NCBI GenBank assembly: GCA_043824495.1
Contig: JBDRSV010000029.1
Span: 1-41,542, forward strand
DNA: 41,542 nt
Reading direction: 5' to 3'
Source of the DNA: Candidatus Aenigmatarchaeota archaeon
GTDB lineage: Archaea; Aenigmatarchaeota; Aenigmatarchaeia; QMZP01
Shown: positions 1 to 41,542 of the stretch, one piece after another
How the letters are laid out: each line of letters starts with the position of its first letter
How positions within the stretch are numbered: position 1 is the first letter of the stretch
The notes under the pieces: model-generated
What the model saw: only the letters and a program-made list of their open reading frames with translations
Databases searched by the model: none
What the model was told of the DNA's origin: nothing
Translations under genes and position numbers: made by a program

Positions 1-3000
1 TACAGATTCAGCGTCTTCTTCTGTTATTGTTCCATCTCCATTAACATCTCCTATTTGTTGTCCATTTTCACATGGAAACGGTTCACAAACAGGAGAAGCA
101 GGCCATTCCCCCAGGGGATAAGACTGATCATAAGGACAAGAATCAATTGCGTCCTCTCTTGTTGAGTCCCAATTGTATGGAAGACAATTCGGATGTTGAT
201 TTCCATGCTCACAGAAATAAGGTTCTTCGGTTCTACCCCAGTAATTGCCTTGATTTTTATGAGAGAGTTCCACTACTTCTCCTTCATACGTATCATAAAC
301 TGCTTCGCCACCAGTCTTAAACACAGAGTTATGAGTTATGACGGAATTAAATGGTCTTTGACCAACTTTATACATTGTTAACCTTCCTTCTATCCAATTA
401 TATTCTATATGGGCCTCGTCGAAAAATCCTGTAATAGCATTAGAAAATGAGTTTGATGAAATTATGTTGCCAATTATTTTTTCCCTATACCCGTTGATAA
501 ACATACCATAAGTGAACTCTGGTCGATTGTTTAAAATGGAATTGTTTGCGATTAATCTTTCATACTCATCCTCAAAATTATAATCTCTTACAACAATTCC
601 ATAGACACGACTATTAACTATAGAATTATTTACTATTCTGTAACCTCGATTATTTACTCCGTTTAAAAGAGTATTATACCCTAAATGTATCCCGCTTTCT
701 GCACTAACATTTATTATTTTATTATTAATAATTTCAGTATTATTTGTTTCATAAAGTAAAATTCCATCACCAATTAAATTGTTATTAATTATAGAAACAT
801 TATCTCCATATGATACTTGAAGGTGGCCTGAATTAAGATTTTCTATTGTGACATCTCTTACATCAAAGAAATAATGAACAGGTAAACCATCAACAAAGTT
901 TGAAGTATCTATTGAATGGTTCAGCAATGAAGGCTGATCAGAACCATATACTAATAAATTCAGATTGCCGTTGTTATTAAAATAATTGGATTTAAGAGTT
1001 GTATTTGATGACATCCATAATAATAAACCATAACTATTTGATTGTAAGCGGTTGTTGGTGAATATAGAGTTATCAGTATATTTACTATAAATTCCATTAT
1101 AAAAATTTTCAATATTGCAATTATTTACTTTAAGATTCTGATTATGTGTATTAGGCAAGTAAGAGAGAATTCCACTATCAAAATCTTCTCCGTTTCCACT
1201 AATTTTATGCCCATGGCAGTCTATTGATATATTATCTTTGTCAACTTGAATACAACCAACAGGACTATACAAATCTTGTGTAAGATGTATATTCGCACCA
1301 GGTAATTTAGCAAACATATTACACTCGAGACAGCTTGAACAGTAATACTCTCTTTCCGGATTATTTGTTAATACTATAAGAGTTCTATCTTCACTATTCC
1401 CACCATTTGAATAAACTGTCAATTTTAGGGTATAAATCGAGTCTTCAATTAATTCAGTATTCCAGTCTTCATATAGAATCCCATTAATTGGAATTGTTAG
1501 TGATTCAGTTAAAGTGATCCAACTGGATGGTTCAATACCTTGACCATATTCAATTTTGTAATCAATAAAACTATCTGTGTAAACAGTTCCGCTAATATTA
1601 ATTACACCACTAAAAAAACCACTAGTATTTAAAATTGATATTGGTGGTGGAGTTTCCAATTGAACCGCCTCAAAAACATCAATTCTGCCCCAACCTTCTT
1701 TCAACACATCATAACCCAAATTAATAGCAGTATTTCTTAAGGCGTATTTTATTTCTTGGGGACCCCAATCAGGATGTGCTTGGAGTATAAGCGCAGCAGC
1801 GCCAGATACATGAGGTGTTGCCATAGACGTTCCAGAGATTGCAGTATGTTCATAGTCAAGGCATTTTAAATAGTCCCATGCTGAATCCCATTGTGCTGCA
1901 CAGATATCTACACCTGGAGCAACAACATCTGGCTTAACCCTGTAATCCTTTGTGGGCCCCTTTGAACTGAAATCTGCTATTATATCTTGTTTGTCACTAG
2001 CACCTACTGTTATTGCTTTTTTTGCGCATCCTGGAGCTCCTATAGTGGAATAACCATACTCATTACTAGCTGCAGCAACTACAACTACACCAACATCTAC
2101 AGCATTATCAATGGCTATCGAAGATCCTACATCTTCATAACAATCATCGAAATCATAATATTTAACACTTAAGCTCATGCTGATTACATCTAAATGATCA
2201 GAGAAGTTGCCGTCTTGATCAGGGTCTGTTGCTCTTTCTATCGCTTCGATAACATCAGAGTCTGATCCATAACCATATTGATCCAAGACTTTATACGCAT
2301 AGAGATTGGCATCAGGTGCAACACCTTTCAGAGTTCCACTACCCGCTGCTGTTGCAGCAACATGAGTTCCATGTCCTTGATCGTCCATTGGATCTTCGTC
2401 ATCATTGACAAAATCATAGCCATCTATAACCTTGCACCCAGACCCAAAACAACCCCCTAAATCAGGGTGTGTATAATCAATTCCTGTATCTATTATGGCA
2501 ATTGTTTTTCCTTCTCCTGTGATTTTCACCCCTTCTGGATCATCTAAATCCCAAACTTGATCAGCATTAATCAAAGGGATAGAGTCCATTAATTTTATGC
2601 TAACTTCGTGATCTGTATAAATTCTCTCTATTTCGGGCAATAACTCCAATTGTTTCACTTCTTCTTCAGAAAGATCATGTATAGAAAATCCATTAAATAC
2701 GTTTTGAAATTCTCTTTTAATTTCAGCTTTTGGGATGAGCTCTTTTATCTGTGTTTTCAGACTATTTTGTTTATCAATAACATTAGTCCTATAAGTTTTT
2801 GTATTATGAATTAACAGATTTTGATCATACTCTTGAATGGTTTTCTCTTTAACATAAAACTCAGCAACAGAATCATCTCTTAATTTAATGATATAACTAG
2901 AATCTTTTGCTTCTTCTTCGGTAGCAGACAAAATTGGTGTTAAATCACCACTAGATTCTTGCGATATTGACAAAGGATCTACGAATGACGGTACGTTTAT

Positions 3001-3231
3001 TTCACAGACATTCTCATCTATCTCCTTATCACAATCATTATCAATCCCGTCACAAATTTCTTCAGATGGAGTGCATGTAGATGTTACAGGTTCAATTGAA
3101 CCGAGAGGTGTAACTGTTCCAGGAAGTCTGAACTGTCCAGCAGGAGTTTCATATACAGAAGAAACAGCAAACACTCCTACAATGACTATACAAGCAAAAA
3201 TAATTGAATATGATATAGGAGTTAAACCCAT
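1..3231 (-). CDS. Large secreted S8 (subtilisin-like) serine protease, multidomain; 3' end runs off the left edge (>1077 aa)
   Basis: Missing from the ORF track because it has no stop in the window. ATG at 3231. The N-terminal start, His (HGTHVAATAAG, ~2350-2373), Ser (GTSMATPHVSGAAAL, ~1790-1833) and left-edge segments checked share one frame; Asp motif IAIIDTGIDYTHPDL at ~2460-2500. Also a hydrophobic N-terminus, EEICDGIDNDCD motif, NosD-like beta-helix segment (NHSIDTSNFVDGLPVHY) and dockerin-like IGDVNGDGTITEEDAESV at 1-54. Confidence 0.92.
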   Translation of the reverse strand, partial: MGLTPISYSIIFACIVIVGVFAVSSVYETPAGQFRLPGTVTPLGSIEPVTSTCTPSEEICDGIDNDCDKEIDENVCEINVPSFVDPLSISQESSGDLTPILSATEEEAKDSSYIIKLRDDSVAEFYVKEKTIQEYDQNLLIHNTKTYRTNVIDKQNSLKTQIKELIPKAEIKREFQNVFNGFSIHDLSEEEVKQLELLPEIERIYTDHEVSIKLMDSIPLINADQVWDLDDPEGVKITGEGKTIAIIDTGIDYTHPDLGGCFGSGCKVIDGYDFVNDDEDPMDDQGHGTHVAATAAGSGTLKGVAPDANLYAYKVLDQYGYGSDSDVIEAIERATDPDQDGNFSDHLDVISMSLSVKYYDFDDCYEDVGSSIAIDNAVDVGVVVVAAASNEYGYSTIGAPGCAKKAITVGASDKQDIIADFSSKGPTKDYRVKPDVVAPGVDICAAQWDSAWDYLKCLDYEHTAISGTSMATPHVSGAAALILQAHPDWGPQEIKYALRNTAINLGYDVLKEGWGRIDVFEAVQLETPPPISILNTSGFFSGVINISGTVYTDSFIDYKIEYGQGIEPSSWITLTESLTIPINGILYEDWNTELIEDSIYTLKLTVYSNGGNSEDRTLIVLTNNPEREYYCSSCLECNMFAKLPGANIHLTQDLYSPVGCIQVDKDNISIDCHGHKISGNGEDFDSGILSYLPNTHNQNLKVNNCNIENFYNGIYSKYTDNSIFTNNRLQSNSYGLLLWMSSNTTLKSNYFNNNGNLNLLVYGSDQPSLLNHSIDTSNFVDGLPVHYFFDVRDVTIENLNSGHLQVSYGDNVSIINNNLIGDGILLYETNNTEIINNKIINVSAESGIHLGYNTLLNGVNNRGYRIVNNSIVNSRVYGIVVRDYNFEDEYERLIANNSILNNRPEFTYGMFINGYREKIIGNIISSNSFSNAITGFFDEAHIEYNWIEGRLTMYKVGQRPFNSVITHNSVFKTGGEAVYDTYEGEVVELSHKNQGNYWGRTEEPYFCEHGNQHPNCLPYNWDSTREDAIDSCPYDQSYPLGEWPASPVCEPFPCENGQQIGDVNGDGTITEEDAESV

Positions 3232-3252
3232 AATATATTATTGTATAATAAC

Positions 3253-3284
3253 ATATAATAATCATAGGTCGAGGGTTTGCATCT
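3253..3284. repeat. Cassette-bounding direct repeat, copy 1 (degenerate)
   Basis: atataataatcatagg (3253-3268) is identical to 3917-3932; it continues tcgagggtttgcatct, similar to copies 2 and 3. Confidence 0.75.
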
Positions 3285-3367
3285 TTTAACAGTGATGATA
3301 GTATCTCTTACGAAAAAGTATATACTAAAACGTAAAGTTTATAAACTAGTTCTACTAAATAATATAT

Positions 3368-3724
3368 ATGAATACGGAATATATGATTGATAAAAATCAA
3401 ATTAGAATGATAAACGAAAAATATGGTGGTAGTTTAAGATCAGATGCTGAAATAGAAACTGCTCTTATGTTGGGTAAAGGGAAAAGTGTCTATAGAAAAA
3501 TTGCTTATTTGTGGAGGTCTATACTTGTAGGGCATCCATTTACAGATGGCAATAAAAGAACGGCATTAATAGTTGCTCTTACAATACTGGAAGCATGTAA
3601 AATAAAGTTGGATGAAAAGAAAAAGGAGAACATGGTAGAGGAGATAACTAAGATAGCGAAAGAAAACATAGAAGACATTAACAGAATAGAGAGGCTGGTG
3701 AGATATGTTGTCACAGGAAATTAA
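3368..3724 (+). CDS. Doc/Fic-family (death-on-curing-type) toxin
   Basis: Motif HPFTDGNKRTA; 118 aa, Doc-like size. Confidence 0.88.
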   Translation: MNTEYMIDKNQIRMINEKYGGSLRSDAEIETALMLGKGKSVYRKIAYLWRSILVGHPFTDGNKRTALIVALTILEACKIKLDEKKKENMVEEITKIAKENIEDINRIERLVRYVVTGN

Positions 3725-3731
3725 GAGAATA

Positions 3732-3917
3732 ATGAAAGAGAATGAGAAATATGCAAAGATTTTAGAGGAGTATGACAGAACTGGAAAATTTCCTTTAGAA
3801 AAAATTAGACGAAGTTTTACCCTCAAGAGGATGACTATTAACAAACTTAAGTCTCTTTCCAAAAAAACTGGAAGGAGTATGTCTGATATTATAGACTCTT
3901 TAATAGAAAGTTCATGA
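3732..3917 (+). CDS. Small ribbon-helix-helix-like DNA-binding protein, putative antitoxin
   Basis: ATG 7 bp after the Doc stop; C-terminal RRSFTL...INKLKSLSKKTGRSMSDIIDSLI has an RHH pattern (beta strand plus two helices). Confidence 0.65.
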   Translation: MKENEKYAKILEEYDRTGKFPLEKIRRSFTLKRMTINKLKSLSKKTGRSMSDIIDSLIESS

Positions 3918-3950
3918 TATAATAATCATAGGCAGGGATTTGAACTATTT
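3917..3950. repeat. Cassette-bounding direct repeat, copy 2
   Basis: atcataggcagggatttgaactattt (3925-3950) matches 5893-5919 except for a one-base indel. Confidence 0.85.
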
Positions 3951-4050
3951 GTCCTAATCCCTCCATAAAGTCTTGTTTTTCGGTTCAGTATCTTACATGT
4001 AGTCACTGTAGACTAATGTATTTAAATATGTAGTCACACATATATAATAT

Positions 4051-4995
4051 ATGCATGTAGAAATACGTGATAGAGGGAAAAAGAAAGTCTATTATTTGGC
4101 ACATTCGTTCAGAGATAATGGTAACGTTAGAAAGATAAGAAAATATTTAGGTTCTGATCTAACTGAAGAAAAAATAAAATTATTGAGAAAAGATGCCGAA
4201 AAAATTATTCTAGAACAGATAATGAATTACAAAAAAATAAGGGACCCATTACATACTGTGCTATCTACAAAAGAAACGTTAATAATAAGAAATATGATAT
4301 CACCAGACAAAATAAAAATAAAACACTTATCAGAAAAAGAATGGACTAAATTTATTGAAAATTTTGCTTATGATACTAACGCCATTGAGGGTTCAACTGT
4401 TACATATTTGGAAGTTAAAAACATTCTAGAGAAAGATAAATGGCCAAAGGATAGGACAAAGTGGGAGATATCCGAGACGTATGGAGTTGCAGACGCAATA
4501 AAATACATACGTAGAACTAGAGATTCTGTTTCTCTTAACCTCATAAAGGAGTTACATAGAATAGTTTTCAAGAACTCCAAGGATTTTGCAGGTAAATTCA
4601 GAGAACCTGGGATAGAAGTTGTAGTTGCTGATAATAGAGGAAACATACTTCATAGGGGAGCTCCTCAAAAACAAGTTCCCTTTCTATTGAAAGAATTGAT
4701 AAAATGGTATGAAAAAAACAAAACAAATTATCATCCAATTGTTATTGCTTCTGTGGTTCACAATCAATTCGAAACAATACACCCTTTTCAAGATGGCAAC
4801 GGACGAGTTGGTAGATTGTTATTAAATAACATTCTCCTAAAATACAATCTGCCGCCTGTGAACATAGAGTTGAAAAGAAGACACGAATACTACTCCATTC
4901 TTCGAGAATATCAGAAAACAGGTAATATAAGACCAACCATAGAGTTTATACTCAAAGAATATAATGAATTAAAGAAGAGATTCAAAAATGTATGA
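4051..4995 (+). CDS. Fic family protein (AMPylase-type motif)
   Basis: Canonical HPFQDGNGRVGR motif, TNAIEGST upstream motif, basic N-terminal extension. Confidence 0.92.
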   Translation: MHVEIRDRGKKKVYYLAHSFRDNGNVRKIRKYLGSDLTEEKIKLLRKDAEKIILEQIMNYKKIRDPLHTVLSTKETLIIRNMISPDKIKIKHLSEKEWTKFIENFAYDTNAIEGSTVTYLEVKNILEKDKWPKDRTKWEISETYGVADAIKYIRRTRDSVSLNLIKELHRIVFKNSKDFAGKFREPGIEVVVADNRGNILHRGAPQKQVPFLLKELIKWYEKNKTNYHPIVIASVVHNQFETIHPFQDGNGRVGRLLLNNILLKYNLPPVNIELKRRHEYYSILREYQKTGNIRPTIEFILKEYNELKKRFKNV

Positions 4996-5172
4996 CTACA
5001 TTTCTGAGAGTTGTAGCCACACAAAATTCTCCCTAAGTGGTAATTCAGCTGCCAGTCATCTCCGAGGCTCTTTTGCCCTCTTGCTATCGGTTTCAGTGTT
5101 TTTGTATCGGGGCTTTTAACCTAAATTCTAAAGTATTGGGATACTTTTAATAACATAAGTTATAGATAAAAT

Positions 5173-5864
5173 ATGAAAATTTCAGAAATAGTTTGCATAG
5201 GATTTGACTGGGACGGAACTCTTGCAGACAGTATGATAGGCAAAGCAAAATATTTTGCCGACTCAATTATTCAAATCTACTCAGAAATTGAAGATAAAAA
5301 AAGATTGAATTATCTTTTCATCAGAACGGAGGGAAGCTGAGAAACGTTCAATTACAAATAATACAGGAAAAATACAGTCTAAAATCTTTATCCGAAGATG
5401 AATATGAAAAATGGAGTGAATTATTCACGTCTTTGTATATAGACAAAAAACTGCCTTTATTTGATGATACATTGAAAGTTTTGGAAGAATTGAAGAAACG
5501 AGGCTACAAGTTAGTTTTATGTAGTTCTGTTCCACAAGATCATTTGGATAAAACTATGACATTGTATCCAGTAAAAGATTACTTCGAATTCATTCTGGGC
5601 ACTAAAGATAATGGAAAATTCAAAAAGGGTGTTCCACATTTGACATATGTATCCAAACATCTTAACATACCTCTTGGGAAAATAGCGTTTGTGGGTGATG
5701 GTTATCCTGATGTTATAGGTGCCAACGAAGCCGGATGTTTTTCTATAGGAAAATCGGACTCTAGAATACAGGGATCCGAAGAGAGACTGAAAGAAAACAA
5801 CCCAAAACTACTAATAAATAAATTAGAGGATCTGCTATCTTATTTTCCTTCTGTGACTAAATAA
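5173..5864 (+). pseudogene. HAD-superfamily phosphatase (Gph-like) split by a frameshift at an A7 run
   Basis: ATG 5173 gives MKISEIVCIGFDWDGTLADS (motif I DxD) and stops at 5338-5340. The -1 frame is open from 5298 (KKIELSFHQNGG...) into the 5433-5864 ORF with motif IV FVGDGYPDV. One extra A in 5296-5302 would restore ~230 aa. Confidence 0.8.
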
Positions 5865-5892
5865 TTTATATTAATAATTGAATTAATTCTAT

Positions 5893-5919
5893 ATCATAGG
5901 CAGAGGATTTGAACTATTT
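5893..5919. repeat. Cassette-bounding direct repeat, copy 3
   Basis: atcataggcagaggatttgaactattt; near-identical to 3925-3950. Confidence 0.85.
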
Positions 5920-5956
5920 TACCGTGTTTTTAATTCTAGTTTTATAATATATTCAC

Positions 5957-6706
5957 ATGTCCAAAAAAACTAGGCTGTTATCGCTGCTTATGAGATCAGG
6001 AGAATTCGAACGCTCAGATCATGCAGAAAAAGAGATAATAAGTGGTCATGTGTCTGTGGATGGGAAGATTGTAAAAGATCCCAAAAATTCATTCAAGATA
6101 AATTCTGTTATTAAGGTCAAAGAACATAAGTTAGAGTTGCAGAATCTTACTTATATCATCTTGAACAAACCAAAGGGAGTTATATGCCAGAAGTCGTCTA
6201 AAGAGAAGACTATTTATGATATTATAAATGGAATAGTAGAGATCGATAAAAAAATGAAGAATACATTATTCTCTATTGGAAGATTAGATAAAGACACAAC
6301 AGGATTGCTCATAGTCACGAATGATGGACAGATAGAAAAGAATCTGACGAGGAAAGAGTATGGTATTTTGAAAACGTATCATGTTAAAATGAAAAGCGCA
6401 ATGAAAGATGATGATATTGAAAGACTACTTGGTGGAGTTAGAATAACTGATGATGATGTTGGAAAGAAGTTCTTAGTAAAAGCGATGGAAATCAAGAAAA
6501 TTGGTAAGAAAGAAATTGAAATCGTAATTGGAGAAGGAAGAAAGCGTCAAATCAAGAAAATGCTAAAGTCATTGGGAAACGAAGTTGTTGATTTGAAGAG
6601 AGTTGGTATTGGAAAATTGAGAATTGAAGATCTGGATTTCAAGAATAAATCTTATTTAATTTTAAGCGAAAGTTCCCTTGAGAAACATATAGGACCGGCT
6701 AGATAG
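5957..6706 (+). CDS. RsuA/RluB-family pseudouridine synthase with N-terminal S4 domain
   Basis: ILNKPKGVI, IGRLDKDTTGLLIVTNDG (catalytic Asp), EGRKRQIKKM, LKRVGIG motifs; S4-like N-terminus. Confidence 0.92.
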   Translation: MSKKTRLLSLLMRSGEFERSDHAEKEIISGHVSVDGKIVKDPKNSFKINSVIKVKEHKLELQNLTYIILNKPKGVICQKSSKEKTIYDIINGIVEIDKKMKNTLFSIGRLDKDTTGLLIVTNDGQIEKNLTRKEYGILKTYHVKMKSAMKDDDIERLLGGVRITDDDVGKKFLVKAMEIKKIGKKEIEIVIGEGRKRQIKKMLKSLGNEVVDLKRVGIGKLRIEDLDFKNKSYLILSESSLEKHIGPAR

Positions 6707-6800
6707 AAATCTGTGCTTAGCGCTCACCAAAACAATCAAATCTAAAATGATCAGAATGCGATTCCATTAACTATAAAGTTAGATGTAACATATATCATAT

Positions 6801-7223
6801 ATGGAAACAAGATATCCACCTAAGATAGTAATAGACACTAATCTGATTATTGCAGCTAGGTATAATCCTAAAAGTGCGTCAAGTAAAGTAATAGATCTAT
6901 GTATAGAGCATAGACTTCTTGCTCTATATTCTGAAAAAACAAGAAATGAAAATCTAAATATTTTATTAAAGGTTCAACCGTCCAATGAATACTTAATAAA
7001 AATTAGACTCTTTTTTTCAAAATCTATTTACATACCCGATCCTACTACTAGAGTAAATATCTGTTCTGATTACTCAGACAACAAATATTTTGAAACGGCT
7101 ATTGATGCTGGAGCACAATATATAATAAGTAATGATAAACATTTACTAGAACACGATGGTTACTATGGCGTGCGTGTTATGAGACCTAGCGATTTCTTGA
7201 AAAAGTTTAAAAGCTCCTCTTAA
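6801..7223 (+). CDS. PIN-domain protein (putative TA toxin component)
   Basis: IVIDTNLIIAA, SDNKYFETAIDAGAQYIISNDKHLL pattern. Confidence 0.85.
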   Translation: METRYPPKIVIDTNLIIAARYNPKSASSKVIDLCIEHRLLALYSEKTRNENLNILLKVQPSNEYLIKIRLFFSKSIYIPDPTTRVNICSDYSDNKYFETAIDAGAQYIISNDKHLLEHDGYYGVRVMRPSDFLKKFKSSS

Positions 7224-7731
7224 ACTCTTTTAAGAACTTCTTCAGTGGCAATTCTTGTATTATCGTGTATGTAACAAACCTGACAGCTATGAGCATAAGT
7301 ATAACAGATATGAATAGATAGACCAAATCAATTGCTTGTCTTTCCAGTAATAGAAAAGATAAAGACGCTGTTATGGCTGGAGGATGAAACGAGTTAGATA
7401 AATATAGTAGAATTCCTACCAGAAATATTGTTGAGAATATATTGATAGACATGTGAATAGGGACTGTTATATTCAAGAAATATATTAGATACGAGACAAC
7501 TATGGCAATAACATAAGAAACTATAACAACGTGTAATCTTGTCAAGTGATGTGAAGTGGAATTTGTTAGAATAACTGCAGAAGCTCCAACACTGGCAAAC
7601 AATATAATATTTGATATTGTTATTTCAAAAGCGAATGATAAAACAGCAACTATTATTGCAGCAAAAAAAGACGGCAGGAAATGTTTATGCCAGATTATTC
7701 TTTCCTTTTTCATGAATCTCTTAAAATCCAT
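7207..7731 (-). CDS. HPP-family integral membrane protein
   Basis: Several TM helices, FASVGASAVIL and SFHPPAITASL motifs. Confidence 0.82.
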   Translation of the reverse strand: MDFKRFMKKERIIWHKHFLPSFFAAIIVAVLSFAFEITISNIILFASVGASAVILTNSTSHHLTRLHVVIVSYVIAIVVSYLIYFLNITVPIHMSINIFSTIFLVGILLYLSNSFHPPAITASLSFLLLERQAIDLVYLFISVILMLIAVRFVTYTIIQELPLKKFLKEFKRSF

Positions 7732-7771
7732 GTTTCATTATTAGTGAAAGTCAAATAAGTGTTTTCCTGTC

Positions 7772-7936
7772 TTATTTATTCGATGCTTTCACAATAGCCA
7801 TTGCAATGAAGGCAAATGCTATTGCAAGGAAAATAGATACATCCCATCTACCGAATAACGGACCAATGGCGAATCCCAAGAAGAAAAACCCTACGAAAGC
7901 TAAGCCTTCGATATCTTTACTTTTGTTTTTACTAAT
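7772..7936 (-). CDS. Small two-TM membrane protein with no ATG/GTG/TTG start (ATT start or decayed)
   Basis: 54 sense codons, ISKNKSKDIEGLAFVGFFFLGFAIGPLFGRWDVSIFLAIAFAFIAMAIVKASNK; in-frame stop just upstream; not in the ORF track. Confidence 0.45.
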   Translation of the reverse strand: MSKNKSKDIEGLAFVGFFFLGFAIGPLFGRWDVSIFLAIAFAFIAMAIVKASNK

Positions 7937-7992
7937 GATTTATTTTTATTTCTATATCTTAAAAGTACTTATATCCCTTTAATTAGACAGAT

Positions 7993-8039
7993 AAAAACCG
8001 AGGTAGGAGTGTGTTTTAAAACCCCACTCCCACACTCGG
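7993..8039 (-). terminator. GC-rich hairpin plus U-tract downstream of the GC-rich ORF
   Basis: Minus strand ccgag-tgtgggagtg...cactcctac-ctcgg followed by ttttt; a second hairpin caggcag...ctgcctg lies at 8049-8074. Confidence 0.7.
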
Positions 8040-8098
8040 CTAGTAATTCAGGCAGGTGTTAGCACATCTGCCTGCTTTACCGCGGAATCCACCGGGGT

Positions 8099-9016
8099 TT
8101 AGCAGCGTAGCATGCCAGTCGACACAGAGGGTGTCGCATCTGTCCACGTCTCGATCGTCGTCTTCGCAGCGCCGTCACAGCTCACCTTCCAGGTAGCTGG
8201 ACCGGCGCGATTCGCGGCACCGTAATTGGAGAACTCGACCACGCTGGCTTTAGGCGGCGCACATGTCGCTTGTGTGGTGGTCGTCTCGGTCATCGTCACG
8301 AAAGGAGAAGCCACGGAATGACTCATAGCCATGTTCGTGCAGTCGTCGCAGGATACGCGGTCATATAGAACCATCGTCGTTTTCGAGTTCGGCTTGATGA
8401 CGTTGTACCTCAGATGTTCACCGGGATCGCCGATGTCGGTTTCGGTCGAGACCTCGGGCCTAACGGTAATATGGCCAATAGCAACGATGGGCAACATGAC
8501 GACGTTGTGAACCTCCCCACAACTTTGCCATTGGCCGCCGCCGCATTCGATCGTCGCCGCATTTGCGTTTCTGTCTTCGCTCGTACATGGATTTGGGAAA
8601 TCGCCCGTGCCCATGTCGTTCGTCACCATACACGCGTTTGCCGGCACATTCTCTTCTGCTGCCCGCATGTCGGTTTCCGTCTTGAACGTGTTGTTCGTCC
8701 GCGGGTTAGGATAACATGTCCATACCGCGCCGTTCTTCACCGTCATCACATTGGTCGCATCCGTGGTCGCCATCTGCGTGTCGGTGTCCTGCCGTACGAG
8801 CCGCTCACCATTCGTCATAGCCAGACCGTTTTGCTCGAACTGGTTGTTCGGTGCACGTGCAGTCTGCCATTCAGTCGCGCTTGAATTCGCAATCTGCGTC
8901 GTGGTGAGGGCTTCCGTGGTCGCCGTATTCATGGTCGTACCGACTGCCAAGACCGGGACAATCAAGATAGCCATAAAGACCGCGATACAGAAGAGTGGGT
9001 GGCGAAGTCTCGCCAT
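8099..9016 (-). CDS. GC-rich, compositionally alien ORF: predicted secreted Thr/Ala/Asn/Cys-rich protein of unknown function (305 aa)
   Basis: Strong SD GAGGAGG shortly before ATG 9016 (MARLRHPLF...); signal-peptide-like N-terminus; 11 Cys; no family recognised; 57-67% GC in two counted lines. Confidence 0.65.
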   Translation of the reverse strand: MARLRHPLFCIAVFMAILIVPVLAVGTTMNTATTEALTTTQIANSSATEWQTARAPNNQFEQNGLAMTNGERLVRQDTDTQMATTDATNVMTVKNGAVWTCYPNPRTNNTFKTETDMRAAEENVPANACMVTNDMGTGDFPNPCTSEDRNANAATIECGGGQWQSCGEVHNVVMLPIVAIGHITVRPEVSTETDIGDPGEHLRYNVIKPNSKTTMVLYDRVSCDDCTNMAMSHSVASPFVTMTETTTTQATCAPPKASVVEFSNYGAANRAGPATWKVSCDGAAKTTIETWTDATPSVSTGMLRC

Positions 9017-9019
9017 GAT

Positions 9020-9410
9020 GGAACCCTCCTCTTTCAAACATCGGTGAAATAGGGGCGCTGGAAGAAACGTCCTTGTTGTCTGTTGCGCCAGTTGGGACTT
9101 GTGGGATTAGCCAATCCCCGTAAGGTACAACTCTTTCCTTACTCGTGAGCTAAGCTTACTCCTTTCGTTCCTTGGATGAGGGTTTACTTGCGCTAGACAC
9201 GCAAATCTTCACTATTTCGAACAGAAGTCAGAACAAGTTGATATGGGATTTGAAGAATCGACCGCACTTGATCTACATTCAAGAAAACGCGTTATTGTCT
9301 TGCGTTTTCAGTTGCAGATGCTCATTCGAGATGTGTAGGATTAAGTGATTTTGCAAATAACCCATATGAAAACAAATTGTTTGAAATTAGTGAAAATGAT
9401 AAATCATATT
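9020..9410 (-). promoter_or_regulatory. Long, potentially structured 5' leader of the GC-rich ORF
   Basis: Hairpins gaaaacgc/gcgttttc (9283-9309), ttgcg/cgcaa (9188-9204), gggatt/aatccc (9103-9118), ggcgc/gcgcc (9054-9089); TATA-like tttaaata on the minus strand near 9433-9441. Confidence 0.45.
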
Positions 9411-9562
9411 ACTATATAATTTGGTTAAAATGTATTTAAACTTGTCAGATTATTATTTTTTTCTTAATTTTTTCTCAAAAATGCTCAAAACTGTCCAAAA
9501 ATTAGGTTTTTAAGCTAAATACTAATAGATTTTTAGGAAGCTCTTAGAAGCACCTATAATCT

Positions 9563-10666
9563 ATGACCAGAATAATACTCCTCTTGGACTTTGATTACTT
9601 TTATGCTCAGATAGAGGAACGGGATAATTCGAAATACAAAGACAAACCATTAGTTGTCTGTGTATATTCTGGAAGAACTGAAAATTCCGGCGCTGTAGCA
9701 ACTTGTAATTACAAAGCTCGAGATTTAGGTATAAGATCTGGAATGCCTATATCATTTGCACAGAAACATGCAGAAAAGGATTCAGAGACTGTTTTTATCC
9801 CAGTGAGAATGGATTATTACAAAGAAGTTTCTTCTGAAATAATGGAAATGCTCAGAAGTCATGCTGATAAATTTGAACAGGTAAGTGTGGATGAAGCTTA
9901 CTTGGATATCTCAGAGAGTTCTGGAGAAAATTATCAGAAAGCAGCTGTGATTGCAGCTAACATAAAGAAAGAGGTAAAAGAAAAATTTGAATTAACATGT
10001 TCTATTGGAATTGGTCCTAACAAGTTACTAGCTAAAATGTCTGCTGGTGTTCACAAACCAGATGGTTTAACTATAATTAAACCAGAAGATGTGAGAGAGT
10101 TCATGGATCCTCTCCTGGTGCACAAATTGTTTGGAATAGGACCTAAAACAACAAAAATTCTAGCTGCAAATAATGTCACAACAATAAGAGATCTTGCAAT
10201 GTATGATATAGGTGTTCTTCAGAGATTATTCGGAGAAAACAAAGGAGTACTTCTACATAACAGAGCTTTGGGAATTGATGAAGAGATTGTTGAGGATTCA
10301 GATAAACAACAAATATCCAGACTAACAACACTAAAAGAAGATACCATGAATATGGATATATTAGAAAAAACAGTAGAAGATTTAGCAAGAAGCGTATACA
10401 CAAAAACTGATAATATGGAAATTCAGTTCAAAACAGTTTCTATAATAGCAATTAATTCAGAACTACAAACAAGAACAAGAAGTAAAACACTTGACGAGCC
10501 TTCAGATGATTTAGATTCTATACAAAATTCATGTAAAGAGCTAATAAAGGATTTTCTTAAAGATCATCCAGAAAAACTAAGAAGAATTGGTGTTAGAATA
10601 TCTAATTTCTCAGATTATGAAAAGGAGAAAAAACAATCGGATTTAGGCAAGTTCTTCAAGAAGTGA
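9563..10666 (+). CDS. dinB: Y-family DNA polymerase IV (DinB/Dpo4)
   Basis: LLDFDYFYAQIE, VSVDEAYLD, CSIGIGPNKLLAKMS, KPDG, LFGIGPKT, little-finger LRRIGVRIS. Confidence 0.96.
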   Translation: MTRIILLLDFDYFYAQIEERDNSKYKDKPLVVCVYSGRTENSGAVATCNYKARDLGIRSGMPISFAQKHAEKDSETVFIPVRMDYYKEVSSEIMEMLRSHADKFEQVSVDEAYLDISESSGENYQKAAVIAANIKKEVKEKFELTCSIGIGPNKLLAKMSAGVHKPDGLTIIKPEDVREFMDPLLVHKLFGIGPKTTKILAANNVTTIRDLAMYDIGVLQRLFGENKGVLLHNRALGIDEEIVEDSDKQQISRLTTLKEDTMNMDILEKTVEDLARSVYTKTDNMEIQFKTVSIIAINSELQTRTRSKTLDEPSDDLDSIQNSCKELIKDFLKDHPEKLRRIGVRISNFSDYEKEKKQSDLGKFFKK

Positions 10667-10684
10667 TTTGTGATTGGAGGAAAA

Positions 10685-11977
10685 ATGAAAAAATACATAA
10701 AAATGGAAGAGGAATTCCAAGGAGGAAGCATAGACAGAGTATTCTCTGCTGATATACAAATAGATATTTTTATAATGAATACTGTAGAACTGATAAAAGA
10801 ATCTGGGGACAACCCAACTTTTAGTGTTGGGTTTGGTGGAAGTGTTCTAGGAGACCCGGACATATACAAAGATATTGTATTTTTCGGCTGTTGTGACAAG
10901 AACTTGTATGCTGTTTCTTTCAAGGGCGAAGAATTATGGAGATTTAAAACAGGAAATGTGGTCTCTAGCTGTACTGTATCTGACGACAAAATATATGTAG
11001 GATCATATGACTTTAACTTATATTGTATAGGAGTAGATGGGGAACTGGTGTGGAAATATGAAACAGGAGATATGGTGGTTTGTAAACCAGTTGTTCATAA
11101 AGATGTTGTATATTTTGGCAGTAGAGACAACAATATTTATGCTGTAACCACAGAAGGAAAACTCATATGGAAATTCGAAACAAAAGGTGAAGTAGCAAGT
11201 GATCCATACATACACGATGATACTTTGTACTTTGGTTCCAATGATTACAAATTGTATGCTCTCACACTTGACGGAAAACTAAAGTGGAGTTTTACTACAA
11301 AAGGTAGTGTATGGGGAGTATATGTGGATGAAAGCGGTGTGTATCTAAGTTCTTATGATAAAAATTTTTATTGCTTGGATTTGAACGGGAATGAAAAATG
11401 GTCTTTTCAAATAGGTCACCGCCTTGGCAGAAGACCAGTGTGTCATAACAATACAATTTATATAATTTCTCTTGATCACAACCTTTACGCATTCACAAAA
11501 GATGGGAAATTATTATGGAAATTCCCAACAAATGATATACTATTCTCACTTCCATGTTTTGATGAAGAAAATATCTACTTGGGATCTGTAGATAAAAACA
11601 TCTACTGTATAGACCAAAAAACAGGAACAGAAAAGTGGAGATTTAGCTGTGGAGGTCCAATTGCAGCAAATATTATATTAAAAAACGGGATTATATTTGT
11701 AGGTGGTTGGGATTGTAAGATATTTGCACTCACAACCAAAGGTGAACTACTTTGGGAAGTTCCAACGAGCTCAAGCTACATGGCTCCCATTGAATTTGAA
11801 ACTCCTCAAGAAGAAATACGCACAGCCCAGATTATTTGGACTGAAGAGACAAGTAAAGAAGAAGACATATACAAAGGAAAAGAAGAATCTGTAGAATTTG
11901 GAGGTTATGGTAATTTCCAAACAAGTTATAGAATATTTTCTGATTATACAGGATCAAAAAAGAAATATGCTAAGTAG
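10685..11977 (+). CDS. PQQ-like beta-propeller repeat protein, no signal peptide
   Basis: Repeated 'YVGSYDxxLYxxxxxGxLxWxF' blades; GGAGG SD before ATG 10685. Confidence 0.88.
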   Translation: MKKYIKMEEEFQGGSIDRVFSADIQIDIFIMNTVELIKESGDNPTFSVGFGGSVLGDPDIYKDIVFFGCCDKNLYAVSFKGEELWRFKTGNVVSSCTVSDDKIYVGSYDFNLYCIGVDGELVWKYETGDMVVCKPVVHKDVVYFGSRDNNIYAVTTEGKLIWKFETKGEVASDPYIHDDTLYFGSNDYKLYALTLDGKLKWSFTTKGSVWGVYVDESGVYLSSYDKNFYCLDLNGNEKWSFQIGHRLGRRPVCHNNTIYIISLDHNLYAFTKDGKLLWKFPTNDILFSLPCFDEENIYLGSVDKNIYCIDQKTGTEKWRFSCGGPIAANIILKNGIIFVGGWDCKIFALTTKGELLWEVPTSSSYMAPIEFETPQEEIRTAQIIWTEETSKEEDIYKGKEESVEFGGYGNFQTSYRIFSDYTGSKKKYAK

Positions 11978-12431
11978 TTGGATCTCTTAATTTAGGCGAG
12001 TTGAACCATAATCCTGTTACTAAGTTCCTTCCACCTCTTTCTTCGAATACTGTTCTTACCTGTACTCCACTTTCTTTTTCAAATTCTGCGCTGTAGATAA
12101 CAATGGTGTAAGGTCCTTGTTTTAACACGGTTGGAGATGCTCTTGATACGTGTAATCCAATTTTAGACATAATGGTCTCTCGATTTTCTAAAAACACAGC
12201 TTCTGTGAATGCTTCTCTCATTTCCCATGTGAAATCTGTAGAAAGCTTTTCATAATCTCCCTCATTGAATCCTAGGAGTATCATGTCTATCATATGATCT
12301 GCATAGCCTAAGATTTCTTCCTTTTCTTCTCCGAAGATTTCTATAGATTGTGATTGGTAAATGTAAATAGAAATAAGTGTTATAATGATAATTGCTAATA
12401 TAACAATTCCAATGATCAGTTTTTGGTTCAT
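11970..12431 (-). CDS. Membrane-anchored DUF3887-like protein
   Basis: N-terminal TM; GFNEGDYEKLSTDF...AEFEKE...VTGLWFNSPKL pattern. Confidence 0.65.
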   Translation of the reverse strand: MNQKLIIGIVILAIIIITLISIYIYQSQSIEIFGEEKEEILGYADHMIDMILLGFNEGDYEKLSTDFTWEMREAFTEAVFLENRETIMSKIGLHVSRASPTVLKQGPYTIVIYSAEFEKESGVQVRTVFEERGGRNLVTGLWFNSPKLRDPTT

Positions 12432-12455
12432 GTAATATAATTAGATGCAATTTAA

Positions 12456-12749
12456 TTAAAATTTAAGCTTCTTCTCAACAACATCGTCAAATTCAGGGTG
12501 GTCTTTCAAGAATTTGTCTTTAATGTATGGGCATGAAGGAATTATTGTATATCCTTTCGCTCTAGCCTTATTGAATACATGTAAAACAAGCTTCTCTGCT
12601 ATTCCCTGTCCACTGAACTTATCAGGAACAATTACCTGATGAACATCCCATATTTTGTTTATTTGTGTATAAGCTAGAACAGCTTCCATATTTTCAAGTT
12701 CTACGTAGAATTTTTGTCCTACTGGATCGTGATGTATTTCGAGTTCCAT
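12456..12749 (-). CDS. Small GNAT acetyltransferase (YjdJ-like)
   Basis: HQVIVPDKFSGQGIAEKLV and IIPSCPYI motifs. Confidence 0.88.
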   Translation of the reverse strand: MELEIHHDPVGQKFYVELENMEAVLAYTQINKIWDVHQVIVPDKFSGQGIAEKLVLHVFNKARAKGYTIIPSCPYIKDKFLKDHPEFDDVVEKKLKF

Positions 12750-12757
12750 GTAATCTC

Positions 12758-13072
12758 CTAATATCTTCTCATTATAGGATCAATTCTGTGAGCCCATTCA
12801 TTAATACCGCCTGCTAAACTCTTGACATTCTTGAATCCTTGATCTCTCATATATCTAGCTGCCACGAAGCTTCTTTCTCCGCTATGGCAGTATAGAACTA
12901 TTTCTGAATTCTTGTTTATTGCACCTATGTGATTCATTAGATTACCTAAAGGTAAATGAGAAGATGGTTCTATATGGCATATATTTCTTTCCATATTTTC
13001 TCTTACATCTATCAAGGTAACTTTGCCTAGTTTTTCTTTTAGTTTGTTAACATCTATTTCTAATTCGTGCAT
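12758..13072 (-). CDS. Single-domain rhodanese
   Basis: LIDVRE, IVLYCHSGERS, LAGGINEW. Confidence 0.92.
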   Translation of the reverse strand: MHELEIDVNKLKEKLGKVTLIDVRENMERNICHIEPSSHLPLGNLMNHIGAINKNSEIVLYCHSGERSFVAARYMRDQGFKNVKSLAGGINEWAHRIDPIMRRY

Positions 13073-13076
13073 AAGA

Positions 13077-13691
13077 TCACTTGAAAACTTTTCCGGTTTC
13101 TTGTGACCATAAGAGTATGTCTAATTCAGCTGGTGGTATACCAACTTTACTAGCAAATCTTTTCATCTTATCTTCAATTTCAAAATATTTGCTAGGAGTC
13201 ATACTTTTTGGTATTTCTCTTATTGCTCTATGCTTGACAAGATTTTTTAATATGTGTCTATCGAGTATCATTAGGTCTTCTGCAAATCCTACATTTCTTA
13301 GAAAATGTGAAGCTTCTTTGTATCCAAATCCCTTAACATTCTCAACTAACCATTCTCTTGCTTCTTCCTGGTTTAAATTTTCTAATTCTCTTCTCAGTTC
13401 ACCATTCGCGAATTTTCTTGCTCCTATTAGATGATTTATTTTATTGTTGTAAAATCTTACACTTTGCATATATTTTGCTAATTGGCTACTGCTACCGTCA
13501 TATAGAAGTCCATTTTCTTTTAAATCACAAACAGCTTTCCAACAAGCTTCAGCTTTTGATTGTGGTGTAAACAAGCAGAAAGCGAGCTCTTCAAACAGGT
13601 TGTCATTTGATTTCCATACTTTTCGGAAATCCTGAAGTCTGGACTTTATTTCGATTTTTTTTTCTTCGTATGATTCAATTAAATTTTCCAT
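13077..13691 (-). CDS. ogg: 8-oxoguanine N-glycosylase/DNA lyase (archaeal/thermophile Ogg type)
   Basis: ELAFCLFTPQS, HhH VKGFGYKEASHFLRNVG, ILDRHIL, LDILLWSQETGKVFK. Confidence 0.92.
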   Translation of the reverse strand: MENLIESYEEKKIEIKSRLQDFRKVWKSNDNLFEELAFCLFTPQSKAEACWKAVCDLKENGLLYDGSSSQLAKYMQSVRFYNNKINHLIGARKFANGELRRELENLNQEEAREWLVENVKGFGYKEASHFLRNVGFAEDLMILDRHILKNLVKHRAIREIPKSMTPSKYFEIEDKMKRFASKVGIPPAELDILLWSQETGKVFK

Positions 13692-13761
13692 GTTATCTTA
13701 TAGAAAATAAGATTATTAAGTCTTAGTGATTAAAACCCTATTTTGACAATATAAATCAGAA

Positions 13762-14241
13762 TTACATGACAATTAAATTGCCTTTCATTCCATTTGCTCT
13801 GTGACTTCCTACACTGCAGTAATATTCGAATGTTCCTTTCTGGTCAGCAACAAATTCTACAAATGTAGAGACATCAGTCTGTACTCTCTCTGTAGCTGCA
13901 TCGAATTCATCTACAACCCAGTCATGGAAGCCTTGTGTGCTTGTAAATTCTATGCGAACTGTGTCACCCTCATTCACTGTGAGATCAGGTGCTTCTTCTC
14001 CATCAAGTAAGAATTTGAAATCTTCACCTCTAAGAATGAATGTTACATCTGGTTCTCCTGTATTTACTTGTGTTTCATCTACTGTACTACCAGGTACTGG
14101 AGTTTGAGTTGTTACGTCTTCACCATTTCCGTTTGTAGGTGTGTTTGTATCAATTGGTTCTGTACCTGTAGTACACCCGCTAACACCTACCACAATGGCA
14201 AGCAATAAAACGAGTCCCAAAAACGTGTAGTTCTTTGACAT
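13762..14241 (-). CDS. Cupredoxin-domain (type-1 copper) lipoprotein
   Basis: Lipobox-like VSGC, Thr/Pro linker, H(DW)...YYCSVGSHRANGM ligand set. Confidence 0.88.
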   Translation of the reverse strand: MSKNYTFLGLVLLLAIVVGVSGCTTGTEPIDTNTPTNGNGEDVTTQTPVPGSTVDETQVNTGEPDVTFILRGEDFKFLLDGEEAPDLTVNEGDTVRIEFTSTQGFHDWVVDEFDAATERVQTDVSTFVEFVADQKGTFEYYCSVGSHRANGMKGNLIVM

Positions 14242-14300
14242 TGAGTCTTAATTGCGCTTTATGAATTAATAACTTTTGGGTTGAATTGTTAAAATTAAGT

Positions 14301-14978
14301 TTAATTCTTTTCAACCAACTTCACGTTCTTGAATAAGTACATACCTGAGTCACGATCCCAGATTGTTTCAGCACCTCTTACTTCTAGTTTCTTCTTGAAA
14401 TTTGGACCATCTAGAACAAAGCTTTCGAATTCACCTCCTTCTCCAGCTAAATGGAATCTGTGTTTGGTGGCAAGTTTCTTAAGTTCTCGGAATGTTTCAC
14501 CCTCTACAACACGACCTAACCACTCCTTTCCAAGACCTTCACATGCAACTCCTATAATCATAACCCTGAATCCAGCTTCTAGGATGAGGTTCCAATAGTC
14601 TTCTGAATCTATTTTCCAATATGGAACAATTGTCTTAAGCTTGAGAGCATCTGCAATTCCCTGTATTCTATTATATTGATATTTACTTGCAAGACCACCA
14701 GCTATGATTCCCTCTATTCCTTTCACATTTTCTATAGCTTTTCTAAGATCTTTCAGTTCTTTTTCTTTTTCGCCTTTGGTGTCCTTCATCACATGAGGTA
14801 TCCCCATGGCTTCTGCTTGATAACTTGTGAACTTGATATTAGGAAAATGAAACATGTAGGATTCTGGGTTTCTAGAGTCCATAGAAACAAGCTTAATCAC
14901 GTCATGTCCTTTTTGTATACTATCATAAACGGCAAGAGTAGAATCTTTCCCCCCTGAATATAATGCTGCTAATTTCAT
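14301..14978 (-). CDS. dph6: Diphthine--ammonia ligase (Dph6, PP-loop ATPase)
   Basis: LYSGGKDS, ESYMFH, LAGEGGEFESFVLDGP. Confidence 0.9.
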   Translation of the reverse strand: MKLAALYSGGKDSTLAVYDSIQKGHDVIKLVSMDSRNPESYMFHFPNIKFTSYQAEAMGIPHVMKDTKGEKEKELKDLRKAIENVKGIEGIIAGGLASKYQYNRIQGIADALKLKTIVPYWKIDSEDYWNLILEAGFRVMIIGVACEGLGKEWLGRVVEGETFRELKKLATKHRFHLAGEGGEFESFVLDGPNFKKKLEVRGAETIWDRDSGMYLFKNVKLVEKN

Positions 14979-15811
14979 TATTGTACCTCAAAATCTATAC
15001 AGACTTTCCAAGTCCGTGGCCCATAAGCGAGAACCTTTCTCTTATTTAGTATTCTTACTTTTCTTTTCAATTTATTGGCTTCTTCTTTTATTAGTTTCAC
15101 AGGTTCTGTGAAGAGGTCTTCTTCTGGTGAAACATGATATAAATGAATTACTCCGGATTGTTTCACAGCTTTGATGGCTTCTGGTAAGAACTTATAAGCA
15201 TCTTTTGGAAGAGGCATTAAAACTCTGTTACATTTTCGATAAAATCTTTTAGTTTCTTTCTTCACGTCTCCGCAAATCACTTCAACTTTGTCTTGAACTT
15301 TATTCAGCTCTACATTCTTCACAGCGTATTTACAAGCATCTTTATTTAGTTCTATGGAATATACCTTCACATTCTTCTTTTTAGCTATTATAATTGAGAA
15401 CGGTGCTATACCTGAAAACATTACAAGAATTGTTTCACCATGTTTAACTTGGTCTAGAATTCTCTGTCTTTCAGTTGATTCTCTTGGTGAAAAATAGGTT
15501 TTCTTCACATCTAGAAAGAAAGAGCATCCGAACTCTTTGTGAATTGTTTCAGTCTTCTTTCTGACTCTTTTTGACTTGATAACTTTAATTTTTCTGAGTC
15601 TTAATTCACCTTCTCTTTCACCCAACTTCTTGCAAACAGTTTGAACATGTTTATTTACCTTCATGACAGCTTCTGCTAATTGTTTATCATACTTCTTCAA
15701 ACCTTCTACTTCTTCTAATATAGCTACATCGCCTACTAAATCGAAGCTTGTTTTCAATTTTTCAAGTTCACGTTTGCTTAACTTTTCCTTCATGATCTCT
15801 TTTATATTCAT
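14978..15811 (-). CDS. Trm5/Taw2-family (Met-10+) tRNA SAM-dependent transferase
   Basis: FDLVGDVAIL, TIHKEFGCSFFLDVKKTYFSPR, VMFSGIAPFSI, RVLMPLP. Confidence 0.88.
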   Translation of the reverse strand: MNIKEIMKEKLSKRELEKLKTSFDLVGDVAILEEVEGLKKYDKQLAEAVMKVNKHVQTVCKKLGEREGELRLRKIKVIKSKRVRKKTETIHKEFGCSFFLDVKKTYFSPRESTERQRILDQVKHGETILVMFSGIAPFSIIIAKKKNVKVYSIELNKDACKYAVKNVELNKVQDKVEVICGDVKKETKRFYRKCNRVLMPLPKDAYKFLPEAIKAVKQSGVIHLYHVSPEEDLFTEPVKLIKEEANKLKRKVRILNKRKVLAYGPRTWKVCIDFEVQ

Positions 15812-15839
15812 ATGAAGTTTGTGTGAAACAGTCTGTGAA

Positions 15840-16406
15840 TCACACGGAGCCTCCTGTTCCTAAAGTGAATGTTTCAACATCAGAATAAATAGGTCCCCCT
15901 GCTCGTAGTACACTCTTCACAAGTTTGATTTTATTAACACTGAACTCTCCCACTTCTACATCTTTCATTTTTTCTATTTCGCTTAACAGATCTTCACGTC
16001 CTATATTGGAAGATACACGTGCTAATGTGATGTGTGGTGAAGGTTTATGATCATCTTGTCTTATGTGTTCTAACCCCTTGTTTAACTCTGTTATTATATT
16101 GATTGTTTCATCCGTACCCTCTGCTAAACCCAACCATATAACTTTCATAAATTTCGGATTACCAAAATAACCCATTCCCTTTATGTGTGTTTTAAATGAG
16201 TCATATGAACTGGTTATATCTGAAATGATCTTCACAACTGAAGTAACATCACCTTCACGCACTTCACCTAGAAACTTTAATGTGATGTGAATGTTATCCA
16301 CGTTTGAAATATTAAGATCTGCTCCAGTTTCCTCTAAGCTTTCAACTAATTCTTTGATTCTATCTTTAATTTCTACAGGTAAATCAATAGCAATAAACAA
16401 CCTCAT
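15840..16406 (-). CDS. thpR: RNA 2',3'-cyclic phosphodiesterase (2H family)
   Basis: MRLFIAI, two HITL motifs, SVLRAGGPIY. Confidence 0.94.
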   Translation of the reverse strand: MRLFIAIDLPVEIKDRIKELVESLEETGADLNISNVDNIHITLKFLGEVREGDVTSVVKIISDITSSYDSFKTHIKGMGYFGNPKFMKVIWLGLAEGTDETINIITELNKGLEHIRQDDHKPSPHITLARVSSNIGREDLLSEIEKMKDVEVGEFSVNKIKLVKSVLRAGGPIYSDVETFTLGTGGSV

Positions 16407-16463
16407 TATAATTTTTATGAAATCATGATATATTAAGCTTTCTTCACGTATTATTCACATAAC

Positions 16464-16503
16464 CTTCACACGAAACGTGAAATACTGTCCTTTTCGTGTG
16501 AAG
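16464..16503. promoter_or_regulatory. Perfect 12-bp inverted repeat with 16-bp spacer between divergent thpR and AAA genes
   Basis: cttcacacgaaa (16464-16475) and tttcgtgtgaag (16492-16503). Confidence 0.7.
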
Positions 16504-16584
16504 ATGGTGCAAGCATACCAATAAGCTTTTAAATTTAAATCCTATGATATGTTATTGGGGTATAACTTAGACTAAGGTGTGAAG

Positions 16585-17652
16585 ATGGAAAATAAACTAA
16601 AAGAATTGTTTCACTTTGATTCAAATCCATTTACATTCAAAATAATTCCACAATTATTTGTCGGATATACAAATGAAGTAAATAGAATAATGAACGGAAT
16701 GACTGATGGTAGTAAATTCTCTTTACTTCTTGGACCAACTGGTTCAGGAAAAACAACACTTACTAGAGCTGTTCTACAAAAATTCGAAGAATATAATGGG
16801 AAATATAGAATAATTTATTTACCAAAACCACCAAAAAACCCAACTGATTGGGTAGTCATTTTTGAGAAGATAACAAAGAAAGGTTTTGTTTCATCTATCT
16901 TCATGCGTCAAAAACCACTCTCCCTCTATGAACTATGTGAAAATGTGAATGAAAAACTAGGAGACAAAAAATGTTTACTTTTCGTGGATGAGGCACATGA
17001 AGCTTCCTTGGAAAGTCTGGAATGGCTAAGAACGTTAGTAGATCATATTGATAATTTGTATATACTTCTTGCAGGTTTACCTGTTCTAGAAGGATTGCTA
17101 AAAGATAATCTAGAAACATTCCTAAGGAGAATGAATACTAGAATCGAGTTATCAAACCTCACAAAATCAGAGACAAGAGAACTAATCAAGAAAAGAATAG
17201 AAAGTGTGGGTGGAAGTGATACACACCCCTTCACACAAGATACAATAGAATTCATCTACAACAAAACAGGTGGTTTCCCACGTGAAATACTTAGAGTATG
17301 TAATGATTTAACAACAAGAGCAGCAGAGAAGAATATAACAACAATAGATTCTGATTTCATAAAAGAGTCTGAAGTTCCAGAAGCAAGAGTATCGCTAGAA
17401 AGTTTAAGCGAGCTTCCAGAGAGACAAAAAATGATCATAGATGTTTTATCAAACAAGGATGAGTTAACACCTTCACAGATAATAGCAAAAATGAACGTAG
17501 AAGAGTACAAAAACAAAGATAATGCGGTGAGAGCTGTCAATAACCTTCTTAGAAGATTAATGAGAGAGAATATAGTTGAAAGAAAGAAGGTTGGTAAGGC
17601 ATTCAAATATAAATTATCAAGTAAATTTCAGACATTGCTTGTAAACGCTTAG
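16585..17652 (+). CDS. AAA+ ATPase (ExeA/AAA_22-like) with C-terminal winged helix
   Basis: FDSNPF, Walker A GPTGSGKT, Walker B LLFVDEAH, LRR, GGFPREIL; C-terminal wHTH (VNNLLRRLMRENIVERKKVGKAFKY). Confidence 0.82.
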   Translation: MENKLKELFHFDSNPFTFKIIPQLFVGYTNEVNRIMNGMTDGSKFSLLLGPTGSGKTTLTRAVLQKFEEYNGKYRIIYLPKPPKNPTDWVVIFEKITKKGFVSSIFMRQKPLSLYELCENVNEKLGDKKCLLFVDEAHEASLESLEWLRTLVDHIDNLYILLAGLPVLEGLLKDNLETFLRRMNTRIELSNLTKSETRELIKKRIESVGGSDTHPFTQDTIEFIYNKTGGFPREILRVCNDLTTRAAEKNITTIDSDFIKESEVPEARVSLESLSELPERQKMIIDVLSNKDELTPSQIIAKMNVEEYKNKDNAVRAVNNLLRRLMRENIVERKKVGKAFKYKLSSKFQTLLVNA

Positions 17653-17717
17653 ACTGGAAGCCTGCCTAAAGCTTAAATAGTTTATTTCTAATATAATAGT
17701 ACTTGGAGGTGCAAGTA

Positions 17718-17978
17718 ATGGAAGAAAGAGTAAAAAGCAAGGCCCTTATCGGAAAAGTTTTGATTTCTGAAGAGACAGGTAAGAAATTCGGTTTAATAGG
17801 AGACATCGACTACATAACAGAATCCGGAGAACTTATTAATCTTGCTCTAACAGAAATAACTGATCATACAAAATCTCTCAAATTACAACAAGATGACAGA
17901 GGAAGACTATTAGTACCTTTCTCAGCAGTCAAGTCTGTAGGAGATTTCGTGATAATTAGTGAGAAAGATATCCTCTAG
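17718..17978 (+). CDS. PRC-barrel protein (resembles archaeal CdpB-type)
   Basis: LIGKVLISEETGKKFGLIGDI...LLVPFSAVKSVGDFVII; GGAGGTG SD. Confidence 0.85.
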   Translation: MEERVKSKALIGKVLISEETGKKFGLIGDIDYITESGELINLALTEITDHTKSLKLQQDDRGRLLVPFSAVKSVGDFVIISEKDIL

Positions 17979-18087
17979 ATCATTTTTTTCTTATCTATGG
18001 TATCTTATCTCATCGAATTCTATAATTAGTGGTTTTTAAATCCAGTTTAATGAATAATTAATAGATTTAACATTAAGGTGGTGAAAT

Positions 18088-18219
18088 ATGAAATTCAAGA
18101 AAACCCCTGGAAGTACAGTGGGATGGTTTGTCTTAAGTTTAATTCCAATCGCAAATTTGTACTTTATGTGGAAAACAGCTAAATTAATTGCTAATACGGA
18201 ATATGAAAGAGGGGATTGA
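18088..18219 (+). CDS. 43-aa small membrane protein
   Basis: MKFKKTPGSTVGWFVLSLIPIANLYFMWKTAKLIANTEYERGD; AGGTGGTGA SD; below the ORF-track cutoff. Confidence 0.6.
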   Translation: MKFKKTPGSTVGWFVLSLIPIANLYFMWKTAKLIANTEYERGD

Positions 18220-18238
18220 TAAAATCCCTTCCTTTATT

Positions 18239-19930
18239 TTATAGATGTAACTGTCCTAGTTTTGTATATTCTTGTAAGTGTTTTAGATGCAAACTTCTTT
18301 CTTTATGCAAATCTGAAATATCCTTCTTGATGAATTCTTCTAGAAGACTATGTGCTTTCTCTCCCCCAAGTATATGAGGTACTATCACATAATCAGCACC
18401 CTTCTCATACATTTCTAGAGCGTGATTTACACTGTTTGTGGTGACAAATATCATTGTATTCTTGTTATTTTCTTTGAATTTCCTGATAATGAATATGTTA
18501 TCATCATAATCTGGTATTGTGGAAACAACAAGTTTAGGCTTGAAATTTAGAAGTTTTCTAACTATATCTGTATCAGAAACATCACCATACATTGCATCAA
18601 GCTTCTTGGTTTTTGCTTCTTTGATTATGTTAGGATTGAAATCGACTATCAGGGTGTTATCTACATTCTTTATGTTCCTTAACATATTGTAACCCATCTT
18701 GTGGTAACCAAGAAGAATAATATCATAGGTCTTCTTGTCCATGTTTTCTATTTTTTCCTTTAATTTAGTTCTCTCGAAAATCTTCAAGAAACCAGACAAT
18801 TTATCATACAGCCTTTGATTATACATGATCATATAGCTGGATATTGTGATTGTTATGATTCCTACCATAGTCACCATAGATACTATATCTGCTCCTATAT
18901 GACCGAGAGTGAAGCCTAAAGCTACCATAACTAGTGAGAACTCGCTTATTTGCGCCACTGTAAGTCCAGAAAATAAGCTAGTCCTTCTTCTATAACCCAT
19001 CGCACCCATTAAGACCATCACAATAAGAGGATTTCCTAGAAGAACAAATATTGATAGAATGACAACAGGAACCATAAGAGACTGAACCATTGTGAATGTC
19101 ATCTGTGCACCTAAAAATATGAAGAAAAATATCAGGAAGAAGTCTCTCAGTGGTTTCAATCTACTTCCTATTTCATATTGATAAGGTAATGGAGCCATGC
19201 TTATACCAGCAAGTAAAGCTCCAATTTCTACTGAGAATCCAAGATACGTGGATAATAGTGCCATTACAAGAAGCCACGAAATACCAGATAAGAAAAGGAG
19301 TTCAGAATTCTTAGCTGTTTTGGATATCAAGAAAGGTAATAGATACTTACTGAAAATAATCACAACACCAAACAATATTATGAAATTGATAACATTTGTG
19401 AATAACAGTGTTTGTATATCACCTGTACCGAGACTGTTTAGTATTAGAAGAATTATAATTGCTATGATATCCTGAATAATCAGGAAACCGATTGAAATCT
19501 TACCGTATAGGGAATCCATATCATTTTTATCTGAAAGTAGTTTGACTATTATAATAGTACTACTGAAAGCAAGTGCTATGCTTATGTATAAAGATTCTAA
19601 GAAACCAAAACCGAAGAAAGCTGATAAAACATAACCAATAGCGACAGTGAAGAAAACCTGTCCTATACCTGTTATTATTGAGGTTTTCCCAACATCTTTC
19701 AAAATCTTGAAGTTTAGGTTTAAACCTACAAGGAAAAGCAAGAAAGCAACGCCAAGTTCAGCGAAAACAAACGTTTCATCAAAAGAAGATATGATATTGA
19801 AAACAGAAGGGCCGACGAGTATACCTGTTACTATATAAGCCAATATCATTGGCTGTTTAAATAGTCTTGCGAAATATGATAGTACTGTCGCAATTATTAT
19901 GATAACTCCAATATCAAACAACAGTGACAT
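18239..19930 (-). CDS. Kef-type K+/H+ antiporter (CPA2) with C-terminal TrkA-N/RCK domain
   Basis: AELGVAFLLFLVGL, LAFSSTIIIVKLL, QDIIA, AQISEFSLV; RCK IILLGYHKMG; likely start MSLLFDIG at 19930. Confidence 0.92.
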   Translation of the reverse strand: MSLLFDIGVIIIIATVLSYFARLFKQPMILAYIVTGILVGPSVFNIISSFDETFVFAELGVAFLLFLVGLNLNFKILKDVGKTSIITGIGQVFFTVAIGYVLSAFFGFGFLESLYISIALAFSSTIIIVKLLSDKNDMDSLYGKISIGFLIIQDIIAIIILLILNSLGTGDIQTLLFTNVINFIILFGVVIIFSKYLLPFLISKTAKNSELLFLSGISWLLVMALLSTYLGFSVEIGALLAGISMAPLPYQYEIGSRLKPLRDFFLIFFFIFLGAQMTFTMVQSLMVPVVILSIFVLLGNPLIVMVLMGAMGYRRRTSLFSGLTVAQISEFSLVMVALGFTLGHIGADIVSMVTMVGIITITISSYMIMYNQRLYDKLSGFLKIFERTKLKEKIENMDKKTYDIILLGYHKMGYNMLRNIKNVDNTLIVDFNPNIIKEAKTKKLDAMYGDVSDTDIVRKLLNFKPKLVVSTIPDYDDNIFIIRKFKENNKNTMIFVTTNSVNHALEMYEKGADYVIVPHILGGEKAHSLLEEFIKKDISDLHKERSLHLKHLQEYTKLGQLHL

Positions 19931-20039
19931 GTGATAAATTAGGTTTTCTAGAAATAAATAGTTGTTAAAGTTGAATTCTAGGCTCCTAGCCATTTATATG
20001 GGAAGTTTTACAAATAATAAAATACAAAGGAGGATTTCT

Positions 20040-20339
20040 ATGTACGGACATGGTGAAAGTCATATGCATTGTTGTGGTTGTAATGGTCGGTGCGTAGCCG
20101 GCGTAATAATTGCAATAATATTTGGTGCGCTCTTCTTATGGACTCTTGTACAAGGATTTGTTTTCCAGACAGCAGGAGCTCCAATGGCAACAGCTTTTGG
20201 ATATTATCTAATAGCTTTAATATTCGTAGTAGTTGCTAAATGGGCTAAAATGTGGGCACACGCATGTGGATGCAAGTGCAATGCTGATGTATCCAAACCA
20301 ATTGCACCAAAATCATTTGCACCAAAAAAGAAGAAGTAA
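20040..20339 (+). CDS. Small two-TM protein with His/Cys-rich termini
   Basis: AGGAGG SD; HGESHMHCCGCNGRC, two TMs, HACGCKC. Confidence 0.7.
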   Translation: MYGHGESHMHCCGCNGRCVAGVIIAIIFGALFLWTLVQGFVFQTAGAPMATAFGYYLIALIFVVVAKWAKMWAHACGCKCNADVSKPIAPKSFAPKKKK

Positions 20340-20350
20340 GTTGATTATTT

Positions 20351-21193
20351 TTACTTCTTTTCTTTTATTTTTCTTATTCTTGATACAAAGCCGCCTCTAC
20401 TCAACCCTGGAATAATTCTAAAACCGAATTCTGACTTTTTCAGTTTCAATTCTATGTCAGGTATCTTATTATCGAGTTTAGCATTGGAGCTCTTTTTCAG
20501 AAACTTCTGGATAACAACATCATTCTCATATTTGTTCAAAGTGCATGTGTAATAAACTATAATACCTCCGGGTTTAAGCAAATTGAAACCATTTTGCAAA
20601 AGTCTTTTTTGTGTAACAGATCTTCTCTTAACTCTATGATTGCTCTCCTCGAGAATGGAATCATATTTACTTACTATGCCTTCTCCAGAACAAGGAGCAT
20701 CAACTAGAACCTTATCATATTCTCCCTTGAACTTCACGCCATCTTCACAACGAGCTTTCACTCTGATTCCATATAATGTGAAATATTTCAACATTCTATT
20801 AAATCGTTTCCTATTCTTTTCCACACATGTGATTTCTGTTTTTGCTAAATCATGTATGAGACAAGTTTTCAAACCAGGAGCTGAACATAAATCTAAAACA
20901 GAATCTCCTTTCTTGAGGTCTAAAAGTAGTACAGGTAAAACAGAAGATAAATCTTGTATATGATAAATTCCTTTATCATATAGTTTTCCTGTGTGTATAA
21001 CTCCAGAAGATCTGTATATGTCTAGATTATTCAGTTTCTCTAGTTTACCTGTTTCTTTCTCAAGTTCTTCTTTGGTTACATGAAAGTGAGGATTAATTCG
21101 GACATATTTCGGAGGAAGTCTCTTGTATATGTCTAGAGATAAACCAACATCTTCCAGCCTCTTTCTTAGTTGTTCCAAATTCTTTTCTTTCAT
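20351..21193 (-). CDS. RsmB/NOL1/NOP2-family RNA m5C methyltransferase
   Basis: IQDLSS, VLDLCSAPGLKT, VLVDAPCSGEG, YTCTL..ENDVVI. Confidence 0.92.
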   Translation of the reverse strand: MKEKNLEQLRKRLEDVGLSLDIYKRLPPKYVRINPHFHVTKEELEKETGKLEKLNNLDIYRSSGVIHTGKLYDKGIYHIQDLSSVLPVLLLDLKKGDSVLDLCSAPGLKTCLIHDLAKTEITCVEKNRKRFNRMLKYFTLYGIRVKARCEDGVKFKGEYDKVLVDAPCSGEGIVSKYDSILEESNHRVKRRSVTQKRLLQNGFNLLKPGGIIVYYTCTLNKYENDVVIQKFLKKSSNAKLDNKIPDIELKLKKSEFGFRIIPGLSRGGFVSRIRKIKEKK

Positions 21194-21224
21194 AAGAAAG
21201 AGATGAAATCCTGTAATAAATAGC

Positions 21225-22592
21225 TTAAGCCTGAATCTTCATGTTAGGCTTGTTAAGAACCTCTAGTCCTTCTAGAGTTCCCTTTTCTATAAATTCTAGA
21301 GTGGCTCCACCACCGATAGATGCATGTGTTACGCTTGTTCCTATATTATTTACCAAGAAAGTGGATTCTCCGCCAGCTGAAATTGTTATGACTCCTTTCT
21401 TTGTTAGTTCTCCCATTTTCCTAACAATTTCCTGGCTATTGTTTGATATTGCTGTTACATCAGGCTTGTCAAACATTCCAACAGGACCGGCCATAACAAT
21501 GAGTCCAGATTCATCTAAAATAGAATTAAACTTCTGAACTGTTTCACTTCCTATGTCAACTCCTTGCCAACCCAAAGGTATTTTCTTTTGATTTGTTTTG
21601 AATTCTTTAGTTTCATTATTTCTTATAACATGATCCTCTGGTAAGACAATTTCAATTCCATTTTCTTTTGCTTTGTTTAAGACATCTTTTGCTAATCTAA
21701 CCTGTTCATCTATATTGTCCCATTTTAGATAGGATTCGCCAACTATCCCTTTGATCTTATCCTCATTTAGTTCATCTAAATCTAGTGATTTGGCAACCAA
21801 GAAAGTGTAGGCAACAGCTCCTCCTACAAGTATTTTGTCATGTGGAATCATTCTATCCAGAAGGTTGAGAGCAACAGTCATTTTCGATGTTATTCCAGGT
21901 TTTGTTTCTATCTTCTTCCCAGCGAGTATCAAAGAGAATGGTTTTCTTTTTTTGTTGTCTAAAATCCTGATTACGTTCTCCAAGCTTTCCACTTCTTTGA
22001 ATAATTGTGTTCCCATGAAAGTTGGTAGGTTCTTAGGGGTGTGTATAATATCAGATGCAGGTCTATGTCTATGTGCAAAATCTTCTGCTACATAGTAATC
22101 AACAAAGCTTGCCATTTTTTTTGCATATTCTTGATCTCCTTTATTATACTCTGGATCGAATCTAGGATTCTCCAAGACCAATACTTGACCATCCTGAAGT
22201 TTGGAAATTCTTTCTTCTACTATATCAAAGTTTTGGCTTATACTTCTTATCTCTCCTCCTAAATCACTAGGAGCCATGATCATTTCGTGTTTTAATAAAT
22301 TCTTTTCTTGCAAGTGTTTCTTGATGTACAAAAAGATTGTTATTGTGCTTAATTCTTTTTGTATGCCTTCTGGCCTGCCTAACCATCCAGGCTGTAAAAC
22401 AATTTTTGCATCATTCTCAACTAAGAAATCTAAAGTAGAAAGTAATGCATCAACTTTTGTTGTGTCTCTTATTCTTGTGATGTCATATGCATCCTTTTTC
22501 TTATCTAAAGGAACATCTGCACATCCACGTAAAAAAATAATCTTACCTTCTATTTCATTTTTTCCCATGTTCGTTATAAGAGGACTCTTCAT
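21225..22592 (-). CDS. pgk: Phosphoglycerate kinase, divergent substrate site
   Basis: LGRP, VLENPRFD, HRH, LPEDHV, DIGSET, GPVGMFD, ASIGGGATLEFIE; directly downstream of gap. Confidence 0.9.
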   Translation of the reverse strand: MKSPLITNMGKNEIEGKIIFLRGCADVPLDKKKDAYDITRIRDTTKVDALLSTLDFLVENDAKIVLQPGWLGRPEGIQKELSTITIFLYIKKHLQEKNLLKHEMIMAPSDLGGEIRSISQNFDIVEERISKLQDGQVLVLENPRFDPEYNKGDQEYAKKMASFVDYYVAEDFAHRHRPASDIIHTPKNLPTFMGTQLFKEVESLENVIRILDNKKRKPFSLILAGKKIETKPGITSKMTVALNLLDRMIPHDKILVGGAVAYTFLVAKSLDLDELNEDKIKGIVGESYLKWDNIDEQVRLAKDVLNKAKENGIEIVLPEDHVIRNNETKEFKTNQKKIPLGWQGVDIGSETVQKFNSILDESGLIVMAGPVGMFDKPDVTAISNNSQEIVRKMGELTKKGVITISAGGESTFLVNNIGTSVTHASIGGGATLEFIEKGTLEGLEVLNKPNMKIQA

Positions 22593-22593
22593 T

Positions 22594-23586
22594 TCATCGC
22601 CTAATAATATCTAACATATCATTTATTCTACAAGCGTAACCCCATTCATTATCATACCAAACTAGAATTTTGATCAAGTTGTCACCAAGACTCATAGTAC
22701 TTAAACCATCAAATATTGCTGAGTGAGAATTACCTATGATATCCGCACTTACAATCTCATCTTCTGTGTATTCAATCACACCTTTGTACTTACCCTCAGC
22801 TTCTCTTTTGAATAAATTGTTTACATCTTCTGCATTCGCAGATTTCTCCAGCTTAACTACGAGATCTACAACACTCCCATTAGCCACAGGAACTCTCAGG
22901 GCTATACCATTTAGTCTTCCTTCTAGTTGAGGCAAAACCTTACCAACAGATTTAGCTGCTCCTGTTGTTGTTGGAACTATAGACAAAGCTGCTGATCTTC
23001 CTCTTCTGAATTTCTTATGAGATCCGTCTAGAATTCTCTGATCACTTGTATAAGCATGCACAGTCGTCATGAAGCCTTCTCGTATCCCATAATTTTCATG
23101 TAAAACTTTAGCTACAGGAGCTAAACAATTTGTTGTACAGGAAGCAAGAGAAATAATTTTATGCTTATCTGGATTATATATCTCGTCATTCACATAAGGA
23201 ACTATTGTTACATCAGGATCCTTTCCAGGAGCAGCTATCAGAACTCTCTTTGCTCCTGCTTCTATGTGTTTAGATGCATCTTCTTTTGTTTTAAACTTGC
23301 CAGTAGATTCTACAACAACATCAATATCTAAATCCTTCCAAGGAAGATTCTTTGGGTCTCTGTCATTTACAATTTTTATTCGTCTATCTCCAACAATGAT
23401 TGAATCTCCGTCAACTTTTACATCTTCTTGAAAACGTCCAAAAACAGAATCATATTTTAGTAGATATGCAACGGTTTCAGGATCTCTTCCATTTATAGCA
23501 ACAAAATCAATTTCTTTGTTCTTTAATCCTGATCTTAGAATAGCTCGTCCAGTTCGACCAAATCCGTTAATAGCGACTCGCAGCAT
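22594..23586 (-). CDS. gap: Class I (bacterial-type) glyceraldehyde-3-phosphate dehydrogenase
   Basis: VAINGFGRTGR, ASCTTNCLAP, TTVHAYT, TTTGAAK, WYDNEWGY. Confidence 0.96.
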   Translation of the reverse strand: MLRVAINGFGRTGRAILRSGLKNKEIDFVAINGRDPETVAYLLKYDSVFGRFQEDVKVDGDSIIVGDRRIKIVNDRDPKNLPWKDLDIDVVVESTGKFKTKEDASKHIEAGAKRVLIAAPGKDPDVTIVPYVNDEIYNPDKHKIISLASCTTNCLAPVAKVLHENYGIREGFMTTVHAYTSDQRILDGSHKKFRRGRSAALSIVPTTTGAAKSVGKVLPQLEGRLNGIALRVPVANGSVVDLVVKLEKSANAEDVNNLFKREAEGKYKGVIEYTEDEIVSADIIGNSHSAIFDGLSTMSLGDNLIKILVWYDNEWGYACRINDMLDIIRR

Positions 23587-23671
23587 AGATCACCCAATTT
23601 AGCATACGCAATTTTCTATTTTAGATCTGTTTTAATCAGTATATAAGGGTTTTCCCGAATTTTTCCTAAGT

Positions 23672-24613
23672 CTACATGTCTCGGATGCCTTCTTTGACGA
23701 CCTTGAATATTGTTTCTCCCTCAGGTAATGATGGAGAATCTATTAGACGTGCAATTCTCTTTTCTGCTTTACTCTTTCTCAAGTAAAGTCTGAATGTTGC
23801 TTGGTGTCCAAGAATATGACCACCAATTGGAGTTGTTGGATCTCCGAATAGAACGTCAGGTCTTGACATCACTTGGTTAGTTATATATATTGCTAGATTG
23901 TAGACATCAGCTATCCGCTGTAGCTTGTGAAGGTGTCTGTTTAATTTTTGTTGTCTGTTAGCTAAAGTGCCTCTTCCAGTGTAATCACTTCTAAATGCAG
24001 AAGTAAGTGAATCCAGAATTACAATTCTGACATCGTGGTCTTTAACTAATTCTTCAACCTTGTCTACTAAAAGCATTTGATGATCTGAATTGTAAGCCCT
24101 CGCAGTTAATACGTTATCTAAAACTTTCTTAGGATCTAATCCAAGGCCTTCAGCCATATCTTTAATTCTTTCAGGTCTGAATGTTTGTTCTGTATCTATG
24201 AATACAGCCTTTCCGCTCAAACCGCCTTTATCTTTTGGTAGTTGAACTGTAACAGCCAATTGGTGAGCTAGTTGTGATTTTCCAGAACCAAATGCTCCAT
24301 GAGCTTCAAATATAGCTTGTGTTTCAATTCCGCCACCGATTAATTCGTCTAAAGCGGATGAACCGGTTGTTATCTTACCAACTAGCTCTCTTTTCTTCAT
24401 TGCTACAGTTGCGGTTTCAAAACCCATTTTCATTTTACTTCTTGCAGATGCAATTATCTTACCAGCTGTTTCTTCACCCACATCAGCTGCAGTTGATAAC
24501 TCTCCTGCAGAAGCAGCGGCTATAGCCATCATATCTTCATAACCAGCTTCTTTTAATTTTTCAGCAGTTTTCTTTCCGACTCCTGCTAAATCTTCAATTT
24601 CTTTCATTGACAT
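23672..24613 (-). CDS. radA: DNA repair/recombination protein RadA
   Basis: HhH N-terminus, [53 protein letters not shown]. Confidence 0.97.
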
Positions 24614-24696
24614 TTAATCACCTAAAACCTTAGATCCCTGGTTTATGCGAATAACCAAATTCTTTCCATTTAATCTTGTACCCATAATTTAAATTC

Positions 24697-25695
24697 TTAC
24701 TGTAAAATTTCATTAATTTCTTTTTTTAGGTCAACTTCTTCCAAGTTATTTACAATAATTTCATTGGATTCTGTGAAATCGTTATGTTTCACAAAACCTG
24801 AGAATATGAATTCTTTTCCCATCACATCAACATTTTCATAAAGTTCAAGTGGATCTTTGAATCTCCTTTTCAACTCATCAGCTGATTCTCCAACAATTTT
24901 CTCTGCTTGTTCTCTAAAGAAAACGGCTCTTATATTACCCTTTCCGTCATCTATCACACCTGATAGTACCATATTGTATTTAGGTTCTACAACACCATGT
25001 TCCTTACAAACCCATTTTTCACTCTCATTTAATAATCGGGTTCCACATGTAGGACAGACTTCATAAAAAGGATTTCTCTTATATAATTGCACTAGACATG
25101 CGCGTGTTTCTGCGTAATCTCCAATTTTAATTTCAGATATTGTCATCTTCTTTGTTGGTGATCTGACATCAAATGACTGTTTCACATTACCTTCTGGTAT
25201 TTCTATCTCTTCTTCTACCTTTTCTACTTTACCTCTACCAAGCATGATGTTTGGGGTTCCTCTATTGTCATCTCTTACATAACCACCGCTAATTTTTATT
25301 ACATCTTCCTCTTTTATTTCTAATTTAGTTAGTAAATCAATTTCATCATTCCATAATGTTAGTCTAATTGTGCCTGTTTCATCAGCTAAATGAACATTAA
25401 GAACCTGTCCTTTCTTTCCTTTCTTATCAAAATTTCTAGGTTCATCTACTTTTACTATCTTAGCTAGCAAGTCAATTGATTTGATACCAGAAACAACATT
25501 CTTTATTTTCAACTGTTTTGTGTCATTCTTAAGCAAGCTTATACCAAGTTCTCTACCTATTATATAAGCTGCTCCTTCTTCAGAAACCAGACCAGATAAT
25601 TCGTCTTGCTTTTCCTCTATCATTTTCTTGATCTCTTCTTTGCTGTTTTTGGATTCTTTGATTATTTTCTCAATTATCTCGTCAACAGAACTCAT
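24697..25695 (-). CDS. rpa: Archaeal replication protein A (OB folds plus Zn finger)
   Basis: GLVSEEGAAYII, LADETGTIRLTLWN, CPTC...CKEHG, IDDGKGNIRAVFF. Confidence 0.9.
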   Translation of the reverse strand: MSSVDEIIEKIIKESKNSKEEIKKMIEEKQDELSGLVSEEGAAYIIGRELGISLLKNDTKQLKIKNVVSGIKSIDLLAKIVKVDEPRNFDKKGKKGQVLNVHLADETGTIRLTLWNDEIDLLTKLEIKEEDVIKISGGYVRDDNRGTPNIMLGRGKVEKVEEEIEIPEGNVKQSFDVRSPTKKMTISEIKIGDYAETRACLVQLYKRNPFYEVCPTCGTRLLNESEKWVCKEHGVVEPKYNMVLSGVIDDGKGNIRAVFFREQAEKIVGESADELKRRFKDPLELYENVDVMGKEFIFSGFVKHNDFTESNEIIVNNLEEVDLKKEINEILQ

Positions 25696-25730
25696 AGTTT
25701 ATTTAAGCACCCAAGATTTAAATAAAATTC

Positions 25731-25745
25731 GTGAAACTGTTTCAC
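25731..25745. promoter_or_regulatory. Perfect palindrome GTGAAAC-T-GTTTCAC upstream of rpa-radA
   Basis: Read directly; adjacent to a TATA-like element ~25 bp before the rpa ATG. Confidence 0.55.
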
Positions 25746-25823
25746 TCTATTACAATATCACATAACAGTAGTAAATACCTTTTTAAGTCTTCTGTTTATA
25801 TAAAAACATAATCAGGTAGACCT

Positions 25824-26855
25824 ATGGCTAAACAAGAAAAAATATTGATACTTTGTGTGGATAGGGATGATGATATAGGTAGAAAAACCTCTTTCAAAGG
25901 TCCTATAGTAGGCAAAGAAAACATAAAGAAATGTGCAACTGATCTGGGTATGTCTGATCCTACTGATTCTGATGTAAATGCACTATTCGAGACAATTCGT
26001 GTGTATAATGAAATGAAAGATAAGAAGAATCTAGAATTGGCAGTTCTTACAGGACACAGGAACGTTGGAATAGAATCTGACAGAATAATATCAAAGCAAT
26101 TTGATAAGGTTATTGATAAGTTCAAAGCCGATTATGTTGTCCTTGTAACAGACGGAGTAGAAGATGAGAATGTTATGCCTATAATACAGTCAAAGGTTCC
26201 TATTTTATCAGTTAAAAGGGTTATAGTGAAACAATCAGAACAATTAGAATCTGGCTACTACAAGATCAAAGATTTCATAAATGAGTCTCTTGACAACCCA
26301 AAATTCTCAAGACTTGTGTTTGGTTTGCCAGCTATCATACTTATCCTACTAGGTCTATTTGGCACAGAGGCCGTTAGAATAATTATAGGTCTCATAGGTA
26401 TCTACTTATTCGTCAAGGGATTCAAGCTTGAGGAGTATGTAACAGGTGCAGTTGAAGAGCTTCAATCATCTTTCAGTAGAAGAAGATTTGCTTTCTTCAT
26501 GTATGTGGTAGCTATTGTATTCACTGTATTAGGTTTCTTCAGGGGTTATGATGGTGGTCTAGGTTTCGTAAATCTAGGTGTATTCGAAATAACTGCTGGA
26601 TTTGTATCATCCTCTATATACATGTTCTTTATAGCTGGGACAGCTCTTTGGATAGGTAGAAATGTGAGTATAGGAAAGAGAACAACAGGAAGAGTAGTTG
26701 CTGTACCTGTGTTTGGTCTAGCTATATCTTTAGTCATATTCAACGCATCTGAGCTTATAATAAAACCACAATTATCCATATTCGATTTTATACTATCTAT
26801 AATAGTAGGATTCGCACTTCTGATAATAGCACTGGTAATAGAATGGAGAAGTTAG
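25824..26855 (+). CDS. DUF373-family archaeal membrane protein
   Basis: LILCVDRDDDIGRK, DPTDSDVNALF, VTDGVEDE, RVIVKQSEQLESGYY, followed by TMs. Confidence 0.92.
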   Translation: MAKQEKILILCVDRDDDIGRKTSFKGPIVGKENIKKCATDLGMSDPTDSDVNALFETIRVYNEMKDKKNLELAVLTGHRNVGIESDRIISKQFDKVIDKFKADYVVLVTDGVEDENVMPIIQSKVPILSVKRVIVKQSEQLESGYYKIKDFINESLDNPKFSRLVFGLPAIILILLGLFGTEAVRIIIGLIGIYLFVKGFKLEEYVTGAVEELQSSFSRRRFAFFMYVVAIVFTVLGFFRGYDGGLGFVNLGVFEITAGFVSSSIYMFFIAGTALWIGRNVSIGKRTTGRVVAVPVFGLAISLVIFNASELIIKPQLSIFDFILSIIVGFALLIIALVIEWRS

Positions 26856-27079
26856 AAGTAAACTGGAACTACTGTAAAATCTTCTAGAACATATCTTTTA
26901 CCCATTGGTGGTATTCTAATCTCATCACCTGTAGACATATTCATTCCGCCTATTTTCACATATCTCCTATCATGTGATAATCCTGTGTTTAGCCTACCTA
27001 TATGTGCATAATAAGCTGCTTGGTCTCCATTATATTGTTGTAAGTTTGCCCAGTTTATTGGTGTTAATTCTTCGTCCAT
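26852..27079 (-). CDS. Hypothetical protein (75 aa)
   Basis: AGGTGA SD before MDEELT; operon-like with the next gene. Confidence 0.6.
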   Translation of the reverse strand: MDEELTPINWANLQQYNGDQAAYYAHIGRLNTGLSHDRRYVKIGGMNMSTGDEIRIPPMGKRYVLEDFTVVPVYF

Positions 27080-27089
27080 AACTCTCACC

Positions 27090-27374
27090 TTAGAAGTATT
27101 TTCTCGAGAAGTTTCTTATAACTAGTACTTGAGGGTTAAAGTCGAGTTGATCGATCCAAATTGGGGTCTTTATTCTGTATTTTCTAGCCCCTATTTCAAG
27201 TTCATCTCCGTTTTCTAGAGGAACACCACTAAAACTCACACTATGGCCCTCTCCATTATTTCCTATATACACGTCTAACTTACCAGTGGCACAACCACCT
27301 AGACCTAGTGCGGTCCTTCCTTGATATCTTCTCAATCCTCTAGCGGTTATTTTTGATACTCTTCCAGTGCTCAT
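27090..27374 (-). CDS. Hypothetical protein (94 aa)
   Basis: GGAGTGAGG SD before MSTGRV. Confidence 0.6.
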   Translation of the reverse strand: MSTGRVSKITARGLRRYQGRTALGLGGCATGKLDVYIGNNGEGHSVSFSGVPLENGDELEIGARKYRIKTPIWIDQLDFNPQVLVIRNFSRKYF

Positions 27375-27399
27375 AATCCTCACTCCGGGTTTTTGAACT

Positions 27400-27660
27400 C
27401 ACTTTGTGATATCTCCTATTACTTTTGGTCATTTATAAAACAATTCCTTGATCCAAAACTCTCAAACTTGAGAAAAACTCTCACTTTTGGAGAAATTTAC
27501 GTGTTTACTATGATATATATTTCCTAAAAGATAAACTAGAACATATAGAAAATAATAGAACTAATTAAATATATCTAATAGAATATATATAATACTACAT
27601 GACTCATGGAAAAAATAGATAGTTTTATATAATATCATGTTAAAAGTATATTGAAACAAA
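27400..27660. other. AT-rich intergenic region with repeated motifs (flank A)
   Basis: aaaactctca at 27455 and 27474, tatgatata at 27509, several tagaa units, atatatctaatagaa at 27569-27583. Confidence 0.6.
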
Positions 27661-27672
27661 GTGAGGGTTGCT

Positions 27673-27990
27673 ATGAATAAGAACGTACTAGAAGACTTGT
27701 TTTTAAGAGAAAAACCTGCAAAAATATTGTTAGGATTGAAAACATCAAAAGAATCTGTTTACGCTACCACGCTTTCTAAAGAGGCTAATTGTACTTATTC
27801 TCACACAATCAAGATATTAGATATGTTCAACAAGCTTGGTATAGTCAAATTTGATAAGCAAGGTAGAATAAAGAGAGTTACGCTTACAGATGATGGCTGG
27901 GATATAGCTCATAACTTAGAGGCTATGATTAAGAAATTAACACAGATAGAGGAAAATGTAGATAGATCTAAGAGAACCAAGAAAAAATGA
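27673..27990 (+). CDS. Winged-helix DNA-binding protein
   Basis: FLREKPAKIL, YATTLSKEANCTYSHTIKIL, FDKQGRIKRVTLTDDG wing. Confidence 0.85.
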   Translation: MNKNVLEDLFLREKPAKILLGLKTSKESVYATTLSKEANCTYSHTIKILDMFNKLGIVKFDKQGRIKRVTLTDDGWDIAHNLEAMIKKLTQIEENVDRSKRTKKK

Positions 27991-28021
27991 GTGGAGTGAG
28001 AGTTAAACCCGGACATTAGTT

Positions 28022-28231
28022 TTGATATACATGTATACACAAGACAGGCTAATGAAAATAATGAAGAAGGATGTCCTCCTATTTGTTATAGGGTTCAGTC
28101 TATTATTCTCGTCTGTTACTTATAGTTTTGTGGATACTAGTATTTCTCTTGATCATTTCCTAATAGCTGTCATATTCTTCATAGGGGCTATTTTCATTCA
28201 GGCATTCAAAGATGTAAAATACATAAGATAA
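28022..28231 (+). CDS. Small two-TM membrane protein (start uncertain)
   Basis: Two hydrophobic segments. Confidence 0.5.
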   Translation: MIYMYTQDRLMKIMKKDVLLFVIGFSLLFSSVTYSFVDTSISLDHFLIAVIFFIGAIFIQAFKDVKYIR

Positions 28232-29137
28232 TCAATGTGCTCCACAGCACTTTTTGTGTTTTAGTCCACTTCCACACGGACATGAATCATTTCTTCCTAC
28301 CTTTTCAGTAGATCTTCTGTATGTAGTGCCCTTAGATTTTGTGGATCGTAATTCGGAAGCAGCTACAGAAGTACTTCTTGCAGCATTACCTCTAATCATG
28401 GCTAAAGTAGCAGCAGAATTTGTTGCAGAAACAGTACCATTAGGAACCAAATTCATGGTATAATCAATATCTGTTATATTAAACGCTTCCATGTATCTCT
28501 CTTGAAGACGGTTTGTGCACATGTTCTCTATGAGACCTTGAAGGTATTGTGCTTCTTTAAAGAATTCCAATCTTGCTCTTAATTGTATCTCTCTCTCAAT
28601 TTGAGTTCTACCCATTACTGGTTGCATCCTATTGTTTAATAGACTGCCTGTTATCCGAATTTCTCTAAAAGACAAGTCACAAAGATCTTTAAGCTCTTCT
28701 TCTCTTTCATGTGTCAGAGAAACTCCTTGCATGCAATGAAGTGATTTCCAAAATTCTTCTGTTTGTGCATCACCTTCCATACCAGGAACATTAGACTCTA
28801 TAAGCATAGCTTCTGGATAAGATCTGCATACAGTGTATTGTTTTGAGTCATGTACAGAACATCTTTGGTATACCGTATCTAAATTAGTACAAGGAACTTT
28901 AGATTTTGGAACAGGTATGCTCCAATCAAGATCTTCAGGGTCAGGAAAATACATCCATCCGTCACAAAATTCATCAAAGGCTTCGGGTATACTCAAATCT
29001 CTATCTTCTTTTACTTTTGCATATACACATGCTCTGTAAAGATCAGGAAGAGTAACAGGAATACCTAAATTTGCATGTGTACAGCATTCGACACAGTTTA
29101 CCACATCACACCTAAATGTTTTGTATTCTTCTACCAT
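28232..29137 (-). CDS. YkgJ-like CxxCxxCC protein with C-terminal SEC-C motif
   Basis: CVNCVECC-type N-terminal cluster ([10 protein letters not shown]), PC...[34 protein letters not shown]. Confidence 0.85.
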
Positions 29138-29326
29138 AAACAAGAATTAATAGAAAACTTAAAGAACCCTGTTTTTAGGTACATTTCTCCCCCAGACCCC
29201 ATATTCCATTGTGAAAACTACCGGAAAAACCCATTTTATATCGTGAGGTTTACTTTATGATATAATGACAACTAAAATGTCGTGTAATGTAAACTATATA
29301 TGTGAGTAAAGTAAACTAGTAGTTAG

Positions 29327-29968
29327 GTGGCTAAATTGGCAGAATTTTCATCAGAAACCATGAGTGACAAGAAAGGGTATTTAACAAAAGATCAAGTTGA
29401 TAGACTTTTGAATGCTGCTGGGAATCTAAGAGACAGACTTCTTTTACAACTTATGTATAGGTGTGGAAGACGTGTTTCTGAAGTTTTACTCCTCAAAAAA
29501 GAGGACATTTTGTGGGATGATAAGATGATCATTTTTACCATTTTGAAGAGAAAGAAACCAATAAAGGAATTAAAACCAGTAGATGAGGGCACTATGAAGC
29601 TTCTAGATTTGTATGTAAATGAGAATATACAAATGCATGGACTGAGGAAAAAAATGGAAGATGGTAGGCTTTTTCCAATAACAAGACAATATGTATTCAA
29701 GCTTATGCGTAAACTGGGAGACAAAACTGGAATAATTCAAGTAGGTAAAACCAAACTACACCCACATCATTTAAGACATAGTTTTGCTATTCATGCTGTC
29801 AGAACCAGTGTTAAATCAACTGAAGATTTGAGTAAACTACAAAGATATATGGGTCATGCTAATATATCTACAACTGCTCATTATTTACAATTTTCACCAA
29901 GTGAACAGCGGAGCATAATAACGGACATGTGGGAAAAAAAGAAAGATAAAAATGAATCAAAAAAATGA
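29327..29968 (+). CDS. Tyrosine recombinase (Xer/Fim-like), catalytic domain only, full active-site set
   Basis: LRDRLLLQLMYRCGRRVSEV (Arg), LK, HPHHLRHSFA (HxxR), MGHANISTTAHY (His, Tyr). Confidence 0.94.
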   Translation: MAKLAEFSSETMSDKKGYLTKDQVDRLLNAAGNLRDRLLLQLMYRCGRRVSEVLLLKKEDILWDDKMIIFTILKRKKPIKELKPVDEGTMKLLDLYVNENIQMHGLRKKMEDGRLFPITRQYVFKLMRKLGDKTGIIQVGKTKLHPHHLRHSFAIHAVRTSVKSTEDLSKLQRYMGHANISTTAHYLQFSPSEQRSIITDMWEKKKDKNESKK

Positions 29969-30134
29969 ATTATGGATCTTGAAACCAGAACGTAGAGACT
30001 ATATTTTTTATAAAATTAAAAGGGATAAAAACTGGAATAAAATAATAAATTTCCACACATCAAGAGAGCTTAAAGTAACAGGAAAACAAATACAGAGAGC
30101 ATTTGATAATGCGTTTAGGGAGTTGGAATCTTGA
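29952..30134 (+). CDS. 60-aa basic protein overlapping both recombinase genes
   Basis: Overlaps the first recombinase by 17 nt and the second via TTGA. Confidence 0.6.
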   Translation: MNQKNELWILKPERRDYIFYKIKRDKNWNKIINFHTSRELKVTGKQIQRAFDNAFRELES

Positions 30135-30601
30135 GTTTAGCAGATCTGATGGATACTGATTTTGGGAAGAAAGAGGAAACAAAAAGAATTCTTACACCCA
30201 TTGAGATAGCTAAATTATTTCAGTCCGCTGAGGGAAAACCAAGAGACTGCATGCTTATTAAGTGTTTGTATTATTTTGGTTTGAGTAATTCTGAAGTACA
30301 AAACTTGAAGAAAGATGATATAAGTTTCCAGGAAATGAAAGTGAGAGTTGTGAAAGGAGAGAAAAAAAGAGCTCGATATATAGCGATTCCAGAAGGATTT
30401 GGAAATGAATTGGAAAGTTTTGTGTCTGATAGCGGAGAATATGTGTTCTCTGGAAGATCTAAAGGTTTACTAAGTGATAGACATATTCGTAGACTAGTTA
30501 AATCGTATGCATGCGAAGCTGGTTTGCGTGATGGGTCCGAAATTAATCCTCACTCTCTGAGAAATTCTTATTTGTCTCATGTGAGGAATTTAGGGAAATG
30601 A
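30131..30601 (+). CDS. Catalytically dead tyrosine-recombinase paralogue
   Basis: RDCMLIKCLYYFGLSNSEV (Arg replaced by Ser at 30284), VVKGEKKR, INPHSLRNSY, stop before the box II His/Tyr. Confidence 0.85.
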   Translation: MSLADLMDTDFGKKEETKRILTPIEIAKLFQSAEGKPRDCMLIKCLYYFGLSNSEVQNLKKDDISFQEMKVRVVKGEKKRARYIAIPEGFGNELESFVSDSGEYVFSGRSKGLLSDRHIRRLVKSYACEAGLRDGSEINPHSLRNSYLSHVRNLGK

Positions 30602-30605
30602 TATA

Positions 30606-30641
30606 TTCTACTAGATATATATTTTGATATATCTAATAGAA
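30606..30641. other. dif-like tyrosine-recombinase core site (15-bp arms, 6-bp spacer)
   Basis: ttctactagatatat-attttg-atatatctaatagaa; arms are 14/15 inverted complements. Confidence 0.72.
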
Positions 30642-30838
30642 AGAATCTATTATATAATATATTCTGAGAAATATATACTAGACAAGTTAAATTAGAAAAC
30701 TCTCACCAAATTTCTATGATATAAAAGTGAGAATTCACACGTGAGTGTAGAGAGCGGACATAAAACGTCATCAAGGCGAGCTGATTCATCCTATATAAAT
30801 GTAATTACTAATAATGAAGCCAAAGAACGCTAGAGAAA

Positions 30839-32056
30839 GTGGTAGAAAGTGAGGATTTTATGCCAACAGATCAAGTCATCAGTCCTGAATGGTCAAGAAA
30901 GGATAGATTATCATTAGATCTTTGTAGAACCATAGAACGCGAAGAGGATCTTATAGAATATGCTATGCGGTTAGCAACGGATTATCATGGTGATGACACA
31001 AGAACCAATGGTAGTAGTTGGAAAGGATATCTAAGAGAGTTGGTGGGTATGTACAGTTCTTTCCTTGCTTTAGGAGAAGAAAGAGAATCTTATCCAGGAG
31101 TTACGAGATATGGTAAAACACCTGTATCTAAAGAGGACAAGTATAGAAGAAATGAAGCAATAGCAGCTGCTTGGCTATCTGAGATTGATCCAGAAAAGAT
31201 ACCAACATATAGCTCATATGATTTTGGAAGAGTAGTAAAGGCTCTGAGAGACAGGTCATTTGGGCGCGATGTAACCATCAATCGTTTACTAAGACCAACT
31301 TTTAAACCATCACGAACAAGTAGACATGTTTCATATATAGTTGGTAGAACAAAATATAGTGAGTCTAATGATTCATATTCTAATTATTCTGATTTTATAA
31401 CACGATTGTTTGAATTAAAAGAAGATGGTACACTGGTTAAACTTTTGGGGAGAGAAGAGCAGATAGAAGATTTGACTATTCTAGCTGCCATATTGAAATT
31501 GACTTCCAGGTTGAAAAACACATTTCCTAAGGAACCTTTTGATGATACTAGATTTTCCTCTGAATATAATGGTATGGGGGATGCGTCGTCTAGTGCATTG
31601 GCAGAATTCTATATACATCATGGATTACTAGAGGTGTTTGCAGCTCAAAATAATTTTAGACCAAATGTCCAAACTTTTCTTGAAGCCAAGAGAAAACAGT
31701 TTAATGGTGCAAGGCTTGCCAATGCGATCGATGATATGTCTTTTTACTTCATTTTAGCTGAAGATTTGGTCCTACGTCTACCTGATGACAGATTAATAAA
31801 AAGAGAAGATGTAAAGCGTGAATTAACATGTGGTTATGAAAATGCTCTTGCTGTCACAGAAGAGTTGTGGACAGATTTGAGTGGTGTTGGAGAAGGTCCT
31901 GATTTTAGTGTAGATGATTTCATAGATCATGTATTACCAAATATGGGAGCAAATAAAGACAGAGATCCTGAAAAATCTAGAGATAGAATATTACCAACGC
32001 TTATGAGAAGTAGAACAAAGACAAAAAGAATTGTAACCGTGGCAACAGGTAAATAA
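30839..32056 (+). CDS. Hypothetical protein with degenerate RelA/SpoT-type HD domain (start may be ATG 30860)
   Basis: YHGDDTRTNG, EAIAAAWLSEID, FGRDV and LKLTSRLKN align by eye with H-x-G-Q-x-R, AAALLHD, FG..V and IKLADRLHN. Confidence 0.6.
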   Translation: MVESEDFMPTDQVISPEWSRKDRLSLDLCRTIEREEDLIEYAMRLATDYHGDDTRTNGSSWKGYLRELVGMYSSFLALGEERESYPGVTRYGKTPVSKEDKYRRNEAIAAAWLSEIDPEKIPTYSSYDFGRVVKALRDRSFGRDVTINRLLRPTFKPSRTSRHVSYIVGRTKYSESNDSYSNYSDFITRLFELKEDGTLVKLLGREEQIEDLTILAAILKLTSRLKNTFPKEPFDDTRFSSEYNGMGDASSSALAEFYIHHGLLEVFAAQNNFRPNVQTFLEAKRKQFNGARLANAIDDMSFYFILAEDLVLRLPDDRLIKREDVKRELTCGYENALAVTEELWTDLSGVGEGPDFSVDDFIDHVLPNMGANKDRDPEKSRDRILPTLMRSRTKTKRIVTVATGK

Positions 32057-32101
32057 TTGGCAGAGGAAAACAATATATCCTCCCAGAGAGAATAATAACA
32101 T

Positions 32102-32302
32102 ATGGAACGTCCTGATTTTAGTCAGAAAATTGCTTTTTTTACATTGAAAGAATTGATACTGTTAATGGCTGCTTTTTTGTTTCTAGGTGTGGTAATAGGT
32201 GCTCTTATCTCTGGTTTCGCAAGCAGATATGTAATCTGGTTATTCATAATATTCATAATTCTTATGATAAAACCTGTACACAAATGGCGTAAGGTGACGT
32301 AA
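32102..32302 (+). CDS. Small two-TM membrane protein
   Basis: Hydrophobic segments; abuts the macrodomain gene. Confidence 0.65.
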   Translation: MERPDFSQKIAFFTLKELILLMAAFLFLGVVIGALISGFASRYVIWLFIIFIILMIKPVHKWRKVT

Positions 32303-32779
32303 ATGATTTCTGTGGAAAGAGGAGATATAACACATATACAAGCAGATGCACTTGTAAATCCATCTAATTCGTATGGTTTAATGGGTGGTGGTGTAGCTTT
32401 GGTGATTAAGCAAGTTGGTGGCCAGGAAATAGAAGATGAGGCTGTGAAAAAAGTTCCTATACATGTTGGTTTCGCTGTGGAAACGACTGGAGGTCAACTA
32501 CCAGTTAAGTATGTGATTCACTCGTCCACCATGGAAGAGCCAGCTCAAAGAATAAGCACGGAAAACGTGGAAAAGGCCATGTTTGCAGCCCTAGAACTCG
32601 CGAAAAAGCTAGGTATCAAGAAACTCACAGTTCCTGGGCTAGGAACTGGGGTTGGTAGAGTGAATCCAGAAGACGCAGCTAAAACCATGGTACAGGAAGC
32701 TCGTAAATTCCCTGATCTGGACGTAGTTCTGGTAGCTCATGGTGATGATTTAGAAAAGGCTTTCAAGGAGGCGATATAA
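32303..32779 (+). CDS. Macrodomain (ADP-ribose binding/hydrolase) protein
   Basis: GDIT, DALVNPSN...MGGGVA, VIHS, PGLGTGVG. Confidence 0.94.
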   Translation: MISVERGDITHIQADALVNPSNSYGLMGGGVALVIKQVGGQEIEDEAVKKVPIHVGFAVETTGGQLPVKYVIHSSTMEEPAQRISTENVEKAMFAALELAKKLGIKKLTVPGLGTGVGRVNPEDAAKTMVQEARKFPDLDVVLVAHGDDLEKAFKEAI

Positions 32780-32865
32780 TGGGAGTAAAATATGCATTAT
32801 TCATCTTGTTTTTCATGGTAGTAATGGCTTTTATTGTAATGTTTATGTTGAGTAGAGTATTCTAA
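32779..32865 (+). CDS. 28-aa single-TM microprotein
   Basis: TAATG overlap with the macro stop, AAGGAGG SD; MGVKYALFILFFMVVMAFIVMFMLSRVF. Confidence 0.55.
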   Translation: MGVKYALFILFFMVVMAFIVMFMLSRVF

Positions 32866-32896
32866 ACTACTTAAATTTTCGATCTAAAAAACAGTT

Positions 32897-33469
32897 ATGG
32901 CAAATAGAGATATTTACACACCTCAGGGTAAGCTTGGAGATATACAGAAGAAACCAAATCTTGATGTTCTGATGAACTTATTCAAGATACCAAGAGTGTA
33001 CTCTGTTACTGGTTTTGGTGACTGGTCAGTTGGTCATCATTCAATTTGTTCTGCGTTCATTTCTCTATATTGGGCGAAATTTGTTAGTCTAACTACAGAA
33101 CAAAGATATGAATTATCTGTGAATTTACTTGTTCATGATCTACACGAATCAGTCACAGGAGACATACTTCCACACTTCAAAGTAGAAGAAATAAAGACAT
33201 GGTTGAATAAAATACAACAAGATTTCTTAGATAGCTTGCATATAGAGAAACTACCAGAAGAAATGAGAAAACATTTGAAACTTGTTGATATGATCGCTTT
33301 CTTATATGAGATCAAAAATTCTTCTGTTAAAAACAAGAGTCAGGAGAACTTGTTGCATGAATTCTATTTGGAGAGAAAAGAAGATGTAATCAAATACGCA
33401 CGAGAAAACCTCAGTTTAGAAAAAGATAAAATAATAGAATTCTTGAAAACTATAAATGCAGAATGGTAA
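32897..33469 (+). CDS. YfbR-like HD-domain phosphohydrolase (5'-deoxynucleotidase type)
   Basis: IPR...WSVGHHS, LLVHDLHESVTGDI, KLVD. Confidence 0.82.
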   Translation: MANRDIYTPQGKLGDIQKKPNLDVLMNLFKIPRVYSVTGFGDWSVGHHSICSAFISLYWAKFVSLTTEQRYELSVNLLVHDLHESVTGDILPHFKVEEIKTWLNKIQQDFLDSLHIEKLPEEMRKHLKLVDMIAFLYEIKNSSVKNKSQENLLHEFYLERKEDVIKYARENLSLEKDKIIEFLKTINAEW

Positions 33470-34402
33470 CTACTCTAAACCAAGAAGCAGCATCATGACT
33501 ATTATTCCCATTATGAGTGCAACTAATTGGAGGAATGATCTACTTGCTTTTACTTCTTTGTGCAGTTCTGGTATTAGATCAGAACCAGCTATGTAGATGA
33601 ATCCACCAGCTGCTATAGGAACCAAGAAAAGAGCAATATTTTCAATAAATGATCCGATAATCAAAGCTACAATAGCTCCTATAATTGCTGTTAAGGCTGT
33701 TAAGAAATTGAGACATATAGCTTTCTTTTTGGAAAACCCTCCATGTATCAGTACACCAAAATCTCCAATTTCTTGTGGTATTTCATGAAGTATTACAGCA
33801 ATTGTGGTTGCTATTCCGACAGGGAAACTGACTATAAAGCTTGCAGCTATGATTAAACCATCTATGAAATTGTGTACAGCATCACCCATCAAGTTCATGT
33901 AAGCAAATGGGTGTACATGGTCTTTCTCATTTGGTAAGTGACAGTGTCTCCAATGCACAAGTTTTTCCACTACAAAAAACAGGATTATTCCTCCAAGTAA
34001 GTAAATAGAAATTTGTATAGTGAATCCAAATTCTCCTACGATTTCTGGAAGTAAATGTATGAAAGCATCTCCCAGCAATGCTCCTGCTGAGAAGCTAACC
34101 AAATAAATTAGAATGCTTTTCAATTTTTGTGTTTTCATGGAGAGCGCTGCTACTCCAACAAGAGAGATTAGACTGACAATTATGACTGCAAGAATAGTAA
34201 AAATCCAGATATCTGCACCAATCTCACTAGTCATGTCAAAATTAGGGATGTGATTATGTCCTTCATGTTCGTGATCTTGTGCAGTAATAATTTCTAACTC
34301 GTTACTGCTGTGTTCTTCAGGTTCTACGTGATCAAGATGAGCACTTGCACTGCCTATTGTAAACACCAAAATTACCAAAAGAATTGGAATTATTTTTTTC
34401 AT
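33470..34402 (-). CDS. ZIP-family metal transporter with His-rich N-terminal extension
   Basis: SFSAGALLGDAFIHLLPE, GDAVHNFIDG, LHEIPQEIGDF, AAGGFIYIAGSDLIPEL; signal peptide followed by HEHEGHNH. Confidence 0.95.
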   Translation of the reverse strand: MKKIIPILLVILVFTIGSASAHLDHVEPEEHSSNELEIITAQDHEHEGHNHIPNFDMTSEIGADIWIFTILAVIIVSLISLVGVAALSMKTQKLKSILIYLVSFSAGALLGDAFIHLLPEIVGEFGFTIQISIYLLGGIILFFVVEKLVHWRHCHLPNEKDHVHPFAYMNLMGDAVHNFIDGLIIAASFIVSFPVGIATTIAVILHEIPQEIGDFGVLIHGGFSKKKAICLNFLTALTAIIGAIVALIIGSFIENIALFLVPIAAGGFIYIAGSDLIPELHKEVKASRSFLQLVALIMGIIVMMLLLGLE

Positions 34403-34417
34403 TGAACTCTTATTAGA

Positions 34418-34486
34418 GTTATTAATATTTAAACTCATTGTTAATAACAATTATCTGAATATTTATAAATAGTTAATAACAATTAT
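34418..34486. promoter_or_regulatory. Divergent ZIP/NikR promoter with repeated operator-like motif
   Basis: gttaataacaattat at 34440-34454 and 34472-34486; inverted gttattaa at 34418-34425; TATA-like elements at 34428 and 34462. Confidence 0.7.
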
Positions 34487-34491
34487 TTATC

Positions 34492-34878
34492 ATGGCTGAA
34501 ATAATTAGCTTGTCTCTTACACCGGAACTCAAAAAAGAATTGGATAGACTCCAGAATGAATATGGGTTCAGTGGAAGGAGTGAAGTTATCAGATCAGGAA
34601 TTCGTATGCTTTTGTCAGAGAATAAAGATATGGGAAAGATGACAGGAAAAATAGATGCAACCTTACTTATCACCCACCACGAGAAATATACAAAGGATGT
34701 TTTTGCTGTTATGCATCAGTATACACATCTAGTCAAATCACAAATACATTATCATATACATCATGATAAATGCTTAGAAATGTTTATTCTGAACGGAGAA
34801 GGGAAAGAAATAGAAATGATTGTTAGGGGATTAAGAAAACAAAAAGAAATAGAATTCATTAAACTTGTTATGCTATAG
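34492..34878 (+). CDS. NikR-like (RHH plus ACT) metalloregulator
   Basis: IISLSL...SGRSEVIRSGIR; H, HYH, CLE ligand pattern. Confidence 0.9.
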   Translation: MAEIISLSLTPELKKELDRLQNEYGFSGRSEVIRSGIRMLLSENKDMGKMTGKIDATLLITHHEKYTKDVFAVMHQYTHLVKSQIHYHIHHDKCLEMFILNGEGKEIEMIVRGLRKQKEIEFIKLVML

Positions 34879-34937
34879 CTCAAAGGGGTAAATCTTTAAA
34901 AACCCTTCATACTTCTATCAAACAAATAGGTGAGATT

Positions 34938-35432
34938 ATGAGTAACGTTGATAGTGCTGCAGCTGATTGGGACGCTCTTCATCAAATATCATTAAAGCAA
35001 ATAGATGTTGGTGATTGGAGCAACAGCGCAACATTAGAATTTACAAAATGTCGCAGAGATACTGGGAACTCTAGAATTTACGCTGCAATTATAGGTGGAC
35101 GGAATTATTTAGCTTATCGAGTAGGTGATAACACATATCTTGCAAATGCGGATCGCCTTGATTCTGAGAACAAGACAATAAAAACAGCGTGTTTAGTTAT
35201 ATCCGAAAATTTTGTGGAATATTCTCAACCAGGAGATACATGTAAAGCGGTAGTAGTAAAAGATCCTATTCTCTTAACTGAAATTCAGTCACTTCATACC
35301 GAGAGACAGACTGACTATCCAGTTGATGATCTAGCTTTAGATGTAGTAGCAATAGGAGATGCATTACGTGACATGGAAAGTGGTAGACCTTTACGTCCAG
35401 GTTACCTGGATGAACATTTTGATACAGAATAG
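34938..35432 (+). CDS. Hypothetical protein
   Basis: AGGTGA SD; 164 aa; no family recognised. Confidence 0.65.
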   Translation: MSNVDSAAADWDALHQISLKQIDVGDWSNSATLEFTKCRRDTGNSRIYAAIIGGRNYLAYRVGDNTYLANADRLDSENKTIKTACLVISENFVEYSQPGDTCKAVVVKDPILLTEIQSLHTERQTDYPVDDLALDVVAIGDALRDMESGRPLRPGYLDEHFDTE

Positions 35433-35532
35433 TGTATAATTTCTGTATATAGATATTTAAACAGGAAAATATGTAAATATAATAGTTTGAATGAGGGAAA
35501 ACATTTATATAGAAGAAAATTAACAAATTTCC

Positions 35533-35691
35533 ATGGCTGGAAAAAATACAATAACAACCACAATAGAGGTAGATAAGAAGCTCTTTCTTAACTTCAAATC
35601 TTTGTGTGTGTTAAAAGAAAAGAAGCTATCTAATGAAATTGAAGGTCTCATCAAGAAAAGAGTGGAAGAGATGAAAAAAGAGGCCGAATAA
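35533..35691 (+). CDS. 52-aa ribbon-helix-helix-like protein
   Basis: TTTIEVDKKLFLNFKSLC...LSNEIEGLIKK; TATA-like element ~25 bp upstream; below the ORF-track cutoff. Confidence 0.7.
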   Translation: MAGKNTITTTIEVDKKLFLNFKSLCVLKEKKLSNEIEGLIKKRVEEMKKEAE

Positions 35692-35719
35692 GGGTTATTT
35701 TTAAAAGCATTTGGGTTAT

Positions 35720-36229
35720 ATGATTGTTATGAAGTCACTAATAGTATTTGCTGTAATATTGATCATTGCATTAGTAGCTATATTTATGGGTACTGGTATT
35801 ACCGGACTCTTTATCGGAAGCAGGGTTCTACCAGCAAGTAATGTAGAATTAATAGTGCATCCTCCTGAAATAGGAGAGAGTGATTCAGGTTTAATCACGC
35901 TCACAATACCCCTAACTTTCAAGAATTTAGAAGATAGGTTGGTTCAGTTGCCAGAAACAAGAATAACACTTTATGATCCAGAATTTAATACACTATTCCC
36001 TATAGATAGTGATAGCTTAGATGGCTTATTCACCACAATGGAACCTGAAGAAGAAAAAACAATAAGATTAACATATTTCTTAGCAAGCGAAGAAATTAAT
36101 GCTCTTTTTGTGATCACTGCGGATAGAATTTCACACCAAGTCCCAATATACTCACAAGGAACACCTGTTTTACTCGAAGATGTTAAAATAGATTATGTAG
36201 TAAAAAATCCTACATATGCAGTTGAGTAG
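35720..36229 (+). CDS. Membrane-anchored protein with beta-rich extracellular domain (start uncertain)
   Basis: N-terminal TM, then LTIPLTFKN...MEPEEEKTIRLTY. Confidence 0.65.
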   Translation: MIVMKSLIVFAVILIIALVAIFMGTGITGLFIGSRVLPASNVELIVHPPEIGESDSGLITLTIPLTFKNLEDRLVQLPETRITLYDPEFNTLFPIDSDSLDGLFTTMEPEEEKTIRLTYFLASEEINALFVITADRISHQVPIYSQGTPVLLEDVKIDYVVKNPTYAVE

Positions 36230-36249
36230 TAAAAGAATTTATTGCTCTT

Positions 36250-36741
36250 GTGCAAATTATACACATGTCTAAACTTAGAGGTTTCTTATTTCAATTCTCT
36301 TACATGTTTCTTTATCCTTTTATGATCATATTACTCTTGTTCTATACACCTGTTCTCAGAGGAGATACAGTGGTCTTCATGACTGATGCTGGACAAGTTC
36401 CAGTATTTGTGGAAGTAGCTGACAATCCAATAAAACAACAACAAGGATTGATGAATAGAACAGAATTAAAAAAAGATTCAGGAATGCTTTTTATTTTCGG
36501 TGATGAGACAATGAGACATTTCTGGATGAAGAATACTCTAATTCCACTAGATATGATATTCATTGATTCTGATGGAGAAATAGTTCATATACACAAGAAT
36601 GTTCAACCATGTAAAACAACGATATGCGATACATATGGTTCTAATAAACCAGCTAAATATGTGGTTGAAGTGATTGGCGGTTACACGGACAAAAAGGGAA
36701 TAGATATTGGAGATAAGGTGAAAATCCCTTCTAATATTTAA
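36250..36741 (+). CDS. DUF192-family protein (start uncertain)
   Basis: VEVAD...QGLMNR...GMLFIF...FWMKNTLIPLDMIFID...YVVEV. Confidence 0.93.
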   Translation: MQIIHMSKLRGFLFQFSYMFLYPFMIILLLFYTPVLRGDTVVFMTDAGQVPVFVEVADNPIKQQQGLMNRTELKKDSGMLFIFGDETMRHFWMKNTLIPLDMIFIDSDGEIVHIHKNVQPCKTTICDTYGSNKPAKYVVEVIGGYTDKKGIDIGDKVKIPSNI

Positions 36742-36763
36742 AACAACACTCTAAACAGTGTAT

Positions 36764-39391
36764 ATGATAAAAGAATGGATTGCCGCAATTATTATTATAA
36801 TTCTAGCTGCTATTCCTATAGTTTTTGGTATATATGGTGATTGGGTATGGTTCCAATCAGTAGGTTATGATGCTGTTTTCGTGGATATATTATTCACATC
36901 GATTTATCTCGGCTTAGCTTTTGGTTTAAGCTTCCTGGCATTCTCTTTGATAAACATCAAAGTAGCTTCTAAAAGATCTGGTAAAAAGAAGAAAAGCGAT
37001 ATCATGGTTATCATTCTTTCTCTAGTCTTTACATTAATTGTAGTTTCAGCTTTTGCAAACTGGGATATTTATTTGAAATCCACAGAAGGTTCAGTGTTTG
37101 GAGAAACAGACCCTGTTTTTGGAATGGATATAGGTTTCTACGTGTTTACACTACCTTGGTATAATCTACTTTTCTCTTTTGCTTTATTCACAATCATAAT
37201 CACAATGATACTCACAACAATCACATATTTGTATCACTCTCAGACGAAGAAAATAATAGATGATGATCTGCCTGCGGTTACTACACTCAATTTGTCTGCA
37301 ATGAAAACTAATCTAATTCCTCATCTAAGTGTTCTACTTGGTTTGTTATTTTTCACTCTTACAATTGGTTTCATGCTTGCACAATATGGTTTATTATTCT
37401 CAACAAATGGAGCTGCTTTCGGTGCTGGATATATAGATTTGAATATAATGTTGCCTTTACTCATGGTTTTGGGTATCATTTCATTTGTAATTGGTTTGCT
37501 TTTCTTGGCAAATGTAAAAATTAAAAGATGGAAGCTTTTAGTTGAAGGATTGGCTATTTTTGTTGGAATAGCTATTGTAGGCTTGTTAGTTGCAGGTGTT
37601 GTGCAAGGATTCCAAGTGGGTCCCGATGAGTATAATTTTGAAGAACCTTATATAGTAAGGAGTATAGAACACACTTTAGCAGCTTATGGAATAGACAATG
37701 TCGAACAGAAACCATTCCCTGTTGGTGATTTGGCTCTAGAAGATATAGAGAATAATAGAGAGACAATAGATAATATTCGGTTGTGGGATTTCAGGCCTTT
37801 GGGTCAGACGTATGAGCAACTACAATTATTTAGAACATATTATGAATTCAATGATATTGATATAGACAGGTATACTATAGACGGAGAACCAAGACAGGTT
37901 ATGATTTCTGCGAGAGAAATAAACATCAGAGATTTACCATCAAATGCAAGAACATGGGTAAATGAGCATATGGTTTACACACATGGATATGGTGTTGTGG
38001 CAAATGATGTGAATAAAGTTTCTGATGAAGGATTGCCAGAATTCTTGATTAAGAACATACCACCAGAAACAGAAACTGAACTAGCTCTAACGCAGCCTGA
38101 GATCTATTACGGTGAGCTAGAAGGAGAATATGCAATAATCAATACAAATACGCAGGAGTTGGATTATCCAAGTGGAGATCAAAATGTTTACACTTCTTAT
38201 GAGGGTAAAGGCGGCGTTATAATGGATTCTCTTAACAGGCTTGTTTATGCAATCAAATTCGCTTCAATTGAATTGTTGTTCTCGAATTCAATTACAGATC
38301 AGAGTAAGATACTCATGAACAGGAATATAATAGAAAGAGTTGACAAAATAGCTCCATTCCTTTTGTATGATTCAGATCCTTACATTGTTGCTGCTGATGG
38401 TAAATTATATTGGATGCTTGATGCATACTCAGTTTCTGATGCATACCCGTATTCACAGCCATCATGGACTGGAAGACATTATCTAAATTATATAAGAAAC
38501 TCTGTGAAGGTTGTAGTAGATGCATACAATGGAGACGTAACTTACTATGTAATTGACAAAGATCCTGTGATATCAACATACATGAACATGTTCCCAGAAT
38601 TGTTTGTAGATTTCGAGCAAATGCCTGATACCTTGAAAGATCATATAAGATATCCTGAAGGTTTGTTCATATTACAAAAAGAGATGTATTCCACATTCCA
38701 CATGGAGGATCCTAGAGTATTCTATAACAAAGAGGATGTATGGATCACCCCATTCGAGATTCTAAGAGGATCTAAGAGCGAAATGATGCCTTATTATGTG
38801 ATCATGAAGCTTCCTGGTGACGTGGAAGAAGAGTTCATATTGATGATTCCATTCACACCAAGAGGAAAAGATAACATGATTGGATGGATGGCTGCTAAGT
38901 CTGATCTACCTGATTATGGTAAACTAGTTGTTTTCACATTCTCCAAGCAGGAGCTAGTATATGGACCTCTGCAAATAGAAGCTAGAATAGATCAGGACAC
39001 AGATATCTCACAGAAGATTACACTATGGAGTCAAGCGGGATCCAATGTATTTAGGGGTAATACTCTTGTGATTCCAATAGAAGATTCAATACTATATGTA
39101 GAACCTCTTTTCCTTCAGGCAACAGAACAAGGCTCTGTACCACAGCTAAAACAAGTAATTGTCTCACATGGGAACAGAGTGGTGATGGAAGCAACTCTAC
39201 AAGAAGCTCTAGATGCAATATTCGGTAAGACAACCACGAAACCAGGTGAAGAACCAACAGAACCACAAACCGACGAAGAGACAATAAACCAAATAAGAGA
39301 GTTGTACAAAAAAGCTCAGGAAGCCTTGAGAACTGGTGATCTAAGTTTATATGCAGATTATGTAGATCAAATTGGCGACCTTCTTAAGTAA
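36764..39391 (+). CDS. UPF0182-family membrane protein
   Basis: DWVWFQSVGY, DPVFGMDIGFYVF, IRLWD, IDIDRY, HMVYTHGYG, PEIYYGE, YIRNSVK, RYPEGLF, ARIDQD. Confidence 0.95.
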   Translation: MIKEWIAAIIIIILAAIPIVFGIYGDWVWFQSVGYDAVFVDILFTSIYLGLAFGLSFLAFSLINIKVASKRSGKKKKSDIMVIILSLVFTLIVVSAFANWDIYLKSTEGSVFGETDPVFGMDIGFYVFTLPWYNLLFSFALFTIIITMILTTITYLYHSQTKKIIDDDLPAVTTLNLSAMKTNLIPHLSVLLGLLFFTLTIGFMLAQYGLLFSTNGAAFGAGYIDLNIMLPLLMVLGIISFVIGLLFLANVKIKRWKLLVEGLAIFVGIAIVGLLVAGVVQGFQVGPDEYNFEEPYIVRSIEHTLAAYGIDNVEQKPFPVGDLALEDIENNRETIDNIRLWDFRPLGQTYEQLQLFRTYYEFNDIDIDRYTIDGEPRQVMISAREINIRDLPSNARTWVNEHMVYTHGYGVVANDVNKVSDEGLPEFLIKNIPPETETELALTQPEIYYGELEGEYAIINTNTQELDYPSGDQNVYTSYEGKGGVIMDSLNRLVYAIKFASIELLFSNSITDQSKILMNRNIIERVDKIAPFLLYDSDPYIVAADGKLYWMLDAYSVSDAYPYSQPSWTGRHYLNYIRNSVKVVVDAYNGDVTYYVIDKDPVISTYMNMFPELFVDFEQMPDTLKDHIRYPEGLFILQKEMYSTFHMEDPRVFYNKEDVWITPFEILRGSKSEMMPYYVIMKLPGDVEEEFILMIPFTPRGKDNMIGWMAAKSDLPDYGKLVVFTFSKQELVYGPLQIEARIDQDTDISQKITLWSQAGSNVFRGNTLVIPIEDSILYVEPLFLQATEQGSVPQLKQVIVSHGNRVVMEATLQEALDAIFGKTTTKPGEEPTEPQTDEETINQIRELYKKAQEALRTGDLSLYADYVDQIGDLLK

Positions 39392-39439
39392 GACCGCAAA
39401 AGTTATTATCTTCAGAATACAATTTATTTATGTGATTAC

Positions 39440-39670
39440 ATGACAAAGAAAAAAATTCATGTGTGTCCTAAGTGTGGCGGAACTAGATTGGCTCCAATGA
39501 ATACTATATCCACACCAAATATTATTTTCAAATCGCATGAGGGAAAGAATTTAGGTCTGATCACATGCAAAAGCTGCGGATATCAAGGAGCTTTCCTAGA
39601 AATGGACGAAGATGTTCTAAAGGAATTTCAAAAGCAATTGCATGAGTTCAAGAAGAAGCATGAAGATTAG
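39440..39670 (+). CDS. Small Zn-ribbon protein
   Basis: CPKC...CKSCGY. Confidence 0.75.
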   Translation: MTKKKIHVCPKCGGTRLAPMNTISTPNIIFKSHEGKNLGLITCKSCGYQGAFLEMDEDVLKEFQKQLHEFKKKHED

Positions 39671-41541
39671 ACAGCTTCTAAAAAGTTTTCAGCAACCCAG
39701 CCATCTGTTCCAGCATATGCCCTATATCCACCGGCTCCCCCAACCCAAGCATCTTCAGTTGGCCAATTAACATACCAATATTTTCCTTGAGGACCATGAT
39801 AGTAATCTTCTATTATCCCTGTCTGCCCAGCAGCCTTAGTTTTTGAAGAACTGCCTGTGAAAGGAGGGTAAAAAATTGAAACAGTTTGAGTAGCCCTAAC
39901 ATTATCTCCAATAGAAAATTTATAATTAAAAACAGTATCAATTGGACTCAAGTAAGTCTCATCAACCCATCCATCAAGATCCCTTCCGTACTTATCAAGC
40001 CCATCAAAATCAACATACCAAAACCAATTACTTCCTTCTCCCACAACGACATTCCCAGATGAATCAAAAACAAGACCTGATTTAACTGCCTCTTTTGTTA
40101 TTGTTCCAGTAGAACCAAAACCATATATAAAACTACTTGATTCTCTAGGTTCTGCGCTAACACTCACCAAACTGTTTGTCTTAACCTTTTCTCCAACTTC
40201 AAACTTGTCACTTCCCGCCACAACAGTCACTTGGATTGTTTTTTCAACTCTTGCATTAGTTCCCCCATCATCTACAGCTAATTTAATAGTATAAGTTCCA
40301 ATATCATTGTATTTATGGTAAACAATACAGTTCCATCCTAATCTAAGGTAGTTCCCACAAGTCTTTGATTCCCATTCACTCCCATCACCCCAATTCATTC
40401 TGGCAAAAGTTCCAATAGGGGAAGTTGATTCTTTAACCCCTCCTCTAAATACAATAGGCATCGCCACTCCTTTTTGGGCTACTTTAGGATAATCTAAAAT
40501 GTCAAAAACAATCTTTGAACTATCTCCAACTATCCTACGCAAATTATCTCCTAAAATCCATCCCTCTCCATCTTCAAAAGAATTGTACTTAGTATAAAAC
40601 CATAGCTTTCCATCTTCTTTTTTCATATCAAATATGTATGCCCTCTTACCCGCTTCTGCGATAATCATAGATGATTCTGATTTAAGTGTTCTGCAGTAAT
40701 AAGTTGAAACGCAAGTGTTTGGTATTTGAACATCTCTATCTATAATCACTGCATCATAATAATGCCAATTATTTTCAGTTAGGGGTTCTGTGTCATAGCC
40801 CCAGTATAAGAAATCAAGTGATCCTTCAGATTTCCATCCATTTTTACTTTGATCCATAGATTTATCAAAACTTATATTCCATCCCCAATAATGCCCATCG
40901 TCACTTAATTTGGGTCCACTGACTATAGTTCCGGGACCAAACATTGCCATTTTAGGATCTTGGCCTATGCTTAGCCAATATTTTATCCTATCCCCAATTT
41001 CATATCTACCAGGGTATTGTAAAGGATCTCCTGCAGGAATAATATCAAATGGTTGACTCTTAGCATGTAAAATATTTGTATCTTCAGCGTAAACTAGGAT
41101 CCTATAATTATGTCCTCCAAGTTTTTTACCATTTAAACTTTCGGGAATTGTCCAAGTATAAGAGCCTATATCATACGTTGTAGCAATTTCTCCTACATTC
41201 TCTAAATGTAATCTATAATAATCATATACTGCGTTATAGTCAATGTTGTTATCATACATATTTGGATCAGAGAACCATCTTTCTGGTCTATACATTATTT
41301 TCAATCTTTCCCCTGTTCTTAAAATTTGGAATCTTCCTGGAGCAATAAAATTAAAAGGAAAATCATGGAAATTCAATGAACCTCGATAATCGTAATTGAT
41401 ATAATTGGTATCAATTAATGGAGCTGCGCCACATCTATTTTCTTCGCACCCAAATTCACATGCATTGTTGTTTATAATGCTACAATTTTCCATTCTGTAT
41501 GCTTCATATGATCCTGAAGTACTTGATACACAGAACCATTC
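39667..41541 (-). CDS. Large surface protein with Cys-rich segment, SH3-like repeats and PKD domain; 5' end off the right edge
   Basis: Frame stays open from 41493 to the edge (EWFCVSSTSGSYEAYR); repeats F/Y-x-I/V-G-D/E-x-V/I...W.V...GW..E..L; PKD NWGDG...H.Y...GTYTIKL.V.D. Confidence 0.85.
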   Translation of the reverse strand, partial: EWFCVSSTSGSYEAYRMENCSIINNNACEFGCEENRCGAAPLIDTNYINYDYRGSLNFHDFPFNFIAPGRFQILRTGERLKIMYRPERWFSDPNMYDNNIDYNAVYDYYRLHLENVGEIATTYDIGSYTWTIPESLNGKKLGGHNYRILVYAEDTNILHAKSQPFDIIPAGDPLQYPGRYEIGDRIKYWLSIGQDPKMAMFGPGTIVSGPKLSDDGHYWGWNISFDKSMDQSKNGWKSEGSLDFLYWGYDTEPLTENNWHYYDAVIIDRDVQIPNTCVSTYYCRTLKSESSMIIAEAGKRAYIFDMKKEDGKLWFYTKYNSFEDGEGWILGDNLRRIVGDSSKIVFDILDYPKVAQKGVAMPIVFRGGVKESTSPIGTFARMNWGDGSEWESKTCGNYLRLGWNCIVYHKYNDIGTYTIKLAVDDGGTNARVEKTIQVTVVAGSDKFEVGEKVKTNSLVSVSAEPRESSSFIYGFGSTGTITKEAVKSGLVFDSSGNVVVGEGSNWFWYVDFDGLDKYGRDLDGWVDETYLSPIDTVFNYKFSIGDNVRATQTVSIFYPPFTGSSSKTKAAGQTGIIEDYYHGPQGKYWYVNWPTEDAWVGGAGGYRAYAGTDGWVAENFLEAV

Positions 41542-41542
41542 T

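Follow-up and report, generated by a model that had tools for sequence, protein, structure and literature searches.

How did a short block of GC-rich DNA, carrying a single gene without known relatives, come to lie between two ordinary genes of an AT-rich archaeon? The window analysed here (the whole stretch of 41,542 nt from a Candidatus Aenigmatarchaeota archaeon, JBDRSV010000029.1) contains such an island, bounded at about 7998 and about 9335 in a 100-nt GC profile, where GC climbs from about 0.32 to 0.52-0.62. At this 100-nt resolution the rise sets in at about 7998 and decays between 9150 and 9335. Positions 8001-9000 reach a GC content of 0.56, against 0.28-0.41 in all other parts of the window. 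Averaged over the island, GC is 0.538 (0.343 in the remainder of the window) and the CpG observed/expected ratio 1.28 (against 0.46), which bears out the rise from about 32% to 57-67% reported in the first-pass annotation. Windows of the same size that are equally GC-rich make up 0.2% of the 1.01-Mb genome, a fragmented metagenome-assembled genome of 29 contigs that is 80% complete and has a GC content of 0.362. Two host genes, for an HPP-family membrane protein and a DinB polymerase, are the neighbours of the cargo gene. Below we show that the island is real and carries one recently imported gene, derived from a GC-rich donor, and that it belongs, as a unit with a single gene, to a family of foreign cassettes found at about 19 places in this genome.

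The join between island and host DNA was compared with an independent assembly. A Logan contig from SRR26275509 and the window show 100% identity across 18,863 nt, both junctions included, so the join is not peculiar to one assembler and the chimeric assembly that had been named as a possible explanation finds no support. The island DNA is without match in the 40 relatives searched.

The cargo gene occupies positions 8099-9016 on the minus strand (stop codon at 8099-8101, from the ORF list) and encodes a protein of 305 aa. GC at the three codon positions is 0.50/0.52/0.68, a clear codon-position periodicity, and codons containing CG account for 19% of the ORF against 1.9% in five neighbouring genes. 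The codons ACG, GCG, CCG and CGC, earlier singled out as heavily used here and rare next door, occur at 79, 52, 20 and 13 per 1000, whereas the neighbouring genes have them at 4, 2, 3 and 2. As previously claimed, translation is preceded by a strong Shine-Dalgarno-like motif: GAGGAGG is read at 9025-9031 (minus strand), 8 nt upstream of the ATG. The ORF list of the region also holds antisense ORFs of 98-156 aa.

Composition and hydropathy of the product agree with the first description: 305 aa with a signal-peptide-like start, rich in Thr (15%), Ala (11%), Asn (7.5%) and Met (4.9%), poor in Lys (2.3%) and Leu (3.6%), and with 11 Cys, 10 of which lie past the signal-like segment. The N-terminus reads MARLRH, followed by a hydrophobic core of 19 residues and then VLA-VG; residues 1-25 form the sole hydrophobic segment of the protein. 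The product is a predicted secreted protein, Cys- and Thr-rich. Relatives were sought on a large scale: a word-index search among 5.8 billion clusters returned the protein itself only (Logan SRR26275509), as did a full phmmer search against 1.84 billion representatives, no Pfam family was matched, and the ESM Atlas search gave no usable neighbour. The AlphaFold2 model (pLDDT 37) is too poor for a structure search. A recent ordinary transfer, for which a close full-length homologue in a high-GC organism had been proposed as the telling sign, is not indicated, as no homologue was seen anywhere searched. A search of the protein against its own genome (tblastn) yielded no paralogues and no variant copies, nor is there a diversity-generating template repeat, so that the suggested hypervariable surface or secreted protein is not supported. 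The cargo is an orphan, yet looks real.

Upstream of the gene lies a long 5' untranslated leader (9017-9400, minus strand) of unique sequence, along which GC falls from about 0.53 to about 0.2. It had been described as a structured, multi-hairpin leader, a view that our folding does not sustain: for its 384 nt the fold has a z-score of -1.44 and 11 of 100 shuffles fold equally well, which is not significant. Comparison of the leader and region with Rfam gave no match at the gathering threshold and none that is meaningful at E <= 10, and tRNA scans of the region returned nothing meaningful. TATA-like words (tttaaata / ttatatag) are present on the minus strand at 9411-9440, according to sequence reading and a consensus scan, and make 9405-9445 a putative archaeal promoter and the candidate promoter of the cassette. 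A shared 5' module, consisting of a TATA-like element, a TCATGCTCCACA-like block some 20 nt further on and then a leader, is found in 12 of the 19 islands described below; a hidden Markov model trained on 11 of these recovered the twelfth, untrained island. It has no match in the leader of the 305-aa cassette, and pairwise alignments of this leader with those of the other islands do not exceed shuffles. Since 7 of the 19 islands are without the module, it is not universal.

The opposite end of the unit is more informative. Between the stop codon and the island edge the RNA fold gives two hairpins on the minus strand, a second, upstream one at 8050-8075 and a GC-rich, box-proximal one at 7999-8040, whose 3' arm continues into the initial T-run of a conserved end box at 7969-7997 (minus strand; consensus TTTATATTGTCTAATTAAAGGGATATA on the gene strand). 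Folded together (7960-8100), both hairpins reach -54 kcal/mol (z = -5.3; none of 200 shuffles does as well), so the twin 3' hairpins and U-tract noted at first are indeed there. Hairpin 7999-8040 and the T-run form what appears to be a terminator-like arrangement, and the ORF (9016 to 8099) is directed towards the box. At the box the sequence switches to AT-rich host DNA. Its match to the core common to 19 island edges is 20 out of 20. The first-pass annotation had seen no terminal repeat nearby; this statement has to be corrected, given that the box at 7969-7997 is a 27-nt IS6-type terminal repeat (see below) that is also present at 18 other islands. The start coordinate chosen at the time, 7993, falls inside the box. 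A weak resemblance of the box to a dif-like site at 30606-30641 was also noted.

A BLAST search with the 150 nt downstream of the ORF revealed that the segment at about 7968-7997 recurs at the edges of other GC-rich blocks, of which the genome contains many, with CpG observed/expected ratios near 1. By pattern search the genome has 19 copies of the box, and no box was found in it away from an island. Each copy has AT-rich DNA (GC 0.29-0.40) on one side and 0.8-9.4 kb of GC-richer DNA on the opposite side; this GC-richer stretch always ends in a sharp return to host composition, and the switch coincides exactly with the box in 19 of 19 islands. In gene orientation all copies consist of a variable GC-rich hairpin followed by TTT(A/G)TATTGTCTAATTAAAGGGATATA. 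The hairpins abutting the box are all different (19 of 19) and have no common sequence. Nearly all island ORFs of at least 70 aa are directed towards the box, and the cargo of the sister islands includes a bacterial-type N-methyl pilin, an EamA transporter, an acyl-CoA dehydrogenase and a 3-hydroxyacyl-CoA dehydrogenase. Several units stand head to tail at C24:106-115 kb. The earlier view that this is not a typical single-gene transfer thus gains support: the shell of 3' hairpin and box is common to 18 other islands of the genome and to relatives in 14 genera. A role of the box as a general promoter of the next host gene was considered and rejected, as this gene is co-directional in 10 cases and convergent in 7, with no ORF of at least 90 aa in the remaining 2.

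To what does the box belong? Allowing at most 2 mismatches, it turns up in 17 of the family's 47 genomes and in 14 of its 27 genera; records that carry a name assign this family to Aenigmatarchaeota. The reversed control gave 0 hits. In these relatives the box again adjoins a hairpin and GC-richer DNA, and sometimes two boxes stand back to back. An exact-pattern scan of 185,579 species genomes gave 66 stretches, which is about the chance expectation for a pattern of such size. They fall into three sets: metagenome-assembled Aenigmatarchaeota, often with several contigs each and with the hairpin arrangement; Methanoperedens, LFW-280 archaea, Woesearchaeota, Pacearchaeota and other archaea, in which the context of the box is different; and single matches in assorted bacteria, consistent with chance. 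No box was found among the IMG/VR viral contigs.

The second set reveals the nature of the box. Here conserved sequence is found on the other side of the box, as far as ...GACAATATC. A gene for a Zn-ribbon protein has its start about 44 nt inside the box or its end about 50 nt ahead of it, and an inverted partner repeat is found 0.55-1 kb from the box. Repeated elements of Methanoperedens, Woesearchaeota and other archaea have this 20-mer at their ends. One metagenome-assembled Methanoperedens genome has nine contigs that stop about 200 nt into the element and each encode the N-terminal 51-62 residues of the same Zn-ribbon protein, from which it follows that the element is multi-copy there. 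In a Woesearchaeota copy the Zn-ribbon ORF matches positions 1-52 of an IS6 transposase model, and the next ORF matches rve_3/DDE_Tnp_IS240 as well as positions 122-201 of the IS6 transposase model; one IS6-like copy has DDE_Tnp_IS240/IS6 remnants and inverted ends of 15 nt. Given this context of Zn-ribbon and IS240/IS6 DDE sequences in other archaea, the box is the terminal repeat of a Zn-ribbon IS6-family element, and the cargo of the 305-aa island is bounded by what is, by its sequence, a relic of an IS6-type terminal repeat. In the IS copies the flank begins 3 nt after GACAAT, and in the cassettes the hairpin begins 5-9 nt after it. Full-length Zn-ribbon IS6-like transposases do occur in three family genomes, and their ends are without the box type of this genome.

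The DNA-binding part of such an element is retained. The genome has one intact gene (C24:108305-108691) for a 129-aa Zn-ribbon/HTH protein with a CxxC...CxxC ribbon, an HTH and a basic tail; it is 44% identical to an LFW-280 protein (E 8e-27) and 40% to a Woesearchaeota one, and matches positions 2-52 of the IS6 transposase model. Neither a second copy or remnant of this gene nor an IS240-type DDE domain (PF13610) was detected in the genome, which is 80% complete; as no DDE transposase of IS6 type was found, the search gave no enzyme for present-day mobility of the cassettes. A box-like sequence lies about 25 nt ahead of the ATG of the 129-aa gene and overlaps its own promoter, and 18 nt past its stop codon there is a canonical box, followed by a hairpin and then an island. 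Single-copy orthologues (about 100 aa, 45-65% identity) are present in 23 of 47 family genomes; counted by genus, the gene is conserved on the chromosome as a single copy in 16 of 27. A box is found within 100 nt downstream in at least 8 of the 14 orthologue loci inspected, and a box-like word upstream in most of them. The DNA that follows the Zn-ribbon gene differs between two close relatives (G005 and G043) by divergence and not by a clean cassette replacement. In its features the gene looks like a domesticated DNA-binding domain, not an active IS.

Signs of movement were sought at the islands themselves. Terminal or flanking repeats of the 305-aa island are not above chance, no target-site duplication or flanking repeat was found, and the upstream boundary is not base-exact. 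Every island carries one solo box, where IS26 arrays have an IS copy on either side. Around two of the sister islands there are direct repeats with both the box and the promoter between them, 322 nt long in one case (the 3' end of an integrase) and 23 nt in the other (an intergenic word), which hints that cassettes can move as a whole, box included. An empty site or presence-absence polymorphism was not found in relatives or metagenomes; the gene order next to DinB is not kept in relatives, identity to metagenome relatives does not exceed 47%, and exact-protein look-ups pointed to one sample only.

Taken together, we consider it rather probable that the island is a foreign cassette joined to an IS6-type terminal repeat, one of about 19 in this AT-rich DPANN archaeon. 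By analogy with the translocatable units of IS26, the cassette would have been joined to, or would have travelled with, the IS end by transposase-type chemistry at the IS tip. Transcription may now start from the archaeal TATA promoter about 390 nt upstream, with translation from GAGGAGG, predicted export of the product through the Sec pathway, and a transcription stop at the hairpin and T-run that overlap the box. The domesticated Zn-ribbon protein might bind the box, by which the imported gene would be insulated or regulated, or else marked for another round of recombination. A simple IS26-type model is at odds with the solo boxes, the failure to find a DDE enzyme and the lack of a duplication flanking the 305-aa island, and it does not by itself explain why the presence of a hairpin and the orientation of the genes never vary. 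More tentatively, we put forward that Aenigmatarchaeota have possibly turned a dead IS6 element into a platform dedicated to gene import. On this platform the box, as the old IS end, would be recognised by the Zn-ribbon/HTH protein; foreign transcription units, bacterial ones among them, would dock there through their terminator hairpin and afterwards be insulated or controlled, and 7969-9445, with its novel, predicted secreted protein, would be an example.

A regulatory reading of the box is possible, and it is compatible with capture at the IS end. Under its exclusive form, the host encodes box and hairpin as a 3' regulatory module, in which a terminator is combined with an operator for the Zn-ribbon/HTH protein, and selection has kept this module beside imported genes; the genes themselves would have arrived by ordinary illegitimate or homologous recombination, with no involvement of the box. 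The regulator-like behaviour of the Zn-ribbon gene (single-copy, without catalytic domain and conserved across genera), the box-like sequence over its own promoter and the opening of the box with the T-run of the hairpin terminator all fit this account, and the direct repeats around box and promoter suggest recombination elsewhere than at the box. However, foreign DNA starts within a few bases of the IS tip in all 19 cases, which is hard to achieve by selection alone, and no box was found in the genome apart from islands; on balance we regard the exclusive form as rather unlikely. An integron-like system, with the variable hairpin as an attC-type site, the box as an attI-like dock and a tyrosine recombinase as the enzyme, is improbable. 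It would account for hairpins that are conserved in structure and not in sequence at the 3' end of every cassette, with ORFs facing them, and archaeal integrons have been published, some in Aenigmatarchaeota (PMC9668308); moreover, of seven matches to tyrosine recombinases in the genome, one has its end 50 nt away from a box. Nonetheless, the core pair R'' (RYYYAAC) and R' (GTTRRRY) of attC is seen in none of the 19 hairpin-plus-box sites on either strand, and the best match to the integron integrase model (TIGR02249) in this 80% complete genome scores 106 bits against a cut-off of 265. Homologues of the box-adjacent integrase lie near a box in none of 11 relatives, for which reason we rejected a tyrosine recombinase as the cassette enzyme. 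Neither are the islands stacked as a tight tandem array at one attI: they are scattered, each with its own box, promoter and long leader, and the 305-aa cassette is a solitary unit with a leader of about 390 nt and its own TATA-like promoter region.

Two further explanations concern the GC-rich sequence as such. The first-pass annotation had offered a large non-coding RNA, an mRNA constrained by RNA structure, or an RNA-mobile element, in which case the ORF could be a by-product of GC-rich sequence. GC-rich islands of AT-rich genomes are often structural RNAs, antisense ORFs of 98-156 aa are present as well, and the unit spans promoter to terminator as a retrocopy would. Against this, no Rfam family is matched even at E = 10, the leader folds within the range of shuffles, and GC3 is enriched in the frame of an ORF that has both codon-position periodicity and an SD site with a predicted signal peptide. 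Mobility through RNA is not supported either: the only reverse transcriptase in the genome is on another contig, with none nearby, and the conserved end is the terminal repeat of a DNA transposon. We hold a structured RNA or RNA-mobile origin to be very improbable. Even less credence is given to a chimera of assembly or binning, in which a fragment from a GC-rich organism was misjoined into an archaeal contig: the abrupt change in composition and the fragmented state of the genome would allow for it, but the island is internal to a 41.5-kb contig, the 18.9 kb of identical Logan sequence run over both junctions, and the junction has a lineage-specific box that is also present at 18 other junctions and in 16 other family genomes.

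Among known systems, the translocatable units and pseudo-compound arrays of IS26/IS6 (Harmer, Moran and Hall 2014, PMC4196232; PMC7986276) resemble the cassettes in that unrelated cargo starts exactly at the tip of an IS6-type repeat. Head-to-tail units are possible in both, as at C24:106-115 kb, and the associated protein of the cassettes is the N-terminal DNA-binding part of an IS6-family transposase. In contrast, a cassette has a solo 27-nt repeat instead of being enclosed by two full IS copies, a DDE domain was not found in the genome, and the 8-bp duplications of IS26/IS6 units were not seen here. Furthermore, the abutting hairpin and the orientation of cargo towards the repeat are features of the cassettes that IS26/IS6 units do not have. 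Integron cassettes, CALINs and archaeal integrons (Ghaly et al. 2022, PMC9668308) likewise hold accessory, often foreign genes in one orientation, with a hairpin-forming site after each gene that is conserved in structure and not in sequence. Both systems are a route for cross-domain gene import. They differ in that the cassettes described here are without R''/R' cores and IntI, lie scattered, and come with their own promoter and a long leader; what stays constant is a transposon end that recurs at every cassette.

Two other comparisons concern the protein and the geometry. Truncated transposase proteins of the IS1 InsA type bind IS ends. The Zn-ribbon/HTH protein is similar in being an N-terminal Zn-finger/HTH fragment of a transposase without the catalytic part, whose likely site overlaps its own promoter and an IS end, but it is encoded by a single-copy chromosomal gene (in 16 of 27 genera) and its sites are beside imported genes, not at the ends of an active IS. 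In one-ended transposition of the Tn3 family and in capture by ISCR/IS91, the mobilised DNA is on the inner side of the end or beside a rolling-circle origin. These systems have one conserved end, one variable end and a variable mobilised length in common with the cassettes; the cargo described here, however, is on the outer side of the IS tip, and neither an HUH nor a Tn3-type enzyme was found. We found no published description of a box-delimited cassette system. The box is not described in the archaeal integron paper (PMC9668308) or in the study of gene transfer in Aenigmarchaeota (PMC8407114), the latter of which nowhere mentions a transposase or insertion sequence, and the IS6 review (PMC7986276), which treats IS6 transposases with a Zn finger and members from archaea, has no account of solo-end cassettes.

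The capture of a foreign gene at an IS6-type end bears on a broader question. DPANN archaea have tiny genomes and depend on other cells. To our knowledge, how they acquire and tame foreign genes, bacterial ones included, is largely unknown. In one genome the same 27 bases mark the boundary of every imported block. They go back to the end of an IS6-type transposon, and the DNA-binding protein of this transposon has long been retained. This provides a testable handle on cross-domain gene capture, consisting of one protein, one site and defined junctions. The 305-aa cassette itself adds a predicted secreted, disulfide-capable protein without relatives, which is plausible as a surface or interaction factor of a symbiont.

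In G000, the genome that contains the window, the region C24:46122-49573 (loci L031 and L021) has a tyrosine recombinase of 407 aa with a C-terminal Zn ribbon that stops 50 nt ahead of the box (the 27-nt IS6-type terminal repeat that closes the GC-rich cassettes) of a cassette. The final 322 nt of this recombinase recur with 93% identity directly past the promoter end of the cassette, the layout that would result if a circle with the box, the cargo and the promoter on it had inserted by a Campbell-type event. The 3.5-kb cassette on contig C5 is bracketed by a shorter direct repeat of 22-23 nt (AGAAGATTTATATTGGTTTTAAGA-like; 65043-65064 and 68715-68737), which may be a target duplication or an att core; one copy is separated from the box by about 45 nt on its outer side, the other from the promoter by about 70 nt.

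The box-delimited island at C24:111233-114817 (L023; 3.6 kb, GC about 0.50) contains only ORFs of at most about 120 aa and yields no match in Rfam; it may be a cassette that has decayed, or else a non-coding unit of large size. In the relatives G005 (L205) and G043 (L207), the box that lies downstream of the Zn-ribbon gene (the front end of an IS6 transposase) is followed by a long hairpin. Both hairpins have the identical stem AAGGAGGGG/CCCCTCCT, differ in their loops of about 60 nt and are followed by approximately 0.5-0.7 kb of GC-rich DNA without clear ORFs.

The same box also forms the terminal repeat of a Zn-ribbon mini-IS in Methanoperedens. At least nine contigs of the MAG SR-VP_26_10_2019_2_100cm_44_46 (L136, L137, L150, L154, L166, L184, L190, L194 and L197) break off about 200 nt into this element, and in a second Methanoperedens MAG (L135) it apparently measures just ~590 bp and codes for a 145-aa DNA-binding protein alone.

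The sole reverse transcriptase of G000 (C10:73179-73823; L034) adjoins small GC-rich blocks (C10:71951-72925) and is unrelated to the island in the window. Within the window, an unannotated hydrophobic ORF of 35 aa (MGFAIGPLFGRWDVSIFLAIAFAFIAMAIVKASNK; 7772-7879, minus strand) lies between the box and the neighbouring HPP-family gene, in the same direction as both. Next to a recombinase pair, a dif-like 15-6-15 inverted repeat is present at 30606-30641; its arms (ATATATCTAATAGAA) loosely resemble part of the box (ATATTGTCTAATTAAA), but as both are AT-rich this likeness may be due to chance.

Around the orthologues of DinB, the polymerase gene beside the window island, the GC content of relatives (L037-L040) ranges from about 0.35 to 0.60 within one family. 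Given this wide spread, GC-rich members of the same family are possible donors of the cassettes found in AT-rich genomes.

Follow-up and report, generated by a model that had tools for sequence, protein, structure and literature searches.

The window, i.e., the whole stretch of 41,542 nucleotides that was analysed, comes from a small groundwater archaeon of the Aenigmatarchaeota (assembly of 1.01 Mb, 80% complete), and at the locus described here an intact mini tyrosine recombinase, Int1, lies beside a truncated, catalytically dead copy, Int2trunc. Int1 (29,327–29,968, plus strand) encodes an active-looking tyrosine recombinase of 213 aa with a catalytic domain only. It is overlapped by 17 nt by a 60-aa open reading frame (ORF; 29,952–30,134, plus strand), which shares a TTGA with the TTG start of Int2trunc (30,131–30,601, plus strand), a pseudo-recombinase of 156 aa. 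This layout had been proposed in an earlier note on the sequence, and it was confirmed. A separate, full-length canonical XerA is encoded on contig C10 of the host genome.

On the near side of the block lies a winged-helix (wHTH) gene at 27,661–27,990 (plus strand). No other component of the module is as conserved as its 109-aa product, which is 56–81% identical across 23 related loci that had been selected through their Int2-family genes; its match to Pfam HTH_45 (6.8e-4) is below the cut-off. On the far side, a 30-aa ORF (30,741–30,833) is followed by a gene for a 405-aa protein (30,839–32,056, plus strand), which is found 3' of Int2trunc in every lineage with downstream sequence; in four lineages the gene stands across the Int2trunc junction. 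The HD motif of its relatives has become SE in the window protein, for which a Pfam search gave no match, and the homologue in a same-genus genome (G321) matches HD_4 below the cut-off (1.7e-3). A relative with an 82%-identical Int1 has the same gene order, with DUF373 upstream. Scans of the window for tRNAs and Rfam families gave no match, thus there is no sign of a tRNA-type att at the locus. In a comparison of contigs with 26,500–32,000, a single contig covered 26,500–31,174 with no joints or variants; rare excision or inversion forms would escape such a comparison. One groundwater DNA sequencing data set contains the stretch and is probably its source, and no RNA data set was listed.

The 60-aa ORF had been described as basic and as linking the two recombinases. 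The overlap is real, but an independent small protein is rejected by its match to the C-terminus of a 191–193-aa protein (Mid191) that relatives encode at the same position: the ORF corresponds to about the last 57 residues (56% identity; tblastn 2.5e-16 to residues 123–191 of the L008 protein), so that only the C-terminal helix and tail are left. A full-length Mid191 relative was modelled by AF2 with a pLDDT of 93.5, and its best Foldseek matches in the PDB are Hjc resolvases, albeit weakly (E 0.011, probability 0.98, TM 0.27–0.40); Pfam matches to Hjc and Mrr are sub-threshold (E about 0.07). Among the relatives D106 is invariant, while the long fused forms have K in place of the Glu of ECGP, and there is no xK after it. 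In other lineages Mid191 forms an N-terminal domain fused to Int2. Judged by these comparisons, the 60-aa ORF is a deletion remnant of a gene for a putatively Hjc-like protein.

Catalytic residues and fold of the two recombinases

Int1 is a tyrosine recombinase by its match to PF00589 (94.3 bits, 9.6e-27; cut-off 27.1), and its alignment to Pyrococcus abyssi XerA (4a8e) shows the complete catalytic set R, K, HxxR, H/W and Y, with Arg I in GRRVSE, HxxR as HHLR, and His III and the tyrosine in GHANISTTAHY, as had been claimed for R, HxxR, H and Y. R49, H147, R150, H177 and Y186 are invariant across 20 homologues. Its homologues number more than 300, at a length of about 205 aa, and the closer ones are 60–82% identical; dN/dS for Int1 is 0.06–0.17.

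Int2trunc is likewise homologous to the catalytic domain (PF00589, 52.1 bits, 8.5e-14; cut-off 27.1), over model positions 3–140 of 172. The XerA alignment bears out what had been read from its sequence: box I is GLSNSE where XerA has GLRVSE, HSLR is kept, and the protein ends where XerA has residue 238, short of the GH...Y segment and of the alphaN helix. Arg I, His III and the tyrosine nucleophile are therefore absent, as are the alphaM and alphaN helices. The AF2 model of Int2trunc has a pLDDT of 87 and is matched in Foldseek by XerA (5hxy and 4a8e, TM 0.79), with the phi3T repressor SroF also among the structural matches.

Neither protein belongs to the XerA equivalog NF040815. Against its cut-off of 220, Int1 scores 115.1 bits and Int2trunc 84.1 bits, with matches restricted to positions 92–258 and 90–230 of 263, respectively, and it is from these ranges that both are seen to lack the N-terminal core-binding domain, in agreement with the earlier note. 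Complex prediction for Int1 and Int2trunc, both supplied as alignments, scored 0.00 in two runs without controls, which speaks neither for nor against binding.

Conservation, selection and partners of Int2trunc

The same serine and the same truncation are found in five other assemblies (P0122–P0126, plus G321 of the same genus) at 58–66% identity, and these sequences form one clade with an SH-aLRT support of 100%. As the truncation is common to six independent assemblies we dropped assembly error as its cause, and a strain-specific pseudogene was rejected on the same distribution. All six sequences are free of internal stops and frameshifts and keep a frame of 154–172 codons with the same end position. 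Within the clade dN/dS (NG86) is 0.09–0.33 with dS mostly above 1 (closest pair, dN 0.071 and dS 0.319); synonymous sites are saturated and YN00 ratios unusable for most pairs, so NG86 is given where defined. Two blocks, SDRHIRR(I/L)VKSYAC and RDCM(L/M)(L/I)KC, are near-invariant. The non-synonymous rate of Int2trunc is 1.4–2.8 times that of its active neighbour, and in three members of the clade Arg II is Lys, which is consistent with a protein that is no longer catalytic. The box I Arg is also replaced (by K, S or T) in several other Int2 lineages. A metagenome scan with Int2trunc returned a single distant locus at 30% identity.

From the shared serine and truncation, the open frames and a dN/dS well below 1, we conclude that Int2trunc is a conserved pseudo-recombinase, and the proposal of a selected, non-catalytic copy is upheld. 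Given that selection has kept the dead copy in several lineages, its role is probably that of a helper or regulator that binds DNA, and not of an enzyme.

An active small recombinase is always found within one gene upstream of Int2trunc, but the pairing is less specific than first proposed. The partner is Int1 in the window and in L008/L041, and an Arg-type Int2 paralogue in L042, L043 and G321, i.e., in three of the five other Int2trunc lineages. Arg-type Int2 proteins are about 190 aa long, lack a core-binding domain and are not encoded in the host genome. Conversely, no Int2 was found for 7 of 16 Int1-bearing genomes, which indicates that Int1 does not need Int2; that the two always occur together was dropped, being true of only about half of these genomes.

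Candidate sites around the block

A conserved site lies directly upstream of Int1 (29,246–29,319, plus strand), where AGGTTTAC-N13-GACAACT stands ahead of two TAA(T/A)GTAAACTA direct repeats, and these overlap a TATA-like box. In an alignment of six loci, each has RGTTTAC-N13-GTAAAC and an invariant TGTAAACTATATA upstream of its Int1.

A different motif, GTGAG-N9-CGGACAT, occurs four times in the host genome and two of these copies flank the block. The first (27,996–28,016, plus strand) begins 6 bp after the wHTH stop and carries the conserved recombination-site arm of the family, with an orthologous copy 3' of the wHTH gene in L008 and L043. The second (30,741–30,761, plus strand) has the same orientation, overlaps the start of the 30-aa ORF and is found in the same place in L042, L043 and L047. 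The density of the CGGACAT 7-mer is 0.92/kb in related loci vs 0.045/kb in the host genome. In Int1-free relatives these arms make up an 11-6-11 palindrome that is present in single copy, close upstream of Int2, and such a palindrome stands 35–270 bp upstream of an Arg-type Int2 in 24 of 91 related genomes, which also encode XerA. A site-type arm, ATGTCCG(G/A)AAA, is found inside Int2 coding sequences as well. The family's complete 11-6-11 site was not found in the host genome. From sequence comparison, this module of a wHTH protein, a single-copy 11-6-11 palindrome and a recombinase of about 190 aa has the look of an enzyme to which its own site is linked.

The earlier note had also described a dif-like site 4 bp downstream of the pair. 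An inverted repeat is indeed present at 30,606–30,641, 4 bp after the Int2trunc TGA, with 15-nt arms (14/15 complementary) around a 6-nt spacer. It is beyond chance, having been matched in none of 100 shuffles of the window, and is one of only two inverted repeats with 15-nt arms, at most one mismatch and a 4–10-nt spacer in the 1.01-Mb assembly. A lone half-site at 27,569–27,583 (plus strand) precedes the wHTH gene by about 90 bp and repeats the right arm (30,627–30,641) exactly and in direct orientation, and these three arm copies are the only ones with at most one mismatch in the whole genome. All three are intergenic, beside TATA-like boxes and ahead of the wHTH gene and of the 405-aa gene. 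The inner arms agree with those of the P. abyssi dif (sequence from PMC2958812) at 8/11 and 9/11 positions, and as RNA the palindrome would form a hairpin of −12.9 kcal/mol (z −2.7).

What found no support is the status of this repeat as the cognate site. The palindrome is genome-specific: in L042, L043 and L047 the orthologous intergenic region lacks it, a same-genus genome has a different palindrome at the same position, and it is thus not the single conserved dif common to related genomes that Xer/dif systems have. The core GATATAW-N6-WTATATC occurs in 6 of 91 genomes of the order, equal to the reversed-control count, with the other matches lacking the extended arms, so that its role as a cognate site is unsupported. 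The candidate sites that are conserved are others, namely the one upstream of Int1 and the CGGACAT arms. In this one genome the palindrome could act in recombination, as an operator or as a 3' hairpin.

Known systems and the possible role of Int2trunc

XerC and XerD are both catalytic, and XerA acts alone. Int1 and Int2trunc share the catalytic fold of these proteins, with XerA as their best match in both sequence and structure, and like the Xer systems the locus has inverted arms around a 6-bp spacer and, as for XerC and XerD, two paralogous recombinase genes side by side. However, both proteins lack the core-binding domain and fall far below the XerA cut-off, and, unlike in the XerC/XerD heterotetramer, in which both subunits are catalytic and each binds one arm, one paralogue is without a nucleophile and unable to cleave. 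The near-identical arms of the palindrome also give no sign of two specificities. The relatives resemble XerS/difSL and XerH/difH, each of which is one recombinase with a genetically linked site, as their 11-6-11 palindrome is close upstream of an Arg-type Int2 in the way that difSL is genetically linked to xerS (PMC2731167). The host genome, though, has neither the full site nor an Arg-type Int2, and a dimer-resolution role for the relatives' Int2 is putative. In size and in having only a catalytic domain, Int1 (about 200 aa) is like FimB/FimE, to which it aligns over its whole length (NF007371, 2.4e-12), but at 46.8 bits against a cut-off of 222 it does not belong to these invertases, and no inverted site pair flanking an invertible segment was found.

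Dead proteins that share the tyrosine-recombinase fold are known in bacteria and phages, namely TnsF (PMC10293859) and MrpR (PMC10516654). In the Tsy elements and Tn6022 an active tyrosine recombinase is combined with a small HTH protein, with another recombinase-like protein that is inactivated in some lineages and with a nuclease-fold protein (PMC10293859), a gene set like ours, in which the nuclease fold is putative; the likeness is one of gene content, with no sequence relationship claimed. TnsF is, however, a protein of about 500 aa with zinc fingers and two core-binding-like domains, the locus has no transposon ends, comM target or Tn7 genes, and its putative nuclease fold is Hjc-like and not GIY-YIG. 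MrpR (YopR) of phage SPbeta has the recombinase fold minus Arg I and recombinase activity and is a DNA-binding regulator (PMC10516654). Int2trunc resembles MrpR and SroF in the loss of Arg I and through the structural match to SroF, but MrpR keeps the core-binding domain, the full catalytic domain and the tyrosine, all of which are missing from Int2trunc, which is moreover archaeal, chromosomal and paired with an active recombinase. In a 2021 review of archaeal tyrosine recombinases no case of a dead one was found (PMC8371274). We regard a conserved pseudo-recombinase as new for archaea, with TnsF and MrpR as bacterial and phage precedents.

We tentatively prefer, at a little less than an even chance, the reading that the locus is a variant of a conserved module and that Int2trunc is a selected, non-catalytic accessory or regulatory subunit of the adjoining active recombinase. 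The module occurs in one order of Aenigmatarchaeota and comprises the winged-helix gene, one or two small tyrosine recombinases without a core-binding domain, and short sites with CGGACAT arms. Int1 is intact as an enzyme, and a conserved site of its own immediately precedes its start. Within the Int2 family, the Int2trunc clade has lost Arg I (now Ser), His III, the tyrosine helix and alphaN and has been retained as an open, selected protein whose fold is presumably still the DNA-binding body of the catalytic domain. It may bind the family-type arms, two of which flank the block, and serve whichever active small recombinase adjoins; the 60-aa ORF is what is left of a deleted gene for a putatively Hjc-like domain. 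A role for the alphaN helix of XerA in trans docking and recombination is established (PMC3646895). Int2trunc has no alphaN to donate and may keep the groove that receives the alphaN of its neighbour, in which case the cycle of subunit contacts needed for strand exchange would be capped or biased by it. Counted against this reading are the otherwise decayed host locus (the Mid gene cut to 60 aa, the HD motif of the 405-aa protein lost), the variable partner gene, the faster evolution of Int2trunc and the missing complete 11-6-11 site. A stricter version seems distinctly unlikely: here an active recombinase without a core-binding domain (Int1 or an Arg-type Int2) would form a mixed tetramer in which Int2trunc is the obligate non-catalytic member, the reaction would be restricted to a single pair of strand exchanges, and the Holliday junction so formed would pass to the Hjc-like Mid191 domain, the one that other lineages have fused to Int2.

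Somewhat unlikely, while deserving weight, is that Int2trunc is a domesticated transcription factor, i.e., an MrpR-like repressor or activator of the operon or of the 405-aa gene acting independently of recombination, with the palindrome and the half-site at 27,569 as operators of Int2trunc or of the wHTH protein. The 405-aa gene is constant 3' of Int2trunc while the upstream recombinase varies, the three arm copies are intergenic and next to TATA-like boxes, and MrpR provides a precedent that includes the loss of Arg I, with SroF among the structural matches. On the other hand, the absence of the palindrome in L042, L043 and L047 would leave a conserved protein without a conserved operator there, the core-binding domain of MrpR is lacking, and an active recombinase that is always adjacent is superfluous for a pure regulator. 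That Int2trunc is a slowly decaying, functionless relic of a tandem Int2 duplicate, its frame open by chance or through 5' translational coupling, we regard as unlikely. It evolves faster than Int1, Arg I and the C-terminus are lost and Arg II is variable, the Mid remnant and the degenerate HD motif point to decay nearby, and the replaced box I Arg of other lineages suggests generally relaxed constraint in the Int2 family. Yet six sequences near synonymous saturation have kept the frame, its end and the near-invariant blocks, with dN/dS well below 1.

It is highly unlikely that the palindrome is the chromosomal dif of the canonical XerA on contig C10 and the recombinase block an element integrated at it. 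The palindrome has the 6-bp spacer architecture and is unique in the genome, its inner arms approach the experimentally used P. abyssi dif, and the lone direct arm copy 3 kb upstream recalls the degenerate second site of dif-integrating elements, but the core is no commoner in the order than its reversed control, the same-genus genome has another palindrome in its place, and the gene order is unchanged in the relative with the 82%-identical Int1. Barely credible is that Int2trunc is half of an SSV-type 'suicidal' split integrase or an att-interrupted gene, with the tyrosine-bearing end elsewhere and rejoined on excision. In SSV-type split integrases, both halves of which are pseudogenes, it is Int(C) that bears the catalytic domain (PMC8371274, PMC7253208), and here too a fragment of an archaeal integrase gene lies beside a recombination-site-like sequence: the truncation is 4 bp from the palindrome, a relative has two independent contigs (L008, L041) that break off 12–22 bp past the stop, and the site-type arm occurs within Int2 coding sequences. 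However, Int2trunc is conserved and selected, and the rejoined protein would still be defective from the change of Arg I to Ser. The same downstream gene stands across the junction in four lineages, and the one contig that spans the region has no alternative joint, rare forms being invisible to contigs. Furthermore, when the host assembly was searched by tblastn with Int2 C-terminal segments, the matches were confined to XerA, Int1 and the 60-aa remnant's tail, with no orphan fragment, a result that falls short of proving absence because the assembly is 80% complete.

In bacteria and phages the recognition of pseudo-enzymes derived from tyrosine recombinases is only beginning, as with TnsF and MrpR, and a DPANN pair of an active recombinase and a conserved, selected, truncated copy would extend this theme to archaea. 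At about 200 and 155 aa and without core-binding domains, Int1 and Int2trunc would be a minimal two-protein system for site recognition and subunit communication. If the mixed-tetramer reading were true, they would form a recombination machine of two archaeal proteins that divide the work in a way without a described precedent. The module of a wHTH protein, a single-copy 11-6-11 palindrome and a recombinase of about 190 aa was previously undescribed, occurs in roughly one in four genomes of the order, and is directly testable in vitro.

Sequence, fold and conservation of the truncated recombinase

Three tightly packed plus-strand open reading frames (ORFs) were reproduced by ORF calling, as described in the earlier note: Int1 (29327-29968; 213 aa), a 60-aa ORF (29952-30134) overlapping it by 17 nt, and the truncated copy Int2, hereafter Int2trunc (30131-30601; 156 aa), which starts with TTG, the sequence TTGA being common to this start and the 60-aa ORF stop. 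Int1 and Int2trunc are tyrosine-recombinase catalytic domains by profile (PF00589; 9.6e-27 and 8.5e-14, respectively). Both score far under the cut-off of the XerA model and align with the C-terminal two thirds only (positions 92-258 and 90-230 of 263), therefore both lack the core-binding domain, in agreement with the earlier reading. In an alignment to the P. abyssi XerA structure, the catalytic residues of Int1 (Arg I, HxxR, His III, Tyr) are all retained. Int2trunc has GLSNSE at the position of GLRVSE and retains HSLR; it stops where XerA has residue 238 and is thus left with neither His III nor the Tyr and alphaN helices. The proposed pairing of an intact first recombinase with a second one carrying Ser at Arg I and no Tyr was thus recovered. 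The AlphaFold model of Int2trunc is confident (pLDDT 87) and superposes on XerA catalytic domains with a TM of 0.79 and an rmsd of ~2 Å.

The box I Ser and the identical stop position recur in five proteins from other assemblies (58-64% identity, 154-172 aa), and another species of the same genus (G321) likewise has a truncated Ser form. As the nearest relatives carry the same loss, the dead copy is neither a strain-specific pseudogene nor a read error. Farther Int2 relatives (41-53% identity) are ~185-200 aa long and retain Arg and GH...Y; the truncated sequences form a single clade in the family tree (100% SH-aLRT) with rather long branches. Neutral evolution of the dead copy was checked and not found: pairwise NG86 dN/dS, for which synonymous sites are mostly saturated, is 0.09-0.33 in the truncated clade (closest pair: dN 0.071, dS 0.319), and that of Int1 is 0.06-0.17. 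Non-synonymous change in Int2trunc is nonetheless 1.4-2.8 times that of its active neighbour in the same genome pairs, i.e., the constraint is real yet relaxed. In three members of the clade Lys takes the place of Arg II, as expected if catalysis stopped mattering. Together, the alignments and the predicted model show Int2trunc to be a conserved and selected protein with a predicted fold, and one that, from its sequence, cannot act as a recombinase.

Variable partners of Int2trunc

The 60-aa ORF aligns at 56% identity with the last ~57 residues of Mid191, a 191-193-aa protein coded between Int1 and Int2 in relatives, so it is the C-terminal part of that protein and the window has a ~400 bp deletion; its presence and overlap stand as first described, its status as an independent small protein does not. 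The predicted fold of full-length Mid191 is of high confidence (pLDDT 93.5). Its central sheet is weakly like archaeal Hjc Holliday-junction resolvases (Foldseek E 0.011; sub-threshold in Pfam), and the canonical nuclease motif is not conserved. Mid191 belongs to a small family, with 114 representatives at 50% identity, and in several lineages it is an N-terminal domain fused to Int2, e.g., the 364-aa proteins of loci L021 and L035, while in L025 Int2 is fused to a different nuclease-like domain. Loci from another family of the order (L027, L028, L032, L033 and L040) code for Int2 proteins of 452-503 aa, in which a Mid191-like N-terminal domain and an acidic Pro/Glu-rich linker precede a catalytic domain with Ser or Thr at Arg I and intact His and Tyr.

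An active small recombinase always lies at most one gene upstream of Int2trunc, its identity varying by lineage. In L008/L041 it is Int1, accompanied by a 191-aa gene, and in the window Int1, accompanied by the 60-aa remnant; L042 and L043 have a 189-aa Arg-type Int2 (a paralogue with box I Arg and Tyr), and G321 has an Arg-type Int2 together with a 147-aa protein. Int1 is patchy, being found in single copy in 16/371 genomes of the phylum, in one order only, at 60-70% identity to that of the window. Eight of these 16 have an Int2-family gene downstream on the same contig, G298 has one on a different contig, and in seven Int2 was not found at E <= 1e-10. Loci L024, L025 and L029 carry a tandem of Arg-type Int2 followed by Int2 with Lys at box I, and several other Int2 lineages have K, S or T for the box I Arg while Tyr is kept. 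The active-then-degenerate order is thus, on comparison of these sequences, a recurrent arrangement in the Int2 family, and not a fixed Int1-Int2 heteromer.

In the closest relative, two independent contigs from metagenomes both break off 12-22 bp past the Int2trunc stop (L008:5680-5702, L041:2816-2828), which a repeat or population heterogeneity there would explain. A second dead-plus-live pair occurs on contig C10 of the same genome (L003:114-3301), where an orc1/cdc6 gene precedes a degenerate XerA paralogue of 270 aa, with Gln at Arg I, GN in place of GH and Tyr missing, and then an intact 278-aa XerA. For the degenerate copy, no close orthologue was found in 91 genomes of the order, the best matches (45-46%) being at about its identity to ordinary XerA.

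Candidate recombination sites

The 15-6-15 inverted repeat at 30606-30641, previously read as dif-like, is real and unusual in the genome: no shuffle of the window sequence yields one, the 1.01-Mb assembly has only one other inverted repeat of equal quality, and the arm (<=1 mismatch) has three copies in the genome, all at this locus; the third, at 27569-27583, is exact and stands alone, upstream of the winged-helix (wHTH) gene. The inner arms match the experimentally used P. abyssi dif at 8/11 and 9/11. Conservation in relatives, however, was not found. In the orthologous intergenic region, L042, L043 and L047 lack a repeat of this kind and G321 has a different, 10-6-10 palindrome, and the core pattern occurs in 6/91 genomes of the order, the count of the reversed control, with the extended arms missing from these matches. 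As RNA it is a predicted hairpin (-12.9 kcal/mol, z -2.7), so a role as a 3'-end hairpin or operator is possible.

Immediately before the half-site that lies upstream of the wHTH gene stands a 12-mer, AACTAATTAAAT (27559-27583 together), also the left arm of the G321 palindrome downstream of Int2trunc (L012:1430-1457). A combination of two arm types such as this would be consistent with an old recombination junction; a partner junction was not found.

The candidate cognate sites that are conserved on sequence comparison are others. Upstream of Int1 (29246-29319), RGTTTAC-N13-GTAAAC followed by an invariant TGTAAACTATATA occurs in 6/6 loci compared. An 11-6-11 palindrome, ATGTCCGRAAA-N6-TTTYCGGACAT, is present exactly once in each of 24/91 genomes of the order (control matches: 0) and in 0/16 Int1-bearing genomes, the window's included; these are raw counts and are given as counts alone, since the genomes are related and not independent. 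This palindrome is placed between the wHTH gene and the Arg-type Int2 gene, 35-270 bp upstream of the latter (e.g., L013:1230-1257, L017:1237-1264, L023:1243-1270 and L036:1424-1451), and the arrangement looks like that of a recombinase with a dif-like site of its own linked to it. Related loci have twenty times the density of the arm 7-mer (CGGACAT) of the window's genome. Extended arms, GTGAG-N9-CGGACAT, flank the block in the window (27996-28016 and 30741-30761); there are four such motifs in the genome, with orthologous copies in L008, L042, L043 and L047. Inverted 15-16-nt motif copies bracket the Int2 gene and palindrome in L013, L014, L017, L023, L020, L025 and L035, CCGCAAAAACGGACAT after the wHTH gene and ATGTCCGKWWWTGCGG just past the Int2 stop, and the same arm also lies within the Int2 coding sequence, at NVRK codons. 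At 30741-30833 there is a 30-aa ORF (MSVESGH...), which has a GTGAG-type ribosome-binding motif of its own and a partly conserved counterpart in L043 (MSIQAGH...); as it overlaps the CGGACAT arm, this conservation may be at the DNA level.

Genomic setting and proposed role

The wHTH gene (27661-27990) is the best conserved neighbour, at 56-81% identity in 23 loci, all of which had been retrieved by their Int2-family gene. A 405-aa gene (30839-32056) follows Int2trunc in 4/4 lineages with sequence there. Its product has no Pfam match, is ~29-30% identical to the G321 and L042 homologues, far less conserved than Int2trunc, and has SE in place of the HD motif of its relatives (WLSEID against W(L/M)HDV). 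Its fold may be that of an HD protein whose metal ligands were lost. The genes around the locus are of an ordinary chromosomal kind (DUF373, macro domain, HD, ZIP), the DUF373 neighbourhood being common to L008, and no tRNA or Rfam family was found within the window. GC content is 56% at 8001-9000, compared with ~33% elsewhere, and this region, which has no Rfam match, contains a 312-aa minus-strand ORF (8099-9037). The cumulative GC skew minimum falls at 25000-29000, with gene orientation switching from minus to plus at ~27.4-27.7 kb, and may be coding-strand bias only; the orc1/cdc6 gene found lies on another contig (C10).

Int1 and Int2 are members of the tyrosine-recombinase superfamily, and were placed in none of the XerA equivalog, Fim-type invertase and SSV-type integrase groups. 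By analogy, their nearest functional parallels are XerS/difSL, which the Arg-type Int2 relatives resemble as recombinases linked to their own site (PMC2731167), the Tsy/TnsF gene set, which combines a recombinase, an HTH protein, a second recombinase-like protein and a nuclease (PMC10293859), and, for Int2trunc, MrpR (PMC10516654). A term search of a review from 2021 on tyrosine recombinases in archaea gave no DPANN lineages and no conserved inactive paralogue, split suicidal integrases being all that it gave.

Int2trunc is coded beside an active relative, within a module with conserved short sites, and we infer an accessory or regulatory role for it as a subunit that still binds DNA and contacts other subunits. 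Its chief competitor as an explanation is that Int2trunc is purely a regulator, as MrpR is (PMC10516654). That Int2trunc is a relic is unlikely given the selection data, and were it part of a split integrase a second half would be expected, for which a search of the assembly (80% complete) found none. In XerA, the C-terminal alphaN docks in the groove that receives the neighbour's alphaN in bacterial recombinases, and without it XerA still cleaves but no longer recombines (PMC3646895). Lacking alphaN, Int2trunc could, if it keeps the receiving groove, cap or bias the subunit cycle as an accessory subunit.
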